DNA of 61,487 nucleotides from Minisyncoccota bacterium. GTDB lineage: Bacteria; Patescibacteriota; Minisyncoccia; Phycocordibacterales; UBA9973. Both the position numbers and the translations under genes were made by a program. Numbering within the stretch: position 1 is the stretch's first letter; each line of letters opens with the position of its first letter. The stretch is taken from contig JBAYKO010000004.1 in the NCBI GenBank assembly GCA_041664605.1, positions 1 to 61,487 of the forward strand. The letters are read 5' to 3'. Under the pieces are notes generated by a model, which saw nothing but the letters and a program-made list of their open reading frames with translations, had not been told where the DNA came from and ran no database searches. Below, in pieces: positions 1-61,487 of this stretch.

Positions 1-645
1 AGCTTCCCATGGCATATCTGGATGAATAAAATATTCAAATTCCATAATTTCAAATTCACGCATTCTATAAACAAAATCACGGGGAGTTATTTCATTTCTA
101 AAAGCTTTACCCATTTGAGCAATACCAAATGGAATTTTTGGAGAAAAAGAATCCATAATATTTTTGAAATTTATGAACATGCTTTGAGCTTCTTCTGGGC
201 GTAGGAAAGTTTTAATTGCTGTTTCATCTGATGCTCCAACTTTAGTCTCAAGCATTAAATTAAAATTTCTAGCACTACTTAATTTTCCACCACAATCAGC
301 ACATTTTTCTTTATCTTCAATTTGATCTTCTCTAAATCTTTTTTTACACTTATCACATTCAACTATTGGATCTACAAAATTTTCAACATGGCCAGATGCT
401 TCCCAAACACGAGGATGCATTAATATCGGAGTATCAATCAAATACATATTGTCACGAGATTTTACAAAATAATTAATCCATGAATCGCGAATATTGTTTT
501 TTAAAAGTGTTCCAAGTGGTCCATAATCAAAAGTCCCAGCTAACCCACCGTAAATTTCTGACCCCGGGTAAATAAAACCACGTCTTTTACAAAGCGATAC
601 TATCTTATTCATTAAATCATTTTTATTTTCTTCTTTTTTTGCCAT
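1..645 (-). CDS. glyQS: Glycyl-tRNA synthetase, homodimeric (alpha2) type, 5' part; runs off the window edge
   Basis: Not in the ORF track. Manual translation from ATG at 645 gives MAKKEENKNDLMNKIVSLCKRRGFIYPGSEIYGGLAGTFDYGPLG...LRPEEAQSMF...FGIAQMGKAFRNEITPR, which contains class II GlyRS motifs. Confidence 0.95.
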   Translation of the reverse strand, partial: MAKKEENKNDLMNKIVSLCKRRGFIYPGSEIYGGLAGTFDYGPLGTLLKNNIRDSWINYFVKSRDNMYLIDTPILMHPRVWEASGHVENFVDPIVECDKCKKRFREDQIEDKEKCADCGGKLSSARNFNLMLETKVGASDETAIKTFLRPEEAQSMFINFKNIMDSFSPKIPFGIAQMGKAFRNEITPRDFVYRMREFEIMEFEYFIHPDMPWEA

Positions 646-646
646 A

Positions 647-2581
647 TTATTGAACAACAGTTTCATTTCCTAAAACATAATTATTATCATGTATTAATTT
701 TGTGGTTAATTGAGAAGTTGTGCTTTCATTAGTTATATTTGTATAAGTATCAAAACCAGTTAATTTGGTTTGATATATCAAAACCGGCGCTGTTCCGACC
801 TGACTTAATGATGGCAATAATTCAATCTGGAAAGCAACTTCTTTTTCATCACCTGTTAGACCAGCACCTCTTTTAACATTTCCTATTTTCCAAACAACTT
901 CTCTTGTGCCACTGTCATAAGTAACATTTTCAGAAGCAGGTGTTACTCCTCCAACCCAATCAACATAGATCGGTAATAACGCCCTTGCTTCTGCTTGAGA
1001 AACTATGTTTGCTGAATTTGTAACAGACCAAACTATTGTATAAGTTGTTTTACTTCCTACTTTTGGAGGAATTGGCCCAGAATTATTTATTGGACCAGTA
1101 AAATAAAGTGACTGCCCAACAATTTTCAAATCAGAATTTATTTTTATTGTTTTACTTTGGAAATCATTAACTTCAGAAGATGCCCCGCCTTCACCAGATT
1201 GTTTTCCTTTAATACTTACTTCAACTACAATATTTGGATTTTCTATGAGCTTTGATCCAGACAAAAGTGGTAATGATGAAAAACGGAAACTCAGGCTACC
1301 TTTTTCTCCTGGGTCTATAGAAGTAAAATCACTTTCTGTATTTTTGTCCCAAATAATTTCATTCGTCGTAGAATTATAAAATCCTCCTGATGGAACAATA
1401 GATGATTCATCAATCGCATTGCCAGAGAATTTTGCAGTGACAACAACATCAGAAACCGCAACTGATAAATTATTTGACCATTTTACAACACCCCCAATTT
1501 CAGAATTACCATCAGCAGTGTAATCATTTTTATCTTCCCCGTTTATTAAAATCTGAGTCTCTAAGAATGGTTTTTCTAACTTCACTGTATGGATTAAAGA
1601 ACTATAAGGGACAGCAATCGTGGATTGATCGTTGCCTTTTTGTTCTCCTGTATAAACATGAAATGACTTCTCTTCACCAGCTGTCCCAACAACAATTCCT
1701 TTAATAGAAATATTTTTTTCAGACCCAGCCGAAAGATCTCCTAATGCCCATGTATTATTTCCGAGAGAAGTTTTTGGCTCTGCACTATCAAATTGAAAAC
1801 CTGGAGGATATATAACTTTCAAAATTACACCCTTGGCTGTTTTTTCTGCATTGAATGTTGTTTTTATTTTAAAATTAATTTCTTGACCTGGAGTCATTGA
1901 TGTTGGAGCATCAACCAAAAGAGAAAGTGGTGCAGAATTTATATTTACAGAATAAACTTTCTTTTTTACAAAAATAGCATTCGAACCTTGAAGTCTATAT
2001 TCTAAAGAAATATTTATATCTTTTATACTTCCTTGTTCACCAAATAAAACTAATTTTAAGTTTTCGTGAATTGTCTCACCCGCTTTAATTCCACCAATAG
2101 ATCTTCTCATTCTTTCATAATCTATATTTCCGTCGCTTCCTGTACCTTTGGCATATTCTACTAGTAAGTCACTTAGTTCAAGTGGTGAGCTATTTTTATT
2201 TGTTATTTCAATTTGAAGAGGTAATTCTTCCCCACCAGCAGTAAAGGCATTTCCTAAAATAGATATATCAATATTTTCATCTGAAACAGTAGTAGAACCT
2301 CTAAAAAGAGATACGCCAACAAAAATTAAAGACAAAGCAAAAAACCCAATTGAAAAGATAAAAAATTTTTTAAAAAGACTATTGTTTGAGCTACTTTTTT
2401 TCACTTCATTTACTATTTTTTGACCGGAATCTTTCCAGCTAGTTGGAACTGACAAAGAAACTTGTCTTAAAATTCCCTTTTTTCTCTTAGGTAAAATTTC
2501 TTGATTACTACTGTATAGTTTTTTATTTAAATCTTCGATTTTATCGGTTTCGTTTTGATTTTCTCCACTTAGATCAAGCAT
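647..2581 (-). CDS. Membrane-anchored hypothetical protein with repeated Ig-like (DUF11-like) beta-sandwich domains, CPR-type
   Basis: One N-terminal TM helix (FFIFSIGFFALSLIFVGVSL), then beta-rich repeats (W.LGDL..G.E, IIWD, VVWKIG). The start is supported by an extended -10 box 6 nt upstream. Confidence 0.7.
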   Translation of the reverse strand: MLDLSGENQNETDKIEDLNKKLYSSNQEILPKRKKGILRQVSLSVPTSWKDSGQKIVNEVKKSSSNNSLFKKFFIFSIGFFALSLIFVGVSLFRGSTTVSDENIDISILGNAFTAGGEELPLQIEITNKNSSPLELSDLLVEYAKGTGSDGNIDYERMRRSIGGIKAGETIHENLKLVLFGEQGSIKDINISLEYRLQGSNAIFVKKKVYSVNINSAPLSLLVDAPTSMTPGQEINFKIKTTFNAEKTAKGVILKVIYPPGFQFDSAEPKTSLGNNTWALGDLSAGSEKNISIKGIVVGTAGEEKSFHVYTGEQKGNDQSTIAVPYSSLIHTVKLEKPFLETQILINGEDKNDYTADGNSEIGGVVKWSNNLSVAVSDVVVTAKFSGNAIDESSIVPSGGFYNSTTNEIIWDKNTESDFTSIDPGEKGSLSFRFSSLPLLSGSKLIENPNIVVEVSIKGKQSGEGGASSEVNDFQSKTIKINSDLKIVGQSLYFTGPINNSGPIPPKVGSKTTYTIVWSVTNSANIVSQAEARALLPIYVDWVGGVTPASENVTYDSGTREVVWKIGNVKRGAGLTGDEKEVAFQIELLPSLSQVGTAPVLIYQTKLTGFDTYTNITNESTTSQLTTKLIHDNNYVLGNETVVQ

Positions 2582-2595
2582 TCTAGAATTATATC

Positions 2596-2672
2596 ACCCT
2601 GTAGTGAATTTTGGAAAAGTATAAAATACAATCTGATTAAGATCAGATTATTTCCAAAATCTACTACAGGGT
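2596..2672. repeat. Inverted-repeat element, GTAGTGA/CTACTAC family, copy 1
   Basis: Arms accctgtagtgaattttggaaa and tttccaaaatctactacagggt (22 bp, 2 mismatches), with an inner hairpin aatctgat-taag-atcagatt. Confidence 0.8.
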
Positions 2673-2733
2673 ATCATAAAAATATAGCTTCTTAAACAGA
2701 AATATGACTACTTTTAGTTTCTTTTCTTTGCTA

Positions 2734-2782
2734 TTGACAAAAGCTTTAAATAATGTAAAATGGAGCTAGAATAAGTAAATTT
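2734..2782 (+). promoter_or_regulatory. sigma70-type promoter with AGAA leader motif
   Basis: TTGACA-16-TAAAAT followed by ggaGCTAGAATAAGTAAATTT. Confidence 0.7.
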
Positions 2783-2795
2783 AAAACAGCCCAAA

Positions 2796-3404
2796 ATGAA
2801 AAAGTTAGTTGTAATTTTAATACTATTAGTTAGCACTAATTCACTAAATGCCCAATGGGGCAATCTGACAGACAGTCTACGGACTGCTTATCAAAAAGAA
2901 ACCCATAAACTTGTGATCAAAATTGTTGACACCTTTGAAGTTAAATACTATTACCCTGCAATGGCATTAGATACCAGTTTTGCTACGGATACTTCTTTGA
3001 CTAATGATAGTATTTTTGGATTCTGTCGGGCAACAAGTGAGGAAAACACCTCAAAAAAAAGTGTGGAGATATCACTTTTAACTGTCCCCGGCTATACGGC
3101 CGACCTAACTAAGGCAGTTATAAAAGCCAAACAATTAGGATATAGACCTGCCACTATTGAAGAACTGCTTTTGATAAAAGACAAAGATTTATTATCTGTA
3201 GATAAAAATATGGAAATAATCTTAGCCCCAATGTCGGGAGCAGCAAAAATTAGTAATGAGGAAGAAGATAGAGGGCAAACAATCTACGGGATCCTATGTT
3301 TAAAACTGAATCCCGCCACAAAGAAGTTTTATGTCGATATTAAGGAAGGATGCGGATTTTACATCTTTCCTGAAGTCGCCATATGTGTAGTGAAAGAGTT
3401 GTGA
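2796..3404 (+). CDS. Secreted hypothetical protein
   Basis: Signal peptide MKKLVVILILLVSTNSLNA|Q, a GYRPATIEELL motif, and its own promoter and terminator. Confidence 0.7.
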   Translation: MKKLVVILILLVSTNSLNAQWGNLTDSLRTAYQKETHKLVIKIVDTFEVKYYYPAMALDTSFATDTSLTNDSIFGFCRATSEENTSKKSVEISLLTVPGYTADLTKAVIKAKQLGYRPATIEELLLIKDKDLLSVDKNMEIILAPMSGAAKISNEEEDRGQTIYGILCLKLNPATKKFYVDIKEGCGFYIFPEVAICVVKEL

Positions 3405-3423
3405 GCGATGACACACTCTTTCC

Positions 3424-3449
3424 AAAAACCCGGAGCAATCCGGGTTTTC
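3424..3449 (+). terminator. Intrinsic terminator
   Basis: aaaaacccgga-gcaa-tccgggtttt directly after the stop codon. Confidence 0.8.
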
Positions 3450-3455
3450 TATTTT

Positions 3456-3589
3456 CCCCCACACCCACTTTGTCATTGCTTTTTATTCTGCTAATAAAAT
3501 TTGTTAACCAATCCTATTTCTTGAGAATAATTTTAATAAAAATAGTTTTATATTGAAAAAGCAGAATAATGACAAAGTGGGTGTGGGGG
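3456..3589. repeat. MITE/REP-like element with perfect 22-bp terminal inverted repeats
   Basis: cccccacacccactttgtcatt (3456-3477) and aatgacaaagtgggtgtggggg (3568-3589), plus an inner tattctgct/agcagaata pair. Confidence 0.8.
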
Positions 3590-3594
3590 TTTTT

Positions 3595-3630
3595 AACTAT
3601 TCTACAATTCTATAGAATTGTAGAATAGTT
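3595..3630. repeat. Perfect 36-bp palindrome
   Basis: aactattctacaattcta|tagaattgtagaatagtt, immediately beyond the recO stop. Confidence 0.85.
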
Positions 3631-3631
3631 T

Positions 3632-4216
3632 TTATAGCTGGGTTTCTTGTAGAGATTTATTTATTTCTAAAATTAAACTTCTTTTTTTTAATTCTACCTC
3701 TTCTATTAAATTTTTATTTATTAGAGAATCAACAAAAACAGATGAACCATTTTTATTATCTAAATATCCTAAATAAAAAAGTGTTTTTAAAACGAGAATT
3801 ATCTCTAATCCCCCCAATTCCTTTTCATTTAAATTTTCTTTTTCTAAAAAATTAAACCCTTCGATTAATTTTTCAAAAAGTTCTTCATTTTTTTCTTCTC
3901 CATGGCAAAGTCTTTTTAGTAATTTAAATATTTTAGCGACGAGTAAAAATTTCTTTTCATCTTTTACTAAATTTTCTAATAAAACCAATTTCTCGGCATT
4001 AGTAATACGCCAAAAATCTTTCCCTCTAACTATATCAATTTTAGAATAGGAAAAATCTTGAAGACTAAACTTTAGTTTGGAGGATGTTTTTCTAATACCT
4101 TGAGCAAAGACGCTTATCATCCCAAAATCACGAGTGAATATATTTATGAATTTATTAGCTTCGCCAAGATTGTTACCTGAGACTATAAATCCCTCTGTAT
4201 GGTAAATATGATGCAT
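3632..4216 (-). CDS. recO: DNA repair protein RecO
   Basis: N-terminal OB-fold pattern TEGFIV...GEANKFINIFTRDFGMISVFAQGIRK..SKLKFSLQ. Confidence 0.85.
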   Translation of the reverse strand: MHHIYHTEGFIVSGNNLGEANKFINIFTRDFGMISVFAQGIRKTSSKLKFSLQDFSYSKIDIVRGKDFWRITNAEKLVLLENLVKDEKKFLLVAKIFKLLKRLCHGEEKNEELFEKLIEGFNFLEKENLNEKELGGLEIILVLKTLFYLGYLDNKNGSSVFVDSLINKNLIEEVELKKRSLILEINKSLQETQL

Positions 4217-4221
4217 GATGA

Positions 4222-4250
4222 ATTAGGTTATAGGTTTTAGGGAATAGGTT
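4222..4250 (-). repeat. Period-7 array before the recO start
   Basis: Minus strand aacctat tccctaa aacctat aacctaa t, then tcatc ATG. Confidence 0.7.
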
Positions 4251-4261
4251 AAAGTAGAAAA

Positions 4262-7200
4262 TTAATTTTTTTTGATACTAATCTTAAATTCTAGATTATC
4301 AATTTTTACCTCCCTAAACGCTTCTTTAGAAGCGTCGGGCGATCCAGCTTCACTGGATTTAGCTTGCCCATCTGGTATACTTTCGAATTTTATTTCATTT
4401 ATAAAAGCTGATTTTTTAAGAGATTGTTCAAATTTTTGAATTAAATCTTTTCCATTTTCTGTTTCAATAAATAAAACAATAGTGTCTCCTGTTGTTAAGT
4501 TTTCTTTCTTTCTTAATTCCTGAACTTCACGGAAAAATTCACGATACAGTCCTTCTTGTTTTAGTTCTTCTGTAATTTCTGTGTCCAAAACTAAATCATT
4601 TTCTATTTTGTCATCCAAAACAACTTCTTTAACATTCATCTCATCTTTAATTAATTCTAAATATCCATTTGATAACTTTCCGTTTTCCATTTTTAACTTA
4701 AGCGAAGCGAGTGGCTGTTTAACTTTTATTCCAGCTTTTGTTCTAACATCAAGACCTTGAGAAACAATTTCTCTTGTCTTTTGCATATCTTCTATTGTTT
4801 TTTCATTTATTTCCCCTGCCTTTGACCAATCCTCTAAATGCACACTTTCTTTTCCATCAGTGCCCTTCACTTTTTGATAAATTTCTTCAGCAATAAATGG
4901 AGTAAGTGGAGCCATTAATTTTGAAAGTTCAAGTAAAATAAATTTAGTTGTAGCCATGGCGGAGTTTTTATCCTTTTCGTCACCACCTTTAAATCTATCG
5001 CGAGAACGACGAATATACCATTGAGAAAAATCTAAGATAAAATCTCTGGTATTTCTAGATGGTTCAAGTAAATGATAAGTATCTAGGTGCACTGTTGTGT
5101 CCTTAAGAAGTTTATTAAATTTTGTAATTATCCATTTATCTAAAACATTTTCTGATTTTAAAGCTAATCCTAAATCAACATCTTCGCTTGGAAACATTTC
5201 ATAAAACTTCACGATGTTGTTTAAAATGTTAAAAGTTTTTTTAACTACTTCGTCGACAGTTTTTTCATCGAAATTTTTTGAATCCCCTGCTTGGTTGACA
5301 CTATACATCCAAAATCTTAAAGCATCAACTCCATATTTATCCATCATTATCCATGGGTCAACAACGTTGCCGATATGTTTAGACATTTTTTTACCTTTTT
5401 CGTCGAGTAAATGACCAAGACAAATAACGTTTTTATAAGCTTTACCTTTTCCAACTAAAACTCCTATCGCATGGAGTGTATAAAACCAACCACGAGTCTG
5501 GTCTATGGCTTCAGAAATAAAATCTGCTGGATACCCACCTCCGTCAATCCACTCTTTGTTCTCAAATGGATAATGGTCTTGTGCAAATGGCATGGCTCCT
5601 GAATCGAACCAAACATCTAAAACTTCTTTTTCTCGAATCATTTTTCCTCCACAAGAAGAACAGAGGATTTCAAAATCATCGATATATGGTTTATGAATAT
5701 CTAATTCAAAATCATCATTGTGTGGAATTGGAATAAAATTATATTCTTGAAAATCCCCAAAACTGACAATTTCTTCTTGCCAATTTTTCCAAGTTGTCAG
5801 AGCGTCATCTCCATTTAAAATTGATGGTAAAAGTTCAAAAGCGATTCCGTGAGAAACAAATAAAATATTTTCATTTTGAAATTTTCTATCTATGTCATAA
5901 AGAAATTCTGAAATACGCTTTTTTGCGTCATAACAAGATTCGCCACCTTTTGGTGCTGTGAAAAAATCTTCTTTTTCTTTTTGCCACTTATTAAATTCTG
6001 ATTTTGGTTTTCCATTAAATTCTCCAAAATTATATTCATGTAATCTTTCATCAATGATTATTTGATCTTCTGGAAAACCAATAATACTAGCAACAATTTT
6101 TGCTGTTTCTTTTGTCCTTACAAATGGAGAAATAATTATTTTGGTAATATTTTTTTCCTTCAATTTTTCTGCCATTTCCTTAACATGAGCTATTCCATTT
6201 TCAGTTAAATGATGAGGAAAATCAGCAACACCACTACATACATTTAAAACATTGTGCTCCCCTTGCCCGTGTCTCATCCCAAAATATTTATTCCCTGATT
6301 TTTTTGTTCTTTGTTTTAAATCATCCACACTGCCAAGAACCTCCATTTTTTTACACTTCTCACAATTCCAAACAGGAAGTGGTGTTCCCCAATATCTCTC
6401 ACGGGAAATTGCCCAATCCTTTATGTCTCTTAACCATTCACCAAATCTTCCATCTTTAATATATTCTGGTTCCCAATTTATTCCTTCATTCTCTTTTACT
6501 AATTTATCACGAAGTTCTGTCATTCTGATATACCAGGAATCACGGGCATAATAAATTAAAGCTGTGTGGCAACGCCAACAGTGTGGATATGAGTGTTCAT
6601 ATTTTTCTTTTTTAAACAATAAGTTTCTTGAAGCTAAATCTTTTATTACATCAACCGCAACATCTTCATCTCTGACAAATCTTCCTTCCAAAAAACCAGT
6701 TCCAGTTAAAAATTTTCCATCAAGACCAACTAGGTGATGTTTTGGTAATCCTATTTTTGTTCCTAGTTCAAAATCATCTTGTCCATACATCACAGCTGTG
6801 TGCACAACACCGGTTCCATCTTCTGTAGTTACAAAATTTGCCGGATAAATCTTATAAGCTTTATTTAATTTTTCTTTTTCTGGACCAGAAATTGTCTCAT
6901 TTAAAAAATGATATAATGGTTCATATTCCAAACCTAAATTTATAAGGTCTTTACCCTTTATTTCTTCAATAATTTTGTATTCACCATCAATTACAGAAAG
7001 TCTTGCTTTTGCAAGAATAAAAAATTCCCCACTAATTTCAATTTTTACATAATCAATATTTTCTCCAACAGCAAGTGTAATGTTCCCCGGCAAAGTCCAT
7101 GGAGTCGTTGTCCAAGCTAAAATATATTCATTTTCTTTTCCTTTAATCTTAAATTTCACATAAACGGAAAGATCTTTTACATTTTCATAACCTTGAGCAA

Positions 7201-7777
7201 GTTCATGAGAAGAAAGTCCCGTACCACAACGTGGACACCACGGAACAATTTTGTAATCTTTGAAGAGTAAATTTTGATCATTAACTTTTTTTATAACAGC
7301 CCAAACAGATTCCATAAAAGATGCCTTATAAGTAATGTATGGATTTTCTTGGTCCAACCAAAATCCCATGCGGGTAGTAAACTCATTCCATTCAGTTAAA
7401 TATTTCCAAACACTTTCTTTACATTTTTTATTAAATTCGGCTATCCCATAATCTTCAATTTCTTTTTTTGATTTTAAACCAAGTTCTTTTTCTACTTGAA
7501 GTTCAACAGGAAGCCCGTGGGTATCCCAGCCAGCTTTTCTTCTAACATGAAAACCTTGCATTGTTTTATAACGAGGAAGAACATCCTTGAAGGCTCGAGC
7601 CTCAAAGTGGTGAATTCCTGGGTGACCATTTGCAGTTGGGGGACCTTCAAAGAAAACAAACTCTCCTTTTGGAGATTTCTTTTCTAGGCTTTTTTCGAAA
7701 ATTTTATTTTCTTGCCAAAACTTAAGAATTTTCTCTTCGTTTAAAGCAAGTTCTGATTTACCTACGTTTTCATCCAT
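4262..7777 (-). CDS. ileS: Isoleucyl-tRNA synthetase, type 2, with GXHH signature and an inserted histidine phosphatase domain
   Basis: GPPTANGHPGIHH, GWDTHGLPVE, WTTTPWTLPGN, DWAISRERYWGTPLP, DQTRGWFY, KMSKH. Insert RHGQGEHN...SPFVRT...LHE...SHG. Confidence 0.97.
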   Translation of the reverse strand: MDENVGKSELALNEEKILKFWQENKIFEKSLEKKSPKGEFVFFEGPPTANGHPGIHHFEARAFKDVLPRYKTMQGFHVRRKAGWDTHGLPVELQVEKELGLKSKKEIEDYGIAEFNKKCKESVWKYLTEWNEFTTRMGFWLDQENPYITYKASFMESVWAVIKKVNDQNLLFKDYKIVPWCPRCGTGLSSHELAQGYENVKDLSVYVKFKIKGKENEYILAWTTTPWTLPGNITLAVGENIDYVKIEISGEFFILAKARLSVIDGEYKIIEEIKGKDLINLGLEYEPLYHFLNETISGPEKEKLNKAYKIYPANFVTTEDGTGVVHTAVMYGQDDFELGTKIGLPKHHLVGLDGKFLTGTGFLEGRFVRDEDVAVDVIKDLASRNLLFKKEKYEHSYPHCWRCHTALIYYARDSWYIRMTELRDKLVKENEGINWEPEYIKDGRFGEWLRDIKDWAISRERYWGTPLPVWNCEKCKKMEVLGSVDDLKQRTKKSGNKYFGMRHGQGEHNVLNVCSGVADFPHHLTENGIAHVKEMAEKLKEKNITKIIISPFVRTKETAKIVASIIGFPEDQIIIDERLHEYNFGEFNGKPKSEFNKWQKEKEDFFTAPKGGESCYDAKKRISEFLYDIDRKFQNENILFVSHGIAFELLPSILNGDDALTTWKNWQEEIVSFGDFQEYNFIPIPHNDDFELDIHKPYIDDFEILCSSCGGKMIREKEVLDVWFDSGAMPFAQDHYPFENKEWIDGGGYPADFISEAIDQTRGWFYTLHAIGVLVGKGKAYKNVICLGHLLDEKGKKMSKHIGNVVDPWIMMDKYGVDALRFWMYSVNQAGDSKNFDEKTVDEVVKKTFNILNNIVKFYEMFPSEDVDLGLALKSENVLDKWIITKFNKLLKDTTVHLDTYHLLEPSRNTRDFILDFSQWYIRRSRDRFKGGDEKDKNSAMATTKFILLELSKLMAPLTPFIAEEIYQKVKGTDGKESVHLEDWSKAGEINEKTIEDMQKTREIVSQGLDVRTKAGIKVKQPLASLKLKMENGKLSNGYLELIKDEMNVKEVVLDDKIENDLVLDTEITEELKQEGLYREFFREVQELRKKENLTTGDTIVLFIETENGKDLIQKFEQSLKKSAFINEIKFESIPDGQAKSSEAGSPDASKEAFREVKIDNLEFKISIKKN
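4319..4357. repeat. Two-hairpin element inserted in frame near the ileS 3' end
   Basis: cgcttct-tt-agaagcg and tccag-cttca-ctgga; encodes part of SSEAGSPDASKEA; locally GC-rich. Confidence 0.65.
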
Positions 7778-7814
7778 AATATCTATATTTATAACATAAA
7801 ATTAACCATAAAAA

Positions 7815-7834
7815 AATGGCCCCGAAATGGGGCC
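7815..7834 (-). terminator. Hairpin terminator of paralog cassette 1
   Basis: ggcccc-gaaat-ggggcc with an A run on the plus strand (U-tract on the minus strand). Confidence 0.7.
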
Positions 7835-7852
7835 TGAAAAAGATAAATATTT

Positions 7853-8215
7853 TTAAAGATTTTTTTTTGGAATTATTTTCTTGAAATCAACATTGTCGAA
7901 GAGTTCATATATCTCCTCTTCTGAATAGCCTTTTTTCACTAGTTGATTCACTAATGCCCAGTAAAATACAAAAACTCTTCTTAGATCAATATTTGAAAGA
8001 AGTGTTGGAACCATACTAGGCACAAAACCAATTTTTCGTTTTAATTTTTTTGTGGGTTTTTCTGGATTAGTACTTTTGGAGATTAATTCAACAACAGCAG
8101 AAATAAAGCTTGGTGATTTAAGTTGTTTTTCTATTTCCTGAAAAGAGTTATCTTTTTCCCTTAACTCTTTTATTATTTCGTATATAAATATGAATGAAAA
8201 AAATATATTTTTCAT
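7853..8215 (-). CDS. Hypothetical protein, tandem paralog 1 of 3
   Basis: Shares MKN...F..I..II.EL and IDL...F......L.KK.YS...I..L.D..DF..IIP with the next two ORFs. Confidence 0.8.
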   Translation of the reverse strand: MKNIFFSFIFIYEIIKELREKDNSFQEIEKQLKSPSFISAVVELISKSTNPEKPTKKLKRKIGFVPSMVPTLLSNIDLRRVFVFYWALVNQLVKKGYSEEEIYELFDNVDFKKIIPKKNL

Positions 8216-8230
8216 AAGAACTTTTTTATT

Positions 8231-8271
8231 ATTTCTGACAAGACACTAACAAAAAACAAAGATTTTGTCAA
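8231..8271 (-). promoter_or_regulatory. sigma70 promoter, cassette 1
   Basis: TTGACA-17-TAGTGT, then cttGTCAGAAAT. Confidence 0.75.
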
Positions 8272-8273
8272 AT

Positions 8274-8304
8274 AAAAAAATGACCCCGCGGTGGGGTCAT
8301 TTTT
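8274..8304 (-). terminator. Terminator of cassette 2
   Basis: aaaaaaatgacccc-gcggt-ggggtcattttt. Confidence 0.8.
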
Positions 8305-8322
8305 ATGAAACTATACAAGGAA

Positions 8323-8706
8323 TCACCTGGGTAATCTTTTAGGGATAATCGAAGAGAAATCTTCAATGTCAAGCAATTTCCAGATATAATCATCTGAATA
8401 ATTTTTTGTCTTTTTTAGCACTCCAAAAATAGAGTTTAGAAAGAAAAAAGCGTTGGCAAGATCAATTCCGTACAGATTATCAAAGTCTACACTAGCAACA
8501 CTTTTGCGAGAATTATGTCTTCTGACTGATTCTTCTTTTTCATTATTACCATTAATAGTAATAAGGAGTGAGACATCACTAATGAATCTTTTGTCTGTCA
8601 GTAAACGAGGATTAATTACAGATTTTTTTATTTCTCTTTTTTGAAGTTCCTTGATTATTCCATTAAGAAAAATGAGTGCAAAAAATACATCTTTTTTATT
8701 CTTCAT
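8323..8706 (-). CDS. Hypothetical protein, tandem paralog 2 of 3
   Basis: ...GIDLANAFFFLNSIFGVLKKTKNYSDDYIWKLLDIEDFSSIIPKR. Confidence 0.8.
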   Translation of the reverse strand: MKNKKDVFFALIFLNGIIKELQKREIKKSVINPRLLTDKRFISDVSLLITINGNNEKEESVRRHNSRKSVASVDFDNLYGIDLANAFFFLNSIFGVLKKTKNYSDDYIWKLLDIEDFSSIIPKRLPR

Positions 8707-8721
8707 AAGGTACCGATTTAG

Positions 8722-8764
8722 TTATTTCTGACTAGACATTAACAAAAGGTAGTAAATTTGTCAA
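8722..8764 (-). promoter_or_regulatory. sigma70 promoter, cassette 2
   Basis: TTGACA-17-TAATGT, then ctaGTCAGAAATAA. Confidence 0.75.
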
Positions 8765-8778
8765 ATATAAAAATCAAC

Positions 8779-8808
8779 AAAAAATGGCCCTGTTTGTGGA
8801 CCATTTTT
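8779..8808 (-). terminator. Terminator of cassette 3
   Basis: aaaaaatggccc-tgtttgt-ggaccattttt (imperfect). Confidence 0.6.
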
Positions 8809-8824
8809 GAGAATGAAATAATAA

Positions 8825-9223
8825 TTATTCATCGGTAACAAAAACTGATAAGTCATCAGGAATGATTGATGAGAAATCATCAATATCCATTAATTTACAA
8901 ATATAATCATCCTTATAACTTTTCTTCTTTAATACTGATATTACATCATAAAGAAATTTGAAGGCATATTGGAAATTAACCCCATCAAAAGCGTTGAAGC
9001 AAGCTGGGAAGCAACTTTTATCAAAATTATTAATTTTTTTGATTTTTTCTTTTGACTTTTGATTCCAATCTCTGGAAGATATCATATCTGCTACAGCCAT
9101 ATAAAATGTTTCGTCCGTTGTGGACAAAAAAAGTTTATGGATTTCTTCAATTTTTTTACCTCTAATTTTAAGCTCTCTTATAACTCGAGCCAGAAAAGCG
9201 AAACCTAATACCATATTTTTCAT
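8825..9223 (-). CDS. Hypothetical protein, tandem paralog 3 of 3 (start revised from 9331 to 9223)
   Basis: MKNMVLGFAFLARVIREL aligns with the paralog starts. The longer ORF would run through its own promoter and the argS terminator. Confidence 0.8.
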   Translation of the reverse strand: MKNMVLGFAFLARVIRELKIRGKKIEEIHKLFLSTTDETFYMAVADMISSRDWNQKSKEKIKKINNFDKSCFPACFNAFDGVNFQYAFKFLYDVISVLKKKSYKDDYICKLMDIDDFSSIIPDDLSVFVTDE

Positions 9224-9240
9224 AAGAACTAATTTAAGAA

Positions 9241-9280
9241 TTTCTAACAAAATCTTACAAAAAGAGATGTGTTTTGTCAA
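9241..9280 (-). promoter_or_regulatory. sigma70 promoter, cassette 3
   Basis: TTGACA-17-TAAGAT, then tttGTTAGAAA. Confidence 0.75.
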
Positions 9281-9291
9281 ATAGAACAAAA

Positions 9292-9333
9292 AATTGTCAA
9301 CAAACTCTGCTATAGCAGAGTTTGTTGACAATT
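9292..9333 (-). terminator. Long hairpin after argS
   Basis: aattgtcaacaaactctgc-tata-gcagagtttgttgacaatt. Confidence 0.7.
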
Positions 9334-9370
9334 AGATATTTGATATCAAAGATAAATTATAAAAAACTTA

Positions 9371-11086
9371 TTACATTCTTTCTGGATTTGGAATACCTAA
9401 AATATTAAGTCCATTTTCTAGTGTAGTTTTAAATGCCTCAGTTAAAGCCAATCGATAAGATGATTCTTTGTTTTCCGTATCAATAATTTTATTATCTCGA
9501 TAATAAGCATTAAAAGCAGAAACTAATTCAAGAAGATAAGTAATTAAATAATTCGGCGCATATTCATTCCCAGCCCTTTCAACTATGTTTGGAAATTGAT
9601 TTATAACTTTTTCTAAATCCCCTGCTTCACCAAGGTTTCGCAGGGCAGGTATTTCTATTTTCATTCCCAATTTCTTGGCTTTTTCTAAAACTGAATTTGC
9701 TCGAGCAAAAGAATATTGTAAATATGGGCCAGAGTCTCCTTCAAAAGATAATGATTTTTCAAAATCAAAAATTATATCTTTTCCAATTGATTGTTTTAAA
9801 ATAGAAAACTTAATTGCCCCAATCGATACTTGTTCTGCAATTTTTTCTTTTTCGTCTTCATTAAAATCTCTATCTTCTAATTTTTTAAAAATTATTTTTT
9901 TGACTCCATCGATTAATGATTCCGCTGTAACCACTTGTCCTGTACGAGAAGACATTTTACCTGAAGGCAAACGAAGCATCCCATGTGAAATATGTTTTGT
10001 TTTTAATGCATAATCAGGAAGAATTAGCTCCATTACTTTTAACAGAACCTTGAAATAATCATTCACTTCATTTCCTGTAATAATGATTGATTTATCAAAG
10101 GAATATTTTTCCCCTTTCATTTTAGCTAAACCAAGTTCCTTTGCCTCATAAGTTGGCAATCCTTCGGAGTTTATAAAAACCCTTGTGTGTAAGCCATAAT
10201 TTTCTCCTTTAAAAATTATTGCTCCGTCGCTTTTTTCAAAAACCCCACCTATATTTTCTTCGACTAATTTTTGACCAATTGGAGCTGCTTCACTTTCAAA
10301 AAAATTATGATCAAATTTTGTTCCGAGTTTTTTGTAAATCTGATCAAAGTATTCTAAGCTCCACTTTTTACCAAGATCGTAAAGTTCATTAACTTCTTCG
10401 TCAGTTTTTTCATAGATTTTTTTATTTATATCATTAATAGAATCTTCATTGTCTTCATAAGATAGTGCTCCTTTTGAGTATGCTTCTCCTAGCCATGCTA
10501 TTTTTTCTGTAATGGAAGAATTTTTTATTTCTTCAAACTTTTCTTTCCATTCTGGATCATTCTTTATTCCCCAAATAGTTTTAGCTACATGAAGACCAAC
10601 ATCACCTTGGTAACACAATCTTTTTATTAGAGCCCCATTCCATTCAATAATCCTAGATATAGCTTCACCAACTGCATTAGTCATCAGATGTCCAGTATGA
10701 AAAAGTTTGAATGGGTTTGGATCCGTATATTCAACTAATACTGTTTGCCCTTTTAGATTTTCACCTTTTCCATAATTCTCCTTTTCTTTTAAAATTTTCT
10801 CGGTATTTTCTATAAAATATTTTTTAGATAAATAAAAATTAATAAAACCAGGGTGAGCTACTTCTATTTTTTCTATTTCCTCTGGTTTGTTTTCATTTAA
10901 AATATCAACAATTTTTTTAGCAATTTCAATTGGACTCATTTCCAATTTTTTTGCACAAACCATCGCGATATTTGTTGTAAAATCTCCATTATTAAGATTA
11001 TTTGGATGCTCTAAAATAATCTCTATATTTTCAATAGAAAGTTTTTTTAGTGCTTCTTGTATTAAATTTTCTATCTTGTTTTTCAT
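9371..11086 (-). CDS. argS: Arginyl-tRNA synthetase
   Basis: EYTDPNPFKLFHTGH (HIGH motif), KMSSRTG, FEGDSGPYLQYSFARANS. Confidence 0.97.
   Translation of the reverse strand: MKNKIENLIQEALKKLSIENIEIILEHPNNLNNGDFTTNIAMVCAKKLEMSPIEIAKKIVDILNENKPEEIEKIEVAHPGFINFYLSKKYFIENTEKILKEKENYGKGENLKGQTVLVEYTDPNPFKLFHTGHLMTNAVGEAISRIIEWNGALIKRLCYQGDVGLHVAKTIWGIKNDPEWKEKFEEIKNSSITEKIAWLGEAYSKGALSYEDNEDSINDINKKIYEKTDEEVNELYDLGKKWSLEYFDQIYKKLGTKFDHNFFESEAAPIGQKLVEENIGGVFEKSDGAIIFKGENYGLHTRVFINSEGLPTYEAKELGLAKMKGEKYSFDKSIIITGNEVNDYFKVLLKVMELILPDYALKTKHISHGMLRLPSGKMSSRTGQVVTAESLIDGVKKIIFKKLEDRDFNEDEKEKIAEQVSIGAIKFSILKQSIGKDIIFDFEKSLSFEGDSGPYLQYSFARANSVLEKAKKLGMKIEIPALRNLGEAGDLEKVINQFPNIVERAGNEYAPNYLITYLLELVSAFNAYYRDNKIIDTENKESSYRLALTEAFKTTLENGLNILGIPNPERM
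9621..9649 (-). repeat. CCTGCCC-family element in frame in argS (PALRNLGEAG)
   Basis: Minus strand cctgccctgcgaaaccttggtgaagcagg; 23/29 identical to 39336-39364. Confidence 0.8.
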
Positions 11087-11164
11087 TTATTTTCCTTTAT
11101 TTTAACATATTATTTTGATTTTTTCTTTAGATTAGTCCACACACTTAGAACTTAGTGTGCAGGA

Positions 11165-11212
11165 TTGACAAATTTTCAAAAAAATGTAATCTGTAGTCAG
11201 AATAAGTAAATT
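11165..11212 (+). promoter_or_regulatory. sigma70 promoter with AGAA leader motif (thyA)
   Basis: TTGACA-16-TAATCT, then gtaGTCAGAATAAGTAAATT. Confidence 0.75.
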
Positions 11213-11224
11213 AACATATTTAAT

Positions 11225-12148
11225 ATGAAACCAAATTACAAGTATTTATGGAACAGAACCCCTGACAAACAATACAAAAATCTCTTATTGGAAATATTGA
11301 ATGAAGGAGAAAAAGATGATGCACAATCTGGGGTACCAACAATTTCTCGGATTGCCCCAGTATCAATGCGATTTAAATTTGAAAATGGATTCCCTTTAAT
11401 TACAGAAAGAAACATGAACCCAAAAACATCAGAAAGTCTTCCTATAACAGTGTGGCAACAAGCTATTGCTGAAATCTGTGCTTTTATAAATGGAGCAAGA
11501 ACCTTAAAAGAATTTGAAGATTATGGCTGTTATTGGTGGAAAGATTTTTTAACAGAAAAAAAGTGCACAAAAAGAGGACTGGAACCAGGTGATAATGGGC
11601 CAGGATCCTATGGTGCCGCCTTTCATGATTTTCCGATGCCTGACGGAGAAACGTTTAATCAATTTGAGTTTATTATCCGTCAAATATTAGAAAATCCAAT
11701 ATTAAAAACTCATTTTATTTCTCCATGGATTCCTTATTACACTTTCAGAGTAACTGGGCATAAACAAAAAGTTGTTGTTTGTCCATGTCATGGTTGGATT
11801 TTTATTCGAATCATGAATAACAAATTAACACTGAATATGATCCAAAGATCAGGAGATGTACCAATTGGTGTTCCATCAAATATGTGCCAGTACGCTGCGC
11901 TCACAATGATGATTGCCCAAGTAACAAAAACTGTTCCATATGAATATGTGCACAGTTTTATGGATGCACACATTTATGAAAATCAAATTCCTGCCGTAAA
12001 GACAATACTAAGCAGAGAAGACCGTATTTTTCCAATAGTAGAGATGGATGATTCTATTACAAACCTTTTCGATTTCAGAAAAGAGCACTTTGTTCTTAAG
12101 GAATACAATCCCCATCCAGGGATAAAAGGAATACCTGTAACAATATAA
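11225..12148 (+). CDS. thyA: Thymidylate synthase (ThyA type, divergent)
   Basis: GPGSYGA, catalytic CPCH, QRSGDVPIGVPSN, DAHIYENQ, C-terminal YNPHPGIK. Confidence 0.9.
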   Translation: MKPNYKYLWNRTPDKQYKNLLLEILNEGEKDDAQSGVPTISRIAPVSMRFKFENGFPLITERNMNPKTSESLPITVWQQAIAEICAFINGARTLKEFEDYGCYWWKDFLTEKKCTKRGLEPGDNGPGSYGAAFHDFPMPDGETFNQFEFIIRQILENPILKTHFISPWIPYYTFRVTGHKQKVVVCPCHGWIFIRIMNNKLTLNMIQRSGDVPIGVPSNMCQYAALTMMIAQVTKTVPYEYVHSFMDAHIYENQIPAVKTILSREDRIFPIVEMDDSITNLFDFRKEHFVLKEYNPHPGIKGIPVTI

Positions 12149-12161
12149 AGGAGGTGCTGAT

Positions 12162-12629
12162 ATGAAAAAACAAGTTAATATTGATTATACTAGATTTGAT
12201 GACCAAAAAAAAGTTATGGAACAAATCATCAAGGATGGCGCTTGTCCTTTCTGTGTTGATATTGAAAAATTCAACAAAAATGAAATCGGGGTTTATCACA
12301 AAAAACCAATTTTTAAGAATGGAAAATATTGGTTGGTAACCACTAATCAATGGCCTTACCAAAATTCAAAAATTTCCTTACTCCTTATTTATAAATTTCA
12401 CGCAGAAAAAATGAGTGAAATAAAAGAAGGAGCTGGAGAAGAATTTTTTGAAATGCTCAAATGGATTGAAAAAAATTTCAATCATACTAATTGTGGTGGT
12501 GCTTTTACTACTAGAATTGGAGTTCCTAAAAAATCTGGGGCTACTGTAAAACATCTTCACACTCAATATGTGATGATTTCTAAAAAAGGTTTCAAAATTA
12601 AATTTAGTGTTAAACCAATAGAAAAATAG
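12162..12629 (+). CDS. HIT-superfamily nucleotide hydrolase/transferase (HxHxQ type)
   Basis: CPFC, NQWPY, GATVKHLHTQ; strong SD AAGGAGGTG upstream. Confidence 0.8.
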   Translation: MKKQVNIDYTRFDDQKKVMEQIIKDGACPFCVDIEKFNKNEIGVYHKKPIFKNGKYWLVTTNQWPYQNSKISLLLIYKFHAEKMSEIKEGAGEEFFEMLKWIEKNFNHTNCGGAFTTRIGVPKKSGATVKHLHTQYVMISKKGFKIKFSVKPIEK

Positions 12630-12658
12630 AAAAACCCGGCGATTCGCCGGGTTTTTTA
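12630..12658. terminator. Bidirectional terminator
   Basis: aaaaacccggcga-t-tcgccgggtttttt between convergent genes. Confidence 0.85.
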
Positions 12659-12659
12659 A

Positions 12660-13508
12660 TTAAAAACTCATATCTACAAATATTGTTTCTATTTCATACT
12701 TTTTCAGAATATCCTCACCATCTAAAACTCCATACCCTTCAGAATAAAAGAGTTTTTTAATACCCGATTCTGCAATTAAGTACGTGCAAGGACCACATGG
12801 AAATGTAGAAACATAAATACTTGCACCATTCGTAGAAATTCCATTCTTCGCAGCACTAGCAATAACTCCAGCTTCTGAATGTATAAAACTTGAAAGTTCT
12901 ATATGAATCCCTTTTTTGAAATTATTACGAGGATCACAAAACAAATGAGGAGCATGAGATGAAAGAAGGTGATGATTAAAAGTAATAATAGCGATTTCTT
13001 TTTCTTTTACTAAAACAGACCCTATGTGTCTCCAGATATCGCTACTTTTTTCAGCATGTTCTAATCCAAAACTAATCATTCTGCGATCAAAATCGTCACG
13101 AGAAATTTTTATATCAGGTGAAAGATCTTGTTGTTTGAGTGAATAATCCCTATCATGTCTTAAGAAAAAATCTTTTTCAAAAACAACATTTTTCCCTGAT
13201 AAATATTCCTCTGCAATAGCTATCATTTCCTCTTCTTTTGGAAAAATGATTTCAGAAAAAGAATCAAAATTAGTTAAAGTTGTGAAAAAATTTTCTTCAA
13301 CAACTTCTATTCTCTTGAAAATTTTCAAACTAGAAATCATTGCTTTAATAAGGAATGGATCAATAGCGTTGATATTCTTACCTAATGGACGAAACTTTTG
13401 TGAAAAAGAGCTTCCTAAAATCCCCAGGAATTCGATACCAAAATGTTTTTTAAATAAATTTATATAACTTTGGTGAATCCCGGCCACATAAACAAACATC
13501 GCTTTCAT
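12660..13508 (-). CDS. dCMP deaminase-family protein with N-terminal extension
   Basis: HSEAGVIA and FPCGPC zinc deaminase motifs, GASIYVSTFPC. Confidence 0.85.
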   Translation of the reverse strand: MKAMFVYVAGIHQSYINLFKKHFGIEFLGILGSSFSQKFRPLGKNINAIDPFLIKAMISSLKIFKRIEVVEENFFTTLTNFDSFSEIIFPKEEEMIAIAEEYLSGKNVVFEKDFFLRHDRDYSLKQQDLSPDIKISRDDFDRRMISFGLEHAEKSSDIWRHIGSVLVKEKEIAIITFNHHLLSSHAPHLFCDPRNNFKKGIHIELSSFIHSEAGVIASAAKNGISTNGASIYVSTFPCGPCTYLIAESGIKKLFYSEGYGVLDGEDILKKYEIETIFVDMSF

Positions 13509-14089
13509 TTTGGCACCTCTCCTTCTTTTTTTGTTCCCATCTCATTTGCAAAAAAATTTTCTACATACTCATTTAGGCCAGGGATTAATTTTTGACGTAT
13601 ATCCTTTACCAAATTCATGACCATTAGTCTTATTTTATTACTCGTATGAGTTGTTGCTTGTGGTTCAAGAACCTTAACCTCCCCACAAAATTCTTTCAAT
13701 TTTTCAAGATCCTCATTAGAATAAGTTTCCTGTGTTGCAATTAAAACATCTGGTTTGACTATTTTAATCATCTCCCATTTTGGAGCTTCTTCTTTTAAAA
13801 CAACAAGGCCAACATGCCTAATACGACTGATTGTGTCCATTCTTTCATCTTGTGGAATAATAGGACGAGTATCACCCTTTTTCTTTTTTATTTTGGCATC
13901 GTTGTCGACACCAACAATAAGGTAATCTGCTTGTTCTGAAGCTCTTTCAATATATTTTCCATGCCCAGGATGAAAGATATTCCAAGACCCCATTGTTAAA
14001 ACAATCGTCTGTCCCAACATTCTTTGGCACTTTACGACTGAGTTTAATTCTTCTAATGTTGTTACGATTGGCGCATTTCTTGATTTCAT
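13505..14089 (-). CDS. Cytidylyltransferase-family protein (RfaE/TagD-like)
   Basis: GSWNIFHPGH (HxGH), LIVGVDND, RPIIPQDER, TSNKI. Confidence 0.85.
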   Translation of the reverse strand: MKSRNAPIVTTLEELNSVVKCQRMLGQTIVLTMGSWNIFHPGHGKYIERASEQADYLIVGVDNDAKIKKKKGDTRPIIPQDERMDTISRIRHVGLVVLKEEAPKWEMIKIVKPDVLIATQETYSNEDLEKLKEFCGEVKVLEPQATTHTSNKIRLMVMNLVKDIRQKLIPGLNEYVENFFANEMGTKKEGEVPK

Positions 14090-14095
14090 AATTGT

Positions 14096-14145
14096 AAATT
14101 TGCTTGTTTCTGCCTTAACCTTACCATAAGAATTTTAAATTGCAA
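14096..14145 (-). promoter_or_regulatory. sigma70 promoter with AGAA leader motif
   Basis: TTGCAA-16-TAAGGT, then taaGGCAGAAACAAGCAAATTT. Confidence 0.7.
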
Positions 14146-14148
14146 CAA

Positions 14149-14182
14149 TCAAAAATCCCCACAAATTTGTGGGGATTTTTGA
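14149..14182 (-). terminator. Terminator downstream of rplK
   Basis: tcaaaaatccccacaa-at-ttgtggggatttttga. Confidence 0.85.
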
Positions 14183-14207
14183 TTGTAATTTGTCTCTTTT
14201 TTATTCA

Positions 14208-14277
14208 CTAGAACCTAGCCCCTAGAATCTAGAATCTAGAATCTAGAATCTAGAATCTAGAAGCTAGAAGCTAGCCC
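14208..14277 (+). repeat. Ten-unit CTAG heptamer tandem array overlapping the rplK stop
   Basis: ctagaac ctagccc (ctagaat)x5 (ctagaag)x2 ctagccc. Confidence 0.95.
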
Positions 14278-14696
14278 TTTATCTCTATTCCGGCTGATCT
14301 GGCACTTCCTTCTACTATTTTCATTGCCGCTTCTATATCATTTGCGTTTAGGTCTGGCATTTTCTTTTCGGCAATTTCCTTTAATTGGGCTTTGGTTATT
14401 TTTCCAGCTTTTGTAACTATGTTTTTCTTTGCTCCTTTTTCTACTCCAGCAGCCTTTAAAATAAGACCTGTTACTGGTGGAGTTTTGATTATAAAATCAT
14501 AAGTCCTATCCTCGTAAACTGTAATAACTACAGAAACTGTATCCGGCATCATTGGACGAGTTGCCTCATTGAATTTATTAACGAAATCCCCAATGTTTAC
14601 TCCTGCCTGACCAAGTGCTGGTCCAAGTGGAGGCGCAGGGGTTGCCTTGCCTGCTCCAATTTGTAACTTAATTTTTTTTGTTATTTTTTTAGCCAT
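14271..14696 (-). CDS. rplK: 50S ribosomal protein L11
   Basis: [23 protein letters not shown]...[24 protein letters not shown]. Confidence 0.98.
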
Positions 14697-14809
14697 GATT
14701 GATTTATAAGGAGCTTTGCGACTATATATTTACATAAAATCGGTTCGCTCGATCAAAATAAATTAGTAAACTATTTATTTCTCTCTCCCTGCCGATTATA
14801 AATCGTCAC

Positions 14810-14911
14810 CCAGCACTTATTTTACTTTTAATTTGTACAAAAATCTATTTTTAATCCCTAAATAATACATTATTCTATAAAAAATACTAGTTTTTGTAAA
14901 ATAAGTGCTGG
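14810..14911. repeat. CCAGCAC-family inverted-repeat element enclosing the rplK promoter
   Basis: Perfect 16-bp arms ccagcacttattttac / gtaaaataagtgctgg. TTTACA-17-TAGAAT on the minus strand (14900-14872). Confidence 0.8.
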
Positions 14912-14949
14912 ATTAAGAAAAATATATTCCGCCCTGCTTCATTATTTTT

Positions 14950-15495
14950 CTAAATTTTCTTAACTTGCAAGAAGTCCAGCTCGACAGGTGTTTCTCTACC
15001 AAACATAGATACTAGGACCTTAACTTTTCCTCTTTCTTGATCAATATCACTCACTTTACCTTCTAAATCTTTAAATGGGCCGTCTGCGATAATAATTAAT
15101 TCGCCAATCTGTAGATCAATGTTATGTTTTGCAACAGTGTTGTCCATTTTGCTAAACAAAAAGTCTACTTCCTTTTGTTCAAGTGGAACAGGATTTACTC
15201 CTGAACCAACGAAACCGGTCACGCGGGGAGTATTTCTAACTATGTACCATGTGTCGTCTGTAACTATCATATCTACTAGTACATATCCGGGATAAACTTT
15301 TTCTTCAACTTCAACTCTCTTACCTCCTTTTATTTTTATTTTTTTTTCAGTAGGAACAATGACACTAAAAATTTTATCATTCATTCCAAGTGAATCAATA
15401 CGCTGTTTTAAATTTCTCATAACAGCATTTTCGTACCCAGCATAGGTATGAATAGCGTACCAATTTCTTTCTGGTTTTTGTTCTTGTTTTGACAT
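14950..15495 (-). CDS. nusG: Transcription termination/antitermination factor NusG
   Basis: WYAIHTYAGYEN, YPGYVLVDM, RNTPRVTGFVG, KOW motif GPFKDLEG, FGRETPVEL. Confidence 0.98.
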   Translation of the reverse strand: MSKQEQKPERNWYAIHTYAGYENAVMRNLKQRIDSLGMNDKIFSVIVPTEKKIKIKGGKRVEVEEKVYPGYVLVDMIVTDDTWYIVRNTPRVTGFVGSGVNPVPLEQKEVDFLFSKMDNTVAKHNIDLQIGELIIIADGPFKDLEGKVSDIDQERGKVKVLVSMFGRETPVELDFLQVKKI

Positions 15496-15503
15496 AAATT
15501 ATT

Positions 15504-15686
15504 TTAAAAAGTTAAAAGCTTTTTTAGGAGTGTTGAGAAAATGTAATCAAAAAGCCCTAAATAATAAGCGACGAAAAGTGAAATTAAAATAACGACCAAA
15601 GTAAAAGCAATTGCTTGTTTTTTTGTTGGCCAATTTACGTGCTTAAATTCTGCTCTTGTTTCTTTTATGTAATCTTTTATACCCAT
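15504..15686 (-). CDS. secE: Preprotein translocase subunit SecE (start revised to 15686)
   Basis: YIKETRAEFKHVNWPTKK plus one TM helix; lies upstream of nusG. Confidence 0.93.
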   Translation of the reverse strand: MGIKDYIKETRAEFKHVNWPTKKQAIAFTLVVILISLFVAYYLGLFDYIFSTLLKKLLTF

Positions 15687-15860
15687 AATTTTATTATATT
15701 TATTTTCCTTACTAAAAAACCCCCACAGGGCTATATAAATACTACTTTTTTTTAAGCAAAAAGTCAACCTAACACACTTATTTTATTGTTTTTCTGTTTT
15801 TAATATAATAAGAATCAAAAAATAAAATTTCATTCATAAATAAAGTAAATATATAGGTCA

Positions 15861-15901
15861 ACTATCGAAAAACTCCCCAAATGGGGGAGTTTTTCGATAG
15901 T
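15861..15901 (-). terminator. Terminator
   Basis: actatcgaaaaactcccc-aaatg-ggggagtttttcgatagt. Confidence 0.8.
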
Positions 15902-15904
15902 AAT

Positions 15905-16729
15905 TTATTTGATTTCGTAAGTAATCGTGACATTGGAAGTGACTTTATTTTCTCCCTTTGGAATTTCTGGTACCACTCCTCCTGCGATCGGCGCCAAAGA
16001 CATCATTGCTGATTTTTCATAATAAACTGGGTAATCACCTGATTCATTAAAACTTATAACTTTCCCTAATTTTACCCCTAAGTCATGTGCAAGAATTTCT
16101 GCTTTTGTTTTTGCGTCATCAATAGCTAATTTTCTTGCCTCTGCTTTTAATCCATCTTCATTATCAATAGCGAGATCTGGTCCTGACATTTCTGTTATCC
16201 CAACTTTTGCTAATTCTTCTGTAATTTTTCCTGTGTCATCAGTATTTCTTATTTTTACTGAAATAGTTTGAGAAACTGTATACCCAGTAATAACTGATTT
16301 CCCCTCTGGACAAGGATAGGTTATACACGCTATTTTCTGATATTCATATTTTGGAACATAATTCATTCCCATTGTTTTTAAATCTTTTTCTGCTATCCCA
16401 TTTTTCCTCAACATATCTAATGCTGTGTTTGTTTTAAGAGCATTAGTTTTTTGCGCTTCAGTTATTGTTTTTGCTTCACTTCTGGCTGTAAAAGAAATGT
16501 TTGCAATATCAGGAACTGCAAAAACTTCTCCTTTACCAGAAAAAGAAATTTGATTTACTTGCCCAATTTGATTTCCAATATAATTATTTGTTTTTATTTC
16601 ATTTATTATTTTTACTATAAAATAAATTGACAAGATCGTAATAAAAATAAAAAGTGCTGAGGATATTAATTTCTTTTTTGAATGAAACATCATGTGTAGT
16701 GGCATATTGCCGTTTAAATTTTCTTCCAT
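15905..16729 (-). CDS. SIMPL/DUF541 domain protein
   Basis: SFSGKGEVFAVPDIA, ARKLAIDDAKTKAE.LA..LGVKLGKV. Confidence 0.88.
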   Translation of the reverse strand: MEENLNGNMPLHMMFHSKKKLISSALFIFITILSIYFIVKIINEIKTNNYIGNQIGQVNQISFSGKGEVFAVPDIANISFTARSEAKTITEAQKTNALKTNTALDMLRKNGIAEKDLKTMGMNYVPKYEYQKIACITYPCPEGKSVITGYTVSQTISVKIRNTDDTGKITEELAKVGITEMSGPDLAIDNEDGLKAEARKLAIDDAKTKAEILAHDLGVKLGKVISFNESGDYPVYYEKSAMMSLAPIAGGVVPEIPKGENKVTSNVTITYEIK

Positions 16730-16759
16730 AATTTTTAGGCCTAATTTTAAATAGGCAGA

Positions 16760-17287
16760 TTATTTAATTGCTAATAATTCAACATCAAAAATCAAAGTTG
16801 CATTTGGTGGAATTGGACCACTACCTTTTGGACCATAAGCAAGATCAGATGGAATAGTTAATTTTCTTTTTTCACCAATCTTCATTCCCTCTACTCCTAT
16901 ATCCCAGCCTTTAATTACATATCCTGCACCCAATGGAAATGAAAATGGCTTACCGTCATCATTATCTAAAGATGAATCAAATTTTACTCCGTTTTCAAGC
17001 CATCCAGTGTATTGCACTGAAACAGATTGCCCGATTTTTGCCCCTTCTCCGCTACCTTCTTTGAGAATTTGTATTTTTACTCCACCTTTTATTATTTCTT
17101 TTTCACTTGTATCCATAGGATTATTATTTTCTTCATTATTATTAATATTGTTAGTAACTTCAGTTTCAGTTATTTTATTTTCTTTAGTTTTATCTTCTTT
17201 AGAAAATAAATAAAAAACCAAAACAACAATTGCCAAAATTACTAAAACTGAGATTATTGATATTATATTTTCTTTTTTATTACCCAT
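16760..17287 (-). CDS. FKBP-type peptidyl-prolyl isomerase with N-terminal membrane anchor
   Basis: VQYTGWLENGVKFDSS, VIKGWDIGV.GMKIGEKRKL.IP..LAYG, IPPNATLIFDVEL. Confidence 0.95.
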   Translation of the reverse strand: MGNKKENIISIISVLVILAIVVLVFYLFSKEDKTKENKITETEVTNNINNNEENNNPMDTSEKEIIKGGVKIQILKEGSGEGAKIGQSVSVQYTGWLENGVKFDSSLDNDDGKPFSFPLGAGYVIKGWDIGVEGMKIGEKRKLTIPSDLAYGPKGSGPIPPNATLIFDVELLAIK

Positions 17288-17345
17288 ACTTTAAATTTTT
17301 CCGCTTTGTTTACCAGTCTGATGCTGGAGCGAGTTAAACTTTTAA

Positions 17346-17834
17346 TTATTTTTTATTCTCTAGATCATCTAAAATTTTAAACATCATTTTATTTTGATTT
17401 TCTAGATGAAGTAATATTGTTTCTATTTCCATTTCTGACCTAGTATTTATTTCAAAATCAGCCTCAGCTCTAGCTTCAGACCTTTTTGCTTGAAGATTTT
17501 GCCCAATCATGATTAATGGCAATAAAAAAAGTTGAATCATATTAGAAATAAACAACCAAAAAACAAAAGCTGGGTATGGATCAAATTTTAACTTCATCGG
17601 AGCAAAAATGTTCCAAAAAAGCCAAAACACTGTCCACACAAGAATGATTACAAAAAATCTCATTGAACCAACATGATTAGTCACCCAAAGAGCGAGTAGA
17701 TCTAATTTACTTAATTTCTCTAAGTGAACAATATTAGCATTTCTAATTGGCTTAGTTACTTTTTTTAACTCATCTAATGTGAGTGGATTATTACTAAATT
17801 CTAAACCCTTAAAATTATTATTATCTTTTCCCAT
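17346..17834 (-). CDS. DUF1003-family membrane protein (start revised to 17834)
   Basis: FDPYPAFVF, PLIMIGQN, AEADFEIN. The longer ORF runs through a repeat element. Confidence 0.82.
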   Translation of the reverse strand: MGKDNNNFKGLEFSNNPLTLDELKKVTKPIRNANIVHLEKLSKLDLLALWVTNHVGSMRFFVIILVWTVFWLFWNIFAPMKLKFDPYPAFVFWLFISNMIQLFLLPLIMIGQNLQAKRSEARAEADFEINTRSEMEIETILLHLENQNKMMFKILDDLENKK

Positions 17835-17843
17835 GTTGTTTAT

Positions 17844-18004
17844 TATAACAACAAACGAGGAGCAAAACAAAAACTTGTTTTTATTTTGTCCGAGTGTCGT
17901 TGTTATATAGATTTTTAATCTATATAACAACAAGAGAGGAGCGAGGCAAAAAGCTATTTTTGCTTTGTCCGAACGCCGTTGTTATATGATTTTTATATAA
18001 CAAC
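17844..18004. repeat. Tandem about 65-bp elements with TATAACAAC terminal inverted repeats (two full units plus a partial third)
   Basis: tataacaac...gaggagc...ttttgtccga...cgttgttata occurs at 17844 and at about 17922; junctions form palindromes. Confidence 0.75.
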
Positions 18005-18024
18005 TTTTAAAAAAAATACATTTT

Positions 18025-18094
18025 ATCCAGTAGTGAGACTTGGCGAGGTGTAAAGCACAACTCTAAAGAGCATTTTAAAGCTCTACTATTGGAT
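18025..18094. repeat. GTAGTGA/CTACTAC family element, copy 2
   Basis: atccagtagtgagactt...taaagctctactattggat; shares agtgagactt and taaag.tctacta with 37084-37122. Confidence 0.7.
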
Positions 18095-18154
18095 TGACAG
18101 GAAATACTAATGGAGTACCATTAAATTAGATCGTTTTCTTAATATAAATACTAT

Positions 18155-18373
18155 ATGACAGCCACAACTTTAATACTTATTATGATAAGTTTAACTAGGT
18201 GGGTTGTCAAAAAGAACCCATTTATTAACATCGAACCCTACTGTTGGGGTATTGTGAAAATAGAATTCATTGGAAAAATTAAAGAGATATTTTTCTCTAA
18301 AAAATTTTTTATTCCAATAATTATGATCCCTGCCACTATTACCAAAAGAACAGACATTATATTAAGACAATAA
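18155..18373 (+). CDS. Possible small hypothetical protein (uncertain)
   Basis: ORF followed by a hairpin at about 18372-18395. No recognisable motif; competing short ORFs exist on the minus strand. Confidence 0.25.
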   Translation: MTATTLILIMISLTRWVVKKNPFINIEPYCWGIVKIEFIGKIKEIFFSKKFFIPIIMIPATITKRTDIILRQ

Positions 18374-18411
18374 ACCCTGACATAGATCAGGGTTTATTAT
18401 TTGTAAATTTT

Positions 18412-18558
18412 TTAATTAAATCCGAAAAATCCTTTTATCGCAGCCCAAATTGCAGCAAAAGTAATTCCATAGTGATAAAGAATAAAAATAATTATTGCAA
18501 TTACTACTAATGCGACGAGAATACTTGACCCTCCTTGTAATTTTTTATCTGTTTTCAT
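18412..18558 (-). CDS. Small single-TM, pilin-like protein (48 aa), not in the ORF track
   Basis: MKTDKKLQGGSSILVALVVIAIIIFILYHYGITFAAIWAAIKGFFGFN; extended -10 TGaTATAAT upstream; hairpin downstream. Confidence 0.7.
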   Translation of the reverse strand: MKTDKKLQGGSSILVALVVIAIIIFILYHYGITFAAIWAAIKGFFGFN

Positions 18559-18564
18559 ATGTTT

Positions 18565-18676
18565 ATCCAGCACTAAATTTTATTAGCACTTATTAAGATT
18601 TTAAATAATAATACTTAAATTGATTATATCAATTAGGGTAAAAAAAACTAGGCAAGTATAAAATTTAGTGCTGGAT
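18565..18676. repeat. CCAGCAC-family element with perfect 19-bp arms enclosing a promoter
   Basis: atccagcactaaattttat / ataaaatttagtgctggat; TGaTATAAT on the minus strand at 18631-18623. Confidence 0.85.
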
Positions 18677-18739
18677 GAATTTTAACACTAAACACAATTT
18701 GTGTCTGTGTATAAATTATTTCTTATTAAATTTCTTTTT

Positions 18740-19903
18740 TCATTTTTCTCTTTTCCACTCTCTCCTATCTTTGCCTTTGTAATATTTTTTGTTTTTTAAT
18801 TTTTCTGGAAGTAAACTTTCTTTGGTGTACTGTTCATATCCTTTACCATAGCCAATATTTTCCATTAATTTAGTTACTGGATTTCGAATACTTTTTGGAA
18901 TTGGCAAATTTCCATATTTTTTTACATCTTCTTTGGCTCCCAAATAGGCCTCGTAAGCGTCTCTATTTTTCGGAGCAACCGAAAGATAAACCACACCGTG
19001 AGCTAGATTTTCTCCACACTCAGGCATTCCAATTATTTCAACTGCCCTAAAAACATCGTTTGCAACAACAAGGGCTGTTGGTTGAGCCATACCAATATCT
19101 TCTGAGGCAAAAACTACCATTCGGCGGGCTATAAATTTTGGATCTTCACCGGCATCCAACATTCGACACATATAATAAAGTGCTGCGTCTGGTTGAGAAG
19201 CGCGCATACTTTTTATAAAAGCACTGATTGTATTGTAATGTTCGTCACCCTTTTTGTCATAACGTAAAAATTTTGACTGCAGTGTATTTTTTAAATTTTC
19301 TAGTGTAATATCTGAATAAAGTCCGGCAGTATTTTCTATCATCGCAATCGCTTGCCTTGCGTCCCCCGCTGACATAAATACGAGCCAATCCATTGCGTCT
19401 TTTTTTAATTTAAAACCTGTTCGCTTTATAATTTTTTTCATGTCTTCGTCAGAAAATTCTTCCAGAACAAAAACACGACAACGAGAAAGAAGTGGTGAGA
19501 TCACTTCAAAACTTGGATTCTCTGTAGTTGCCCCAATTAAAGTTAATTTTCCACTCTCAACATGTGGTAAAAGAAAATCTTGTTGTGCTTTATTAAAACG
19601 ATGAATTTCGTCAAGAAATAAAATTCGCGGACCTAAAAGTTCCCCTCTTGTTTCTAATATTTTTTTAATATCATCTTTGCCAGCTGAAACGGCAGAAAGT
19701 TCGTGATAATCAGCGTTCAGAGCCTTGGCATAAATTCTAGCTAGGGTAGTTTTTCCAATTCCTGGCGGCCCCCAAAGAATAAAAGAAAAAAGATGCTTAT
19801 TTTTTATAGCAATTGAAAGAGGTTTATTTGGACCAACTAAATGTTCCTGCCCGACAAATTCAGACAAATTTTTAGGCCTAATTTTTGACGCTAGAGGTTC
19901 CAT
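18740..19903 (-). CDS. rarA: Replication-associated recombination protein A (MgsA/RarA AAA+ ATPase)
   Basis: [55 protein letters not shown]. Confidence 0.96.
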
Positions 19904-19933
19904 TCGCTCATTTTAACATAATCTAAAATATAT

Positions 19934-21226
19934 TTATTTCCTTTTTTTACTTAACAAAAATCCATTTTTATAACCAGAATATATATCATTATCATGATAC
20001 TTTGGAATAACTTTATCATTTACAAAATCAACGTCGTAAATAGCAGCTGGTTCATCTGGCCCAACAGCATCTATCCTGGCTATTTTAGAAATTTTTTGAA
20101 CCCAACCTTTAATTACACCAGAGCTACAAGCATTACCAATTAATTGTCCATTTTCGGTAAAACTTTCTTCTATTTCGGAATTAAGTTGATCAATTTTTTC
20201 TTTTCCAAAATAATCACTTTCATTTCCTGTACCACCCAAAGAGAAACCATCTTCATTACTATGTGCTGAAATAACCCCAAAAGAAACTTTTTTACCACTA
20301 TCTTCTTTTGCTTTCAAAATTTGGTTAATTAATTCAAAATCTGAACCACATTCAATTATTCTAAAATTTAATTTATCTTTTTTATGATTATATATTTTCC
20401 CCCAAATTTTTTGTTGATTATCAAACGCCCCATTATAATCACTTTCAGCAAAGGCTAAAACCCCCATCCCTTTTTGTTGATCAATATCATTAAGTTGATT
20501 AACTAACATCTCTTTTGGATATCTTTGAAAATTAGTAATACCAAATTTTTCATGTAATTTTTTAACACAACCAGGTATTTCATTTTCTAAGTCTTGCATT
20601 ACTTCAAATGATTTAGTCCCTTGGTCAAAGGATTCTCCTTTAATAAATTTTTTAGAATGTTCTCCACTATTGATATAATCCCATCTCTTTCCTTCTGCCC
20701 ATGCTTTTGATATTGCATCTTCATCAAAAACAATCCTTTTAAATTGTGCTATATCAAAATCTTCTATCCCGAATCTTTCTCTGGCTGAAACTCTCCATTG
20801 TTCTTTTCTTTGGTTAAATTCAAAATTCTTGTCTTTTTCTAATTTTTTATCTTCCCCTTCAACAGAAACATTATTTTCTACTTTTTCAACATTCTTTTCT
20901 ACTTCCGGTTTTTCAATTTCATCTTTTATTTTATCCTTTGTCTCTTGTACTAAATTTTCTGCTTCGTTATTTATTTGGTTTAAAGACTCACCAATATTTA
21001 AATTAACTTTTGAAGCAATAATATCGTCCTGATCAAATTCTTTTGAATTTTCAATTTGCCCAATTTTTTTATCTTGGTTTTTTAATAATGAAATATCTTG
21101 ATCAATTTTTAGATTAATCTCTTTTGATAATTCTTCTACTGTTTGGGTATCTTCAATATTACTAACTGGTGTGTCTTTTATTACTTCTATTCCCTGCTGT
21201 GTTTTGTCTAAATTATCTAGTGGCAT
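19934..21226 (-). CDS. Hypothetical protein; acidic coiled-coil N-terminus, possible clan CD (caspase-like) protease domain at the C-terminus
   Basis: SFGVISAHS and LIGNACSSG resemble a His-Cys dyad pattern; by-eye inference only. Confidence 0.55.
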   Translation of the reverse strand: MPLDNLDKTQQGIEVIKDTPVSNIEDTQTVEELSKEINLKIDQDISLLKNQDKKIGQIENSKEFDQDDIIASKVNLNIGESLNQINNEAENLVQETKDKIKDEIEKPEVEKNVEKVENNVSVEGEDKKLEKDKNFEFNQRKEQWRVSARERFGIEDFDIAQFKRIVFDEDAISKAWAEGKRWDYINSGEHSKKFIKGESFDQGTKSFEVMQDLENEIPGCVKKLHEKFGITNFQRYPKEMLVNQLNDIDQQKGMGVLAFAESDYNGAFDNQQKIWGKIYNHKKDKLNFRIIECGSDFELINQILKAKEDSGKKVSFGVISAHSNEDGFSLGGTGNESDYFGKEKIDQLNSEIEESFTENGQLIGNACSSGVIKGWVQKISKIARIDAVGPDEPAAIYDVDFVNDKVIPKYHDNDIYSGYKNGFLLSKKRK

Positions 21227-21228
21227 AT

Positions 21229-21375
21229 TTAAAATGACTTTCTTATTTTTTCTATTTTCTTTTGTTCTAAATCTTTTTTAAAAGACTTAATAAGCTCTGA
21301 TTTCTTTTTTGAAAGTTCAGTAATTTTTGTTTTGAACTCACTGTATATGTCTTTGATTTTTCCCTTATCATTCAT
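21229..21375 (-). CDS. Small basic coiled-coil protein (48 aa), not in the ORF track
   Basis: MNDKGKIKDIYSEFKTKITELSKKKSELIKSFKKDLEQKKIEKIRKSF; TGgTATAGT 6 nt upstream; stop sits 2 nt before the next start. Confidence 0.7.
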   Translation of the reverse strand: MNDKGKIKDIYSEFKTKITELSKKKSELIKSFKKDLEQKKIEKIRKSF

Positions 21376-21410
21376 ATTAAAACTATACCAAAAATTATGG
21401 TTTTGGTCAT

Positions 21411-21460
21411 TTGCTATTTTTTAAAAAAGTGCTAAATTGAAGGCAGAAATAGTACTAAAT
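21411..21460 (+). promoter_or_regulatory. sigma70 promoter with AGAA leader motif
   Basis: TTGCTA-16-TAAATT, then gaaGGCAGAAATAG. Confidence 0.65.
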
Positions 21461-21468
21461 ATATTCAT

Positions 21469-22005
21469 ATGGCAAAAATTGAAGTAAAAGGAAATTTTGA
21501 TCTTCCTAATCTTATTAATTATCCTGCTTTTAGAGAGCATGGTGCTTATATCCACGCATTTAAGTTATGGTACAACATAACTCAAGAGTACGATGAGGAA
21601 CTTCTTAAATTGAATAGAACTGCTACCCTTTTGGAATTATGTTCTAAAAATGGCAATGATCTTATCAAGACAATACAGGAAGTATGCGAGCATGATCCAG
21701 AGTTAAGAAATAGAATTGCCCAAATAGGTGACATAGAGCATGGAAAGTTCTTTAATGGCATAAAGATTGGCGACACTTTGGTCGACTACACTATCTGTAA
21801 AAAATGTGGGTTCGAACACCATTTCAAAAGATTCCCCTGGGTAAATTGTCAGCACTGTGGTTGTAAACAAATGAATCACATTCACACTGACCCATATCCT
21901 GATGAAGTTATGACTGATAAATTCGAAATACAAATTTATGAATGTAAGGAGTGCCATAAAAGAATTGAGGCAGAATTCTTAAAAGGAAAAGTGATGTCAG
22001 TTTAA
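21469..22005 (+). CDS. Hypothetical protein with C-terminal zinc-ribbon motifs
   Basis: CKKC, CQHC and CKEC pairs; own promoter and terminator. Confidence 0.7.
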   Translation: MAKIEVKGNFDLPNLINYPAFREHGAYIHAFKLWYNITQEYDEELLKLNRTATLLELCSKNGNDLIKTIQEVCEHDPELRNRIAQIGDIEHGKFFNGIKIGDTLVDYTICKKCGFEHHFKRFPWVNCQHCGCKQMNHIHTDPYPDEVMTDKFEIQIYECKECHKRIEAEFLKGKVMSV

Positions 22006-22029
22006 AAAACCCCCCGAATAGGGGGTTTT
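22005..22029. terminator. Bidirectional terminator
   Basis: aaaaaaccccc-cgaata-gggggtttt. Confidence 0.8.
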
Positions 22030-22082
22030 GGTTTTTAATTTATTCCTGACATTTACATTTTGCAAAATGTTTAAATGTCACT

Positions 22083-23189
22083 TTACTTCTTCTTTATTAA
22101 ACTTTTATATGTTTGGCTTCGGCCACCGTTTGTAGATTTTATTTGTTCATAAGTTGGAATTTGATAAACCTGCAAACGAGAATCCAAGAAATCTGAGAAA
22201 ACCATAGTTTTTCCGTCAGGAGAAACGGCTAAGGCAGTTGGTTGATTTCCCCCAATAATCACATCCAATAATTTCCCTGTTTCTGTATCAAAAAGCTCTA
22301 CTGTTCCCCAGTCTGGGCCAGGTACATAATAATTAGTCGAAGAAAAATTGTGTCCGCGACAAGAAACATAAAGAATTTTTTTATCAGGACTTAAAGCAAT
22401 AGTGTTTGGATGACTTTCAGTAGAGGCAAATTTTATAACACTATCGTCTTTTAAATTAACTTTGTAAATTGCATTACGCCCCATATCAGAAACAAAAAGC
22501 ACACCTTTATCTTCATCAACAACAAAATGACGCATTGCATATCCACCAGAATAAATTATTTTTTTAACCCCAGTTATTAAATTTATTTTTTGAATCTGCC
22601 CTTTATCAAATCCAGCTACATAAAGAAAATTTCCATCTTTTGTAATATAAAGTCCGCGTGGAGTTTTGACTGTTGAAATTTTTCTGATTAATTTTCCAGT
22701 ACCTAAATCTATTTCTGAAACATTATTACTTATCCAATTTGAAGCATAAAGTTTTTTGCCATCAGGTGAAAGTTCCACAACCTTTGTCCAATTTCCACCA
22801 GTTTTAAAACTACGCAAGGCTTTTTTATTAATTGCATCAATTTCAAAAACTTTGGCTGTTTCCATTTGACTAGCATAAACCCTGGTTCCATCTTTATTAA
22901 AAACAACTTCCACGGCTGGGTAATTGTTTAAATTAAATGAAGTGATTTTTTTACCAGTTATTGAATCAAAAACGCTAACTCCTTGTTTTTTATTAGAAAG
23001 TGAAGTCACCCAAATTTCTTTTCCGTCGGGAGAAAATATCGCCCCTTTTGGAGCTCCGGGAACTTTTATATTTAAAAGTTTTTTTGGTAAATTCTCTAAG
23101 TTTAAATTTTGATTTTGTGCCAAAACAAAATTCCCAGCAAAAAATAAGCTAAATAAAAACAGAGTAGAAATTAAATATTTTTTAATCAT
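22083..23189 (-). CDS. Secreted YncE/YVTN-like beta-propeller protein
   Basis: Signal peptide and repeated SPDGK..YV/W blades. Confidence 0.85.
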   Translation of the reverse strand: MIKKYLISTLFLFSLFFAGNFVLAQNQNLNLENLPKKLLNIKVPGAPKGAIFSPDGKEIWVTSLSNKKQGVSVFDSITGKKITSFNLNNYPAVEVVFNKDGTRVYASQMETAKVFEIDAINKKALRSFKTGGNWTKVVELSPDGKKLYASNWISNNVSEIDLGTGKLIRKISTVKTPRGLYITKDGNFLYVAGFDKGQIQKINLITGVKKIIYSGGYAMRHFVVDEDKGVLFVSDMGRNAIYKVNLKDDSVIKFASTESHPNTIALSPDKKILYVSCRGHNFSSTNYYVPGPDWGTVELFDTETGKLLDVIIGGNQPTALAVSPDGKTMVFSDFLDSRLQVYQIPTYEQIKSTNGGRSQTYKSLIKKK

Positions 23190-23679
23190 ATTTTTTAATC
23201 ATATTTTTAACTAATTTAGGTATATTATCATTTATATATTTTATTGTTTTAAAAGTATATTTATCAACAGCTTTTTTGTTTGTTTTCCAATTTTTTACCA
23301 TATCGTCAATATCCCAAATAGAAGTTTTTTTATTTAGCGCAACATCATTAAATAGTTTAGCTTTTTTATAATCAAAATTTTCTTTTAAAAAATCGATTTG
23401 ATTTTTTGCCATACAGATTACTAAATCAAATTTTTTTAAAGTTATTTTATTTATTTTGTGTGGTCGATGTTTTAAACTTTTTGCCCCCAACTTTTTCAAA
23501 TTTTCTAAAATTTCAGGAAAAACTTTTACTTTTGGGTCAGCATAAATTCCAGCCGACTGAATTTTCCAGTTTCGAATTTTATTTTCTCTTAAATATTTTT
23601 GTAATAAAACCTCAGCCGAAAAACTCCGAAAAATATTTCCATTACAAACAAAAAGAATTTTTGGGAATTTTTTAATCAT
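23182..23679 (-). CDS. Low-molecular-weight protein tyrosine phosphatase / ArsC family
   Basis: ILFVCNGNIFRS P-loop, SAG, WDIDD. Confidence 0.85.
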   Translation of the reverse strand: MIKKFPKILFVCNGNIFRSFSAEVLLQKYLRENKIRNWKIQSAGIYADPKVKVFPEILENLKKLGAKSLKHRPHKINKITLKKFDLVICMAKNQIDFLKENFDYKKAKLFNDVALNKKTSIWDIDDMVKNWKTNKKAVDKYTFKTIKYINDNIPKLVKNMIKKYD

Positions 23680-24236
23680 TATGTTAATTTTACCACTAAT
23701 CCAATAATTAAAATTCCAAAACTGTTAAACAAAAAAGAAATTAATAAAAAAACTTTTGTATTTACTTTTGATAACCCAAGCATAGTAATACCTATTTCAT
23801 CTGGAATTGGTGAAGCAATAATAATAGCTCCTAAAAACGGAAGGAACCAATGAAACAATTTAGTTTTAAAAATATGGGGTAGTCTTTTTTTTCCTGAAAC
23901 ACCCACAATATAATTTATATCTCTCGAGACCCTGTCTTTAATAAAACGAAAAATAAGATAATCCCCAAAAACAGCACCCATTCCACCAAAAATAGCAACA
24001 ATAATAATATTAGTTTCTATTGCAAAGTCACTAAGAAGTACAATTGATGGAGTAGTTGTAAAAACTGAAGTAAAAAACATACCAGAAATAAATATTCCAA
24101 AATATTCAAATTCTCCAAATCTTTCAATAAATTGATGAATCAATCCTGTTTTTATTAAAACAATAGTTATAATAATACTTATTGATATAAGTAAAATATC
24201 TATTAAAAGATGTCTTCTTGTTCTTTCCATAATCAA
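23679..24236 (-). CDS. Integral membrane protein (VTT/SNARE-like)
   Basis: Several TM helices; GAVFGDYLIFRF, SPIPDEIG. Confidence 0.7.
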   Translation of the reverse strand: MIMERTRRHLLIDILLISISIIITIVLIKTGLIHQFIERFGEFEYFGIFISGMFFTSVFTTTPSIVLLSDFAIETNIIIVAIFGGMGAVFGDYLIFRFIKDRVSRDINYIVGVSGKKRLPHIFKTKLFHWFLPFLGAIIIASPIPDEIGITMLGLSKVNTKVFLLISFLFNSFGILIIGLVVKLT

Positions 24237-25654
24237 AATTTATCCAATAAAACTAATAAGCTAAAAAATCCGAAGAAAATAAAAATTACTGTGATAATAA
24301 TTTTTCTAATCCAGTTTGGACGAAAAACTCTTGGAAGTTCTTTATGGTTAAGCCAGAAAACTAAACCAATATGAACAAACATAGCAAAGGCATTAATTAC
24401 CGCACCTAGTATTATTAAAGTCTTTGGCTCAGAAATATTAAACAAAAATAAAATTATCCCAAAAAGAATTTGCCCCCATATAAAAGCATAGTAAATTTTT
24501 GAGAGATTAATTTTTCCACTCTCCCCTCCTTTTAATTTTTTAATGGCCACATTTTCCGCCATTATTCGCGATGTTGAATCCATAATTCCAAGTTGAGTCT
24601 GAAATAACATAACAGAAACTACAACTAAAAACAGTGTCCCTATAATAGGAAATAATTTTTGCCCAATAGCTCCACCTTCATTAATAACAAAATTAATTCC
24701 TTCTGAATTGCCTGCTAACCCATGAGTTGTGGCGTAAGATAAAAGCATAAGTAAAAGCATAGAAACAATTCCCAAAAACCAAAAAATGAAAGCGTGTTCA
24801 ATGCTTATTATCCTCCACCATTTTTTAAAATTAGAAACATTTTCTTCACTTATCTCACAATCTGTTCCAGCTAGTGAGATTTCATTTTCTCTTCTATGAG
24901 AAAACAGGCTAGCAATTTTTTGGGAATGCGCCCCCATACCATAACCTTTTTCTTTGATATAAATTGATTGAGTTAAGTTCAAATTTCCACCTGCACCAGA
25001 ATAGGCAAAGGCACCTAAAAAAGTAGCAATAGCTATTCCTTCAGGTAAAAATCTATAATTATTTCCTATTCCAATTATTCCATTAAATAAAGCTACCCAG
25101 TCTGTCTTTACGCTTACAACAATGGCCAACAAAAAAATAAAAGGAATTCCAATCAAGAGAGTGGTTTTAGTAATTCGCTCTACTACTCCGTAAACAGTTT
25201 TTCCAACACTTAAAATCAAACCAATTAAGACTAAAAATAAAATAGCTAGCCATTTAAAATCCTCTATCCCAATGACACTTCCCATTACTTTGGCTGAGGC
25301 AGCAATAATCCCCGGTAAACCAAAGCCAATAAAAGTTGAAATAATAAACCAATAAACTGCTGGTTTAAAAAATTTATAAATTCCCACAAAGACACTCTCG
25401 CCTTTTACAAGAGCATATCTTTCAATTTCCATGTTTATAAAATATTGAAAAGTAATTCCCAAAATAGCTCCCCATGTAATTCCCAAACCGTAATTAGCAG
25501 TTAGGTATGGCCACAAAATAACTTCTCCAGAACCTAGTCCAAGAGCAAGAATAATAAAACTAGGACCAATAAGTTTTTTTAGAGGTATTGGTTTGGGAAA
25601 AGGTTTTTTAATCATTAATATTGAAAATATACCAAATTTTCGGCTTTTAATCAT
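24233..25654 (-). CDS. Nramp-family (APC superfamily) transporter; alternative start at 25615
   Basis: GPSFIILALGLGSGEVILWP, QYFINMEIERY, multiple TM helices. Confidence 0.85.
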   Translation of the reverse strand: MIKSRKFGIFSILMIKKPFPKPIPLKKLIGPSFIILALGLGSGEVILWPYLTANYGLGITWGAILGITFQYFINMEIERYALVKGESVFVGIYKFFKPAVYWFIISTFIGFGLPGIIAASAKVMGSVIGIEDFKWLAILFLVLIGLILSVGKTVYGVVERITKTTLLIGIPFIFLLAIVVSVKTDWVALFNGIIGIGNNYRFLPEGIAIATFLGAFAYSGAGGNLNLTQSIYIKEKGYGMGAHSQKIASLFSHRRENEISLAGTDCEISEENVSNFKKWWRIISIEHAFIFWFLGIVSMLLLMLLSYATTHGLAGNSEGINFVINEGGAIGQKLFPIIGTLFLVVVSVMLFQTQLGIMDSTSRIMAENVAIKKLKGGESGKINLSKIYYAFIWGQILFGIILFLFNISEPKTLIILGAVINAFAMFVHIGLVFWLNHKELPRVFRPNWIRKIIITVIFIFFGFFSLLVLLDKF

Positions 25655-25661
25655 CTTTAAA

Positions 25662-25697
25662 ATCTATTCGCTTATTCGTTCGAATAAGCGAATAGAT
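25662..25697. terminator. Perfect 17-bp hairpin after the helicase stop
   Basis: atctattcgcttattcg-tt-cgaataagcgaatagat. Confidence 0.6.
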
Positions 25698-25699
25698 TT

Positions 25700-27322
25700 T
25701 TATTCAATCAAACCAAATTTTTGCAAACGAGCTATGATTGAACCAGTTTTTCTACCAAATTCTTTGGCAATTTCATCAAAAAATACTTCTTCACTAAAAA
25801 GCTTCTTTAATTTTTTATCATCACTTTCTGACCACGGTTTAAAAGCATTAGGAAAAGTTTTTCTAATTTCATCAAATCCATGACCACCTGTTTTCTTTTT
25901 GTCCCCCACTTTATGTACTTTACGAGATTTTTTAATCTTTGAATCACTTACATATCCACCAGAAGCTCGCACAAAATTCTCATGCATTTTTTTAATTTCA
26001 TCTGAAGAAATTTTAGCAAAAACTCTTTCAGCTTCTTTTGATTCATCTCTAAATCTCCTATCTTGAAAAAGAACCTCTGGATGAACTTGAAAAGCCTTTT
26101 CATTAAGACCTATGATATAAAGCCCTGAAAGTCTTCTGACACGAGAAAGAGCAACATAACCCTGTCCATATTCAAAAACCCCTGATAAGTCCATTATAGC
26201 TCCATCCATGCTCATTCCTTGGCTCTTGTGGACAGTAATCGCCCAAGCGAGACGGAGTGGCACTTGAATAATCTTGGCTTTAATTTTTCCATTTTCTTCC
26301 ACAACCCATTCCATAGGCTCAACTGTTATATTTCTATTATTCTTAATTTTCACTATTGGATGCTCGTCATTTTGATCAAAACCAATCACGGTTCCTAGTG
26401 TCCCATTAACAAATCCATCCTTCTGACTGTTTTTTGTAAACATAACTTCTGCTCCAACTTTTAAAATTAAATTTTCTGGCGACAAACATCCCTTTTTTAA
26501 AACAGCTGCTAAAAATTCATTCCCATCAGAAGACATTTGAAAAGTTACAGTTCTGTTTTCGATTTTAGAAAGAGTTTCATTGTTTACAAAATCAACATCA
26601 ATATTATGAGAAAAAAGCTTGGGTATATTTTCTGGAAAAGTTTTGACTTGATCAATTTTCCTTTTCTCAATTTTTTGTAAATGATTTTTATTAAAAGTAT
26701 TTTGGCGAATTGCCGAAAGAATAGAAAGAAAATCTTCATCATCTTGACGATATTGTTCCGTAATATAGCAAACTAAAGGTTTGGCTCTTTCCCATGCGGA
26801 ACAATCATAAGCAAAATTTGATTTTGATTTTTCTTCACTAAACATTTCCTGTTGTAAAAAATCTTCATCATTTGGAACATTTTTAACTATCGGAGGTAAT
26901 TGGAAAAAATCACCAACAAAAATTATTTGTAGTCCACCAAAAGCTTCAGAATTTTGTTTAACTTCTCTACAAACTGCATCAACCATTGAGAGTGTGTCAG
27001 CTGACAACATAGAAACTTCATCAATAATTAAAACTTTCGTACGACGAATTCTTTTTACAATATATTCAATACTGGCAATCTTATCTAAATCATATTTATT
27101 AAATTTCCTTTTAATCCCTATTCCACTCCAAGAATGAATGGTCATTCCTCCAATATGAGTCGCTGCAATTCCAGTCGAAGCAGTGATTGCAGTTTCAACT
27201 CCATTTGTCCGCAAAAAGTTCACATACTCATTTATAGTATAGGTTTTTCCAGCCCCCGGCTCGCCAGTTAAAAATACATTGGCTCCAGTCTTTAAAATTT
27301 CGAGTGCTTGTTTTTGGGTCAT
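25700..27322 (-). CDS. PIF1-family SF1B DNA helicase
   Basis: TGEPGAGKT, IIDEVSM, FGGLQIIFVGDFFQLPP, EQYRQ, LAWAITVHKSQG, YVALSR. Confidence 0.93.
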   Translation of the reverse strand: MTQKQALEILKTGANVFLTGEPGAGKTYTINEYVNFLRTNGVETAITASTGIAATHIGGMTIHSWSGIGIKRKFNKYDLDKIASIEYIVKRIRRTKVLIIDEVSMLSADTLSMVDAVCREVKQNSEAFGGLQIIFVGDFFQLPPIVKNVPNDEDFLQQEMFSEEKSKSNFAYDCSAWERAKPLVCYITEQYRQDDEDFLSILSAIRQNTFNKNHLQKIEKRKIDQVKTFPENIPKLFSHNIDVDFVNNETLSKIENRTVTFQMSSDGNEFLAAVLKKGCLSPENLILKVGAEVMFTKNSQKDGFVNGTLGTVIGFDQNDEHPIVKIKNNRNITVEPMEWVVEENGKIKAKIIQVPLRLAWAITVHKSQGMSMDGAIMDLSGVFEYGQGYVALSRVRRLSGLYIIGLNEKAFQVHPEVLFQDRRFRDESKEAERVFAKISSDEIKKMHENFVRASGGYVSDSKIKKSRKVHKVGDKKKTGGHGFDEIRKTFPNAFKPWSESDDKKLKKLFSEEVFFDEIAKEFGRKTGSIIARLQKFGLIE

Positions 27323-27323
27323 T

Positions 27324-27358
27324 ATGGTAGGTTATAGGTTAGAGTTTATAGGTTTTAG
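27324..27358 (-). repeat. Period-7 array before the helicase start
   Basis: ctaaaac ctataaa ctctaac ctataac ctaccat aATG. Confidence 0.75.
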
Positions 27359-27447
27359 TAAAAATTACCTTACTTTATTTTCCATATAAAAAACTATACC
27401 AAAAAATTAGATTTTAGGCATTTTTAGTATAGTTTTTTACGAGTTTT

Positions 27448-30400
27448 TTATTTATGTACTGTAACAGATGCACTACCAACATTCTGCATTGCATCATAGG
27501 CTTTAATTAAAATAATGTGATCACCAGCTGTAACTTTTCTACTATTCCATGTATAGCTATATGAAGGACTATAATCGGTAGATTTTTTAACACCATCAAC
27601 CCAAAATTCTACCTTAACCACTCCAATATTATCAGTAACATTAGCAGTTATTGGAGTACTATTTCCAATAGTAGATCCGTTGGTTGGGCTAGTAATGATA
27701 ACTACTGGAGGAGTGGTGTCAGTAAGAGGTTGTGTTGTTGCCGAAGCTGATGACGATTGAGCAGAATTATTCCCTGCTAAATCGTAAGCAGACACTGTGT
27801 ATGAGTAAGTAGTTCCAGCTATTAGTCCTGTATTAGAGTATGAATTAGTTGCTGAGGTACCAATTTGAGTACCACTTCTATATATCTTGTATCCAGTTAC
27901 TCCTACATTGTCAGTTGAAGCTGTCCAAGATAAATTAATTTGAGTTTGAGAAATAGCTGTTGCTGTTAAGTTGGTTGGAGTAGTTGGAGCTGTAGTATCT
28001 AAGGTAATGGTAACACCATCACTTAAACTATTACTAACATTCCCCATCGCGTCTTTTGCCCAAGCATAAAGTGTTTTTGTTCCAGCTGTTGTAAAGATAT
28101 ATGAAGAAGGTGCACTTAATATCCAACCAGTAGCACCAGATAATGGTTTAGTATTTGTTTCAGTTAGTTTGTAACCAATAACTCCAATATTATCTGAAGC
28201 AGTAAAAGTAGTAATTGGAACCGTCAGTGATAAAGAAGTTGCAGGAATTGTAAAAGTATTCACTACAGGAAGAGTTGTGTCAGGTTGTGCAACAACATAA
28301 GTACCTTGAGCAGTAGCAAATTGACTTGGATCATTTGTTTTAACTAATTTTACAATAAAATTATAAGAGCCTGCTTCTTGATCAAGTGGAGATTTCATAG
28401 ACACAACAACGGAAAAAGTTGCTCCCGGAGCTAAGTCAAAACTAATTGGAGACATAGTGCCACTACTATTTCCATAATTTAAATAAGTAAAACCAAGTGG
28501 GACTGATTCAGTAGTAAATGTAAAATTATTTGTTACGAGAGAATTATTAGTAATAAGAACAATATAATTCGATGTTTGACCAGGAGCAGCTGTTTTGGTT
28601 GATGAACTAAAAAGAAAATCAATATTACTCATATTATTTTCATTTGAATTTGAATTAAAAACCACATAAGTAGCTGTAGCAGAAGCACTACCTCCATTTG
28701 TAGAAGAATCATGGAGAGTTACATCAAAATTATAGAATCCATCTACTGTGTTAAAAAGCGAAGTAACTGGTAAAGTGAAAGTACTAGAAGCTCCAGAAGC
28801 TAATGGAATACTAGGAATACTTGTTGCATAAGCAAAACCCGAAGGTAAGCTTTGACTAATATTAAAATTAGCTGTTGCACATGCTGGAGAATTATTATTG
28901 GTAACTGTAACTGAATAATAAAGTGTTTGAGTAGAATAACCATTTTGACTTAGTGGAGAAATATTAATAGTAGGATTATATTTTGCACATAAAGGATGGT
29001 CAACAGTAACTTGCAAAGTTACTGAACTAGATGTGTGAGAATTTTGAGTTATTGTAATTCCATTAATCAAATCATAAAAAGAAGCACCATCAGTCAAAGC
29101 TCCATCTCGAAAATCTAAAGAAGAATTACTATTTGTGCCAGGAGTAGTATCAAGAAAAAATTGTCCATTATGGCCAGATATATGAATACTAGCACCACTA
29201 GTCATAGTAGTAGGTAAAATTGTATCTATCCCAATAGGTTGACGATATCCAATATAATAAGAATCATCTGTGTTCTCTTTTGGAATTTTAAGCACCTGAG
29301 TCCCCGTTGATTCTGTTTCTAATTTTTGAATAGTATATGTGCCACTAGTTGTGACATCTTGAATATTAATACTAGGGATCACATTTAATGCTACTTTATT
29401 AGGGGAATTAGAAAGAGAAAGACTACTACCCTGACCGTTTCCCATAACATCAAATGGGTCACCATATACAGATACAACACAATTTCCAGATGTACTAATT
29501 GCATCAATTCCACAATCATATGTCGAAGAATGACCCAACCCCAAATTGTGTCCAATTTCATGATAAATAGTACTTTTAGTAAGAGGAATCATAACCGTAT
29601 TATCAATACTATTTTTTTGGATTGATATTATACTCAAATCGCCTCCAGCTTCAGCTACTCCAGTCCATGAATTACAAGATGACCATGGAGGAATAATATA
29701 AGAAACAAATTCATAATCACCTAAGTTATAACCAAGGGCTGTAGCTGCAGCAGTAGCAGGTGCTGTAATTTCTCGATAAGACAAACTCCCCCCACAAAGA
29801 TCAGCTTTTGAATATGGCACAGTAACCCAAGGAGTAACAGCCCCAGAGAAAGAAAACTTATTATTGGAATCTTCTTCATAAAAAGTTTTTAAAGAATCAT
29901 TTGTTTCACTAAAATAAATATCGGAAAGTTGAGAAGAGGTTAAATCTTGATTTGTATAATCAGTAAAAGTAAATGGAATAACAAGAGTTTTGTGATCCCC
30001 TAAAGAAGATTGTCCACTAGTTGGAGGAGAAGTTGTTTCAATAATTGAATCGTCACTTACGGCAATATCAAATTGATAAACTATTCCATTTATTGTAATT
30101 TCAGATCCTGGTTCTAAATTTAATTTTCCTTTAGCTGTATGTATTTCATATTTTTTTCCAGTAACGTCAGTAATGTAATTTTTTTCTTTTAAATAACCAG
30201 TTTTTATATTTTCTTCAATTATCTTTTCAAATTTACCTTTAACACTTTTGTTCTGTTCTATTAAAATTTTAACAGATGCAGGTAGTTTATCGTATATCCC
30301 TTTCGGTAAAGAATTTTTTAAAAACTTATTAGTATTATCTTTAATTAAACCTTTCATTACTTCTGTTCTTTCTTGAAGAACAGAAGTAAGACTAGCTAGT

Positions 30401-30669
30401 GCTGTAGCTTTTTGTGTTTCTGAGGCAGACTGATAAGCCTTAATTTCTTTCAGTAAATCGTTATTTAATTTTTCTATGTTAGATTTATTATTTTGTGAAT
30501 TTGATCCTTGAGTAGCATAAGTTTTTTGAATACCCACCAAACATAGTGATGTAAAAAAAAGAGCAGTAATTATAAATACTACCCAGTGCATTTTTGAATA
30601 AAAAGAATTGTCGTGCCAATTACTATACCAGCGACTACTTCTGAGTAAATGATTATGAATTTTTTTCAT
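27448..30669 (-). CDS. Large secreted/anchored metzincin-type metalloprotease (M11/M6-like) with NEW3-like, fibronectin III and Ig-like domains
   Basis: HEIGHNLGLGH, YGDPFDVMG; APTTPTNLTATA..TQINLSWTASTDNVGVTGY (FN3); PVVIITSPTNG...KVEFWVDG (Ig-like). Confidence 0.85.
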   Translation of the reverse strand: MKKIHNHLLRSSRWYSNWHDNSFYSKMHWVVFIITALFFTSLCLVGIQKTYATQGSNSQNNKSNIEKLNNDLLKEIKAYQSASETQKATALASLTSVLQERTEVMKGLIKDNTNKFLKNSLPKGIYDKLPASVKILIEQNKSVKGKFEKIIEENIKTGYLKEKNYITDVTGKKYEIHTAKGKLNLEPGSEITINGIVYQFDIAVSDDSIIETTSPPTSGQSSLGDHKTLVIPFTFTDYTNQDLTSSQLSDIYFSETNDSLKTFYEEDSNNKFSFSGAVTPWVTVPYSKADLCGGSLSYREITAPATAAATALGYNLGDYEFVSYIIPPWSSCNSWTGVAEAGGDLSIISIQKNSIDNTVMIPLTKSTIYHEIGHNLGLGHSSTYDCGIDAISTSGNCVVSVYGDPFDVMGNGQGSSLSLSNSPNKVALNVIPSINIQDVTTSGTYTIQKLETESTGTQVLKIPKENTDDSYYIGYRQPIGIDTILPTTMTSGASIHISGHNGQFFLDTTPGTNSNSSLDFRDGALTDGASFYDLINGITITQNSHTSSSVTLQVTVDHPLCAKYNPTINISPLSQNGYSTQTLYYSVTVTNNNSPACATANFNISQSLPSGFAYATSIPSIPLASGASSTFTLPVTSLFNTVDGFYNFDVTLHDSSTNGGSASATATYVVFNSNSNENNMSNIDFLFSSSTKTAAPGQTSNYIVLITNNSLVTNNFTFTTESVPLGFTYLNYGNSSGTMSPISFDLAPGATFSVVVSMKSPLDQEAGSYNFIVKLVKTNDPSQFATAQGTYVVAQPDTTLPVVNTFTIPATSLSLTVPITTFTASDNIGVIGYKLTETNTKPLSGATGWILSAPSSYIFTTAGTKTLYAWAKDAMGNVSNSLSDGVTITLDTTAPTTPTNLTATAISQTQINLSWTASTDNVGVTGYKIYRSGTQIGTSATNSYSNTGLIAGTTYSYTVSAYDLAGNNSAQSSSASATTQPLTDTTPPVVIITSPTNGSTIGNSTPITANVTDNIGVVKVEFWVDGVKKSTDYSPSYSYTWNSRKVTAGDHIILIKAYDAMQNVGSASVTVHK

Positions 30670-30776
30670 ATTAAATTAATTGTTAAATATTAATAAATAA
30701 CGATATATAAATTATATCATGTTTGTTCTAGTACTATATAAAAATTGGGTATAAAATAAAACTATTATATATAGTA

Positions 30777-31154
30777 TTATTTAGAAATAATAGTTGAATA
30801 TCTCATCATAACTTGATGATCAATAAACAAAAAAGCCGAGTTGGCTTCTTCGCTGTTATCTTTATAATCTATTCCATCTAAAGCTTCCCACAAAGAAAGT
30901 AGGTTTTGTTTCATGGTTACCTCGTCGTCTGTATTAGATAATTCTATTACTAAGCTTGTTGCATTATAAAGATCTTTAATTGTCCAAGCCTCACTTACTT
31001 TTTTAACAGCAAGAGCAAATTTTTCTTTAAGTAATTTTCTTTCTGTTTCATTTTTTACCAGAGAAATATTGTCGAAAATAGAAATAAAACCTGGAATTAT
31101 ATTTTTGGGTTGTTTTTCATTTTGATTATTTAATTCAATTTTATTTTTTACCAT
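30777..31154 (-). CDS. Hypothetical protein
   Basis: ORF only; predicted helical. Confidence 0.55.
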   Translation of the reverse strand: MVKNKIELNNQNEKQPKNIIPGFISIFDNISLVKNETERKLLKEKFALAVKKVSEAWTIKDLYNATSLVIELSNTDDEVTMKQNLLSLWEALDGIDYKDNSEEANSAFLFIDHQVMMRYSTIISK

Positions 31155-31174
31155 AATATAGATCTCAACTATTG

Positions 31175-31246
31175 GGTGCCTGGAGAGAATCGGACTCTCG
31201 ATACCTGTTCCACAAACAGGAGTTTTACCACTAAACTACAGGCACC
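31175..31246 (-). tRNA. tRNA-His(GTG)
   Basis: G-1 GTGCCTG acceptor pairs with CAGGCAC; C73; anticodon arm CCTGT-TTGTGGA-ACAGG; atypical T-loop TCCGATT. Confidence 0.9.
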
Positions 31247-31270
31247 ATGTAATACTTTACAAAGTATTTA

Positions 31271-31771
31271 TTATTTAATTTTCAAATTTTTTTTAAATCT
31301 ATTTTCTTCTTCTTTATGATGGTGCACAAGATGATGACAATTATGACAAAGCCATGCAAGATTCTTTATTAAATTATTTTTTCTATCCTTGTCTATATGA
31401 TGCACAGAAAGGACTCTTCTATCATTTATTTTACATAGCATACATATTTCAACAATCTTATTTCTTGAAAGTACGCTTCTGTAAGCATATAAACCATTTT
31501 TCCAATTAATGTGTTTCGGACCAACAAATTCCTGATTTCGCCAAAGTGTCTGGCAAGATTTACTACAAAAAAACTTTCCGCTTTTTGAAACCCTTAAGGC
31601 CTTTTTTGTTTTATAAGCTTCCTTTCCACAAACATTACATTTGATTATTTTACCAGTTCGCATTCCTTTATATTGACATTCTGAAGAACAATAAATTCCA
31701 TAACCACGTAATAACCAAGATGGTTTTGTGTAAAAGCTTTTATCACAAATTTTACATTTTACATTTGGCAC
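31271..31771 (-). CDS. HNH endonuclease with two N-terminal zinc-finger repeats
   Basis: CKIC...YCSSEC and CNVC...FCSKSC; CMLC...VHHIDKDRKNN...NLAWLCHNCHHLVH. Confidence 0.9.
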   Translation of the reverse strand: MPNVKCKICDKSFYTKPSWLLRGYGIYCSSECQYKGMRTGKIIKCNVCGKEAYKTKKALRVSKSGKFFCSKSCQTLWRNQEFVGPKHINWKNGLYAYRSVLSRNKIVEICMLCKINDRRVLSVHHIDKDRKNNLIKNLAWLCHNCHHLVHHHKEEENRFKKNLKIK

Positions 31772-31827
31772 ATTTAAATTTTATCAAAAAACAAAATTAA
31801 TGTAAACAAAATAGATTCATAACTTTT

Positions 31828-31866
31828 TCCACAAACTTCAGTGTTAACCGTTACACCATAGGCACC
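31828..31866 (-). pseudogene. 5' half of a second tRNA-His, truncated after the anticodon loop
   Basis: GGTGCCTATGGTGTAACGGTTAACACTGAAGTTTGTGGA; the required ACTTC 3' stem strand is absent. Confidence 0.85.
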
Positions 31867-31933
31867 ATATGTAAAAACAGTCTGTTGACTGCCTTTAATT
31901 TATAGCAAATTTATCGGTAATAAGTAAAGCCAA

Positions 31934-32494
31934 TTAAAATTCGTAAATGTATAAGTTTTTACACAAACCAGAATTAGAGTTTTTTAAAATAACTTTCTCT
32001 CTGTAATTTTTAGAGGAAAATTGAAAATCACATGAAACAACTAATGTCCCACTTTTTAATTCTTTTTCTAGTTTTGGTAATAGCTTATCCATTATTTCCG
32101 GAAAAAGATAAACAAAAATTCTATCTGCTTCTTTTAAGTCAATTTCAAAAAAATTTTTATCTATAATTTTTATTTTTTTATCTTTTTTTGTAAAAAAATT
32201 CTTAATTCTTAATAACAAAAGTGGGGTCGGAGCAATTTCTACTCCAACACAATTGATATTCTTAAACTCTTTTTTACAATCAAATAAGACTCTGCCATCA
32301 CCACAACCCAAATCATAAAGTGTCTGCCCATCTTCTAGTTTTAAATTGGTGATAATTTTACTAATGATTTTTTTTGATACAGGTACAAAAGGAACTTTAA
32401 TTCTAAAAGAAAAATATAAACTGTATGTAAAAAACACAAAAAATATTAAAAGACCAAGTAATAAAATAATTTCTATAATAAATAAAATATTCAT
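31934..32494 (-). CDS. Small class I SAM-dependent methyltransferase with N-terminal TM helix
   Basis: VPFVP, YDLGCGDGR, VGVEI, VYLFPE, VVSCDF. Confidence 0.85.
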   Translation of the reverse strand: MNILFIIEIILLLGLLIFFVFFTYSLYFSFRIKVPFVPVSKKIISKIITNLKLEDGQTLYDLGCGDGRVLFDCKKEFKNINCVGVEIAPTPLLLLRIKNFFTKKDKKIKIIDKNFFEIDLKEADRIFVYLFPEIMDKLLPKLEKELKSGTLVVSCDFQFSSKNYREKVILKNSNSGLCKNLYIYEF

Positions 32495-32499
32495 ATTTG

Positions 32500-32583
32500 T
32501 GCGCGGGAGAAGACTCGAACTTCCAAGCCATTGCTGGCACTACCACCTCAAGGTAGCGCGTCTACCAGTTTCGCCACCCGCGC
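32500..32583 (-). tRNA. tRNA-Leu(GAG)
   Basis: GCGCGGG acceptor, CTACC-TTGAGGT-GGTAG, long variable arm, GGAAG-TTCGAGT-CTTCT. Confidence 0.95.
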
Positions 32584-32663
32584 ATAATTAAAAGCGCTAT
32601 CATTATACGAAAAAGTCAGATTTACTTCAAATTTAAAAATCCTCCGACTTATTCGGAGGACTT

Positions 32664-33158
32664 TTATTCTTCTACTTCTTCTTTTCCTATAATTTCTATT
32701 GCTTTCTCTTCGGCTTCAGGTATTTCGTCTTCTTCAATTATATCTTTATTACCTCCTTGGGAAACAACAGTTGCTTTCATTTTTCTTTTTGCTTCTTTAG
32801 CTGCTTTTTCTCTAATATAATAAAGTTTTGATCTTCTTGTTTTTGCTTTCTTTATAATTTCAACTTTATCTATAAGTGGAGAGTATAGTGGAAATATTCT
32901 TTCAACTCCAATACCGCTTGAAACTTTTCGTATTGTAATTGTAGCACCTGCTTCTTTGCCATGTTTTCTTGCAAGAACAATCCCCTCAAAAGCCTGTAGG
33001 CGAAATTTAATAGTTTTTTCAGTTTTTTTGTTTGCCTTGGTCGATATTTTTTCTTCTTTAATTTTGGACCAAACTCGAATAGTATCCCCTGCTTTTATAG
33101 CTAGAGCCTTTCTTTCTTCAGTATTTACTGGTGTTAATTTTTTAATTGAAATTGCCAT
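32664..33158 (-). CDS. rplS: 50S ribosomal protein L19
   Basis: GDTIRV, RLQAFEGIVLA, RKVSSGIGVERIFPLYSP, RRSKLYYIRE. Confidence 0.97.
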   Translation of the reverse strand: MAISIKKLTPVNTEERKALAIKAGDTIRVWSKIKEEKISTKANKKTEKTIKFRLQAFEGIVLARKHGKEAGATITIRKVSSGIGVERIFPLYSPLIDKVEIIKKAKTRRSKLYYIREKAAKEAKRKMKATVVSQGGNKDIIEEDEIPEAEEKAIEIIGKEEVEE

Positions 33159-33197
33159 GTAAGAGCTAATTTATCATAATTCTCATTTTAGAGCAAG

Positions 33198-33959
33198 TTA
33201 TTCTTCAGATTCTACTAATTTAAAGGCTTCTTCGAAATCATCTGGTAAAGGAGCTGTTATTTTCAACTTTTTTCTATCTTCTAAAGAAAATTGCAAAGAA
33301 TATGCATGAAGAGCTACTCTATTAAAACCAAGTGCATAAGGTTTTGAGGAAGTATAAAGGGAATCAGAAACAATCGGATTATTTATATATTTTAAATGAG
33401 CCCTGATTTGATGCGTCCGACCAGTTTTTGGATATACATCTATAAATGAAAATTTTTCTTTGTTATTTTCAAATCTAGCTAAAACTTTATATTGTGTCAC
33501 AGCGTCTCTTTTTTCTCCTCTTATACCTCTCATTGCAGACCACATTCTAAAATCATTTTTACTTCTGGCTATTGGAGCATCAATTGTCCCTTCATCGTTT
33601 TTCACAAAACCCCAAACAAAAGCTTTATAAATTTTCTTCATTGTTCTTTTTTGAAACTGCTCTTTTAAAAAAAGAAATGACTTTTGATTTTTTGCTATAA
33701 CCAAAACACCAGATGTTTCTTTATCTAATCGATGAACTATTCCTGGACGATAAATTTTTACTTCCTTGTTATTTTTTAAGTCAGAAATTATAACTGGTTC
33801 TCCGACTTCCTTCATTTCTGGATATTTTTCTAAAATAAAATCCGCTAATGTTTTTTCATTAGTTTTTCCATCCCCATGAACCATAAGCCCTGCTGGTTTA
33901 TTTATCACGAGAACATTTTCATCTTCATATAAAGTCCAGTCTGAAATAGAATTTCCCAT
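33198..33959 (-). CDS. RluA-family pseudouridine synthase
   Basis: VINKPAGLMVH, RPGIVHRLDKETSG, TGRTHQIRAH, LHAYSL. Confidence 0.95.
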   Translation of the reverse strand: MGNSISDWTLYEDENVLVINKPAGLMVHGDGKTNEKTLADFILEKYPEMKEVGEPVIISDLKNNKEVKIYRPGIVHRLDKETSGVLVIAKNQKSFLFLKEQFQKRTMKKIYKAFVWGFVKNDEGTIDAPIARSKNDFRMWSAMRGIRGEKRDAVTQYKVLARFENNKEKFSFIDVYPKTGRTHQIRAHLKYINNPIVSDSLYTSSKPYALGFNRVALHAYSLQFSLEDRKKLKITAPLPDDFEEAFKLVESEE

Positions 33960-33963
33960 AAAA

Positions 33964-34236
33964 TTAATTTTTACTTGATTTTATTAAAATCTCTTGATCT
34001 ATTTTCTGAAATCTTTCTTGTTCAATCCCATCAATAATCACATTACCTAAAAACATATCTTTCGGTCTTGCCCAAATAAACCCGTCTTCAAGATGGATAT
34101 AAACAACCATTTTCTCCATTGTCTCACTGTGAAAAACCTCGCAAAGAACCTTAGCTTTTGTTCCTTTGTAATGCTTATAGACTTCACCAATTTCAAGTTC
34201 TTTCATAATTAAATATTTTTGCTTATTTCTTTCCAT
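33964..34236 (-). CDS. DUF1653-family protein
   Basis: GEVYKHYKG, HSETMEKMVVY, WARPKDMF. Confidence 0.8.
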   Translation of the reverse strand: MERNKQKYLIMKELEIGEVYKHYKGTKAKVLCEVFHSETMEKMVVYIHLEDGFIWARPKDMFLGNVIIDGIEQERFQKIDQEILIKSSKN

Positions 34237-34673
34237 TCATCACTCAATAAAATAGAATCTTTTAATTTTTCAAGTAAACAAGTTTTTTCTAGATATGTCA
34301 TTTGTGATAATTGTTCTAAAATTTTTTTTAATTTATCATCTAATTCAACGATCTTAATTAAAGTATTAATTTTTTCATCAATATCGTTTCTTATCTCAAC
34401 AACATAAAAACTTTTATTTAAAAGATGGTCTCTAAATGCCAACTGAAAAAATTCATCATCTTTTGTTATTTTATTTTTTACAATAGTATGGGTTGTAGTA
34501 TTATTATCTCTTGAATGAACACAGAAACTTGATTGAATTCCATTTTTCATAATTTCATCAACTATATTTTTAAAATCATCAGTCGCTTCTTATAAAACAA
34601 AACTATTATTATCCTGAAACAGGATAGCACCAATCAATTTATCATTATTAAATACTCGATAATTCATCTTCAT
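34209..34673 (-). pseudogene. Hypothetical gene with an in-frame TAA at codon 28 (34590-34592)
   Basis: ATG at 34673 overlaps the upstream TGA (ATGA) and is in frame with ORF 34209..34550: MKMNYRVF...SFVL*EATDDFKNIVDEIMKNG. Confidence 0.7.
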
Positions 34674-35803
34674 AGTTTAATAATTCCTCCGTTATTTTGA
34701 TAAAACTTTTCATCTCTGATCTTATTACCATAAAAATTAAGAGAATTAGTTCTCTTCTGGAGAGCTTTATAAACATCAAAGTTAGGGTCTTTTGTTTTAA
34801 TAATAGTTTCTATAATTTGAATATCTTTTATATTTAAGTTTTGAATATTTCCACTAAAGTAAACCTCGCAAATTACCGCCCAATATTCAGTAGCTTTATT
34901 ATATAATTCATTTTTTTTGTCTTCACTATTTATTGATTCAACATAACTTGATAGATATCTATCTTCTGATTGAACACGGTCCAAGATATAAAGTAAAAAA
35001 TCTAACCTTTGTTCAATAGAAAGATTATTTATACACTCCCAACTATTACAATGACCAGCCTCATGAGAGAAAGCTGTATTTATGTTTTCCGAAAAATTAA
35101 ATCTAAAAGATGGTTCAAAAAATATTATTTTTGAATTATCATTTGTTAAAGCCCAAGCTTTTTGATCATCGTTAATTCCATAACTTTTTGGAATTTCTTC
35201 TGTCATATTTTCTTGTTTTATTTCTGTAATTTCGCTATTTATCCAATTTTTTGGATAAGTTTGTTCTAAAATTTTATGAAACACTTCAGCAGGTAATGTG
35301 TCTTTACCACAAACTAGATTAGACACAGATATTGGTTTATCTTCCTTTTCTGATATTTCTGGATTGAATCTTTTTTCGATTGTATCAATATTTGCTAAGT
35401 ATTCATCTTCTATTTTTAATGAATGAAAACTAATATCAAGTAAGGAAAAATTATTAATTGTTGGTTCAATTCCTTTTTTTTGCACTTTTATTTCTTCAAT
35501 ATAAATATTATTATTTGGAATATACTTATAACATTCCTCACCTATAAGATTTTTTATCTTAATGATTTTATCTTCAATAGATATTTGTTCTTTTTCTTTA
35601 TTTTTTAGTTTATCATCAATTATTTCTTTTATATTTTTTAAATCTTTATAATTAAAATAATTCTTTCCAACCCCTACAGCAATAGTAAGGGAAAAAATAC
35701 CGATAACAGAATAAAAAACTACTCTAATAGCTTTTGGTATTGAATAATAAGCTTCCATCCAACTATTAAGTATAGTTTCAGATTTATTTATCTTTTCTTT
35801 CAT
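34670..35803 (-). CDS. Membrane-anchored hypothetical protein with HExxH zinc-peptidase-like motif
   Basis: N-terminal TM helix; FSHEAGH and a downstream ATEYWA. Confidence 0.65.
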   Translation of the reverse strand: MKEKINKSETILNSWMEAYYSIPKAIRVVFYSVIGIFSLTIAVGVGKNYFNYKDLKNIKEIIDDKLKNKEKEQISIEDKIIKIKNLIGEECYKYIPNNNIYIEEIKVQKKGIEPTINNFSLLDISFHSLKIEDEYLANIDTIEKRFNPEISEKEDKPISVSNLVCGKDTLPAEVFHKILEQTYPKNWINSEITEIKQENMTEEIPKSYGINDDQKAWALTNDNSKIIFFEPSFRFNFSENINTAFSHEAGHCNSWECINNLSIEQRLDFLLYILDRVQSEDRYLSSYVESINSEDKKNELYNKATEYWAVICEVYFSGNIQNLNIKDIQIIETIIKTKDPNFDVYKALQKRTNSLNFYGNKIRDEKFYQNNGGIIKL

Positions 35804-35832
35804 AATTAAATAATATCAAATTTTAAATATTG

Positions 35833-35904
35833 TGCCCCTGGCAGGAATCGAACCCACATCAACGCCTTAGAAGAGCGCTGCTCTATCCATTGAGCTACAA
35901 GGGC
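35833..35904 (-). tRNA. tRNA-Arg(TCT)
   Basis: GCCCTTG/CAGGGGC acceptor, loop CTTCTAA, T-loop TTCGATT. Confidence 0.9.
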
Positions 35905-35998
35905 TTTTAAGATGTTTTAAATTTTAGCATGAAACCATAAGCCTTTCAATGGGTTTGTGTATTTTGCCATTTTCTGTTAAATTATAAACAATTATGTT

Positions 35999-36074
35999 GG
36001 GCGGTTAGCTCAGTTGGTAGAGCGCTTCATTTACACTGAAGATGTCAGGGGTTCGAGCCCTCTACCGCCCACCA
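35999..36074 (+). tRNA. tRNA-Val(TAC)
   Basis: GGGCGGT...CTTCA-TTTACAC-TGAAG...ACCGCCC-A-CCA. Confidence 0.96.
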
Positions 36075-36079
36075 AATAA

Positions 36080-36108
36080 TAAAAACCTTCAAAAGAATTG
36101 GAGGTTTT
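36080..36108. terminator. Bidirectional terminator
   Basis: aaaaaccttc-aaaagaatt-ggaggtttt. Confidence 0.6.
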
Positions 36109-36125
36109 TATTATTATTATTAATT

Positions 36126-37070
36126 TTATTTAATCCCTTCTAAAGCAAGACCTATGACTGTCGCATAAGTTAGTGAATTTTTAAAACTAATAGCTGGTAG
36201 ATGTTCATTGAAATTACCAACATTTTCCCAAACATTTGCCAATTCAACTTCTATTCTCAGACTAGTTTTTAAATAATCAACTAAACCAATTAGATTTGCA
36301 CTTCCACCACATAATATTATTTTTTCTATTTTTTGATTTTGTCTTCCTTTCCCCCCGCCTGCATCAGCTATGCCAAAAGCATTGCGGGCAGGATCTTTCA
36401 CTAAATGCCAACTGACAAAATATCTATTTAATTCATCTCTTAAAATAGAAACCCCTTCAATTAGTGTTGTATACAACTGTCTATTTTCTTCATCATTTTT
36501 CAAACCATGTATCATTTTTATTTTTTCAGCATCTGAAAATGTTATTCCAAATTTTTTTTTGATCATTGTTGTTAGAAAAAATCCACCAATAGCAGACTTT
36601 GTACTAAACTCTATAAATTTATTATTTACAATAAAGATATCTGAATCCATTTCACCAAAATCAACAACCATATAGTTACTAAAATCATCTTCCTTTAATA
36701 CACATTTTTTTATGGCTTCACTCTTTTTTTCAGTTCCCGTAATTTTAATACCAGCTTCCTTAAAGGCTTTTAAAATACTGTCATCTAGAATTGTTGTTTT
36801 TATAGAATTTACTTTTGTTTCTTTTTTGAAAGTTTTTAAAATGTTTACTAGTTCAGTTTTATTTTTAACCTCCCCCATTTCAATCACTCCCGCCGGAATT
36901 TTTTTTACTCCATATTTTCCTAAAACAATGTTTTTTACCCCGCCATGGCGTGGGTTACCTTCTTTCTTTAACTCAATAAATTTTAAAGAAGTATCTGAAA
37001 TATCAACCCCAAAAGATGAGTTCTTTAAAAAAACTGGTGTAAAAAATTTTTTGTATAGAATACTACTCAT
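36126..37070 (-). CDS. pilM: PilM-like actin-family pilus assembly protein, carrying two in-frame palindromic insertions
   Basis: FGVDISDTSLKFIEL, VVDFG, ILCGGSANLIGL, TYATVIGLAL. Inserts NPRHGGV and PARNAFGIADAGG. Confidence 0.8.
   Translation of the reverse strand: MSSILYKKFFTPVFLKNSSFGVDISDTSLKFIELKKEGNPRHGGVKNIVLGKYGVKKIPAGVIEMGEVKNKTELVNILKTFKKETKVNSIKTTILDDSILKAFKEAGIKITGTEKKSEAIKKCVLKEDDFSNYMVVDFGEMDSDIFIVNNKFIEFSTKSAIGGFFLTTMIKKKFGITFSDAEKIKMIHGLKNDEENRQLYTTLIEGVSILRDELNRYFVSWHLVKDPARNAFGIADAGGGKGRQNQKIEKIILCGGSANLIGLVDYLKTSLRIEVELANVWENVGNFNEHLPAISFKNSLTYATVIGLALEGIK
36354..36392 (-). repeat. CCTGCCC-family element in frame in pilM
   Basis: Minus strand cctgcccgcaatgcttttggcatagctgatgcaggcggg. 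Confidence 0.75.
36937..36956. repeat. Short GC palindrome in frame in pilM
   Basis: accccgccatggcgtgggtt, encoding NPRHGGV. Confidence 0.6.
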
Positions 37071-37083
37071 TTAAGTGTATTAT

Positions 37084-37122
37084 ACCCCGCAGTGAGACTT
37101 TTCTAAAGTTCTACTACGGAGT
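37084..37122. repeat. GTAGTGA/CTACTAC family element, copy 3
   Basis: accccgcagtgagacttttctaaagttctactacggagt, directly upstream of the TATAAT of pilM. Confidence 0.7.
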
Positions 37123-37142
37123 TATACGATTTTTTAAACTAA

Positions 37143-37736
37143 CTAGCTATTACTTTTTTTGTAAAAAGTAAAAAGTAAAGGGAGAAAAGAAACAAAAATA
37201 ATGACGAGCACAATAGGAAAAATGTATTTATCCACATCTTTAATATAATTTCCTAAAAAATATCCCCCAAAGATCATTATCGCTGTCCAGAAAAATCCAC
37301 CTAAAATATTCCAAAAAATAAAGGTTTTATACTTCATTTTACCAACTCCAGCCATTATCGGTGTAAAAGTTCTCACTATTGGAACAAAACGAGCAAGTGT
37401 TACTGCTTTGTTTCCATATTTTTCAAAAAATTCTGTGGTTTTATCTATATTTTTTTTATTCCAAAAAAATGAGTTTGGCTTGGAAAAAATTTTGGGACCA
37501 ATTTTTTTACCAAAATAATACCCGAAAGAATCACCAAGAAAAGCCATCAAAAAAGACCCTAAAAATAAAATTAAAATATTAAAATGCCCAGCCGAGACCA
37601 AGACTCCGGCAGTAAAAAGTAATGAATCCCCCGGAAGAAAAAATCCAAAGAATAGACCAGACTCCGCAAAAACGAATAATAAAATTCCGATTAATCCAAT
37701 TGTTTCTATTAAAGGTATTATTTCAAAAAAATGCAT
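37143..37736 (-). CDS. DedA/VTT-family membrane protein
   Basis: FAESGLFFGFFLPGDSLLFTAG, GDSFGY, LARFVPIVRTF. Confidence 0.93.
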   Translation of the reverse strand: MHFFEIIPLIETIGLIGILLFVFAESGLFFGFFLPGDSLLFTAGVLVSAGHFNILILFLGSFLMAFLGDSFGYYFGKKIGPKIFSKPNSFFWNKKNIDKTTEFFEKYGNKAVTLARFVPIVRTFTPIMAGVGKMKYKTFIFWNILGGFFWTAIMIFGGYFLGNYIKDVDKYIFPIVLVIIFVSFLPLLFTFYKKSNS

Positions 37737-37737
37737 T

Positions 37738-37779
37738 TGATTAGGTTATAGGTTATAGGTTATAGGGTATAGGTTATAG
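37738..37779 (-). repeat. Period-7 array before the dedA-like start
   Basis: ctataac ctatacc ctataac ctataac ctataac ctaatca aATG. Confidence 0.9.
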
Positions 37780-37787
37780 TAAAAAAT

Positions 37788-38162
37788 CTAAAAATTACGA
37801 AACCTTATACTTCCTGGGTGACCGAAGGTTTCAATTAAAAATTCTTTATCAGTACCAAAAGAAAGTAATTTTACATCAAAATTTTCCATTAAAAACTCCT
37901 TTAGTTTTAAAAACAATTCATTTGCTTTGTTTTTTTCTAGTAAATTATTTGATAAATGAGCGAATGGAAACAAAATAATTTTATTTTTCCCGACATCTTT
38001 GGACATTTTTTCTATTTCTACTCCCACTTTTCCAATATCATCAATTTTGTCGTCTGTTTCAAAACTTATTTGAGCAACAATACAATTATCAAAAATTGAT
38101 TTATCTTCTGATTCATAATTTTGAACTTCAAATTTTTTACAATGATTTAATATGATTTTCAT
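37788..38162 (-). CDS. Free-standing archaeal-type threonyl-tRNA synthetase editing domain
   Basis: MKIILNH, IILFPFAHLS, FGTDKEF..ETFGHP match the archaeal ThrRS N-terminal editing domain pattern (YPYAHLS, FGWYK.F, KGHP). Confidence 0.8.
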   Translation of the reverse strand: MKIILNHCKKFEVQNYESEDKSIFDNCIVAQISFETDDKIDDIGKVGVEIEKMSKDVGKNKIILFPFAHLSNNLLEKNKANELFLKLKEFLMENFDVKLLSFGTDKEFLIETFGHPGSIRFRNF

Positions 38163-38800
38163 ATTTTACTAAAAATATTTATTCTTCTTTCTCCCCAAAG
38201 TTTATAGTTATTTTCTTCTAAAAATTCTTTTACTTTTTTGATATTTTTTTTAGGTTTCATATTTTTATTGAAATCAGACAAAGAATTAAACGACCATTCT
38301 GTTTTACTAAAAAATTCTTTTTTATTTTTAATTTTAGAATCTTTCATAATAAGTTTATATGTTTTTTCTTTCTTGTCTCTCTCATCACCATCAAAACAAT
38401 CAAACATAATTTCTGCATCAAAAAATGGTCCATGGAATCCAGGTTCTATTATAACGATATTTCCCCCCTCTTTCAAAACCCTGTTGACTTCTATTAAGGC
38501 TTTTTTGGGTGATTTCATATGGTGTAAAGAAAGAGTAAAAATCACAACATCAAAACTTTTTAATTTAAATGCTAAATTTTCAGCATTTAAAATTATATAT
38601 TTTATATTTTTTGAACTAAAATTTTTTCTCGCTGAAAGAATATTCTTTTTGTCAGGATCTATGGCGATAATTTTTACTCCTTTGTTTTTAGAAATTTGCT
38701 TTGTTCTAAATCCATCACCACAACCAATTTCTAAAACTCTTTTATTTTTTAGATCAATTTTTTTGAATAATATTTTTAAAAAATTATCTTTTATTTTCAT
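38159..38800 (-). CDS. Class I SAM-dependent methyltransferase
   Basis: VLEIGCGDG, IIAIDP, FDVVIFTLSLHH, RVLKEGG. Confidence 0.9.
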   Translation of the reverse strand: MKIKDNFLKILFKKIDLKNKRVLEIGCGDGFRTKQISKNKGVKIIAIDPDKKNILSARKNFSSKNIKYIILNAENLAFKLKSFDVVIFTLSLHHMKSPKKALIEVNRVLKEGGNIVIIEPGFHGPFFDAEIMFDCFDGDERDKKEKTYKLIMKDSKIKNKKEFFSKTEWSFNSLSDFNKNMKPKKNIKKVKEFLEENNYKLWGERRINIFSKI

Positions 38801-38883
38801 CAGTTTCTTTATTGTCTTCTATCTACGCCATAGCGTAGATTGCTTTATGAACTTTATAACTTTATGAACCTTTTACTAATTAT

Positions 38884-39264
38884 TTATTTTGCTTTAGTTC
38901 CAACTGGAATTTCATCATTCGGTTCAAGTAAGGAAAATTTTCCATCATCAGTAGACACCGCCAAAATCATTCCTTGGCTTTCTAATCCCTTAATTATTCT
39001 TGGTTCTAAATTCACTACAAACATACATTTTTTACCAACTAAAACTGAAATATCTGGAAAAAATTCTGAAATACCAGAAACTATCTGCCTTGGTTTATCC
39101 TCAGCCATATCAACTTCTAGTTTTAGTAATTTATCCGTCTCTGGAACTTTCTCAACTGATAAAATCTTCCCAACCCTTAGATCTAATTTACTAAAATCAT
39201 CTATTGTAATCAGATTTGATTTTTTTGAATTATCTTCTATTTTATTTTTATTTTCTTCTTCCAT
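38884..39264 (-). CDS. Stand-alone tRNA-binding OB-fold domain (MetRS C-terminal/Trbp111/CsaA-like)
   Basis: ITIDDFSKLDLRVGKI, TDKLLKLEVD, RQIVSGI, NLEPR..KGLESQGMIL. Confidence 0.92.
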   Translation of the reverse strand: MEEENKNKIEDNSKKSNLITIDDFSKLDLRVGKILSVEKVPETDKLLKLEVDMAEDKPRQIVSGISEFFPDISVLVGKKCMFVVNLEPRIIKGLESQGMILAVSTDDGKFSLLEPNDEIPVGTKAK

Positions 39265-39270
39265 ATATTT

Positions 39271-39729
39271 TTATTTGAATTTATTTTTATCAAGATAACG
39301 CTGAAGGATAATGGCTGCGGCCAAATCATCTACTTCTTGCCCTGCGTAGCCTTGGCGGAGGAGGGTTTTTTTATCATTTATCTTTTTTATTTTTTTTGCA
39401 TTATTCCTTTCTTTTCCGTCTCTGCCTCGAGCCTCAACTGAAGTCATAAATTCTTTTTCAAAAACGATTGGCAGATTTGTCTCATTTTCCAATAATTCTC
39501 TGAAAGAAATTATACTCTCCATTATTTTATTTTGCTCACCATTTCCGTTTTCTGATTCCCCTATAACTATTTCCCCTATTTCCTCTTTCTGGCAAATTTT
39601 CTTAATATTTTCCAAAAGGTTACTATCATTTTTTAATATTTCTTTTGGAAAAGCTAGTGTTCCTCCTTCATCGGAAGTAGCAATACCAACCCTCTTTGTA
39701 CCAAAATCAATACCTAAAAATCTTGTCAT
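39271..39729 (-). CDS. ruvX: RuvX/YqgF Holliday junction resolvase-like nuclease (start revised to 39729)
   Basis: RFLGIDFGTKRVGIATSD, IVIGES, EFMTSVEA, DDLAAAIILQRYLD. Confidence 0.93.
   Translation of the reverse strand: MTRFLGIDFGTKRVGIATSDEGGTLAFPKEILKNDSNLLENIKKICQKEEIGEIVIGESENGNGEQNKIMESIISFRELLENETNLPIVFEKEFMTSVEARGRDGKERNNAKKIKKINDKKTLLRQGYAGQEVDDLAAAIILQRYLDKNKFK
39336..39364 (+). repeat. CCTGCCC-family element in frame in ruvX, opposite orientation (LLRQGYAGQ)
   Basis: cttgccctgcgtagccttggcggaggagg; 23/29 identical to the argS copy. Confidence 0.8.
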
Positions 39730-39807
39730 ATAGGTATATACTAACATGTTTATACACCTCTTTAAAATATTGTTTTGATATTAATTTTTTGTTACAATTA
39801 ACACATT

Positions 39808-40053
39808 ATGATGAACACATTATCACAAAACCCTTGGTTTTTATTACTAGCATTACTTTGGATATTACCATGGAAGGGATATGCTCTTTGGACTGCCTCA
39901 AAAAAGAGTCATAGAGTTTGGTTTGTAGTGCTTCTTTTGGTAAACACCATAGGAATACTAGATATCTTTTATATCTTCTATGTTGCAAAAAGAAATTGGA
40001 AAGATATTAAAAGAATAGTAATGAAACCAAAAACAGAAAACTCAAAAGATTAG
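39808..40053 (+). CDS. Small membrane protein (DUF5652-like)
   Basis: LWILPWKGYALW.A......WF..LL.VNT.GIL.I.YIF; extended -10 TGtTACAAT. Confidence 0.8.
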   Translation: MMNTLSQNPWFLLLALLWILPWKGYALWTASKKSHRVWFVVLLLVNTIGILDIFYIFYVAKRNWKDIKRIVMKPKTENSKD

Positions 40054-40074
40054 AAATTAAAAAAATCCTCCGAC

Positions 40075-40509
40075 CTAACGTCGGATGATTTTTTTAATAT
40101 TATCTATTATTATCCACGCTGACATATTTCCAAAACCTTTTTTATTAATATTAAATGGTTTTATTTTTGCGGGGTCAGAAAGAAAAATTAATAAACAGTA
40201 TTTTTTATCTTTAAATCTTTCAAAAAACTTTCTATTTTTTTCTTTCTCTATACCAATATACTCTCCGTATTTATTTAAAATTTCTTTTACTTTCTTTTGA
40301 TTTAAGTCAGAAAATTGCAAAACTTTTGAAACTTTTGCCTTAATAGTTACTGATTCGCCGGAATTTTTAAAATAAACAATATCTCCATTTTTTATTTTAT
40401 CCCAGGGAGAACATTTGTTTTTATACCATCGAGATTCTATTGTTTTTTCTTTATTCAAAATCTTAGGCAAAAGTCCCCAAGATTTTTTTATAATAGCAAT
40501 ATGATACAT
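40075..40509 (-). CDS. ASCH/PUA-like domain protein
   Basis: IL..EKTIESR, GDIVYFK. Confidence 0.75.
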   Translation of the reverse strand: MYHIAIIKKSWGLLPKILNKEKTIESRWYKNKCSPWDKIKNGDIVYFKNSGESVTIKAKVSKVLQFSDLNQKKVKEILNKYGEYIGIEKEKNRKFFERFKDKKYCLLIFLSDPAKIKPFNINKKGFGNMSAWIIIDNIKKIIRR

Positions 40510-40520
40510 ATTATTAATTT

Positions 40521-41732
40521 CTATTCATATCTTAAGGCTTCAATTGGATTTAATTTTGAAGCTCTTCTGGCTGGATAATAACCAAAAATAATTCCTATTA
40601 CTGTTGAGACACCGAAAGCAAGTAGCACAGAAGAAAAGGAAACTTGTGTTTTTATTATTCCTAAAGATGTAATAGTAAAAGAAACTAGCCACCCCAAAAT
40701 GACACCCGCCAAACCACCAGAGAAAGTTAAGACAATGGCTTCTATTAAAAATTGATTATTAATATCTCTTCTCTTTGCCCCAACCGCTTTTCTTAAACCA
40801 ATTTCACGAGTTCTCTCTGTTACAGTAGTTAGCATCATATTCATAATCCCAATTCCACCAACTAAAAGAGAGATGCCGGCAATAGAAGCTAAAAATATTG
40901 TGAAAGTATCAATAACTTGAGTTAGTGTACTTAATATATCTGCTTGAGACATTACAGAAAAATCAGCTTCTTCAACATTATGTTTTCGTAATAAAGCATC
41001 AGTTAACTCTTGTTTAACAATTGCCATTTGATCTTTATCTACTACCGCAACAGACATCGAAGATAGGTAATCAGCCCCTGCTAAAACTTTTTGCATAGTA
41101 CTTAATGGAACAATTACTATATCGTCTGGATTAACAAAACCAGAACCACCTTTTGTTTCTAAAATTCCAATAACTTTAAAATTTACTTTGTTTATGCGAA
41201 TTGTTTTATTTATTGGATCATCTTCATCAAAAAGATCAGTCGCGGTGGTAGAACCCAAGACAGCAACTTTTGCTAAACTTCTTTCATTAGCTTCACTTAT
41301 AAAATTACCAGTTTGAGTATCAGTATTATGAACAGTTCCGTAATTACTAGTTGTTCCCGTAACAGTAGTGTTAGTATTATTTCCACTTTGAGAAATAATT
41401 TGAAAACGCCTCTGAAGTTCTGGGGAGATATTAGTAATACCAGAAATTTGTAAAAGTACATCAACATCTTCACTTTTTAAGTTCTGAGCAGAACCACGAC
41501 CAGAGGAAACTATCCCTCGTCCTGGTTGAATAACTCCTGGATAAACATAAATCAAATTAGATCCTAACCCTTCGATACTCGCTTGTATTGAAGATTGAGC
41601 GCCTTGCCCAATTGCCGTCATAGCAATAACAGATGCTATCCCAATAACAATACCGAGCATAGTAAGTCCGGTTCTAGCCTTGTTTGCCGACAATGATGTA
41701 AATGTTTCTCTAAATATATCTGTTAATTTCAT
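40521..41732 (-). CDS. ABC transporter permease, MacB/FtsX family (start revised to 41732)
   Basis: LTMLGIVIGIASVIAM, ISLLVGGIGIMNMML.TVTERTREIGLRKAVGA, LNPIEALRYE. Confidence 0.95.
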   Translation of the reverse strand: MKLTDIFRETFTSLSANKARTGLTMLGIVIGIASVIAMTAIGQGAQSSIQASIEGLGSNLIYVYPGVIQPGRGIVSSGRGSAQNLKSEDVDVLLQISGITNISPELQRRFQIISQSGNNTNTTVTGTTSNYGTVHNTDTQTGNFISEANERSLAKVAVLGSTTATDLFDEDDPINKTIRINKVNFKVIGILETKGGSGFVNPDDIVIVPLSTMQKVLAGADYLSSMSVAVVDKDQMAIVKQELTDALLRKHNVEEADFSVMSQADILSTLTQVIDTFTIFLASIAGISLLVGGIGIMNMMLTTVTERTREIGLRKAVGAKRRDINNQFLIEAIVLTFSGGLAGVILGWLVSFTITSLGIIKTQVSFSSVLLAFGVSTVIGIIFGYYPARRASKLNPIEALRYE

Positions 41733-41750
41733 TTTTTTCTTTACTAACAA

Positions 41751-41778
41751 CTAGAGCCTAGCCACTAGTACCTAATTA
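41751..41778 (+). repeat. Period-7 CTAG array anchored on the ATPase stop
   Basis: ctagagc ctagcca ctagtac ctaatta. Confidence 0.75.
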
Positions 41779-42474
41779 TATTATTCTTCTTGTATGATTC
41801 CTCCCATCTTCGAATATCTGACCATCTTTAATAAAAATAATTCTCTCTGCGTGTTCTGCTACATCTCTTTCATGAGTTATAAGAATTATTGTTCTTCCTT
41901 GTTCTCTATTTAATCTTTGAAAAGTTTCCAATACAACTTCCCCTGTTTTTGTGTCTAAATTTCCAGTTGGCTCGTCAGCTAAAATTAAAGTTGGATTATT
42001 TACTAGTGCTCTTGCGATAGCAACGCGTTGAATTTGTCCCCCAGAAAGTTGATTGGATAAATGATTAAAATGACTTTCATCAAATCCTGCTGAATATAGT
42101 GATTCTTTGGCTCTTTGTTCTTTTTCTTCTTCTCCTACTCCTTTATAAACAAGTGGTAACATTACATTTCTCAAGACAGTAGTTCTTGGTAATAGATTAA
42201 ATGATTGAAAAACAAATCCAATTTTATTTTTTCTAATATCTGCTAATTCATCGTCAGATAAAGTAGAAACATCTTTTCCGTCTAAAAAATATTTTCCATC
42301 TGTTGGAGTATCAAGTGCTCCTAAAATATGCATCATTGTAGATTTTCCAGAACCAGACGGCCCCATAATCGCAACAAATTCCCCGTCTTCAATAGAAAAA
42401 CTAACATCATCTAATGCACGAAGTTCTTCAACTCCTGTTTTATATATTTTTGTAATATTTTTTACTTCAATCAT
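41776..42474 (-). CDS. ABC transporter ATP-binding protein (MacB/LolD-like)
   Basis: GPSGSGKST, LSGGQIQR, ILADEPTGNLD, ITH. Confidence 0.96.
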   Translation of the reverse strand: MIEVKNITKIYKTGVEELRALDDVSFSIEDGEFVAIMGPSGSGKSTMMHILGALDTPTDGKYFLDGKDVSTLSDDELADIRKNKIGFVFQSFNLLPRTTVLRNVMLPLVYKGVGEEEKEQRAKESLYSAGFDESHFNHLSNQLSGGQIQRVAIARALVNNPTLILADEPTGNLDTKTGEVVLETFQRLNREQGRTIILITHERDVAEHAERIIFIKDGQIFEDGRNHTRRII

Positions 42475-42476
42475 TT

Positions 42477-42511
42477 GAATTAGGTTCTAGTTTCTAGTAG
42501 CTAGGTTCTAG
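42477..42511 (-). repeat. Period-7 CTAG array before the ATPase start
   Basis: ctagaac ctagcta ctagaaa ctagaac ctaattc aaATG. Confidence 0.85.
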
Positions 42512-42522
42512 TCTTTAATAGA

Positions 42523-44295
42523 CTATTTAGAAGAACTTCTTGTTGCTGGTCCACCTCCAAACATACTTGGAGCTTGTGTTGTTGTCTTAGTTTTAGATGT
42601 TGCTGGGATAATGGTTTTTTGGATAATTTGATCTCCTTCATTAAGACCAGAGACAATTTCTGTATCAGTATCATTAGAAATACCTATCTCTACTGTTTGT
42701 TGTGTTGGAATCTCTGAAGATGCAATTCCTTGAACTGTTTTGCTTGTATTTTTCTCAGTAGCAATTAATGGTACTGTAAATATTTCAATATAATTAGATC
42801 CGTTTAAAGATTTTACAGAATTATTTGGAACAATTAAAACATCTTGCCTAATATCTGTAATGATTGACGCACTAACACTCATTCCAGATTTTACTCTGTC
42901 ATCCTGTGTGTCAAAAATTATTTTTACATTATAAGTAACAACGCCCTGACTATTTGTTCCAATAGAATCTATTTCTGAAACCTCACCTGTAATAGATAGG
43001 TCTTCTATTGCATCAAATGTTAAGGTTGTTTTTTGTCCAATTTTTATTTTAGCAATATCGATTTCATTAAGAGAAATTTCTGCAATTTTTTGTTTTGTTA
43101 TTAAAGTTCCCACTGTTCCGCCGTTTAAAACACTGTCTGATTTTTTAACATCAATAGAAGCGATTGTCCCATCAAAAGGAGCTCGTATTGAATAGTCAGC
43201 TAATTTATCTTTTGCATCTTGTAGAGTATTTTGTTTTTGTTCGATACTTAGTTTCTTTGATTCAACATCAATTTCATCAGCTCCGTCTTTCAAATCAGCC
43301 AGTGATTGGGTTTTTTCTGGAACTGTATATTTAGTATTATTGTAGATTGTGTTTTTAATATTTAAAAGACTAGTCAAATTTGTATTTGTTTTTGTGGTAT
43401 ATCCACTAAGAGATGTTAGGTGAGTGTAGGATACTGCAATAGGAGTTAGATCAAGACTGGTTTTTCTGTCTTGATAAAATTGGATTAAGTTTGTAGAACT
43501 CTTAACAGCTTCTGCAATTAATTTTGTTGTATCGTAAGTTTCATTAATTAAATTCTCTACTACTATAGTATCTGAATATCTTGTAGTGTTTTTATAATCA
43601 GAAAAATTTTTATCGTAAGCTGTTTTTGCAAGATTAAATTTATTTACTGCATCTTCTTTATATTGATATGATTTTCCATCATCATTATTTACTAAACGAG
43701 CTTCACTGGCATAATAGTCTGCGTTCCATTGGCCTGTATTACCACTTAAATCACCTGAAAATAAAATACCATCAACCCCAGTAATTACATTTGGGAGGTC
43801 TATAAAAGCATTGGCAACAGCATTAAAACCATCATCATACCCTTTTATTAAATCGTTCTGTGCTTGAGTTAATGCGTTTTGTGCTTGAAGTAAGGAGAGT
43901 GCGTCAGCTGGCTTTTGAAGTTTTTCTAAATCAAGTAACGCCGTTTTAAGGCTTAATTCAGCGTCTCTAACAGTCTTTCTGGCATCCTTACTGTTTAATT
44001 GAATAACCAAATCTCCAGCCTTAACTTCTTGTCCATTTTTTACATTAATAGACAAAACATCTCCTCCTACTTTTGATTTAAGGCTAATTTGATTTTCAAC
44101 AGAAACTTGACCAGTTCCCGAAACAGAAGCAATAATAGTTCCTTTTTTAACATTAGATACAATATAACGAGTTTGATCTTCTCTATTTCCCTTAAAAATA
44201 AAATAGAGCCCCCCAACAACCACTATTAATATAATAATGCTAATAATTTTATGTTTTACAATAAATTTTTTTGTCTTTTTAATTAAATTTTTCAT
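42523..44295 (-). CDS. Membrane fusion protein (HlyD/MacA-like periplasmic adaptor) with long coiled coil
   Basis: N-terminal TM helix, IRAPFDGTI, GVVTYNV, VKSGMSV, IGISND..TEI.SGL.EGD. Confidence 0.92.
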   Translation of the reverse strand: MKNLIKKTKKFIVKHKIISIIILIVVVGGLYFIFKGNREDQTRYIVSNVKKGTIIASVSGTGQVSVENQISLKSKVGGDVLSINVKNGQEVKAGDLVIQLNSKDARKTVRDAELSLKTALLDLEKLQKPADALSLLQAQNALTQAQNDLIKGYDDGFNAVANAFIDLPNVITGVDGILFSGDLSGNTGQWNADYYASEARLVNNDDGKSYQYKEDAVNKFNLAKTAYDKNFSDYKNTTRYSDTIVVENLINETYDTTKLIAEAVKSSTNLIQFYQDRKTSLDLTPIAVSYTHLTSLSGYTTKTNTNLTSLLNIKNTIYNNTKYTVPEKTQSLADLKDGADEIDVESKKLSIEQKQNTLQDAKDKLADYSIRAPFDGTIASIDVKKSDSVLNGGTVGTLITKQKIAEISLNEIDIAKIKIGQKTTLTFDAIEDLSITGEVSEIDSIGTNSQGVVTYNVKIIFDTQDDRVKSGMSVSASIITDIRQDVLIVPNNSVKSLNGSNYIEIFTVPLIATEKNTSKTVQGIASSEIPTQQTVEIGISNDTDTEIVSGLNEGDQIIQKTIIPATSKTKTTTQAPSMFGGGPATRSSSK

Positions 44296-44416
44296 ACAAA
44301 AGTTACGCGAATTAGTTTAATAAGTCATATATACACATAACTATAACCCCAACTTAATATAAAAGCAAAAATAAAAAAATCTCCACTTAATGAAAACTTA
44401 ATGTTTAAAAACTAGC

Positions 44417-44860
44417 TTAAATTCCTTTCTTTGAAATAAGATCTGAGACTAATTTATATATTTTTTGATACGCATTTTCATAATAAATCTCATCATTAGA
44501 AAATCCTGTTGGGTTTTCAACCTGCCACCATATTACACTTTTGTCATTTTTTAAAAAATCCGGAATAAATGGCTCTTCTGCCATAGAAACCACGATATCA
44601 AACTGATCAATCATTTCTGGTAATAATTTTTTTGTCACTTTATCATCAAGATTCATTCCATGAGATTTCATCACATTTAAAAAAGATAAATTTTGTTTAA
44701 ACAAATCTTTTAAAACTTGTCCTTCTGGTTCGTCTACTGCCCCAACATAAGTTCCAACAGAAAAAGCATCATTACTTTTTGTAATTTGATTATAAATGGC
44801 TTCTGCTGTTTGGCTTCTAAACCAATTTCCTTTGCAAATAAATAAGACTTTTTTGTTCAT
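44417..44860 (-). CDS. Low-molecular-weight phosphatase / ArsC family
   Basis: VLFICKGNWFRSQTAE, WQVENP. Confidence 0.85.
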   Translation of the reverse strand: MNKKVLFICKGNWFRSQTAEAIYNQITKSNDAFSVGTYVGAVDEPEGQVLKDLFKQNLSFLNVMKSHGMNLDDKVTKKLLPEMIDQFDIVVSMAEEPFIPDFLKNDKSVIWWQVENPTGFSNDEIYYENAYQKIYKLVSDLISKKGI

Positions 44861-44866
44861 AATTTT

Positions 44867-45643
44867 TTAGAGATATGGTTCGCCATTTAACATTTCTTCT
44901 GCAAAATCAGAATGATTTTTTAATGCCCATTTATGACTTATTGTTTTTAAATCATCTAGTGTCAAACCAAGATCTTTAATAAACGGTTTTATTTGTTTAA
45001 TAGCAAAAGCCCAAGCGTTCCTTTCTGATCTAAAATAAATATCAATTTGTTCTTTGGTTAAATACTTGTGATCATCTAGGCTTCTTGTACTCGTAGGAAA
45101 TTCTTTTAATTTAACTTTAGATAATTCATCATTAGAGTGACCTATTTCATGTAATGCAATAATTATTCCAATTGGGGTACTTAAGTCACCCCTAAAAACA
45201 ACAGAGTTTGTCTCATGTTCATAATTTCCTCCCCCTTCACCATTAGATTTTGCAGGTTCTGGTGGAACTTTTGCAAAAAATTCTGAATTATTATAAATTA
45301 TTTTTTTGAAATTAATTTCTGAATTTTTATTTTTTAAAACAAAATTTTCTAAAGTTTTATATTTTTGTGGTTCTAAACGCATCACTTCAAGAAGATGTTG
45401 TTTTTCCTTTGAAAACTTAGAAATTTCTTCAGTATCATGAAAAAACAAATCTTCTGGTCCTTTTCCATAAGAAACTTCTAAATTTAAATTTTCGTTTTTA
45501 GACTCAAATTTATTTTCTTCAATTTGTTTTAATTCACCAATTGGTTTATTTAATTTCAACATTAAAATATCAAAATCTTCTTTTGATGTTCCTTCGTTTT
45601 CCAATTTTATTTTATTTTTATTTAATTCAATTTTTTCAGACAT
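44867..45643 (-). CDS. Hypothetical protein with HExxH motif
   Basis: IALHEIGH and SERNAWAFA. Confidence 0.65.
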   Translation of the reverse strand: MSEKIELNKNKIKLENEGTSKEDFDILMLKLNKPIGELKQIEENKFESKNENLNLEVSYGKGPEDLFFHDTEEISKFSKEKQHLLEVMRLEPQKYKTLENFVLKNKNSEINFKKIIYNNSEFFAKVPPEPAKSNGEGGGNYEHETNSVVFRGDLSTPIGIIIALHEIGHSNDELSKVKLKEFPTSTRSLDDHKYLTKEQIDIYFRSERNAWAFAIKQIKPFIKDLGLTLDDLKTISHKWALKNHSDFAEEMLNGEPYL

Positions 45644-45644
45644 A

Positions 45645-46421
45645 TTATTTACTATTTTTCCAAAGATTATTAAATATGACTTTGTAATTATTGGCTAAAT
45701 GTTGATTAACTATTTTAATACCAACTAAATTATTATTTTCCATCGATAAAATACTAACAATATCTCCGATAATATACAAAGCAAATTTATCAACAGAGTT
45801 TCCAGAAGATAAATGTTTTATTTCCAATCCTTTTCTTGATTTGTAATAGTCTGACTTTTTCTTTTCCAGAATAGAATTATTTATTAGTAATTTAGTTTTT
45901 ATATTTTTTTCTTGTCTAATTTTTTTAACTTTTCCATGCCAATCCTGACTAAAAACAAAACGCCAATCATCTTGCCAAACAAACTCATCTCTAATAATTA
46001 GCATGGTTTCCCCCAATTGAGATTGACGCAACATTGAAGTATAAATTTTTCTTAACCCATCTTGCCCTTCAAACACAACAATTTCTGGAATATTTATAAT
46101 TTTTCTATTTAATGTTTTCAAATTTAGGTCTATTTCATCTAAAACTTTTTTCTTTTTTTCCAGTTCTACTTCTTCATTTTTTATTAATTGTTTTAAAGAA
46201 TCTAAATCTTCAGCAATAAACTGTTTTATATCATTCTTATAAGAGGTACCAACTAGTCCTTTGCTTATTAAACTACTTAGTGCTGTATATGCACTACTTC
46301 TAGAGAGGTGACACTTTTTAGCAATACTTGTTGCATTCAATGGCGAATTTAATAAAAGCACAGAATAAATTGATGATTCATGATCTCTTAATCCTAATGA
46401 TTTTAATTTTTCTTCTAACAT
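45645..46421 (-). CDS. TrmB-family transcriptional regulator
   Basis: N-terminal wHTH (LGL...E..IY..LL...A..IAK...LSRSSAY..L..L..KGLV); VVFEG.DGL; C-terminal PLD-like sensor pattern (YIIGDIVSI). Confidence 0.9.
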   Translation of the reverse strand: MLEEKLKSLGLRDHESSIYSVLLLNSPLNATSIAKKCHLSRSSAYTALSSLISKGLVGTSYKNDIKQFIAEDLDSLKQLIKNEEVELEKKKKVLDEIDLNLKTLNRKIINIPEIVVFEGQDGLRKIYTSMLRQSQLGETMLIIRDEFVWQDDWRFVFSQDWHGKVKKIRQEKNIKTKLLINNSILEKKKSDYYKSRKGLEIKHLSSGNSVDKFALYIIGDIVSILSMENNNLVGIKIVNQHLANNYKVIFNNLWKNSK

Positions 46422-46456
46422 TGTTATTTTTGATTAAATTTTTATGAAAAAAATAC

Positions 46457-46477
46457 TGTCGTCGTAATTGTACGACA
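46457..46477. promoter_or_regulatory. Palindromic operator candidate between the divergent TrmB and radical SAM genes
   Basis: GTCGTA-attg-TACGAC; downstream TATACT (46502-46507) and SD AAGGAGG. Confidence 0.55.
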
Positions 46478-46542
46478 ACTGGTACATTTTTGCAAGTATA
46501 ATATACTTAGCTTAGAAGTTCATTAAAAACAAGGAGGATATT

Positions 46543-47967
46543 ATGAATACCAAGGCACCAATTATTCAACAACATGAATTATTACCTAATTGTAATAATA
46601 ATTGCGGTTTTTGTTACAATCCAGAAAGATGCTGGAAACAAACTTTTACACCTCGCAAAGAGGACGAAAATCTTAATCTGAAAATTACCGAGCTTTCTAT
46701 TAGTAAAGGTATTATGGCTAGTTGTTTAACTGGCGGAGAACCAACACTTGTACCTAAGCATTTACTAAATCTTCTGCAAATTTATAAAAATGTAGGATGT
46801 TACAAAAGTATTAATTCAAACGGCAGATTAATTGATAAATCTTTAGCAAAAAAACTAAAAGATGTAGACCTAAACTCTGCATTAATATCAATACATGGGG
46901 TTGGCCAATTACACAACTACATGGTTGGTGATAATAATGCATTTATTGAAACAAAGAATGGTATAGCTAATCTTATGGAAGCTGGCATTCATGTTGTTCC
47001 AAATTTTGTTGCTACTGCTAAAAACATTCATGGACTAGAAGATGTAGGGATAATGTTACTTAAAATGGGTTTAAACTTTATGACAGTTACGCCATTTTTA
47101 CCCTCATGGGCAACACCTGAGCATGAACAATACATCATGCAGACAGAAAATTATAGGAAATATTTTGAAGTCATAAGTAAAATTGGGAAACTGGGAATGA
47201 AAATTGACTCTACCCTACCAATTCCACCATGTGTGCTTATAAAATTCTTTCCTGATAATTGGGTTGATTATTTAGAAGTTCTTTCGCCACGAGTTTGTAT
47301 GGCAGGAAAATCTTTTGGAGTAATATCTCCCGATGGAATGTTTCGTTCTTGTATTCAGGCACCATATTTCGAAACTTATGGCGGAAATGTTGTTGATGAA
47401 TATGAAAAAAGTTGGAAAAGAAGCAATAAATGGGCAGATTTAAAACTTTTGCCAAAAGAATGCTTAGAGTGTAAAGCACTTTCAGTTTGTGGAGGAGGCT
47501 GTAGGACAAGTTGTCTTTGGGAAAACAATGGTTCACCCTTTGGAAAAACTATGTATATGGATAAACCATTATCAGAAACCGAAGCACAATATTTCATTAA
47601 ACGTACAGAGGTCAAAATTGAATCAAAAAATGGACCATATGCTTGGCAACCACAAATCAAGATGAGAGATGAAGGCTGGGGTATAATAATTTTTAATTCC
47701 AACAATCAATCATTTTGCTTGCTCGCTTCAGAATTTAGAAAATATCTAAAAACTGAAAGTTTAGATATACAAGATAAACATACAACTGAAGTACTTTTAT
47801 CTTTTGGAGCAATAAATAAGACAGATAAAATTTCTAATATTACTGTGATACCGAATGAAATTAAATCACTTCCCGCAAACATCATATTTCCAAGATTAGC
47901 AGATGGCTTAACAAATGACATAGTACGTGAATTAAGGAGTGATACGGGAGAAAGATTAAGGTTTTAA
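46543..47967 (+). CDS. Radical SAM/SPASM domain protein with a C-terminal extension
   Basis: CNNNCGFC, TGGEP; SPASM CMAG...ISPDG...C and CLEC..LSVCGGGC...C. Confidence 0.92.
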   Translation: MNTKAPIIQQHELLPNCNNNCGFCYNPERCWKQTFTPRKEDENLNLKITELSISKGIMASCLTGGEPTLVPKHLLNLLQIYKNVGCYKSINSNGRLIDKSLAKKLKDVDLNSALISIHGVGQLHNYMVGDNNAFIETKNGIANLMEAGIHVVPNFVATAKNIHGLEDVGIMLLKMGLNFMTVTPFLPSWATPEHEQYIMQTENYRKYFEVISKIGKLGMKIDSTLPIPPCVLIKFFPDNWVDYLEVLSPRVCMAGKSFGVISPDGMFRSCIQAPYFETYGGNVVDEYEKSWKRSNKWADLKLLPKECLECKALSVCGGGCRTSCLWENNGSPFGKTMYMDKPLSETEAQYFIKRTEVKIESKNGPYAWQPQIKMRDEGWGIIIFNSNNQSFCLLASEFRKYLKTESLDIQDKHTTEVLLSFGAINKTDKISNITVIPNEIKSLPANIIFPRLADGLTNDIVRELRSDTGERLRF

Positions 47968-47971
47968 TTTT

Positions 47972-48006
47972 AAACCCCTCACATTAAATTTTAATGTGAG
48001 GGGTTT
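47972..48006. terminator. Bidirectional terminator
   Basis: aaacccctcacattaa-att-ttaatgtgaggggttt. Confidence 0.85.
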
Positions 48007-48039
48007 TTATTTGAAATATTCTTCAAGAGAAATTATTAT

Positions 48040-48441
48040 TTAGAAACTAACTTTTTCTTCAACAGAAATAGTTTTTATTGTTATTGCATCTACTTTTACA
48101 GATAGATTTGTTGTCTTATTAGCGACAATTGCTTGTATGTTTATTAGTTTAAACCCTATTCCTGACTCAATTGGTTTTATTTCACAAGTATTACTTTCTA
48201 TGGATATATTCTCATTGCCTGCGTAATTTATATTTTCGGCAAGTTTTAATTTAGCATAATCCAAACATCCAAGTGCTAGGGAAAAACTTTTATCTTTTTC
48301 CACAATAGACCCAGAATCTAGTCTACTCCAAAAACTAGCGTTAGAAGATACTGATGCAATTAAAAAAATAATAATTGATAAAATTATTGAAGTTATTAAA
48401 GCAATAAAACCATTATTTTTTTGTTTTTTATAATATTTCAT
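48040..48441 (-). CDS. Minor pilin-like protein (PilX-like)
   Basis: KQKNNG|FIALITSIILS class III signal without E5. Confidence 0.75.
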   Translation of the reverse strand: MKYYKKQKNNGFIALITSIILSIIIFLIASVSSNASFWSRLDSGSIVEKDKSFSLALGCLDYAKLKLAENINYAGNENISIESNTCEIKPIESGIGFKLINIQAIVANKTTNLSVKVDAITIKTISVEEKVSF

Positions 48442-48455
48442 TTGATTTTATAAAA

Positions 48456-49016
48456 TTAAGGTAATACATAATAAAATATGGTTGAAGAATTAATTGATTG
48501 AGATATCACACTTTGTAAATTTAAAGAAACTTTAATCGTTGGTTTTGACTGAACTGCATCAAAATATTCTACATTAAAATTAGTAACCTTAACAGAATCA
48601 TTTGTAATGGGAACAGGAGTCCCGTTGTTTAAACTTAAATTTACCTTTTCAGAAGTTAGTGTAAATGAAGCAGGATAAACACCGGAAACTAACCCCGAAA
48701 AAGAAAGAGTATGGTCTGGGGTTCCAATAATTGGGCTCGTTACAGCAGTTGATTGATTAATAATCCATTGTATTTTTTTATCAACCATTTCCTGGTTTGC
48801 GATTATTTCTTTTCTTGCCAAAGATGCGTTATCAGCTTTTGCAATTGAATTAAAAAAAGTTATAGATATAACTAAAAAAACAGATAGCATTCCTGAATAC
48901 AAGACAGTTTCCATTAGACTAAATCCAGCACCAAATTTATTCTCTGAATAAATTTGGTGCTGGATAAACCCATACTCTGACTTTGTTTTATTTTTTGTTT
49001 TTTTAAAAATAAACAT
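48456..49016 (-). CDS. Minor pilin-like protein with a palindromic insertion in the leader
   Basis: YGF-IQHQIYSENKFGAG|FSLMETVLY. Confidence 0.8.
   Translation of the reverse strand: MFIFKKTKNKTKSEYGFIQHQIYSENKFGAGFSLMETVLYSGMLSVFLVISITFFNSIAKADNASLARKEIIANQEMVDKKIQWIINQSTAVTSPIIGTPDHTLSFSGLVSGVYPASFTLTSEKVNLSLNNGTPVPITNDSVKVTNFNVEYFDAVQSKPTIKVSLNLQSVISQSINSSTIFYYVLP
48923..48965. repeat. CCAGCAC-family palindrome in frame in a prepilin leader
   Basis: atccagcaccaaatttattc-tct-gaataaatttggtgctggat; perfect 20-bp arms. Confidence 0.9.
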
Positions 49017-49027
49017 GATTTAAATAC

Positions 49028-50485
49028 TTATTGTGAAGTAATAATTCGAAGTGAATCATTAGAACGGACAGAAACATAGATTACATTGTCTTCATAATCT
49101 ATACCCGACGCAACCTGAGGAAAATTAAAGGAACTCCAAAGAGTGGGGTTTATCGGGTCAGTAATATTCCAAACTTGAAATTCATTATTTGGATCATCTG
49201 TCGCCAAAAACATTAAGTAGTCTTTTATAAAAAGATCATTGATACTTGAGTTAAAATTTTTAGATTCAATAGTTAGTGGGTTAGTTGGGGTAGATATATC
49301 AAGAGTATATAATTCATGATGATCAACATGATTTCCTCCAACTGTTCTTCCAAGATAAAGTTTGGGAAAAACTAAACACAAAGACTTTCCATCTTCTGTA
49401 TTACCATTGGCATCAAAATCATTAATTGTCGTAATACTTGCAGGATTATTTACATCTAAAATTTTTAATTCTTTATCATCATTGGATAACGAAAGATAAG
49501 CAATATTATCCTTAACTATAATTGCATTAACATCGCCATTAATTTCATAACTACCTAATTCTTGTGGATTTGATGGTATAGAAACATCAATAATATGAAA
49601 TTCTGGCCCATTCGCTTGATTGGTTCCAATATAAATTTTTTGAGAATCATAAAATATAGAATTCCCAACAGCCCCACTCCCCGAAACACCAATCAAGTGA
49701 AATGATGCATAAAGAGTTGGCGAGTTTATATTGGACACATCTATTATTTGGAGTTGATTGCTTGTTGATTTATTAGCAACATATGCGTAATTTCTAGCAA
49801 CATCAACAGCATTCAAGCCTGTACCAGTATTTACACTGGAAACAATAAACGGACTATTTCCATTTGTTGCATCAACAATATAAAAATCTGCTTTTTTATT
49901 ATCTGAAGCTTCTGTCGATAAATATACAATTTTATTTACAACATCTAAATCTGTCGCCGAATTTCCAGCGCCCAAATCAACAGATCCTAATGTTTGAGGG
50001 TGCAACCAATCACCAGCAAGCCCTGTACCTCCAGTATCTCCACCCGTTGCGGAAACATCAAACCAATCTGATACAATGCTTAATAATTCTACTTCTAAAT
50101 CCTTATGTGATTCTGATTCCCAATCAACAACACTTTTAATTGTTTTCTCATCTTTATTGATTGTTGTTATTTGAATTTTTCTAGTAAAAATATCGTTTTC
50201 ATCTTGGTCCCCTAATAATTCCCATTTTCCATTTGTAAAAGAGAGTCCATAAATTCCATCTGGTGTAGATTTCCAGTTATTTTCTAAGACAGATTTTACC
50301 CCAACAATACCCTCTTTACTTAAAACTCTTGCAGTGAATTCATTTTCTCTGTCTGTTAAGATTTTCTGACCACTCCAGAATAGAATGACAGAAAAACCAA
50401 TAGCAGTTGATAATAGAAAAAGAGCTATAACTATTTCTATCATACTGCTTCCTTTTTCATTTTTTTGATTTTGATTTTTATTCAT
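49028..50485 (-). CDS. Minor pilin-like protein with C-terminal LVIVD-repeat beta-propeller
   Basis: EKG|SSMIEIVIAL; repeats LQIIDVSNINSP, FHIIDVSIPSNP, LKILDVNNP. Confidence 0.82.
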   Translation of the reverse strand: MNKNQNQKNEKGSSMIEIVIALFLLSTAIGFSVILFWSGQKILTDRENEFTARVLSKEGIVGVKSVLENNWKSTPDGIYGLSFTNGKWELLGDQDENDIFTRKIQITTINKDEKTIKSVVDWESESHKDLEVELLSIVSDWFDVSATGGDTGGTGLAGDWLHPQTLGSVDLGAGNSATDLDVVNKIVYLSTEASDNKKADFYIVDATNGNSPFIVSSVNTGTGLNAVDVARNYAYVANKSTSNQLQIIDVSNINSPTLYASFHLIGVSGSGAVGNSIFYDSQKIYIGTNQANGPEFHIIDVSIPSNPQELGSYEINGDVNAIIVKDNIAYLSLSNDDKELKILDVNNPASITTINDFDANGNTEDGKSLCLVFPKLYLGRTVGGNHVDHHELYTLDISTPTNPLTIESKNFNSSINDLFIKDYLMFLATDDPNNEFQVWNITDPINPTLWSSFNFPQVASGIDYEDNVIYVSVRSNDSLRIITSQ

Positions 50486-50501
50486 AATTCTTATTTTTTT
50501 A

Positions 50502-50984
50502 CTACCAATTTAAGGCACCCTCACTGTTAACATCAATTGTTCTAGAAGCTTGCCCTTCACTTAAAGTAAAAGACCCAGACTGAATTGGTTTTCCAGAAAC
50601 TGGAGAAAAAACTATTTCATTTAAACCATTTATATTAATTGATTCATTGCGCTCATATGTTTCGTCATAGATTAAATCACGATTATTAAAATCTATCCCT
50701 TTAAAAATCACTATGTGTTCTGGTTGAATGGATACACCAAATTTGTTTTCAAAATTATTAGACATGGCAAGATTTTCTGCTCGGCGTAATATACTTACCA
50801 AGGTTCTTGTTTCAAAAGTAACAAAATATCTTCGATAAAAATCAATAGTAAATGGTAGTGACACAGCAGCTAAAAGACCTAAGATAGCTAACGTTATTAC
50901 TATTTCAATTAAAGTAAATCCAACACCAAGTTTCTTTTTTGAAAAAATTTGGTGCTGGATAAACCCTTTTTGTTTTTTATACAT
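50502..50984 (-). CDS. Prepilin-type protein (FimT/GspH-like), start revised to 50984, with a leader insertion
   Basis: MYKKQKGF-IQHQIFSKKKLGVG|FTLIEIVITLAIL. Confidence 0.85.
   Translation of the reverse strand: MYKKQKGFIQHQIFSKKKLGVGFTLIEIVITLAILGLLAAVSLPFTIDFYRRYFVTFETRTLVSILRRAENLAMSNNFENKFGVSIQPEHIVIFKGIDFNNRDLIYDETYERNESININGLNEIVFSPVSGKPIQSGSFTLSEGQASRTIDVNSEGALNW
50918..50960. repeat. CCAGCAC-family palindrome in frame in a prepilin leader
   Basis: atccaacaccaa...ttggtgctggat; 43 nt, the same length as the 48923 copy. Confidence 0.85.
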
Positions 50985-50994
50985 AATTCTTGTT

Positions 50995-52071
50995 TTACAG
51001 ACCTTGGGTAACTTTATAAATAGGAGTGACAATAGAAAGGGCGATAAAACCAACTGAAAGTCCCATAAAAAGAAGTAGTGCTGGCTCAATTAATGTCGTT
51101 ATATTTTTTATTTGTTCATCAACTTCACTTTCATAATATTCTGCAAGATAAAACATATTTTCTTCTAATTGACCTGAGGACTCCCCAACTTTTATCATTC
51201 CTATAAACATGGGTGGAAAATATTTTGGTTCTGTTTGTAAATAATTAGAAAGTGTTTCTCCCCTGTTTATATATTCAATTAATTTTTCCATTTTTTGTTT
51301 ATATAAAAGATTATTAAAAGTTCCAGAAGATACAGAAATAGCGTCAACTAAATTCATTCCGCTTTTTAAAAGAATTCCTATTGATCTTGAAAAATTCGTT
51401 AAAGTAAGATCAGTTATTGTTTTAGAAATAAGTGGTAAAGAGAGAAGAAATTTATGGTAAATAAAACGAACTTTTTTAACCCTAAACATAAACTTAAGTC
51501 CTATAACAAATGAAACAAGAGAGATAGCAGAAATAACACCATAATGTTTAAGGAAATCTAAAAGACCTATGACGATTCTTGTTGTAATTGGAAGTTCAAC
51601 TTTCAAACTAGTAAATATTGGCAATATTTTTGGAAAAATAAAAACAACTAAAAAAGCAGTCATGCTTAGGGTTATACAAAGAAGAACCATTGGATAAATC
51701 ATTGCTGAACGAACTTTTCCTTTAGTATCTTTTTGTTTTTTTAATTCGGTAGCAATATAAAGTAAACTCTCAGAAAGATTACCGCTCGATTCTCCAACTT
51801 TAACTATACTTATAAAAAAATCACCAAAAATATCGTGAAATTCATTTAGAGCACCAGCAAAAGATTGCCCTTTATTAACACTTCCTATTATTTCATTAAT
51901 TACTTTGACAAAATATTTAGAATCAGTTTGTTTAGTTAAAAGACCAAGAATTGTTCCTATTGGAATACCGCTCTTAATACCAACAGAAAGATTTCTCGCA
52001 AAGTTTATTTTCTCTTGCAAGCTAACGCTATTCATAAAACTATTAATCTTTTTCTTTTTCTTTTTTTCCAT
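50995..52071 (-). CDS. pilC: Type II secretion F / PilC inner membrane platform protein
   Basis: VKVGESSGNL, SAMIYP, IKVGESSGQL, LIEPALLL. Confidence 0.93.
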   Translation of the reverse strand: MEKKKKKKINSFMNSVSLQEKINFARNLSVGIKSGIPIGTILGLLTKQTDSKYFVKVINEIIGSVNKGQSFAGALNEFHDIFGDFFISIVKVGESSGNLSESLLYIATELKKQKDTKGKVRSAMIYPMVLLCITLSMTAFLVVFIFPKILPIFTSLKVELPITTRIVIGLLDFLKHYGVISAISLVSFVIGLKFMFRVKKVRFIYHKFLLSLPLISKTITDLTLTNFSRSIGILLKSGMNLVDAISVSSGTFNNLLYKQKMEKLIEYINRGETLSNYLQTEPKYFPPMFIGMIKVGESSGQLEENMFYLAEYYESEVDEQIKNITTLIEPALLLFMGLSVGFIALSIVTPIYKVTQGL

Positions 52072-52100
52072 TCTATAGTTTTTATCTGTTTTGAATAATC

Positions 52101-53342
52101 TTATTCGTAAGTTATCCTCAAAACTTCTTCCACTGTAGTTACTCCTTGAAAAGCTTTTTGTAATCCATCTTCTAGCATTGTCTGCATTCCTTTTGTCATG
52201 GCCATTTGTTTTATTTGACTAGCATCAGCGTTTGCAATAATTAATTTTCTTATTTCATCATTAACTTCTAACACTTCGTGTATTCCGGTTCTTCCTGTAT
52301 AACCTGTTTTATTACACTTATCGCAACCGTCTCCTACTGTGTAAGTTTTTTCGTTTTTTATTTCATAACTTGGATCATGCCCTAGATTTTCCCTAAGTAC
52401 CATAGTTAGTGCATTTTTTTCAGAATCATCAAGAGTATGTTCTTTTCTACAACCATCACAAACTTTTCTAACTAACCTTTGCCCAATAACAACATTTAAA
52501 GTTGATGCAATTAAAAATGGTTCAATATCCATATCAACTAAACGAGGGAATGTTGTAGCTGCATCATTTGTGTGTAAAGTTGAAAACATTAAGTGTCCTG
52601 TTAAAGCAGCATTAACAGCAATACCTGCAGTTTCTTTATCTCTTATTTCTCCAACCATGATTATATCTGGATCTTGTCTTAAAATAGCACGGAGTCCATT
52701 TCCAAAATTTAATCCTGCTTGCACATTAACTGGCATTTGAGTAATCCCAGAAACGGAATATTCGATAGGATCTTCAATAGTAATAATTGAACGTTCTCTT
52801 ACATTTAATTTTTTTAGAAGTGTATAAAGTGTAGTAGATTTTCCAGAACCCGTAGGACCATTTGCTAAAATCATACCGTAAGGTTTTTTTACAGCCTTTT
52901 CAATAATATCAATCTGTTCAGGAGTAAAACCAAGTTCGACTAAAGTAAATTGTGTTGTTTCAGCTAAAACTCTCATAACAACATTTTCTCCATAATAAGT
53001 TGGAGCAATCGAAACACGAACATCAACTTCCGCAGAATCTTCTACTTTAGATTTAAATCTACCATCTTGAGGAATATGATGAATATCTATTTTGAGATCA
53101 GATAAAACTTTTATTCTAGAAACTACTTCTGCTTGAAGTTCTTTAGAAAAAAAGAAGCTATCAATCAAAATTCCATCCACTCTAAAACGTGCAACCACCC
53201 TGTCTGACATTGGTTCAAGGTGAACATCTGAAGCCCTAACTACATAAGCATATTCTATTAATAGATCAACAAAATCAATTACAGAAATTTTGTCCACTCC
53301 TTTATTAATTTCATTTTCAATAGATAATTTAAGATTTTCCAT
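52101..53342 (-). CDS. pilB: GspE/PilB-family assembly ATPase (lacks the N-terminal domain)
   Basis: ASDVHLEP, PQDGRF, GPTGSGKSTT, TIEDPIE, LRQDPDIIMVGEIRD, TGHLMFSTLHTND, tetra-Cys motif. Confidence 0.93.
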   Translation of the reverse strand: MENLKLSIENEINKGVDKISVIDFVDLLIEYAYVVRASDVHLEPMSDRVVARFRVDGILIDSFFFSKELQAEVVSRIKVLSDLKIDIHHIPQDGRFKSKVEDSAEVDVRVSIAPTYYGENVVMRVLAETTQFTLVELGFTPEQIDIIEKAVKKPYGMILANGPTGSGKSTTLYTLLKKLNVRERSIITIEDPIEYSVSGITQMPVNVQAGLNFGNGLRAILRQDPDIIMVGEIRDKETAGIAVNAALTGHLMFSTLHTNDAATTFPRLVDMDIEPFLIASTLNVVIGQRLVRKVCDGCRKEHTLDDSEKNALTMVLRENLGHDPSYEIKNEKTYTVGDGCDKCNKTGYTGRTGIHEVLEVNDEIRKLIIANADASQIKQMAMTKGMQTMLEDGLQKAFQGVTTVEEVLRITYE

Positions 53343-53507
53343 ATTACCCTAATTATAACAGATGAAAACCGAGCAAACAACTTATAAATATTTGCTTTTT
53401 ATACCGATATGTTATTATTTAAGAGTAATTTGATTTAGAGTTTTTAACTACTTCTAAATTCAAAGGTCGATTATAAATAAAAATCGAAATTTATAAAAAA
53501 TTTTTTT

Positions 53508-53987
53508 ATGTCAAAACAAAAAGGTTTTACTTTGATTGAACTTTTAGTAGTTATTGGTATCATTGCCATTTTGGCTGCAGTTGTTATTGTTGCTGTTAAC
53601 CCAGCTAGACAATTCGCTCAGACAAGAAATGCGCAAAGAACTGCTAGTGTCTCTACTATTCTAAATGCTATTGGGCAAAGAATTTCTGATAATAAAGGAA
53701 TCTTTGAAACAAACTGTGCAGCTGGTGTTATGCCAACAACTACCATAGCAATCCCCGCAACTGCAAAAAATATGTCTTCAACAGCTGGTGATTATGATAT
53801 TGCCCCATGTCTTGTTCCAACATATGTTTCAGCAATGCCTTTTGATCCGAGTGCTACTGATGCTCATTACACAAGCAACACAGACTATGATAGTGGCTTC
53901 ACTATACTAAAAAACGGTGATACTGGTCGCGTAACAATCGCTGCTCCAGGAGCTGAATTGTCTATAACAATCTCAGCAGAAAGATAA
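53508..53987 (+). CDS. Type IV pilin (major-pilin-like)
   Basis: KQKG|FTLIELLVVIGIIAILAAVVIVAVNP. Confidence 0.93.
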   Translation: MSKQKGFTLIELLVVIGIIAILAAVVIVAVNPARQFAQTRNAQRTASVSTILNAIGQRISDNKGIFETNCAAGVMPTTTIAIPATAKNMSSTAGDYDIAPCLVPTYVSAMPFDPSATDAHYTSNTDYDSGFTILKNGDTGRVTIAAPGAELSITISAER

Positions 53988-54016
53988 TTTTTTAAATTAA
54001 AAATATATCTAGATAT

Positions 54017-54048
54017 TAAAAACACCCCGATTTTAGCGGGGTGTTTTT
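54017..54048. terminator. Bidirectional terminator
   Basis: aaaaacaccccg-attttag-cggggtgttttt. Confidence 0.8.
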
Positions 54049-54059
54049 AATAATTTTTT

Positions 54060-54383
54060 TTAAAACCCCAATTTATCCATTTCATTCAAAATTGATCCAT
54101 AAAGCTCATCTTTATGTTCATTCCATGCTTGAGTTAGAGCATCTTTAAAATTTTCAAGTGCTTCTTCTTTATAACCAGATTTAAAATATAATCTTGCTCT
54201 TCTTAAATTTAATTCAATTACAGCATTTGGATTTTTGTCTTTTTCAACTTGTTTTTCTTGTTCAATTATCCATTCATTTAATAAATTTTTAGTTTCAAAA
54301 TCCCCCACTCCTTTTTCTTTAAGTAGGTTAATAAGGTGCTGTTCTTTATTTTCTATATTTTCAAAAGATAGTTTTTCTTCCAT
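54060..54383 (-). CDS. Hypothetical helical (TPR-like) protein
   Basis: RRARLYFKSGYKEEALENFKDAL. Confidence 0.6.
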   Translation of the reverse strand: MEEKLSFENIENKEQHLINLLKEKGVGDFETKNLLNEWIIEQEKQVEKDKNPNAVIELNLRRARLYFKSGYKEEALENFKDALTQAWNEHKDELYGSILNEMDKLGF

Positions 54384-54414
54384 TGGCGGAGGTAAGACTA
54401 AATTATTTATAATG

Positions 54415-54501
54415 CGGAGAGGGCGAGATTCGAACTCGCGAGCCCCTTTCGAAGCTTCTAGTTTTCAAGACTAGCGCCTTCAACCACTCAGCCACCTCTC
54501 C
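54415..54501 (-). tRNA. tRNA-Ser(TGA)
   Basis: GGAGAGG/CCTCTCC acceptor, G73, CTAGT-CTTGAAA-ACTAG, long variable arm. Confidence 0.95.
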
Positions 54502-54727
54502 GCATTATAAACAATTTTCTATTAATTTTTTAAAAGCTTCTCTATATATTACATACATAATTATATATGTATGTTTTCAATAATAGTTAAATTAGACCTA
54601 AAAGTAAAGCTTTTTATTATATGTTTATTTTTATTTTTGCAAAAAGTAATACAGATGATACCATTTATGAGTGGGAATTTTTAGTCTAATTTTCCGACAA
54701 TTATCATTTAGTATATAAATTGAAAAT

Positions 54728-55477
54728 ATGAAAAATATAAAATCATTAGTCGCTTTATTTTTACTAGTTGGTTTGTTTGTTCCAGCTATTATGTTTGCTG
54801 AGGATCAAGTAGGAGCTTCTACAAAAATGATCGGTTTTTGTTCAAAAATAACAACAAAAGAAAAAACTTTTGAAGATAACACTTTATCAAAAGAACAAAA
54901 ATCACTTAATAGAAAAGAGTCCCAGAATATAATTTGGGATGCAAAAAAAACTTTAACTGAAAGTAAGAAAGACAAAACAAGAGCTTTTGTTGATGAAAAA
55001 AGAGAACTTAATTTCTCGAATGTAGAAGTTCGTGCAAAAACTGATGCACAAAAACAAGCAGTTGAAACTTATAAAACAACTATTAAAACAGCAATAGAAA
55101 ATAGGAGAACTATAATAGACTCAGCTATAAATAATTGGAGAACAACTGTTGAAAAAAATACCTTGGCAAGAAGAGCATCAGTTAATACAATTTGGACAAC
55201 ATTCAAAACAACTGTTGATTCAGCTTTATTAAAAGCAAAAACAGATTGCGCAACTGGGACAAAGCAAGATATTATAAAAACAACATTCAATGAGACTGTT
55301 AGAGTTGCAAGAGAAAAAATGGAAACAGACAGAAAAGCATTATTTAACGTTTCAGCTCAAGTAGAATCCTTGAACCAAATAAAGAGAGATATTATAAAAA
55401 AGGCACAAGATGACTTTAAGGCAGTAGTTGAAAAAGCAAAAGCTGACTTAAAAATAGCTTTTCCAAACAAAAAATAA
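54728..55477 (+). CDS. Secreted coiled-coil hypothetical protein
   Basis: Signal peptide ...VPAIMFA|E; K/E/A-rich helical body. Confidence 0.75.
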   Translation: MKNIKSLVALFLLVGLFVPAIMFAEDQVGASTKMIGFCSKITTKEKTFEDNTLSKEQKSLNRKESQNIIWDAKKTLTESKKDKTRAFVDEKRELNFSNVEVRAKTDAQKQAVETYKTTIKTAIENRRTIIDSAINNWRTTVEKNTLARRASVNTIWTTFKTTVDSALLKAKTDCATGTKQDIIKTTFNETVRVAREKMETDRKALFNVSAQVESLNQIKRDIIKKAQDDFKAVVEKAKADLKIAFPNKK

Positions 55478-55493
55478 CTAAATTTTTTAATTT

Positions 55494-55520
55494 CAAAAAA
55501 TCCGCATTTGCGGGTTTTTT
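55494..55520 (+). terminator. Terminator
   Basis: aaaaaatccgc-attt-gcgggtttttt. Confidence 0.75.
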
Positions 55521-55558
55521 GTATAGCCTTTTAAATTAATATTTGTTAAAATCTAGAC

Positions 55559-56032
55559 ATGAATGAAAAGAAAATATTTGAATGGAATTCTTATGAATTC
55601 ATTCATAAAGAAAAAAAGGTTGATTGGTATTGGGCATTAGGAATAATCGCCATATCGGGAACTATTATTTCAATAATTTATAAAAATTATATTTTTGCAA
55701 TTTTTATAGTTCTGGCTTCTACAGCTCTCGCCTTTTTTGGATCAAAACCACCTGAAATAATAACAATCAAAATAGATAGGAAAGGAATAAAAATACAAGA
55801 CTTGCTTTATTCATATAAAAACATAAAATCATTTTGGGTAAATAAAAGTGAAGACAAATTGATTCTTGATTCAAGTAGAGCTTTTATGCCAATAATGGTT
55901 ATACCAACCAAAGATATTAATGGTGTTGAAATTGAAGAAGACGAATTAAGAGATTTTCTTTTGCAGTTTTTAAAGGAAGAAGAAACAAAAGAACCAATGT
56001 CCCAAAAATTTATGGATTATTTGGGATTTTAA
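55559..56032 (+). CDS. CPR-type two-TM protein with a PH-like cytoplasmic domain
   Basis: EW...E..HKEK..DWYW, two TM helices, Y..IKSFWV, ending ..DYLGF. Confidence 0.75.
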   Translation: MNEKKIFEWNSYEFIHKEKKVDWYWALGIIAISGTIISIIYKNYIFAIFIVLASTALAFFGSKPPEIITIKIDRKGIKIQDLLYSYKNIKSFWVNKSEDKLILDSSRAFMPIMVIPTKDINGVEIEEDELRDFLLQFLKEEETKEPMSQKFMDYLGF

Positions 56033-56116
56033 ATAAGTGGATTTTTAAATATAAAACTGTTAATCTGATAAAGATAACAGTTTTATTTTTAATATATTAA
56101 ATTAATAATATAAAAT

Positions 56117-56183
56117 GCCCTCATAGTTCAAAGCCGACGCAAAAGTCGGCTCTCCGACGCAATAGTCGTCGGAGCGGATAGAA
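56117..56183 (+). pseudogene. tRNA-Arg 5' fragment with a 43-nt D-loop insertion, truncated by the GIY-YIG gene
   Basis: GCCCTCATAGTTCAA-[insert 56132-56174]-CGGATAGAA; 24-bp direct repeat with 56449-56472. Confidence 0.85.
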
Positions 56184-56184
56184 T

Positions 56185-56454
56185 ATGAATAACCAACTAT
56201 GTGTTTATATTTTAAAAAATAAATCCAACAAATATTATGTTGGTAGTACAGACAATCTAGATCGTAGATTACATCAGCACAAAATGGGATATACTCAAAC
56301 AACTCGAAACATGAAATCTTTTCAATTAGTTTTAAAACAAGATTATTCTTCTTTAGAAATGGCAAGAAAAATAGAGAGAAAAATTAAAAAATTAAAAAGA
56401 AAAGATTATATTGAAAAAATGATTAAAGAAGGTTATATTAAATTGGTTATATAA
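56185..56454 (+). CDS. Small stand-alone GIY-YIG nuclease
   Basis: CVYILKN...YYVGSTDNLDRRLHQH...ARKIERKIKK.K. Confidence 0.92.
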   Translation: MNNQLCVYILKNKSNKYYVGSTDNLDRRLHQHKMGYTQTTRNMKSFQLVLKQDYSSLEMARKIERKIKKLKRKDYIEKMIKEGYIKLVI

Positions 56455-56457
56455 AAT

Positions 56458-56532
56458 GCCCTCATAGTTCAACGGATAGAACGTAACTTTGCGGAAGTTA
56501 TGATCCAGGTTCGATTCCTGGTGAGGGCACCA
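56458..56532 (+). tRNA. tRNA-Arg(GCG)
   Basis: GCCCTCA/TGAGGGC-A-CCA, TAACT-TTGCGGA-AGTTA, CCAGG-TTCGATT-CCTGG. Confidence 0.93.
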
Positions 56533-56535
56533 TAA

Positions 56536-56644
56536 ATAGTTCAAAGCCGACGCAACAGTCGGCTCTCCGACACCATGGTCGTCGGAGTGGATAGAACGTA
56601 ACTTTGCGGAAGTTATGATGTAGGTTCGATTCCTACCGAGAGGA
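56536..56644 (+). pseudogene. tRNA-Arg(GCG)-like remnant lacking the 5' acceptor strand, with a 43-nt D-loop insertion
   Basis: ATAGTTCAA-[insert 56545-56587]-TGGATAGAAC, identical anticodon arm, different T arm and 3' end CGAGAGG with no pairing partner. Confidence 0.8.
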
Positions 56645-56671
56645 CAATAATGTAATGATATCATCAGTATC

Positions 56672-56719
56672 TTTACAATGAAATCACAATATGGTAGATT
56701 GAGCACAGAAAAGCAAATT
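56672..56719 (+). promoter_or_regulatory. sigma70 promoter with AGAA leader motif
   Basis: TTTACA-17-TAGATT, then gagCACAGAAAAGCAAATT. Confidence 0.65.
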
Positions 56720-56732
56720 AATAATAAGCATT

Positions 56733-57233
56733 ATGACAGGAGGAACAGCACTTGAGATTTATTTCAATCCTGATGATATTGAAATATATATTGGTAAAGA
56801 AAAAGATAAAAATGATGTTTGGGGACTTTGTTTGTCTCGTGGACCAAGATCAGATCACCATCCATTTAAACTTCTCTTATCTTCAAATGAAAATTCTAAT
56901 TTAACCAAAGGAAAAACTTTGGAAATACTGAGAGATACACTTAACTCAGCAAAGGAGTTCGGTGATAAAATATTTACAAGTAATGATTATGGTCTACTTA
57001 AGATTCTGGTTGGTTGCGGAGATTCCAAATCAAAAAATGAATATGTGAGAAAAATTGCCCCAGTTCTTGAAGATTCAGATATTAAAAGAATTATGACTGA
57101 ATTAGAAGATGAAGAAAAATGCAGTTCCTCAACATATCAATGGAAAATTTGGAAATATCGTTACCATAAAAAATCAATATGCAGGTGGAAAAAGAAAGCA
57201 AACCGTCGCCATTCCAAAAAATCAACAGAATAA
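56733..57233 (+). CDS. Hypothetical protein
   Basis: ORF with its own promoter and terminator. Confidence 0.65.
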   Translation: MTGGTALEIYFNPDDIEIYIGKEKDKNDVWGLCLSRGPRSDHHPFKLLLSSNENSNLTKGKTLEILRDTLNSAKEFGDKIFTSNDYGLLKILVGCGDSKSKNEYVRKIAPVLEDSDIKRIMTELEDEEKCSSSTYQWKIWKYRYHKKSICRWKKKANRRHSKKSTE

Positions 57234-57254
57234 AATCATTAAACTTATTTATTT

Positions 57255-57281
57255 AAAAACCCTCACAATGTGAGGGTTTTT
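57255..57281. terminator. Bidirectional terminator
   Basis: aaaaaccctcac-aat-gtgagggtttt. Confidence 0.8.
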
Positions 57282-57291
57282 ATTTTTTAAT

Positions 57292-57552
57292 TTATTTTTT
57301 TGCCCAATCTTTTATTTCTTCATATGGAGCTTCGCCACAAATCCATTTTCCAGTCTTTGTATTTATTAAAAATGGAACTCCCCCACAAAAACCTTTATCT
57401 AATTCTTCAAGTTGTTTTAGATTTTCTTTATTGTGCCAGATTTCTAATCTATCTATTTTTACTCCTTTTTCTTTTTCTAATTTTTTAGTAAGAATTTGCA
57501 TATCCTCGCAATGAGGACATTCTTCTCCATAAAATTCTTTTAAGTGAGACAT
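57292..57552 (-). CDS. Thioredoxin/glutaredoxin-like protein
   Basis: FYGEECPHC, GVPF cis-Pro motif. Confidence 0.85.
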   Translation of the reverse strand: MSHLKEFYGEECPHCEDMQILTKKLEKEKGVKIDRLEIWHNKENLKQLEELDKGFCGGVPFLINTKTGKWICGEAPYEEIKDWAKK

Positions 57553-57619
57553 AAATATTGGTTAAAAGTAGAAAGTTTATAAAGTTCATCAAGTAGAAAA
57601 ATCTAAGGCTAAATTCAAT

Positions 57620-57880
57620 TTAGATTTTTTTAACCATCCTTGCTAGACGAGATTTTTTTCTTGAAGCAGTGTTCTTTTTGATAGTTCCCTTTTTTGCAGC
57701 TTTATCAATTGCTTTATAAGCAATACTTAAAAGTTTTTTTGCTTCGTCTTTATTTTTAGCTAAAACCGTCTTTGTGATATTTTTTGTAGCTTCTTTTACT
57801 CTCTTTTTTCTTTTATCATTATGAGACTTTTTTGTCTCAGAAGATCTTAGTGCTTTTTTTGCTGATTTTGTAATAGGCAT
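57620..57880 (-). CDS. rpsT: 30S ribosomal protein S20
   Basis: MPITKSAKKALR, IDKAAKKGTIKKNTASRKKSRL. Confidence 0.97.
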   Translation of the reverse strand: MPITKSAKKALRSSETKKSHNDKRKKRVKEATKNITKTVLAKNKDEAKKLLSIAYKAIDKAAKKGTIKKNTASRKKSRLARMVKKI

Positions 57881-57883
57881 AAT

Positions 57884-57925
57884 GGATTAGTTTCTAGTGA
57901 CTAGTTTCTAGGTTCTAGGTTCTAG
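57884..57925 (-). repeat. Period-7 CTAG array before the rpsT start
   Basis: ctagaac ctagaac ctagaaa ctagtca ctagaaa ctaatcc attATG. Confidence 0.9.
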
Positions 57926-57999
57926 AAAACAAAATTAATTTGTATAAACAAAATCATACCAAAATACCCAAAAAAGGCAAATTTTGATATGATAAAAAT

Positions 58000-58581
58000 A
58001 TGATCTCAAGAATTGAAGGAAAACTTATATTAAAAACTGAGAAAATTGCCGTAATTGACGTATCTGGTGTTGGCTATAAAATTAATATCGGCATAGATAC
58101 TTTTTCTCATTTAAAAGACAAGGAAGGGCAAAACCTGGCTTTCTGGACCCATTTGGCAGTCAAAGAAGACTCTATGGAGCTTTATGGATTTGAAGACAGA
58201 GAGCAATTACAGTTTTTTGAAATGCTTTTAAATGTTTCCGGAATTGGACCAAAATCGGCAATTTCAATTATCGGAATTGGTTCTATTGAAAGTCTGAAAA
58301 AGGCTATTGGATCTGGTGATGCTTCTTATTTAAACAAAGTTTCTGGAATTGGAAAAAAGATCGCTGAAAAAATAATTTTTGAACTTAAAGATAAGTTAAA
58401 TACTTATGGATATGAAAGCGGGCAAAAGGCAGAATTACAGTCTGAATCAGACGCGGTCGAAGTATTGCGTTCCCTTGGTTATGGAATGAGTGAAGCAAGA
58501 GATGCATTGAAAAAAGTTTCTCCAGAAATCGAAGGTATTAGTGCAAAAATAAAAGAAGCCCTGAAAATCCTTTCTGGGTAG
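58000..58581 (+). CDS. ruvA: Holliday junction branch migration protein RuvA
   Basis: IDVSGVGY, LYGF, LLNVSGIGPKSA, VSGIGKK.AEKI..ELK, L.SLGY. Confidence 0.97.
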   Translation: MISRIEGKLILKTEKIAVIDVSGVGYKINIGIDTFSHLKDKEGQNLAFWTHLAVKEDSMELYGFEDREQLQFFEMLLNVSGIGPKSAISIIGIGSIESLKKAIGSGDASYLNKVSGIGKKIAEKIIFELKDKLNTYGYESGQKAELQSESDAVEVLRSLGYGMSEARDALKKVSPEIEGISAKIKEALKILSG

Positions 58582-58685
58582 AAAGGATTTTCAGTATTAT
58601 GAAGCAAGTATTATGTATTATGGAAAAAACCAAAAAATAAATTCGTCTCATTCATGAATCCTAATGTTTTAATTAAAAAAATCAT

Positions 58686-58723
58686 CAATACTCAAACTTA
58701 GCGACCGCTAAGTTTGAGTATTG
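58686..58723 (+). terminator. Long hairpin after ruvA
   Basis: caatactcaaacttagcg-ac-cgctaagtttgagtattg. Confidence 0.7.
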
Positions 58724-58740
58724 TATTGGTAGTTTAGATA

Positions 58741-58775
58741 TTTAATACTTAATACATTATACTTAATACATATTT
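58741..58775 (+). repeat. Period-7 array (CTTAATA type) before the mutM start
   Basis: tttaata cttaata cattata cttaata catattt ATG. Confidence 0.7.
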
Positions 58776-59690
58776 ATGCCAGAATTACCAGAAGTACAGA
58801 CCACAGTAAGTGGACTAAAGAAAGTTTTACCAAAACTTAAGATAAATGATTTTTGGAGTGATTTACCTCAAAAAAATCACAAACAAAAAGAGACAATAAA
58901 AAATGCCTCTTATTTTAATTTTTTTAAAAAAGAAATAGTTGGCAAAAAAATTATTGATGTAAAAAGAAAAGCAAAAAATATTTTAATTTTTCTAGATAAT
59001 AACAAAACTATTTTAATTCATATGAAAATGACTGGTCACTTACTTTATGGAAATTATGAAAAAACTAAAGATAGCTGGAAACCAAAAGAAAAAGGACCAC
59101 TCCAAGATCCATACAATAGATTTATTCACGCCGTTTTTATTTTATCAGGTAAAAAACATTTAGCTTTTTCTGATACAAGAAAATTTGGAAAAATTACACT
59201 CCTTGATTCTAATAAATTAGAAGAGTCAAAAGATTTAAAAAATTTAGGCCCGGAACCACTTGAAAAAAATTTCACTTTTCCAAAATTTTTAGAAAGAATT
59301 AATAAAAAACCTAATTGGAAAATAAAACAAGCACTAATGGACCAGTCTTTAATTTCAGGAATTGGAAATATTTATTCCGATGAAATTTTATTTTTCGCCG
59401 GCATCAATCCAGAAGAAAGAGTGACGGATATAGAAAACAAAGAGTTTAGAAAGATGTTTGAAGGAATAAAAACAATTTTAAGTAAAGGAATAAAATTTGG
59501 AGGTGATTCAATGTCTGATTATAGGAATATTGATGGTAAAAAAGGTAATTTCCAATACCACCATTTGGCTTATCAGAGAACTGGAGAAAAATGTAGTAAA
59601 AGAGGGTGTATAGGTGTTATAATAAGAAAAAAAGTTGGTGGAAGAAGTGCACATTTTTGCTCTTGCCACCAGAAGTTAAGAGTTAGGTAG
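58776..59690 (+). CDS. mutM: Formamidopyrimidine-DNA glycosylase (Fpg/Nei)
   Basis: MPELPEV, IHMKMTG, DTRKFG, LGPEPL, GIGNIYSDE, C-terminal zinc finger. Confidence 0.96.
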   Translation: MPELPEVQTTVSGLKKVLPKLKINDFWSDLPQKNHKQKETIKNASYFNFFKKEIVGKKIIDVKRKAKNILIFLDNNKTILIHMKMTGHLLYGNYEKTKDSWKPKEKGPLQDPYNRFIHAVFILSGKKHLAFSDTRKFGKITLLDSNKLEESKDLKNLGPEPLEKNFTFPKFLERINKKPNWKIKQALMDQSLISGIGNIYSDEILFFAGINPEERVTDIENKEFRKMFEGIKTILSKGIKFGGDSMSDYRNIDGKKGNFQYHHLAYQRTGEKCSKRGCIGVIIRKKVGGRSAHFCSCHQKLRVR

Positions 59691-59729
59691 TGAGTATTGT
59701 GTAGTAAGTATTAAGTATAATTTAATTTT

Positions 59730-59764
59730 CTAGAAACTAGAACCTAGCCACTAGAAACTAATTA
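59730..59764 (+). repeat. Period-7 CTAG array before a small ORF
   Basis: ctagaaa ctagaac ctagcca ctagaaa ctaatta ATG. Confidence 0.9.
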
Positions 59765-59941
59765 ATGATGTTTAATTCAGATGCAGGAAAATTATTAAAA
59801 TGGGCAATTCTTGTACTTATAACAATGTGGATTGTTTGGTATATAACAGGAGGACCAGAAAGGACTGAAACAGCAAAAGGGATATTAATAAAACCTCCTA
59901 CTCCTCTTGATAGCGGACAAATTTACGGACCAAAAATTTAG
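59765..59941 (+). CDS. Small single-TM protein (58 aa), not in the ORF track
   Basis: MMFNSDAGKLLKWAILVLITMWIVWYITGGPERTETAKGILIKPPTPLDSGQIYGPKI. Confidence 0.75.
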   Translation: MMFNSDAGKLLKWAILVLITMWIVWYITGGPERTETAKGILIKPPTPLDSGQIYGPKI

Positions 59942-60034
59942 ATATGGATTTACTAAAAGAATTAAAATGGCTAATAATTTTACTTGTTATTATTTGGATA
60001 TTAGTCTTTTTTGTTTTTCGTATAAACTTCTCTT

Positions 60035-60523
60035 CTATAAATTTAAAATTCTAAACAAGGCAACCCCTAACGCCACAGATACATTTAATGACTCTTTTTT
60101 GCCTGACATTTTAATTTCTGCCACAATATCACATTCATTTAAAAGATTTTTAGGTAATCCAATAACTTCATTTCCAACAACAAAAGCTGTTTTGTTTTTT
60201 GTTTTAACTTTTTTATAGTCTATAGAATTTTCTGATTGTTCAATTGCAATAATTAAGAAACCTTCCCTCCTTAATCTGCGAATAATGGCGGACAGGCTTT
60301 TTTTAATTTCCCATGGTACCATTTCTTCCGCACCAAGGGCAGATTTTTCTAAATCACTTCTTTTTTTACCAAAACGATCAATGGGTGCCGGAGTATAACC
60401 AACCAAATAGATTTTAGAAATCCCTACAGCATCAGCTGTTCTAAACATCGCCCCAACATTTTGAGCAGAGCGAATATTGTTGAATATTAAAATATTTTCC
60501 GGAGTGGGTTGATTTTTAGTCAT
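60035..60523 (-). CDS. TrmH/SpoU-family (SPOUT) RNA methyltransferase
   Basis: NIRSAQNVGAMFRTADA, VVGNEVIGL, ESLNVSVA.GV. Confidence 0.93.
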   Translation of the reverse strand: MTKNQPTPENILIFNNIRSAQNVGAMFRTADAVGISKIYLVGYTPAPIDRFGKKRSDLEKSALGAEEMVPWEIKKSLSAIIRRLRREGFLIIAIEQSENSIDYKKVKTKNKTAFVVGNEVIGLPKNLLNECDIVAEIKMSGKKESLNVSVALGVALFRILNL

Positions 60524-60566
60524 ATTTCTTATAATATTATCACATTAACTACATATGCGTAGTTTA

Positions 60567-60720
60567 TCCGCTCATAGCTGTTTTGGTAGGTCGAAAGCCA
60601 AATAGGCAAAAGCAAGTTATGTTTAAAAATTAAATAAAACACATTCGATCATATGCTGTTTTGGTAGGTCGATAACCCAAGATAAAAATAGTAGTAATTT
60701 ACAAAATTAAATAAAATACA
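60567..60720 (+). repeat. Two degenerate 77-nt tandem units upstream of tRNA-Lys, starting like the tRNA
   Basis: Unit starts at 60567 and 60644, tRNA at 60721; shared gctgttttggtaggtcga and aaaattaaataaaa(c/t)aca. Confidence 0.75.
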
Positions 60721-60721
60721 T

Positions 60722-60794
60722 CCGCTCATAGCTCAGCTGGTAGAGCACCTGCCTTTTAAGCAGAGGGTCGTAGGTTCGATTCCTACTGAGCGGA
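60722..60794 (+). tRNA. tRNA-Lys(TTT)
   Basis: CCGCTCA/TGAGCGG acceptor, loop CTTTTAA, GTAGG-TTCGATT-CCTAC. Confidence 0.93.
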
Positions 60795-60801
60795 CAATAT
60801 A

Positions 60802-60835
60802 AAGAAAAATCTCCCGTTTGGGAGATTTTTCTTTA
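60802..60835. terminator. Bidirectional terminator
   Basis: aaagaaaaatctccc-gttt-gggagatttttcttt. Confidence 0.85.
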
Positions 60836-60853
60836 TATTCATAATTATTGTTT

Positions 60854-61285
60854 TTATTTAAAATCAACTTCAAACTGATACATTCCCATTCCACACATTC
60901 CTTGTAATTTTCCTGCTTCAGGATTATCTATTGTAATATCTTTTGTTCCAGAATTTAAAAGCATTTCTCCAACACCTATACTTGGAATTCTAATATAGGC
61001 GGAACAATCAAATGTTCCTTTTGTTTCAAATCGTAAAATAGTTGGGATTCCTGCTTTGGCAACAGTTACTCTTGGTGTGTAGCCACCTTTTACTTTTATT
61101 TCAATAATCTGTTTTCCATCAACAATTTTTACATTATCAGTTGTCTCGCCTTGTGTTTGAGAATTATTAGAATTTTGGTTATTTGGTATTTGATTATCAG
61201 AAGATGATTTTCCACTAAAAAGAAAAATCATTCCACCAATAAAAACAATTACTATAATAAGAGGGATTAAATTCTTTTTGTCCAT
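60854..61285 (-). CDS. Cupredoxin-domain membrane protein
   Basis: N-terminal TM helix; GGYTP, AGIPT.L.F, CGMGM. Confidence 0.85.
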   Translation of the reverse strand: MDKKNLIPLIIVIVFIGGMIFLFSGKSSSDNQIPNNQNSNNSQTQGETTDNVKIVDGKQIIEIKVKGGYTPRVTVAKAGIPTILRFETKGTFDCSAYIRIPSIGVGEMLLNSGTKDITIDNPEAGKLQGMCGMGMYQFEVDFK

Positions 61286-61321
61286 ATTTTTCTTATTTTA
61301 TTTGTCTCATAAAAGACGTGG

Positions 61322-61487
61322 TTAAAAATTAAAAATTGGTGAAATAAGACCAACTATCACCAAGCTATTAATAAGGTTAAAAATTGCAAACATGATTACA
61401 ATAAGCCCAGCCGATTTAAAAAATATTCCTGCCTTAGAGCTTTTTTGAATACTAAAAGAACTAAAACTAATCAGGGCAAGCACTGGC
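61322..61487 (-). CDS. 3' end of a multi-TM protein, probably of the TauE/SafE- or DsbD_2-like heavy-metal-associated family (partial)
   Basis: Manual translation: PVLALISFSSFSIQKSSKAGIFFKSAGLIVIMFAIFNLINSLVIVGLISPIFNF*; adjacent to the cupredoxin gene. Confidence 0.6.
   Translation of the reverse strand, partial: PVLALISFSSFSIQKSSKAGIFFKSAGLIVIMFAIFNLINSLVIVGLISPIFNF

What the first reader, a model, noticed from the sequence alone, without database searches (positions are those of the whole stretch)
48923..50960. Palindrome inserted in prepilin leader peptides that regenerates the cleavage site
Two minor pilin genes carry the same-length 43-nt ATCCAGCACCAAATTT palindrome (45 nt net, 15 codons) at the G-F junction: GF-IQHQ...G(A/V)-GF-TLIE/SLME. 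The element's own end (GCTGGATTT) rebuilds G|F, so the insert would be removed with the leader by prepilin peptidase. That makes it a nearly cost-free landing site. The same terminus occurs between genes at 14810 and 18565. The hairpin could also modulate pilin translation.
Basis: partly seen in the sequence, partly recalled or inferred. Interest (0 to 1): 0.75.

Follow-up and report, generated by a model that had tools for sequence, protein, structure and literature searches.

The report
Hairpin repeat inserted in prepilin leaders
Two pilus-subunit genes carry a short palindromic DNA repeat exactly where the signal peptide is cut off; the repeat rebuilds the cut site, so it is probably discarded with the signal peptide, and the same arrangement recurs in dozens of unrelated pilin genes of ultra-small (CPR/Patescibacteria) bacteria.

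Summary
Two minor-pilin genes of a type IV pilus operon each carry a 43-nt palindrome plus TT (45 nt, 15 codons) between the leader's Gly-Phe and a second Gly-Phe next to the hydrophobic helix.

The palindrome belongs to a dispersed hairpin-repeat family. Its stem foot is A(T/C)CCAGCAC…GTGCTGG(A/G)T and its interior varies but co-varies. A genome scan found 58 loci against about 0.3 expected, mostly Patescibacteria, and nearly all intergenic.

The same element sits at the same G|F junction in about 20 further pilin genes read as DNA (25 to 52 nt). It also shows in 44 of 68 protein-cluster representatives, whose inserts obey codon rules that only a DNA palindrome predicts.

- Unrelated pilins of one genome share identical copies with unrelated flanks.
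- Tandem arrays of two to four units exist.
- The upstream Gly-Phe decays while the downstream one is invariant.

Best reading (confidence 0.62): a REP/MITE-like mobile hairpin repeatedly lands on GGN-TTT^A and is tolerated because prepilin peptidase removes it with the leader. The mobilising enzyme, actual cleavage and any regulatory effect are untested.

I found no description in the literature searched. I rate it a new variant of in-frame palindromic elements.

The parts
48923..48965 (-). Palindrome copy in pilin A. It is a perfect 20+3+20 hairpin, ATCCAGCACCAAATTTATTC-AGA-GAATAAATTTGGTGCTGGAT, read on the coding strand as IQHQIYSENKFGAG.
48921..48926 (-). Regenerated Gly-Phe codons (GGA TTT) of pilin A. 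GGAT is the end of the palindrome, and TT (48921-48922) lies outside it as a possible 2-bp target duplication. This is the inferred PilD cleavage site, directly followed by SLMETVLY.
   Evidence: inference supported
48966..48971 (-). Original Gly-Phe codons (GGG TTT) of pilin A, now stranded upstream of the insert.
48456..49016 (-). Minor pilin A (186 aa). It has no detectable homologues by word-indexed search. L178 holds a syntenic orthologue with a 25-nt copy at the same site.
50918..50960 (-). Palindrome copy in pilin B. It is 43 nt like copy A, with a partly decayed arm (G.T at positions 6 and 17, A.C at position 13), and encodes IQHQIFSKKKLGVG.
50916..50921 (-). Regenerated Gly-Phe codons (GGA TTT) of pilin B, followed by TLIEIVITLAILGLLAA. 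The Pfam N_methyl motif aligns here (residues 22-42).
50961..50966 (-). Original Gly-Phe codons (GGG TTT) of pilin B, upstream of the insert.
50502..50984 (-). Minor pilin B (160 aa, weakly GspH/FimT-like).
18565..18676 (.). Long-form family member. Its 19-nt arms ATCCAGCACTAAATTTTAT enclose a 74-nt AT-rich, non-palindromic interior. It is intergenic, 7 nt upstream of a small membrane-protein ORF.
14808..14913 (.). Long-form family member between nusG and rplK. Its arms are ACCCAGCACTTATTTTAC and GTAAAATAAGTGCTGGAT.
53523..53531 (+). Unoccupied site of the same form (GGT TTT ACT) in the major pilin gene MSKQKG|FTLIE.
50995..53342 (-). pilC (T2SSF) and the pilB-like ATPase, which head the operon carrying the two interrupted pilins.

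Best explanation
What it is. The two palindromes are copies of a short, duplicative hairpin repeat, REP- or MITE-like. The family is defined by a conserved stem foot, A(T/C)CCAGCAC…GTGCTGG(A/G)T. The interior stem and loop vary in length and sequence. The family normally lives in intergenic spacers of Patescibacteria and of a few Omnitrophota, Planctomycetota and other genomes.

Shown:
- In prepilin genes the element sits immediately after the leader's GGN TTT and is followed by TT(A).
- Every length found in this IQHQ frame (25, 28, 31, 37, 40, 43, 49, 52 nt) equals 1 mod 3, so palindrome plus TT keeps the reading frame. One 30-nt copy (L264) lies in another frame.
- Only variants with an open fourth codon (CAA, CAC/CAT, CTA, TCN) occur there. 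The common intergenic TAA variant would be a stop codon in this frame.
- The right arm encodes Gly-Ala-Gly and, with the flanking TT, Phe. This places a new G|F directly in front of the hydrophobic helix.

Inferred:
- Prepilin peptidase cuts at this new site, so the old leader and the 9 to 19 inserted residues leave together and the mature pilin is unchanged.
- That makes this junction one of the very few places in a gene-dense genome where the element costs almost nothing.
- The element reaches the site by a copy-and-paste process with some preference for T-TT-A, leaving a 2-bp TT duplication. Because it rebuilds GGATTT^A, it can be hit again and produce tandem arrays.
- The enzyme is unknown.
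- Once inserted, the copies decay like neutral DNA.
For: Family membership.
- The two-arm pattern matches 58 loci in one-genome-per-species contigs, against about 0.3 expected by my estimate. Genomes carry several copies each: at least 8 loci in one Saccharibacteria MAG and 4 in one Omnitrophica MAG.
- Arms almost never occur singly.
- Density is 0.14 per kb in those loci, against 0.007 per kb in 675 kb of pilC loci from other phyla.

Hairpin logic, from 79 pooled copies.
- Positions 3 to 8 are invariant.
- Position 10 is T-A in 56 and C-G in 21. Position 11 is A-T in 50 and T-A in 25. Position 13 is T-A in 44 and A-T in 24. Non-pairs are very rare.

Recurrence at the G|F junction.
- DNA examples are L130, L251, L178/L252, L253, L256 (two copies), L257, L258, L261, L262, L263 (two), L265 (four), L266, L268 (two) and L269 (two).
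- 44 of 68 protein-cluster representatives carry the insert.
- Their peptides obey palindrome codon rules: 38 of 42 against a null of 21.3 +/- 2.3, and 30 of 42 against 12.1 +/- 2.4.

A discrete mobile unit.
- Two adjacent, unrelated pilins in L256 share an identical 31-nt copy with unrelated flanks.
- In Candidatus Taylorbacteria GCA_001821015.1, two unlinked pilins (OHA26557.1 and OHA26373.1) share an identical 43/43 copy. A third pilin has the same arms with a different centre. PilD is in the same operon.
- L268 has a decayed 52-nt unit upstream of a pristine 40-nt unit, which means two separate events.
- Homologous pilins differ in occupancy: L130 7303-7953 is empty while L263 2080-2712 is filled.

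Which site is used.
- The upstream GF is degenerate in 11 of 46 proteins, and every unit found has G-[F/Y] downstream.
- N_methyl aligns to the second site.

Flanks.
- Identical flanking dinucleotides occur in 21 of 79 copies, against 11.0 +/- 2.8 expected (maximum 19 in 2000 shuffles). Nearly all are TT/TT or its complement.

Placement of intergenic copies is like REPs or terminators: 27 between co-directional genes, 5 convergent and 1 divergent.
Against: - No transposase or other candidate enzyme was found. No protein family recurs near 60 loci apart from translation GTPases.
- No autonomous element with these ends was seen.
- The TT duplication is absent from many intergenic copies, especially those in Paceibacteria. 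There the hairpin sits inside a larger, motif-like inverted arrangement next to -10-like boxes. That arrangement could mean a host function.
- The stem foot is conserved across phyla, and the arms co-vary. A selected structure or a protein-binding site would also produce both.
- The excess at pilin junctions is partly inflated, because I searched for it. In the unbiased scan only 1 of 58 copies was in a pilin.
- PilD cleavage at the second site has not been measured in any organism.
- The mismatches in decayed pilin copies show no G.U bias, so they say nothing for or against an RNA-level role.
Confidence: 0.62

Rival explanations
1. The hairpin is a functional cis-element kept by selection: an RNA or DNA structure, or the binding site of a conserved host factor. 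In intergenic spacers it would act as a terminator, processing signal or operator. In pilin mRNAs it would throttle translation or mRNA stability of minor pilins. On this view its position in the leader is adaptive rather than tolerated.
For: - The foot sequence is invariant across phyla and the arms co-vary.
- The RNA stems are very stable.
- Intergenic copies lie mostly after genes or between co-directional genes.
- One intergenic copy scores as terminator-like.
- Many sit about 9 nt from -10-like boxes in front of nusA, rplJ, nusG, mraZ, pilB and pilC.
Against: - Many pilin copies are visibly decaying: window copy B, L262, L263a/b, L253 and L268 unit 1.
- Occupancy differs among paralogues of one operon and among homologues.
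- Stem length ranges from 11 to 24 bp.
- The pilin copies lack a T tail and are not terminator-like.
- Tandem arrays of two to four units are hard to explain as regulation.
- No Rfam family matches.
Confidence: 0.2
2. There was one ancient insertion, or one de novo inverted duplication, in an ancestral pilin. It then spread by vertical descent and by homologous recombination or gene conversion between the conserved 5' ends of pilin genes, with no transposition involved.
For: - Pilin N-terminal coding regions are the most conserved part of these genes.
- Copies within one genome resemble each other more than copies in other genomes.
- CPR bacteria are thought to take up DNA through their pili (general knowledge).
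Against: - The identity blocks end exactly at the palindrome, and the leader and mature-coding flanks are unrelated (L256; L266 against L269).
- The same family exists in dozens of intergenic sites with no pilin sequence around it.
- Pilin copies use the arm variant of their own genome's intergenic copies, for example AAATTT in the window and in the Saccharibacteria MAG.
- L268 shows two insertions of different age and length.
Confidence: 0.08
3. The palindrome is a site for a site-specific recombinase, as in a shufflon or the Piv system. The recombinase would swap leaders and promoters among pilin cassettes, or switch pilins on and off.
For: - The same symmetric site lies at the leader/mature boundary of several pilin genes in one genome (window; L263; L269; the Saccharibacteria MAG).
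- Pilin inversion systems with sites inside the 5' coding region are known in Moraxella (from memory, not tested here).
Against: - No recombinase gene was noticed in the T4P neighbourhood ORFs I scanned.
- Two independent assemblies of the contig agree.
- Inversion between the two window copies would give nonsense fusions.
- Most family members flank housekeeping genes.
Confidence: 0.05
4. The extra 9 to 19 residues are a functional peptide module of the leader, for example a recognition tag for a specialised peptidase or chaperone. On this view the DNA symmetry is incidental.
For: The insert peptides are widespread, and the QH and GAGF motifs are conserved.
Against: - The conserved residues are exactly those dictated by the conserved DNA foot.
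- The variable residues co-vary by base-pairing rules, not by any protein logic.
- The same DNA occurs outside genes.
- One copy (L264) is read in a different frame and still sits next to the cleavage site.
Confidence: 0.05

Closest known systems
Rickettsia palindromic elements (RPE; Ogata et al. 2000, recalled from memory; cited context in PMC1779305, PMC10969869)
   Same: Both are short palindromic selfish repeats found in frame inside protein-coding genes, with the gene remaining intact.
   Different: RPEs are 100 to 150 bp and restricted to Rickettsia. They are unrelated in sequence and end up in the mature protein at many positions. Here the unit is 25 to 52 nt. It recurs at one defined junction of one protein superfamily and is predicted to be removed by signal-peptide processing.
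REP / REPIN sequences mobilised by RAYT transposases (PMC3733652, PMC3337134)
   Same: Both are 20 to 40-nt imperfect palindromes present in multiple copies. Both are mostly extragenic, lying after genes or between co-directional genes. Both have a conserved foot with a variable distal stem.
   Different: There is no GTAG or CGTC head tetranucleotide. Copy numbers are low. No RAYT was identified. Part of the copies show a TT flank duplication. REPs are by definition extragenic.
Bacterial MITEs such as Correia/NEMIS elements (review PMC10969869)
   Same: Both have inverted terminal arms, a short target duplication in a subset, long forms of 105 to 112 nt with unrelated interiors, and occasional in-frame insertions.
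   Different: Most copies here are nothing but a perfect hairpin whose interior co-varies, which terminal repeats of a DDE transposon would not require. No parent IS is known.
Inverted-repeat DNA uptake sequences forming terminators in Neisseria (from memory)
   Same: In both, a conserved short motif is paired into hairpins downstream of genes, in organisms that depend on type IV pili or competence.
   Different: Here the motif never occurs singly, its density is about 100-fold lower, and it is shared across phyla.
Class III (type IV prepilin) signal peptides with long leaders, e.g. type IVb pilins (PMC10191384 for background)
   Same: The resulting 22 to 60-residue leaders still end in Gly(-1) followed by Phe and a hydrophobic helix with Glu5.
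   Different: The extra length is not an evolved leader. It is an inserted DNA repeat, sometimes in tandem.

Membership tests
Type IV prepilin (class III signal peptide) | Gly at -1; Phe/Met/Tyr at +1; Glu at +5; about 20 hydrophobic residues following; a short basic leader. | tested here: met
   The second GF site of both window pilins fits: GAG|FSLMETVLYSGMLSVFLVISI and GVG|FTLIEIVITLAILGLLAAV. Pfam N_methyl aligns to residues 22-42 of pilin B, just below its cut-off (20.5 against 21.2 bits). It aligns to the second site in P0012, P0016 and P0025. The first GF is followed by polar IQHQ and does not fit.
Type IV prepilin (class III signal peptide) | Cleavage and N-methylation by a PilD-type peptidase. 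| not testable with these tools
   No Peptidase_A24 gene was found among the window ORFs I scanned. One lies in the same operon as occupied pilins in L269 and in L263.
REP / REPIN-RAYT | A 20 to 40-nt imperfect palindrome, multi-copy and extragenic. | tested here: met
   Modal length is 38 to 43 nt, with several copies per genome. In the unbiased scan (58 loci), 27 copies lie between co-directional genes, 5 between convergent genes and 1 between divergent genes.
REP / REPIN-RAYT | A conserved GTAG or CGTC tetranucleotide at one end. | tested here: not met
   All 79 copies start with A(T/C)CCAGCA. Neither GTAG nor CGTC appears in the foot or the adjacent flank.
REP / REPIN-RAYT | A cognate Y1 (HUH) transposase gene in the genome. 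| not tested
   Only fragments of 8 to 11 kb per genome were available. No recurrent candidate was found near 60 loci.
Classical MITE (DDE-transposon derivative) | Terminal inverted repeats plus a fixed-length target-site duplication. | tested here: inconclusive
   Inverted arms are always present. A 2-bp TT/TT (or AA/AA) flank identity occurs in 18 of 79 copies plus TC variants, 21 matches overall against 11.0 +/- 2.8 expected. It is absent from most Paceibacteria intergenic copies.
Classical MITE (DDE-transposon derivative) | A related autonomous IS with the same ends. | tested here: not met
   No distant inverted arm pairs were found in about 0.5 Mb of loci. There were no hits in viral contigs. 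Whole genomes were not searched.
Rickettsia palindromic elements | In-frame insertion of a palindromic repeat in ORFs that stay intact. | tested here: met
   The reading frame is kept in all pilin copies read as DNA. In the IQHQ frame all lengths equal 1 mod 3 and TT restores the frame. One 30-nt copy (L264) lies in another frame.
Rickettsia palindromic elements | 100 to 150-bp consensus families specific to Rickettsia. | tested here: not met
   Units here are 25 to 52 nt, with a different sequence and different phyla.
Intrinsic terminator | A G+C-rich stem directly followed by a U tract. | tested here: not met
   The window pilin copies are not called terminator-like and are followed only by TTT. 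Some intergenic relatives do qualify.
Any Rfam RNA family | A covariance-model match at gathering score. | tested here: not met
   There is no match at the palindromes in the window or in six loci.

The most novel reading that the evidence does not exclude
The element is not merely tolerated at the prepilin cleavage junction. It homes to it. An unknown enzyme would recognise the codon string GGN-TTT-A(C/G), which resembles the element's own right end GGATTT-A. It would insert a snap-back hairpin there and so recreate its own target. This would explain tandem arrays, identical copies in unrelated pilins of one genome, and the strong excess at roughly ten sites per megabase. That would be a transposable element specialised on a signal-peptide processing site, using proteolytic maturation as its way of being spliced out at the protein level.
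Probability: 0.3. Interest if true: 0.85.

Novelty: new variant of a known kind. Interest (0 to 1): 0.74.

Why it matters
If correct, this is a way for selfish DNA to live inside an essential gene at almost no cost. The host's own signal peptidase removes the encoded peptide, much as an intein or intron is removed, but without any activity encoded by the element.

- It explains a class of oddly long CPR prepilin leaders with double or multiple G-F motifs. Signal-peptide predictors and annotators will mis-handle these.
- It identifies a cross-phylum hairpin repeat family in genomes usually regarded as almost free of repeats.
- It gives dated natural markers (pristine against decayed copies) for pilin gene turnover in Patescibacteria, whose type IV pili are central to their episymbiotic lifestyle.
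- It offers a natural test of how much leader length and sequence PilD tolerates.

Tried and rejected
- **Homologue searches for pilins A and B.** These returned only the query proteins themselves. A short-profile word search found a single extra protein, P0003.
- **First genome scan with one 16-nt arm.** This was wasted.
- **First metagenome pattern.** It required a gap of at least 12 nt and found nothing. A relaxed pattern found 13 loci, 10 of them pilin-leader copies.
- **Viral contigs.** No copies.
- **Rfam.** No family matched.
- **PilC-based synteny search.** The nearest genomes are only 44% identical and have a different operon layout, so they offered no orthologous empty alleles.
- **Known operators and sites.** I compared the foot from memory with CIRCE, the DnaA box, the CodY box, Chi, dif, attC and DUS/USS. 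I rejected them all because the half-site spacing varies from 7 to about 90 nt and the sequences differ.
- **RNA-level selection.** I looked for a G.U against A.C bias among stem mismatches of pilin copies and found none (about 7 against 7).
- **A promoter inside or next to the window pilin copies.** There was no excess of sigma-70-like sites.
- **Recurrent neighbouring gene (candidate mobilising enzyme).** Only translation GTPases cluster, which is an artefact of the shared GTPase domain.
- **GIY-YIG nucleases.** They are fused or adjacent upstream of three occupied pilins (P0016, P0025, P0041). The window's GIY-YIG gene is 5 kb from the pilin copies and has no palindrome near it. This lead is not followed to a conclusion.
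- **Literature searches.** Searches by sequence string, peptide string and topic found no description.
Full report
**1. The observation**

The region is the distal part of a type IV pilus operon on the minus strand. It runs from a PilB-like ATPase (52101-53342) through PilC (50995-52071, Pfam T2SSF 1.8e-55), pilin B (50502-50984) and a 485-aa pilin with LVIVD repeats (49028-50485), to pilin A (48456-49016) and a PilX-like protein (48040-48441). A canonical major pilin lies on the other strand (53508-53987, MSKQKG|FTLIE).

Pilin A begins MFIFKKTKNKTKSEYGF-IQHQIYSENKFGAGF-SLMETV. Pilin B begins MYKKQKGF-IQHQIFSKKKLGVGF-TLIEIV.

The 15 extra residues are encoded by a 43-nt palindrome plus TT. Copy A (48923-48965) is a perfect 20+3+20 hairpin. 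Copy B (50918-50960) has the same length, with two G.T and two or three other mismatches.

The 16-mer arm occurs 7 times in the window with up to 3 mismatches, against 1.33 expected, and none of 100 shuffles reached 7. All occurrences are head-to-head pairs. Besides the two pilin copies there are two long forms, at 18565-18676 and 14808-14913.

The same contig was assembled independently with the same sequence.

**2. The palindrome belongs to a dispersed family**

I scanned one genome per species (596 Gb) for ATCCAGCACYWAWTTT, then 1 to 61 nt, then RGTGCTGGAT. This gave 58 loci, where I estimate about 0.3 by chance.

They come mainly from Patescibacteria: Saccharibacteria, Paceibacteria, Minisyncoccia, Komeilibacteria, Kaiserbacteria and Buchananbacteria. 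Several Omnitrophota and Planctomycetota, one Treponema MAG and two gammaproteobacteria also carry it. One Saccharibacteria MAG contributes at least 8 loci and one Omnitrophica MAG contributes 4.

Arms almost never occur alone. In 675 kb of pilC loci from other phyla the motif is at chance level, 0.007 per kb against 0.14 per kb. It is absent from viral contigs and from Rfam.

I pooled 79 distinct copies.
- Positions 3 to 8 (CCAGCA) never vary.
- Position 10 is T-A in 56 copies and C-G in 21.
- Position 11 is A-T in 50 and T-A in 25.
- Position 13 is T-A in 44 and A-T in 24.
- Deeper positions show all four pair types.

So the two arms change together. Lengths run from 25 to 112 nt with a mode near 40.

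Placement is typical of REP-like or terminator-like repeats: 27 copies lie between co-directional genes, 5 between convergent genes and 1 between divergent genes. In the unbiased set, only one copy lies inside a confidently coding gene, and that gene is a prepilin (L130).

**3. The pilin-leader position recurs widely**

Pattern scans that required the right arm to be followed in frame by Phe-x-Leu-x-Glu found:
- a second pilin in the Saccharibacteria MAG (L251);
- ten metagenomic pilin-leader copies, in L252, L253, L256, L257, L258/L259, L261, L262, L263 and L264.

Reading those contigs further showed more:
- a second occupied pilin in L263;
- a second occupied pilin in L256.

P0003/L178 is a syntenic orthologue of window pilin A with a 25-nt copy, MKKNGF-IQHQTGAGF-TLIE.

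In this IQHQ frame every palindrome length found equals 1 mod 3 (25, 28, 31, 37, 40, 43, 49, 52). Every such copy follows GGN-TT(T/C), once GGA-ATT, and is followed by TT or TC. Intergenic copies show all three length classes. One 30-nt copy (L264) sits at the junction in a different frame.

The common intergenic variant CAC-TAA would be a stop codon in this frame. Pilin copies in this frame never use it.

A profile of the three N-termini was searched against 1.84 billion cluster representatives. It returned 68 proteins at E <= 0.001, and 44 carry one or more such units.

Even without their DNA, the palindrome shows through.
- If codon 4 is CAC or CAT (His), the residue before GAGF is Ser (AGT) or Asn (AAT): 18 cases.
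- Gln (CAA) pairs with Phe, Leu or Ile (NTT).
- Leu (CTA) pairs with Leu.

Formally, 38 of 42 units are codon-compatible with base-pairing at codon 4, against 21.3 +/- 2.3 after shuffling tails (maximum 28). For codons 4 to 5 the figures are 30 of 42 against 12.1 +/- 2.4.

The peptide is not conserved apart from the DNA palindrome.

**4. Evidence that it is a discrete, duplicative element**

- In L256, two adjacent and unrelated pilins share an identical 31-nt copy. Identity starts at GG(G/A)TTT and stops at TTAC, and the flanks are unrelated.
- In Candidatus Taylorbacteria GCA_001821015.1, a LamG-domain pilin (OHA26557.1, L266 4028-4070) and an unlinked GspI-like minor pilin (OHA26373.1, L269 3052-3094) carry the same 43 of 43 nt. 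A third pilin in the operon has the same arms and another centre. The PilD gene heads that operon.
- Tandem arrays exist. P0007/L265 has four units of palindrome plus 2 nt. P0008, P0038 and P0047 have two.
- In L268 the upstream unit is 52 nt and badly decayed, while the downstream unit is a perfect 40-nt hairpin. These are two events, not a duplication.
- Occupancy differs between homologues. The PilW-like gene is empty in L130 and occupied in L263.
- Occupancy also differs between paralogues. The window's major pilin has the intact site GGT TTT ACT.
- Pilin copies share the arm variant of their own genome's intergenic copies, AAATTT in the window and in the Saccharibacteria MAG.
- Flank dinucleotides are identical in 21 of 79 copies, against 11.0 +/- 2.8 expected. 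Almost all are TT/TT or the complement. They are concentrated in Saccharibacteria and Komeilibacteria intergenic copies and in all pilin copies, so the reconstructed target is T-TT-A.

**5. Which Gly-Phe is used**

This is inference from established knowledge. PilD needs Gly at -1 and cuts at the cytoplasmic face directly before the hydrophobic helix, and leader length is free (background in PMC10191384).
- Only the downstream GF is followed by that helix.
- Pfam's N-methylation motif aligns there.
- Across 46 occupied proteins, every unit found has G-[F/Y] downstream. The upstream pair has drifted to SF, RF, WF, GI or nothing in 11 (L258).

The insert is therefore most likely removed with the leader. 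This has not been measured.

**6. What the hairpin does otherwise**

As RNA the window copies are very stable. They lack a U tail and are not terminator-like, and there is no excess of promoter-like sites around them.

Some intergenic relatives do look like terminators. In Paceibacteria-type genomes the hairpin lies in a larger mirror arrangement, about 9 nt from -10-like boxes. These are followed by a conserved TCGCnnnGCTC(A/C)TTA…ATG leader in front of nusA, rplJ, nusG, rpsN, mraZ, typA, pilB and pilC.

The window has that leader motif in front of rplK without the hairpin inside it. I could not decide whether this reflects a host function or a preferred landing zone. It is the main reason my confidence is not higher.

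Many pilin copies are decaying, which argues against a required structure there.

**7. Comparison with known systems**

The behaviour is closest to in-frame palindromic repeats such as Rickettsia RPEs, and to REP or MITE repeats. It fails the defining sequence tags of REPs (no GTAG or CGTC). It has no known parent IS. It is much shorter than RPEs or Correia elements.

Two things appear to be new. One is the recurrent occupation of a single functional junction, the class III signal-peptide cleavage site. The other is regeneration of that site by the element's own end.

Eight literature searches and one paper read in detail gave no description. That library is incomplete, so prior description cannot be excluded.

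**8. Verdict**

It generalises from two genes to a widespread feature of Patescibacteria prepilins.

Mechanism confidence:
- 0.62 for a mobile hairpin tolerated because it is clipped off with the leader;
- 0.2 for a selected regulatory hairpin;
- the rest for recombination-based or peptide-based readings.

Novelty: new variant of a known kind. Interest: 0.74.

Noticed in passing
window 56100-56650: A GIY-YIG nuclease ORF (56185-56454, Pfam 1.1e-13) sits between repeated tRNA-Arg 5' parts. GCCCTCATAGTTCAA occurs at about 56117 and again at the start of the intact tRNA-Arg(GCG), 56458-56532. A third partial tRNA-like copy follows at about 56537-56640. Two of the three copies carry a roughly 45-nt double-hairpin insert (AGCCGACGCAA..GTCGGCTCTCCGAC..GTCGTCGGAG) after the D-arm. 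It looks like a homing-endonuclease or intron-like insertion that duplicated part of a tRNA gene.
   Followed up: partly
P0016, P0025, P0041 (cluster representatives): GIY-YIG nuclease domains or their first residues (MYYVY…) are fused or read through directly upstream of prepilins that carry the palindromic insert. Pfam confirms GIY-YIG plus N_methyl in P0025. This may be a link between GIY-YIG genes and pilin 5' ends, or a gene-calling artefact.
   Followed up: partly
window 14697-14790 (minus strand, upstream of rplK); L121, L123, L131, L134, L136, L138, L140, L144, L158, L160, L175: A conserved motif TA(T/A)A(G/T)T-CGC-nnn-GCTC(A/C)TTA lies 15 to 20 nt before start codons of housekeeping genes in several Patescibacteria. 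It often appears as a mirror pair around the hairpin. The downstream half resembles the 3' end of 16S rRNA (CTCCTTA) and the mirror half resembles a Shine-Dalgarno sequence. In the window it occurs once (14707-14721), with a degenerate mirror half and no hairpin between.
   Followed up: partly
L124, L132, L176 (Phycisphaerae, Planctomycetota, Pirellulales): An identical 38-nt copy (ATCCAGCACCAATTTTGTCATATAAATTGGTGCTGGAT) has near-identical flanks and an outer inverted repeat GAATATCC…GGATATTC. It sits next to tryptophan-biosynthesis genes in three different genomes. This looks like a conserved locus rather than a scattered repeat.
   Followed up: no
L178 1667-2194: The orthologue of window pilin A is split by a stop or frameshift after residue 57. 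It is either a pseudogene or an assembly error.
   Followed up: no
window 46543-47967: A 474-aa radical-SAM protein (Pfam Radical_SAM hit in the gene table), with a Cys-rich C-terminal part, is encoded divergently right next to the pilin operon. The same neighbour is present in the second assembly.
   Followed up: no
L164 4735-4775: A TAA-variant copy is flanked by GGATTC and TTACCC, a pilin-like junction. It lies about 40 codons upstream of a prepilin's real G|FTLIELL site. It may be a remnant of an older, now untranslated leader.
   Followed up: no
L269 1591-1740: The first pilin of the Taylorbacteria operon has a 43-residue leader, …VNVGF-ARCNTGVGLPRTTFTRRKRGAGF-TIVE. It may contain a very old, fully decayed unit.
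   Followed up: no

Follow-up and report, generated by a model that had tools for sequence, protein, structure and literature searches.

A GIY-YIG nuclease gene with paired DNA hairpins and a replacement tRNA-Arg in a Minisyncoccota bacterium: a probable homing-type element

The systems closest to the locus described here come from phage, organelles and bacteria. In fungal mitochondria, free-standing endonuclease reading frames insert at the end of a gene together with a replacement copy, as at Allomyces atp6. Rickettsia palindromic elements (RPEs) lie in frame inside Rickettsia genes. Eukaryotic Slx1 carries a RING-type domain as well and has Slx4 as its partner protein, and phage T4 SegB belongs to the modular class of GIY-YIG homing endonucleases, which have a separate DNA-binding region. 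SegB is free-standing and encoded in a tRNA gene cluster; its recognition site includes a conserved tRNA motif, the T-psi-C stem-loop, and it promotes inheritance of its own gene and of neighbouring tRNA genes (PMC2330249). Mitochondrial double-hairpin elements (Paquin et al. 2000) are adjacent GC-rich stem-loops in an AT-rich genome and, as cited in two later papers, are regarded as mobile and linked to rearrangements (PMC4618339, PMC7218506). In the REP/REPIN–RAYT system, the gene of the enzyme presumed to move them lies between short palindromic hairpins, which also occur in many solo copies; some REPs lie within genes, and there are CGTC REPs without a known transposase (PMC3733652, PMC3116915). 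RPEs in Rickettsia genes are also mentioned in the first of these (PMC3733652). No description of the combined GIY-YIG/tRNA/hairpin arrangement was found in a literature search that was thin on subscription journals; an earlier description is possible.

The window, i.e. the whole 61,487-nt stretch analysed (contig JBAYKO010000004.1, assembly GCA_041664605.1), has a G+C content of 30%. The tRNA-Arg locus occupies positions 56093 to 56646 on the plus strand, and its architecture is far above chance. It opens with the relic of a GIY-YIG 3′ end plus spacer (56093–56116), abutting the 5′ tRNA fragment on its upstream side. The relic was recognised as the left part of a 39-nt repeat; it is 92% identical to 56434–56457, where the present GIY-YIG gene has its final codons (GYIKLVI*) and spacer. 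A promoter-like site, TTAATA-16-TAAAAT, spans 56089–56116, and the syntenic locus L294 has a GIY-YIG relic at the equivalent position (865–906). Copy 1 of the tRNA follows (56117–56131). It corresponds to nt 1–15, i.e. the acceptor 5′ strand, nt 8–9, the 5′ strand of the D stem and the first two D-loop bases, and matches the intact gene at 15/15 positions. The 43-nt left double hairpin (DH-L, 56132–56174) consists of the stem AGCCGAC/GTCGGCT around the loop gcaaaa and of CTCCGACg/cGTCGGAG around caatagt. The tRNA sequence then resumes with nt 16–24 (cggatagaa, 56175–56183), which form the right end of a 61-nt repeat and are the point at which tRNA homology stops; an equivalent 8–10 nt after the double hairpin is kept in other loci. 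Since this segment is purine-rich and ends 2 nt before the GIY-YIG ATG, it may serve as the ribosome-binding site of that gene.

The nuclease gene (56185–56454, plus strand, Pfam PF01541) encodes 89 amino acids. Within its last codons, 18 nt upstream of the intact tRNA, lies the sigma-70-like pair TTGAAA-17-TATATT (56411–56439), the best promoter-like match of the region (10/12) and the likely promoter of the intact tRNA. A match of at least 9/12 precedes the tRNA in 24 of 29 Patescibacteria loci, 15–21 nt ahead in most; the hexamers are predominantly those of the window and are encoded by the conserved IEK...GYI codons. The intact tRNA-Arg(GCG) (56458–56532, plus strand) was called by ARAGORN and scores 67.8 bits against the Rfam tRNA model; it has the acceptor gccctca/tgagggc, the T stem ccagg/cctgg and an encoded CCA. 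Copy 3 (56536–56646, plus strand) has no 5′ acceptor strand. It starts with nt 7–15 (atagttcaa, 56536–56544), a starting point shared by the remnants in L007, L054, L203, L288 and L294, continues with the 43-nt right double hairpin (DH-R, 56545–56587), and ends with nt 16–76 (56588–56646). Its anticodon arm equals that of the intact gene, its T stem is gtagg/cctac and its 3′ end cgagaggaca; the Rfam tRNA score is 27.6 bits against a gathering score of 29, for a truncated match to model positions 5–66.

A preliminary description of this DNA had proposed just such a layout: a 5′ fragment, a GIY-YIG gene, an intact tRNA-Arg(GCG) and a second remnant with a different T arm, with a near-identical 43-nt double hairpin at the same D-loop position of both defective copies and none in the functional one. 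All of these elements were found, the double hairpins being identical at 39/43 positions, loops included, and the intact gene being uninterrupted. The 24-nt direct repeat said to bracket the nuclease gene is exact and can be extended to 39 nt at 92% identity (56093–56131 and 56434–56472). The hairpin-bearing repeat measures 61 nt (92%; 56123–56183 and 56536–56596), and a further repeat, of 62 nt (87%), is made up of the tRNA 3′ parts.

The clean insert at a D-loop position, with tRNA sequence on either side, could suggest an intron-like sequence, or tRNA halves, split or permuted, that are joined as RNA; non-canonical introns at such tRNA positions occur in archaea. This reading is most improbable: copy 3 is without a 5′ acceptor strand and copy 1 ends at nt 24, the acceptor strands of the two pair at 4/7 positions, and an uninterrupted intact gene lies between them. 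In addition, the insert ranges from 39 to 72 nt across loci, with nested hairpins, and matched no Rfam family at gathering or permissive thresholds; only the intact tRNA and the remnant were found. A tRNA intron, either group I or archaeal bulge-helix-bulge, and a split tRNA were rejected as candidates because neither interrupted copy is complete.

Well over a hundred further bacterial loci show the design of this locus, and about 30 loci in Patescibacteria share the architecture, with the double hairpin exactly behind tRNA nt 15. Leaving the window aside, an upstream repeat of nt 1–15 of the intact tRNA, with the first hairpin beginning at nt 16, is present at 13 distinct loci of Patescibacteria (16 records in all, L200–202 and L204–205 being repeat recoveries). 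Short-read metagenome assemblies can collapse or chimerise repeats, but more than 25 independent assemblies, produced by different projects with different assemblers, show this order with locus-specific sequence differences, so that mis-assembly of repeated tRNA sequences has a negligible probability. A same-strand tRNA adjoins the GIY-YIG gene in 71 of 79 genome loci from Patescibacteria and Bacteroidota; close homologues (at least 60% identity) all sit at tRNA-Arg isoacceptors, and homologues overall adjoin many different tRNAs. Complete forms are seen in the window, L007, L203, L288, L294 and L304, and L054 has a partial form. GIY-YIG genes with internal deletions, or relics of the gene, occur in L003, L054, L294 and the window, and tandem arrays of up to four copies in L034. 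At L043, the gene lies at the 3′ end of fusA, whose C-terminal coding region is duplicated, and arms TCCCGAT and ATCGGGA flank the entire gene. The fungal mitochondrial reading frames are similar in that the nuclease gene brings a substitute for the part it disrupts, at fusA as at the tRNA. In Bacteroidota, a hairpin takes the place of the anticodon stem while the anticodon loop is kept, which simple insertion does not account for; the pseudo-copies with hairpins are reported as tRNA-Arg by ARAGORN. A scan of viral contigs by protein alignment gave no relative, and a phage vector is therefore not supported.

By sequence comparison, the 89-residue protein is a predicted nuclease of the GIY-YIG superfamily, within the UPF0213/YhbQ (Slx1-like) clade. 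Residues 6–73 match Pfam GIY-YIG (PF01541) with 51.7 bits (cut-off 22.6, E 1.1e-13). The closest solved structure by sequence is 1ZG2 (UPF0213 BH0048; E 1.1e-6), followed by 1YWL (E 0.017) and Slx1 (E 0.02–0.67). The AF2 model (pLDDT 87) has the topology beta-beta-alpha-alpha-beta-alpha-alpha, and its top Foldseek matches are 1ZG2, 1YWL, the UvrC N-terminal domain and the I-TevI catalytic domain, a ranking that agrees with that by sequence. The protein has its best sequence and fold matches in UPF0213/YhbQ (COG2827) and resembles Slx1 weakly. Slx1 is a structure-specific nuclease, which would fit recognition of a hairpin or junction here. Among 27 aligned homologues, Y18, G20, R27, R28, H32 and E64 are invariant and Y8 is conserved in at least 90%; the catalytic role of each is assigned by analogy. 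The literature searched contained no functional description of the UPF0213/YhbQ-type family. The protein consists of the catalytic domain and one basic C-terminal helix, and a modular DNA-binding domain of the I-TevI/SegB type is absent. In this the bare 89-residue domain is unlike the characterised GIY-YIG homing enzymes, which have a DNA-binding domain, a point counter to homing. The gene is like segB in being a free-standing GIY-YIG gene among tRNA genes. SegB, however, is phage-borne and lies between genes, whereas the present gene is chromosomal and lies within a tRNA gene at nt 15/16; it further differs from SegB in its bare UPF0213-type catalytic domain, in the resident tRNA halves left behind and in the conserved hairpins that bound it.

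Folded as DNA, both hairpins form as drawn in DH-L (−16.2 kcal/mol, z = −6.0) and in DH-R (−13.7 kcal/mol, z = −4.3); none of 200 shuffles was as stable. The motif occurs at these two sites only in the 61 kb, for an expectation of 0.00 (100 shuffles). At GIY-YIG loci the family has 27 distinct members, and in all tRNA-Arg contexts these are flanked by ..ttcaa and yggatag. The stem is exactly 7 bp, with the core CCGAY/RTCGG. Across 195 cases, the first two positions outside the core are paired in 79–81% and the third in only 15%. Covariation involves five types of outer pair, and loops range from 3 to more than 60 nt.

The preliminary description had linked the hairpins to a nuclease that could mobilise them, and the proposed check of this linkage bore it out: most loci, in two phyla, have a CCGAY hairpin with a 7-bp stem no more than 350 nt from the GIY-YIG gene, and the core covaries with the protein clade. 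Elsewhere in the same loci such hairpins are about tenfold or more rarer (21 in 408 kb away from the gene). The nuclease may thus mobilise the hairpin. The palindromes might instead be independent MITE- or REP-like sequences that land in tRNA pseudo-copies and other places unaided, the GIY-YIG enzyme being an ordinary sequence-specific homing nuclease of the tRNA-Arg D arm without a functional tie to them. A collection-wide scan for the double-hairpin pattern is relevant here; the matches listed were mostly chance ones in high-G+C Actinobacteria, and those in Patescibacteria were informative. Among the matches listed, solo double hairpins in other Patescibacteria lie in spacers and in frame within long reading frames (rplL, a SecA-like ORF and an 807-residue ORF), with no GIY-YIG gene in the surrounding 8 kb examined, so that hairpins may be able to spread without a nuclease linked to them. 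Similarly, L155 has a tRNA-Lys 5′ fragment and a double hairpin directly ahead of the intact tRNA but no nuclease gene, and hairpins nested in hairpin loops suggest autonomous proliferation. Such independence is nonetheless unlikely, given a double hairpin at nt 15/16 beside the GIY-YIG gene in at least 13 independent loci, the sister relationship, loops included, of the two double hairpins of a locus, the enrichment near the gene and covariation with its clade across phyla, and the fact that the functional tRNA copy never carries a hairpin.

The comparison with REPs drawn in the preliminary description holds by analogy, hairpins flanking a nuclease gene and occurring solo as in REP/REPIN–RAYT; it does not extend to the details. 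The enzyme of that system is an HUH/Y1 RAYT, here it is GIY-YIG, and no RAYT was found. The stem sequence is another one: it is 7 bp long, is built around CCGAY and lacks an unpaired tag, whether GTAG or CGTC, whereas CGTC REP stems are 8–9 bp long and begin with A/T pairs. Membership of REP/REPIN–RAYT was rejected on the GIY-YIG nature of the flanked gene and the tagless hairpins. Identity with CGTC-tagged REPs, considered because the hairpins contain CGTC, was also rejected, as stem length, composition and tag position differ. Like RPEs, solo double hairpins sit in frame inside essential genes, but RPEs are longer (about 100–150 bp), have another sequence and have no associated nuclease gene. 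The structural description of mitochondrial double-hairpin elements fits, with two adjacent GC-rich stem-loops in AT-rich DNA. Those elements are organellar and of other sequence, and PMC4618339 and PMC7218506 cite no demonstrated tie to a specific nuclease; here, the hairpins are tied physically and phylogenetically to one nuclease family and the target is the tRNA D loop. The two are set side by side by description, and a common origin is unlikely.

The preliminary description had called for empty sites in relatives, and eight were found (L207, L208, L209, L211, L213, L214, L215 and L216). In these syntenic relatives the neighbouring ORF is followed by a plain tRNA-Arg(GCG), and hairpins, tRNA fragments and the nuclease gene are all missing; filled sites are those of the window and of the syntenic L204 and L294. 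The locus is thus an insertion, and the relatives lacking the nuclease do not share its arrangement. Such presence/absence polymorphism at a conserved site among relatives is expected of a free-standing homing endonuclease gene. Copy 3 matches the tRNA-Arg of L204 and of the empty site L213 at 55/58 positions and the window's own intact copy at 50/59; the 3′ part of the intact gene matches the tRNA of the syntenic relatives at 51/58. The 3′ end cgagaggaca is identical in copy 3, L213 and L294. Because copy 3 is closer to the relatives' tRNA than to its intact neighbour, the intact tRNA-Arg(GCG) is probably an immigrant allele, and copy 3, on this comparison, represents the 3′ two-thirds of the former resident. 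At L203, L288 and L294 the 5′ fragment pairs with the 3′ end of the downstream remnant at 7/7, 7/7 and 6/7 positions, and less well with the intact gene (6, 5 and 5). In the window, the acceptor strand of copy 1 pairs with the incoming allele at 7/7, as against 4/7 with copy 3. A foreign tRNA allele accompanies the GIY-YIG gene at all four loci, which fits co-conversion and transposition alike. Earlier readings of the pieces as duplicated tRNAs, and of the hairpins as inserts in defective copies, accordingly gave way to those of a split resident gene plus an incoming allele, and of sister hairpins bounding a cassette; the comparative data speak for an invaded tRNA.

The association of the gene with tRNA genes is tight, same-strand and widespread, and a prokaryotic Slx1-like GIY-YIG domain fused to a TrmH-type tRNA methyltransferase is on record (PMC1564403). 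Both points favour a non-selfish host factor, co-transcribed with tRNA-Arg and active in tRNA/RNA processing or regulation, in which case the fragments would stem from local tandem duplication. This is very unlikely in view of the absence of the gene from eight syntenic relatives with the same tRNA, the truncated and relic copies and the arrays of up to four (L034). Its neighbours, moreover, are many different tRNAs and, at L043, the fusA 3′ end with its duplicated C-terminal region, and an incoming tRNA allele accompanies it.

The locus is probably a homing-type GIY-YIG/hairpin selfish element that restores the tRNA it disrupts. Mobility of the element is well supported. The complete element comprises, in order, a double hairpin, about 9 nt of D loop and D stem, the mini GIY-YIG gene, a full tRNA gene, about 9 nt of D arm and a second double hairpin. 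It sits at nt 15/16 of the resident tRNA gene, which is thereby split, its 5′ 15-mer at the left and its 3′ two-thirds at the right double hairpin; the tRNA borne by the element would keep the cell viable. For cleavage specificity, the repair route and the interaction of nuclease and hairpin, we infer the following. The nuclease may cut a tRNA-Arg gene not yet invaded, or a site that bears a hairpin, in the D-arm region, and repair of the break from a filled allele would copy the cassette in. The constant insertion point at nt 15/16 and the restriction of close homologues to tRNA-Arg are indirect evidence for such site-specific cleavage. The nt 15/16 site is, however, intact in the restored tRNA, and the element would need some means of not cutting itself. 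The GIY-YIG gene would be transcribed from the resident tRNA promoter, with the tRNA 5′ fragment and double hairpin as 5′ leader, and the downstream tRNA would be served by the promoter within the last GIY-YIG codons. The 7-bp CCGAC hairpins would serve as the cognate ends of the element, being recognised as folded structures, and may also persist or spread as solo copies. A shorter and common form, with the 5′ 15-mer, a double hairpin, 9 nt, the GIY-YIG gene and an intact tRNA, could be a direct repair product or result from deletion between the intact tRNA and the remnant through their 62-nt direct repeat. In the window, copy 3 would be the 3′ part left over from the old resident, the intact gene having arrived with the element. 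Copy 1 matches the incoming allele and not copy 3, so that an extra conversion step or invasion round must be assumed; together with the upstream GIY-YIG relic, this suggests that invasion took place at least twice and/or that gene conversion followed, with more than one possible order of events.

Several features are reminiscent of a cut-and-paste or circle-forming transposon, or of an integrative element, bounded by double hairpins, with the 15–24-nt repeat as att site and no break-repair homing. Complete forms have a double hairpin at both ends, the consensus is reverse-complement symmetric (CCGACG...CGTCGG) like terminal repeats, the 24-nt exact repeat brackets the nuclease gene like attL/attR, and at L043 the TCCCGAT/ATCGGGA arms enclose the whole gene. 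Yet the 341-bp unit contains no recombinase or transposase of a known family, and we know of no prokaryotic GIY-YIG transposase; neither excised circles nor clean excision footprints were observed, and a crossover in the tRNA 5′ part would not place a double hairpin before the resident 3′ part. Movement of this kind is thus improbable, somewhat more so than an independent palindrome. Integrase-mediated integration was considered separately, since part of the tRNA is duplicated (24–39 nt), and was rejected, the sole ORF between the repeats being the GIY-YIG gene.

The minus strand of the window has a second nuclease gene at a tRNA, and the preliminary description saw the same logic in both. A diverged tRNA-His 5′ fragment (about 31810–31870), which ends just past the anticodon, an HNH ORF (31283–31780) and an intact tRNA-His (31174–31245) make up this locus. 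The parallel stands as regards a nuclease-plus-tRNA cassette: in 66 of 68 genomes the HNH homologue immediately precedes tRNA-His. It fails for the hairpins, which are absent, and the fragment was recognised upstream of HNH homologues in two or three of 65 loci, so that this part of the parallel has mostly decayed.

A bolder proposal, which is possible but tentative, is that mini GIY-YIG proteins of the UPF0213 type are structure-specific nucleases that cut their own 7-bp CCGAY hairpins and constitute an unrecognised class of prokaryotic mobile elements. Its autonomous form would be a hairpin-bounded nuclease gene parked in the tRNA gene that it repairs, and its non-autonomous form a solo single or double hairpin entering spacers and, in frame, essential genes. 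If true, this would give a large orphan protein family a function, and would provide a testable model of movement for mitochondrial double-hairpin elements, RPE-like inserts and REPs without a transposase.

For the widespread UPF0213/YhbQ-like GIY-YIG family, the homing-type element provides a candidate, testable role. Gene callers and tRNA scanners will mis-annotate loci of this kind, and tRNA fragments in Patescibacteria genomes would be scars of invasion rather than assembly noise. A conserved DNA hairpin tied to a nuclease gene across two phyla also gives a handle on how short GC-rich palindromes spread. In the reduced genomes of Patescibacteria, single-copy essential tRNA genes would be recurrent landing sites for nuclease cassettes that bring a replacement tRNA, and in this way tRNA alleles can move horizontally.

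In the window, the tRNA-Arg/GIY-YIG locus lies on the forward strand and opens with a 24-nt stretch like the end of a GIY-YIG gene (56093-56116; repeat comparison). There follow the pieces of copy 1, namely a 5′ fragment comprising tRNA-Arg nt 1-15 (56117-56131; sequence comparison), a left pair of adjacent hairpins of 43 nt (56132-56174) and tRNA nt 16-24 (cggatagaa, 56175-56183), and then the GIY-YIG ORF of 89 aa (56185-56454; Pfam 51.7 bits against a cut-off of 22.6) and the intact tRNA-Arg(GCG) (56458-56532; ARAGORN; Rfam 67.8 bits). Downstream, copy 3 (56536-56646) is made up of atagttcaa (56536-56544), the right hairpin pair, again 43 nt (56545-56587), and tRNA nt 16-76 (56588-56646), which differ from the intact gene in T stem and 3′ end; this truncated remnant reaches only 27.6 bits with the Rfam tRNA model. 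This layout agrees in order and position with the preliminary description. The 24-bp direct repeat seen to bracket the nuclease is exact and sits inside a 39-nt repeat at 92%; further repeats span 61 nt at 92% and 62 nt at 87%. The 61-nt repeat is composed of 9+43+9 nt, i.e. roughly symmetric 9-nt tRNA flanks are kept on either side of the hairpin pair. The near-identity of the hairpins in both defective copies is likewise borne out. The motif occurs at only these two sites in the 61-kb window (30% G+C; 0 expected by chance), and both pairs are far more stable than shuffled controls (z −6.0 and −4.3). The pattern spans two phyla and more than 100 loci; the observation is real and not an artefact.

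Empty sites in relatives were a suggested check. In related Nomurabacteria and Paceibacteria genomes, syntenic loci were identified by the upstream neighbour, a 157-aa ORF ending ..LGF. Eight are empty: a plain tRNA-Arg(GCG) lies 50-80 nt past the neighbour, or behind one additional ORF, and none of the eight contains the nuclease gene, the hairpin or the tRNA fragment. One of the empty loci, L213 (L-numbers denote comparison loci from other genomes or metagenomes), has its upstream spacer in common with the window; two syntenic loci, L204 and L294, are filled. Read against these relatives, the window locus is an insertion. Over 58 positions, the 3′ part of copy 3 agrees with the intact tRNAs of L204 and L213 at 55, and it ends in cgagaggaca just as L213 does; for the window's intact gene, agreement with the same tRNAs drops to 51 of 58 positions, and that with copy 3 is 50 of 59. 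Since copy 3 matches the relatives' tRNA better than the intact gene does, it is, by this comparison, the remains of the resident tRNA-Arg gene, and the cassette brought in the intact gene as another allele, rather than the two being duplicated copies as first proposed.

In three loci of the same complete layout, the 5′ fragment pairs with the 3′ ends of the downstream remnant and of the intact gene at 7/7 and 6/7 (L203), 7/7 and 5/7 (L288), and 6/7 and 5/7 positions (L294), respectively. In sequence, their hairpin-abutting pieces add up to one former gene that was broken in two at nt 15/16. The window departs from this: over 24 nt, copy 1 has the same sequence as the incoming allele, and its pairing with copy 3 reaches only 4/7. 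Because of this match, and because a 24-nt relic like a GIY-YIG C-terminus lies upstream of copy 1 (with the same kind of relic in the same place in L294), we take the locus to have been invaded more than once, to have undergone gene conversion between its 39-nt repeats, or both.

Homologues of the window's GIY-YIG protein occur at 79 genome and 80 metagenome loci, and a same-strand tRNA gene adjoins the GIY-YIG gene in 71 of the 79 genome loci. Patescibacteria loci run 5′ fragment, hairpins, GIY-YIG gene, intact tRNA. Thirteen other distinct Patescibacteria loci (16 locus records, L200-202 and L204-205 being repeat recoveries) carry an exact repeat of the intact tRNA's first 15 nt, with the first hairpin starting from nt 16; the 15-mers vary between genomes, one coming from tRNA-Thr, and the insertion point at nt 15/16 is constant nonetheless. 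All GIY-YIG proteins at least 60% identical to the window's are found at tRNA-Arg isoacceptors, which would fit recognition of the common Arg D-arm. In Bacteroidota, the intact tRNA comes first, then a terminator, the GIY-YIG gene and a tRNA copy without 5′ acceptor strand, whose anticodon stem is swapped for tcCCGAt/atCGGga with the anticodon loop kept inside the new stem. Tandem arrays reach four units (L034, Bacteroidota), and in L043 the cassette lies at the fusA 3′ end, the C-terminal coding region being duplicated. Cultured carriers include Pedobacter, Algoriphagus, Belliella and Mucilaginibacter. Truncated or relic nuclease genes (L003, L054, L294 and the window) make up the decay series expected of selfish DNA.

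Some loci have additional features. Hairpin-bearing tRNA pseudo-copies are arrayed with a period of ~65-97 nt up- or downstream of the GIY-YIG gene in Bacteroidota (L022 473-753, L026 2540-2830, L049 2557-2931), and ARAGORN labels some Bacteroidota pseudo-copies tRNA-Arg or tRNA with a 4-base anticodon. Besides the homologue at tRNA-Arg, the L007 genome carries another, distant one (33% identity; L007 450-728, minus strand) immediately 5′ of tRNA-Ser(TGA); the window's tRNA-Ser(TGA) (54414-54501) has no GIY-YIG gene. In L013 (3255-3571), from Portnoybacteria, a long structured insert, possibly a group I intron, interrupts the tRNA downstream of the GIY-YIG gene behind its anticodon-loop region, and ARAGORN does not call this tRNA.

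Hairpin statistics were drawn from 195 core pairs CCGAY...RTCGG at GIY-YIG loci. Of the positions flanking the core, the first two form Watson-Crick pairs in 79-81% of cases and the third in just 15%, so that the stem is exactly 7 bp. The outer pairs covary (TC/GA 94, AG/CT 18, CC/GG 16, CT/AG 15, TT/AA 3), and loops range from 3 to >60 nt, nested hairpins included. That the stem stays constant while the loop varies points to the folded form, be it single-stranded DNA, extruded DNA or RNA, as the one that matters; this is not how a duplex inverted repeat of fixed spacing would behave. Among 27 distinct double hairpins, all have a second hairpin ending C|GTCGGNN and 24 a first hairpin starting NNCCGAC|G, which makes the consensus of the pair symmetric under reverse complementation. 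The fifth core base tracks the GIY-YIG protein clade: proteins at least 55% identical to the window's (33 loci) give CCGAC 27 and CCGAT 0, those below 47% (106 loci) CCGAC 12, CCGAT 55 and CCGAA 11. The 408 kb of these loci away from the GIY-YIG gene contain just 21 such hairpins, and the two pairs of one locus are sister copies, loops too. On these three grounds, hairpins and nuclease gene move together, in keeping with the linkage initially suspected.

Double hairpins also turned up elsewhere in a pattern scan that is noisy in high-G+C genomes. Among the matches listed, the same double hairpin occurs in other Patescibacteria with no GIY-YIG gene within the 8 kb fetched. Also among the matches listed are in-frame insertions within long ORFs (the rplL hinge, a SecA-like ORF of 881 aa, and ORFs of 807, 582, 269 and 239 aa); in-frame CCGAC-family pairs lie at L080 1024-1065, L085 2075-2133, L110 1701-1770, L125 4836-4882, L136 1914-1955 and L159 1348-1413, are mostly translated as ..G(V/T/E)PT.. 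peptides, and resemble the RPEs that are inserted in frame in Rickettsia. One solo pair (L121) is bounded by an 8-nt direct repeat. In its behaviour the hairpin pair is thus also comparable to small palindromic inserts such as RPEs or mitochondrial DHEs.

The nearest solved structures to the GIY-YIG protein are the UPF0213 proteins BH0048 and EF2693, with Slx1 next, weakly; its AlphaFold model (pLDDT 87) retrieves both, together with Slx1, the UvrC N-terminal domain and the I-TevI catalytic domain. In 27 homologues (55-83% identity), Y18, G20, R27, R28, H32 and E64 are invariant, Y8 nearly so (≥90%), and the basic C-terminal segment KRKDYIEK almost wholly so. By conservation and structure matches it is a bare GIY-YIG catalytic domain, without separate DNA-binding module, and probably active.

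A promoter-like site ends at 56116, directly 5′ of copy 1; the predicted GIY-YIG mRNA would begin with the tRNA 5′ fragment and hairpins, the purine-rich tRNA nt 16-24 lying 2 nt before the ATG. The region's best promoter-like match (TTGAAA-17-TATATT, 10/12) falls within the final codons of the GIY-YIG gene and 18 nt ahead of the intact tRNA. In 24 of 29 Patescibacteria loci the tRNA is preceded, in most at 15-21 nt, by a match of 9/12 or better, mostly with the same hexamer pair, within codons for the conserved IEK...GYI residues. A putative tRNA promoter here would explain why decayed elements keep just these C-terminal codons.

Other tRNA genes have neighbours of related kinds. In a minus-strand locus at 31174-31870, an HNH ORF (31283-31780) lies between a diverged tRNA-His 5′ fragment, which breaks off just past the anticodon, and an intact tRNA-His. 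The preliminary description saw one logic at both loci; the placement of a nuclease between tRNA fragment and intact tRNA is indeed common to them. CCGAC hairpins are absent from the HNH/tRNA-His loci and the fragment is recognisable in only two or three homologue loci. In 66 of 68 Patescibacteria genomes, the HNH homologue (43-67% identity; L217-L284) precedes a same-strand tRNA-His(GTG) by 5-50 nt, a linkage so constant that the gene may have a host function. At 60568-60721, upstream of tRNA-Lys(TTT), are two tandem degenerate copies of its 5′ end and upstream spacer (ccgctcatagct at 60568-60579, a degenerate copy at ~60645-60656), each followed by gttttggtaggtcga, with no ORF between them. 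A third tRNA-targeting element, now decayed, seems to have left this scar; upstream fragments are thus present at three of the window's seven tRNA genes. Structured blocks of 100-200 nt, often G+C-rich, lie 3′ of many tRNA-Arg and tRNA-Thr genes, filled or empty (L207 2600-2860, L209 2595-2750, L005 3330-3530, L006 3340-3520, L009 1260-1455, L216 2535-2680). Behind each block, the tRNA's last 10-20 nt are repeated (e.g. ..ccttcgagggcgcaaa in L005, ..gatccctgccgggcgcacca in L216), and some blocks include T-arm-like pieces in inverted orientation; the 3′ end of the tRNA may thus serve another kind of small element.

What the GIY-YIG loci establish is an insertion polymorphism with a fixed insertion point, hairpin-bounded ends, a replacement tRNA and a decay series. 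Mechanistically, the nuclease would break the D-arm region of the tRNA gene, and repair from a filled allele would copy the cassette in. The internal D-arm-half copy with which the broken ends pair would set whether the complete or the short form (left hairpin pair only) results; alternatively, the short form could arise by deletion across the 62-nt repeat. The 9-nt flanks are compatible with symmetric cuts round an extruded structure, or with D-arm halves acting as microhomology.

Free-standing endonuclease ORFs in fungal mitochondria bring a substitute for the part they disrupt, as the window cassette does, and the hairpin pair resembles mitochondrial double-hairpin elements. Among characterised systems, T4 SegB comes closest in logic: this GIY-YIG homing enzyme has a site with a tRNA structural motif in it, and it drives the inheritance of its own gene and of adjacent tRNA genes (PMC2330249). 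The proposed REP-like identity holds by analogy only, the hairpins belonging neither to a REP/RAYT system nor to CGTC REPs; an integrase-borne island and, for the hairpin insert, an intron were also rejected. No description of the GIY-YIG/tRNA/hairpin arrangement was found in the literature searched, which left most subscription journals outside its scope. The element is best filed among free-standing homing-endonuclease elements, and its hairpin module may make it more than that. Its interest lies in its breadth, with two phyla, well over 100 loci and cultured bacteria included, and an orphan GIY-YIG family gains a proposed role.
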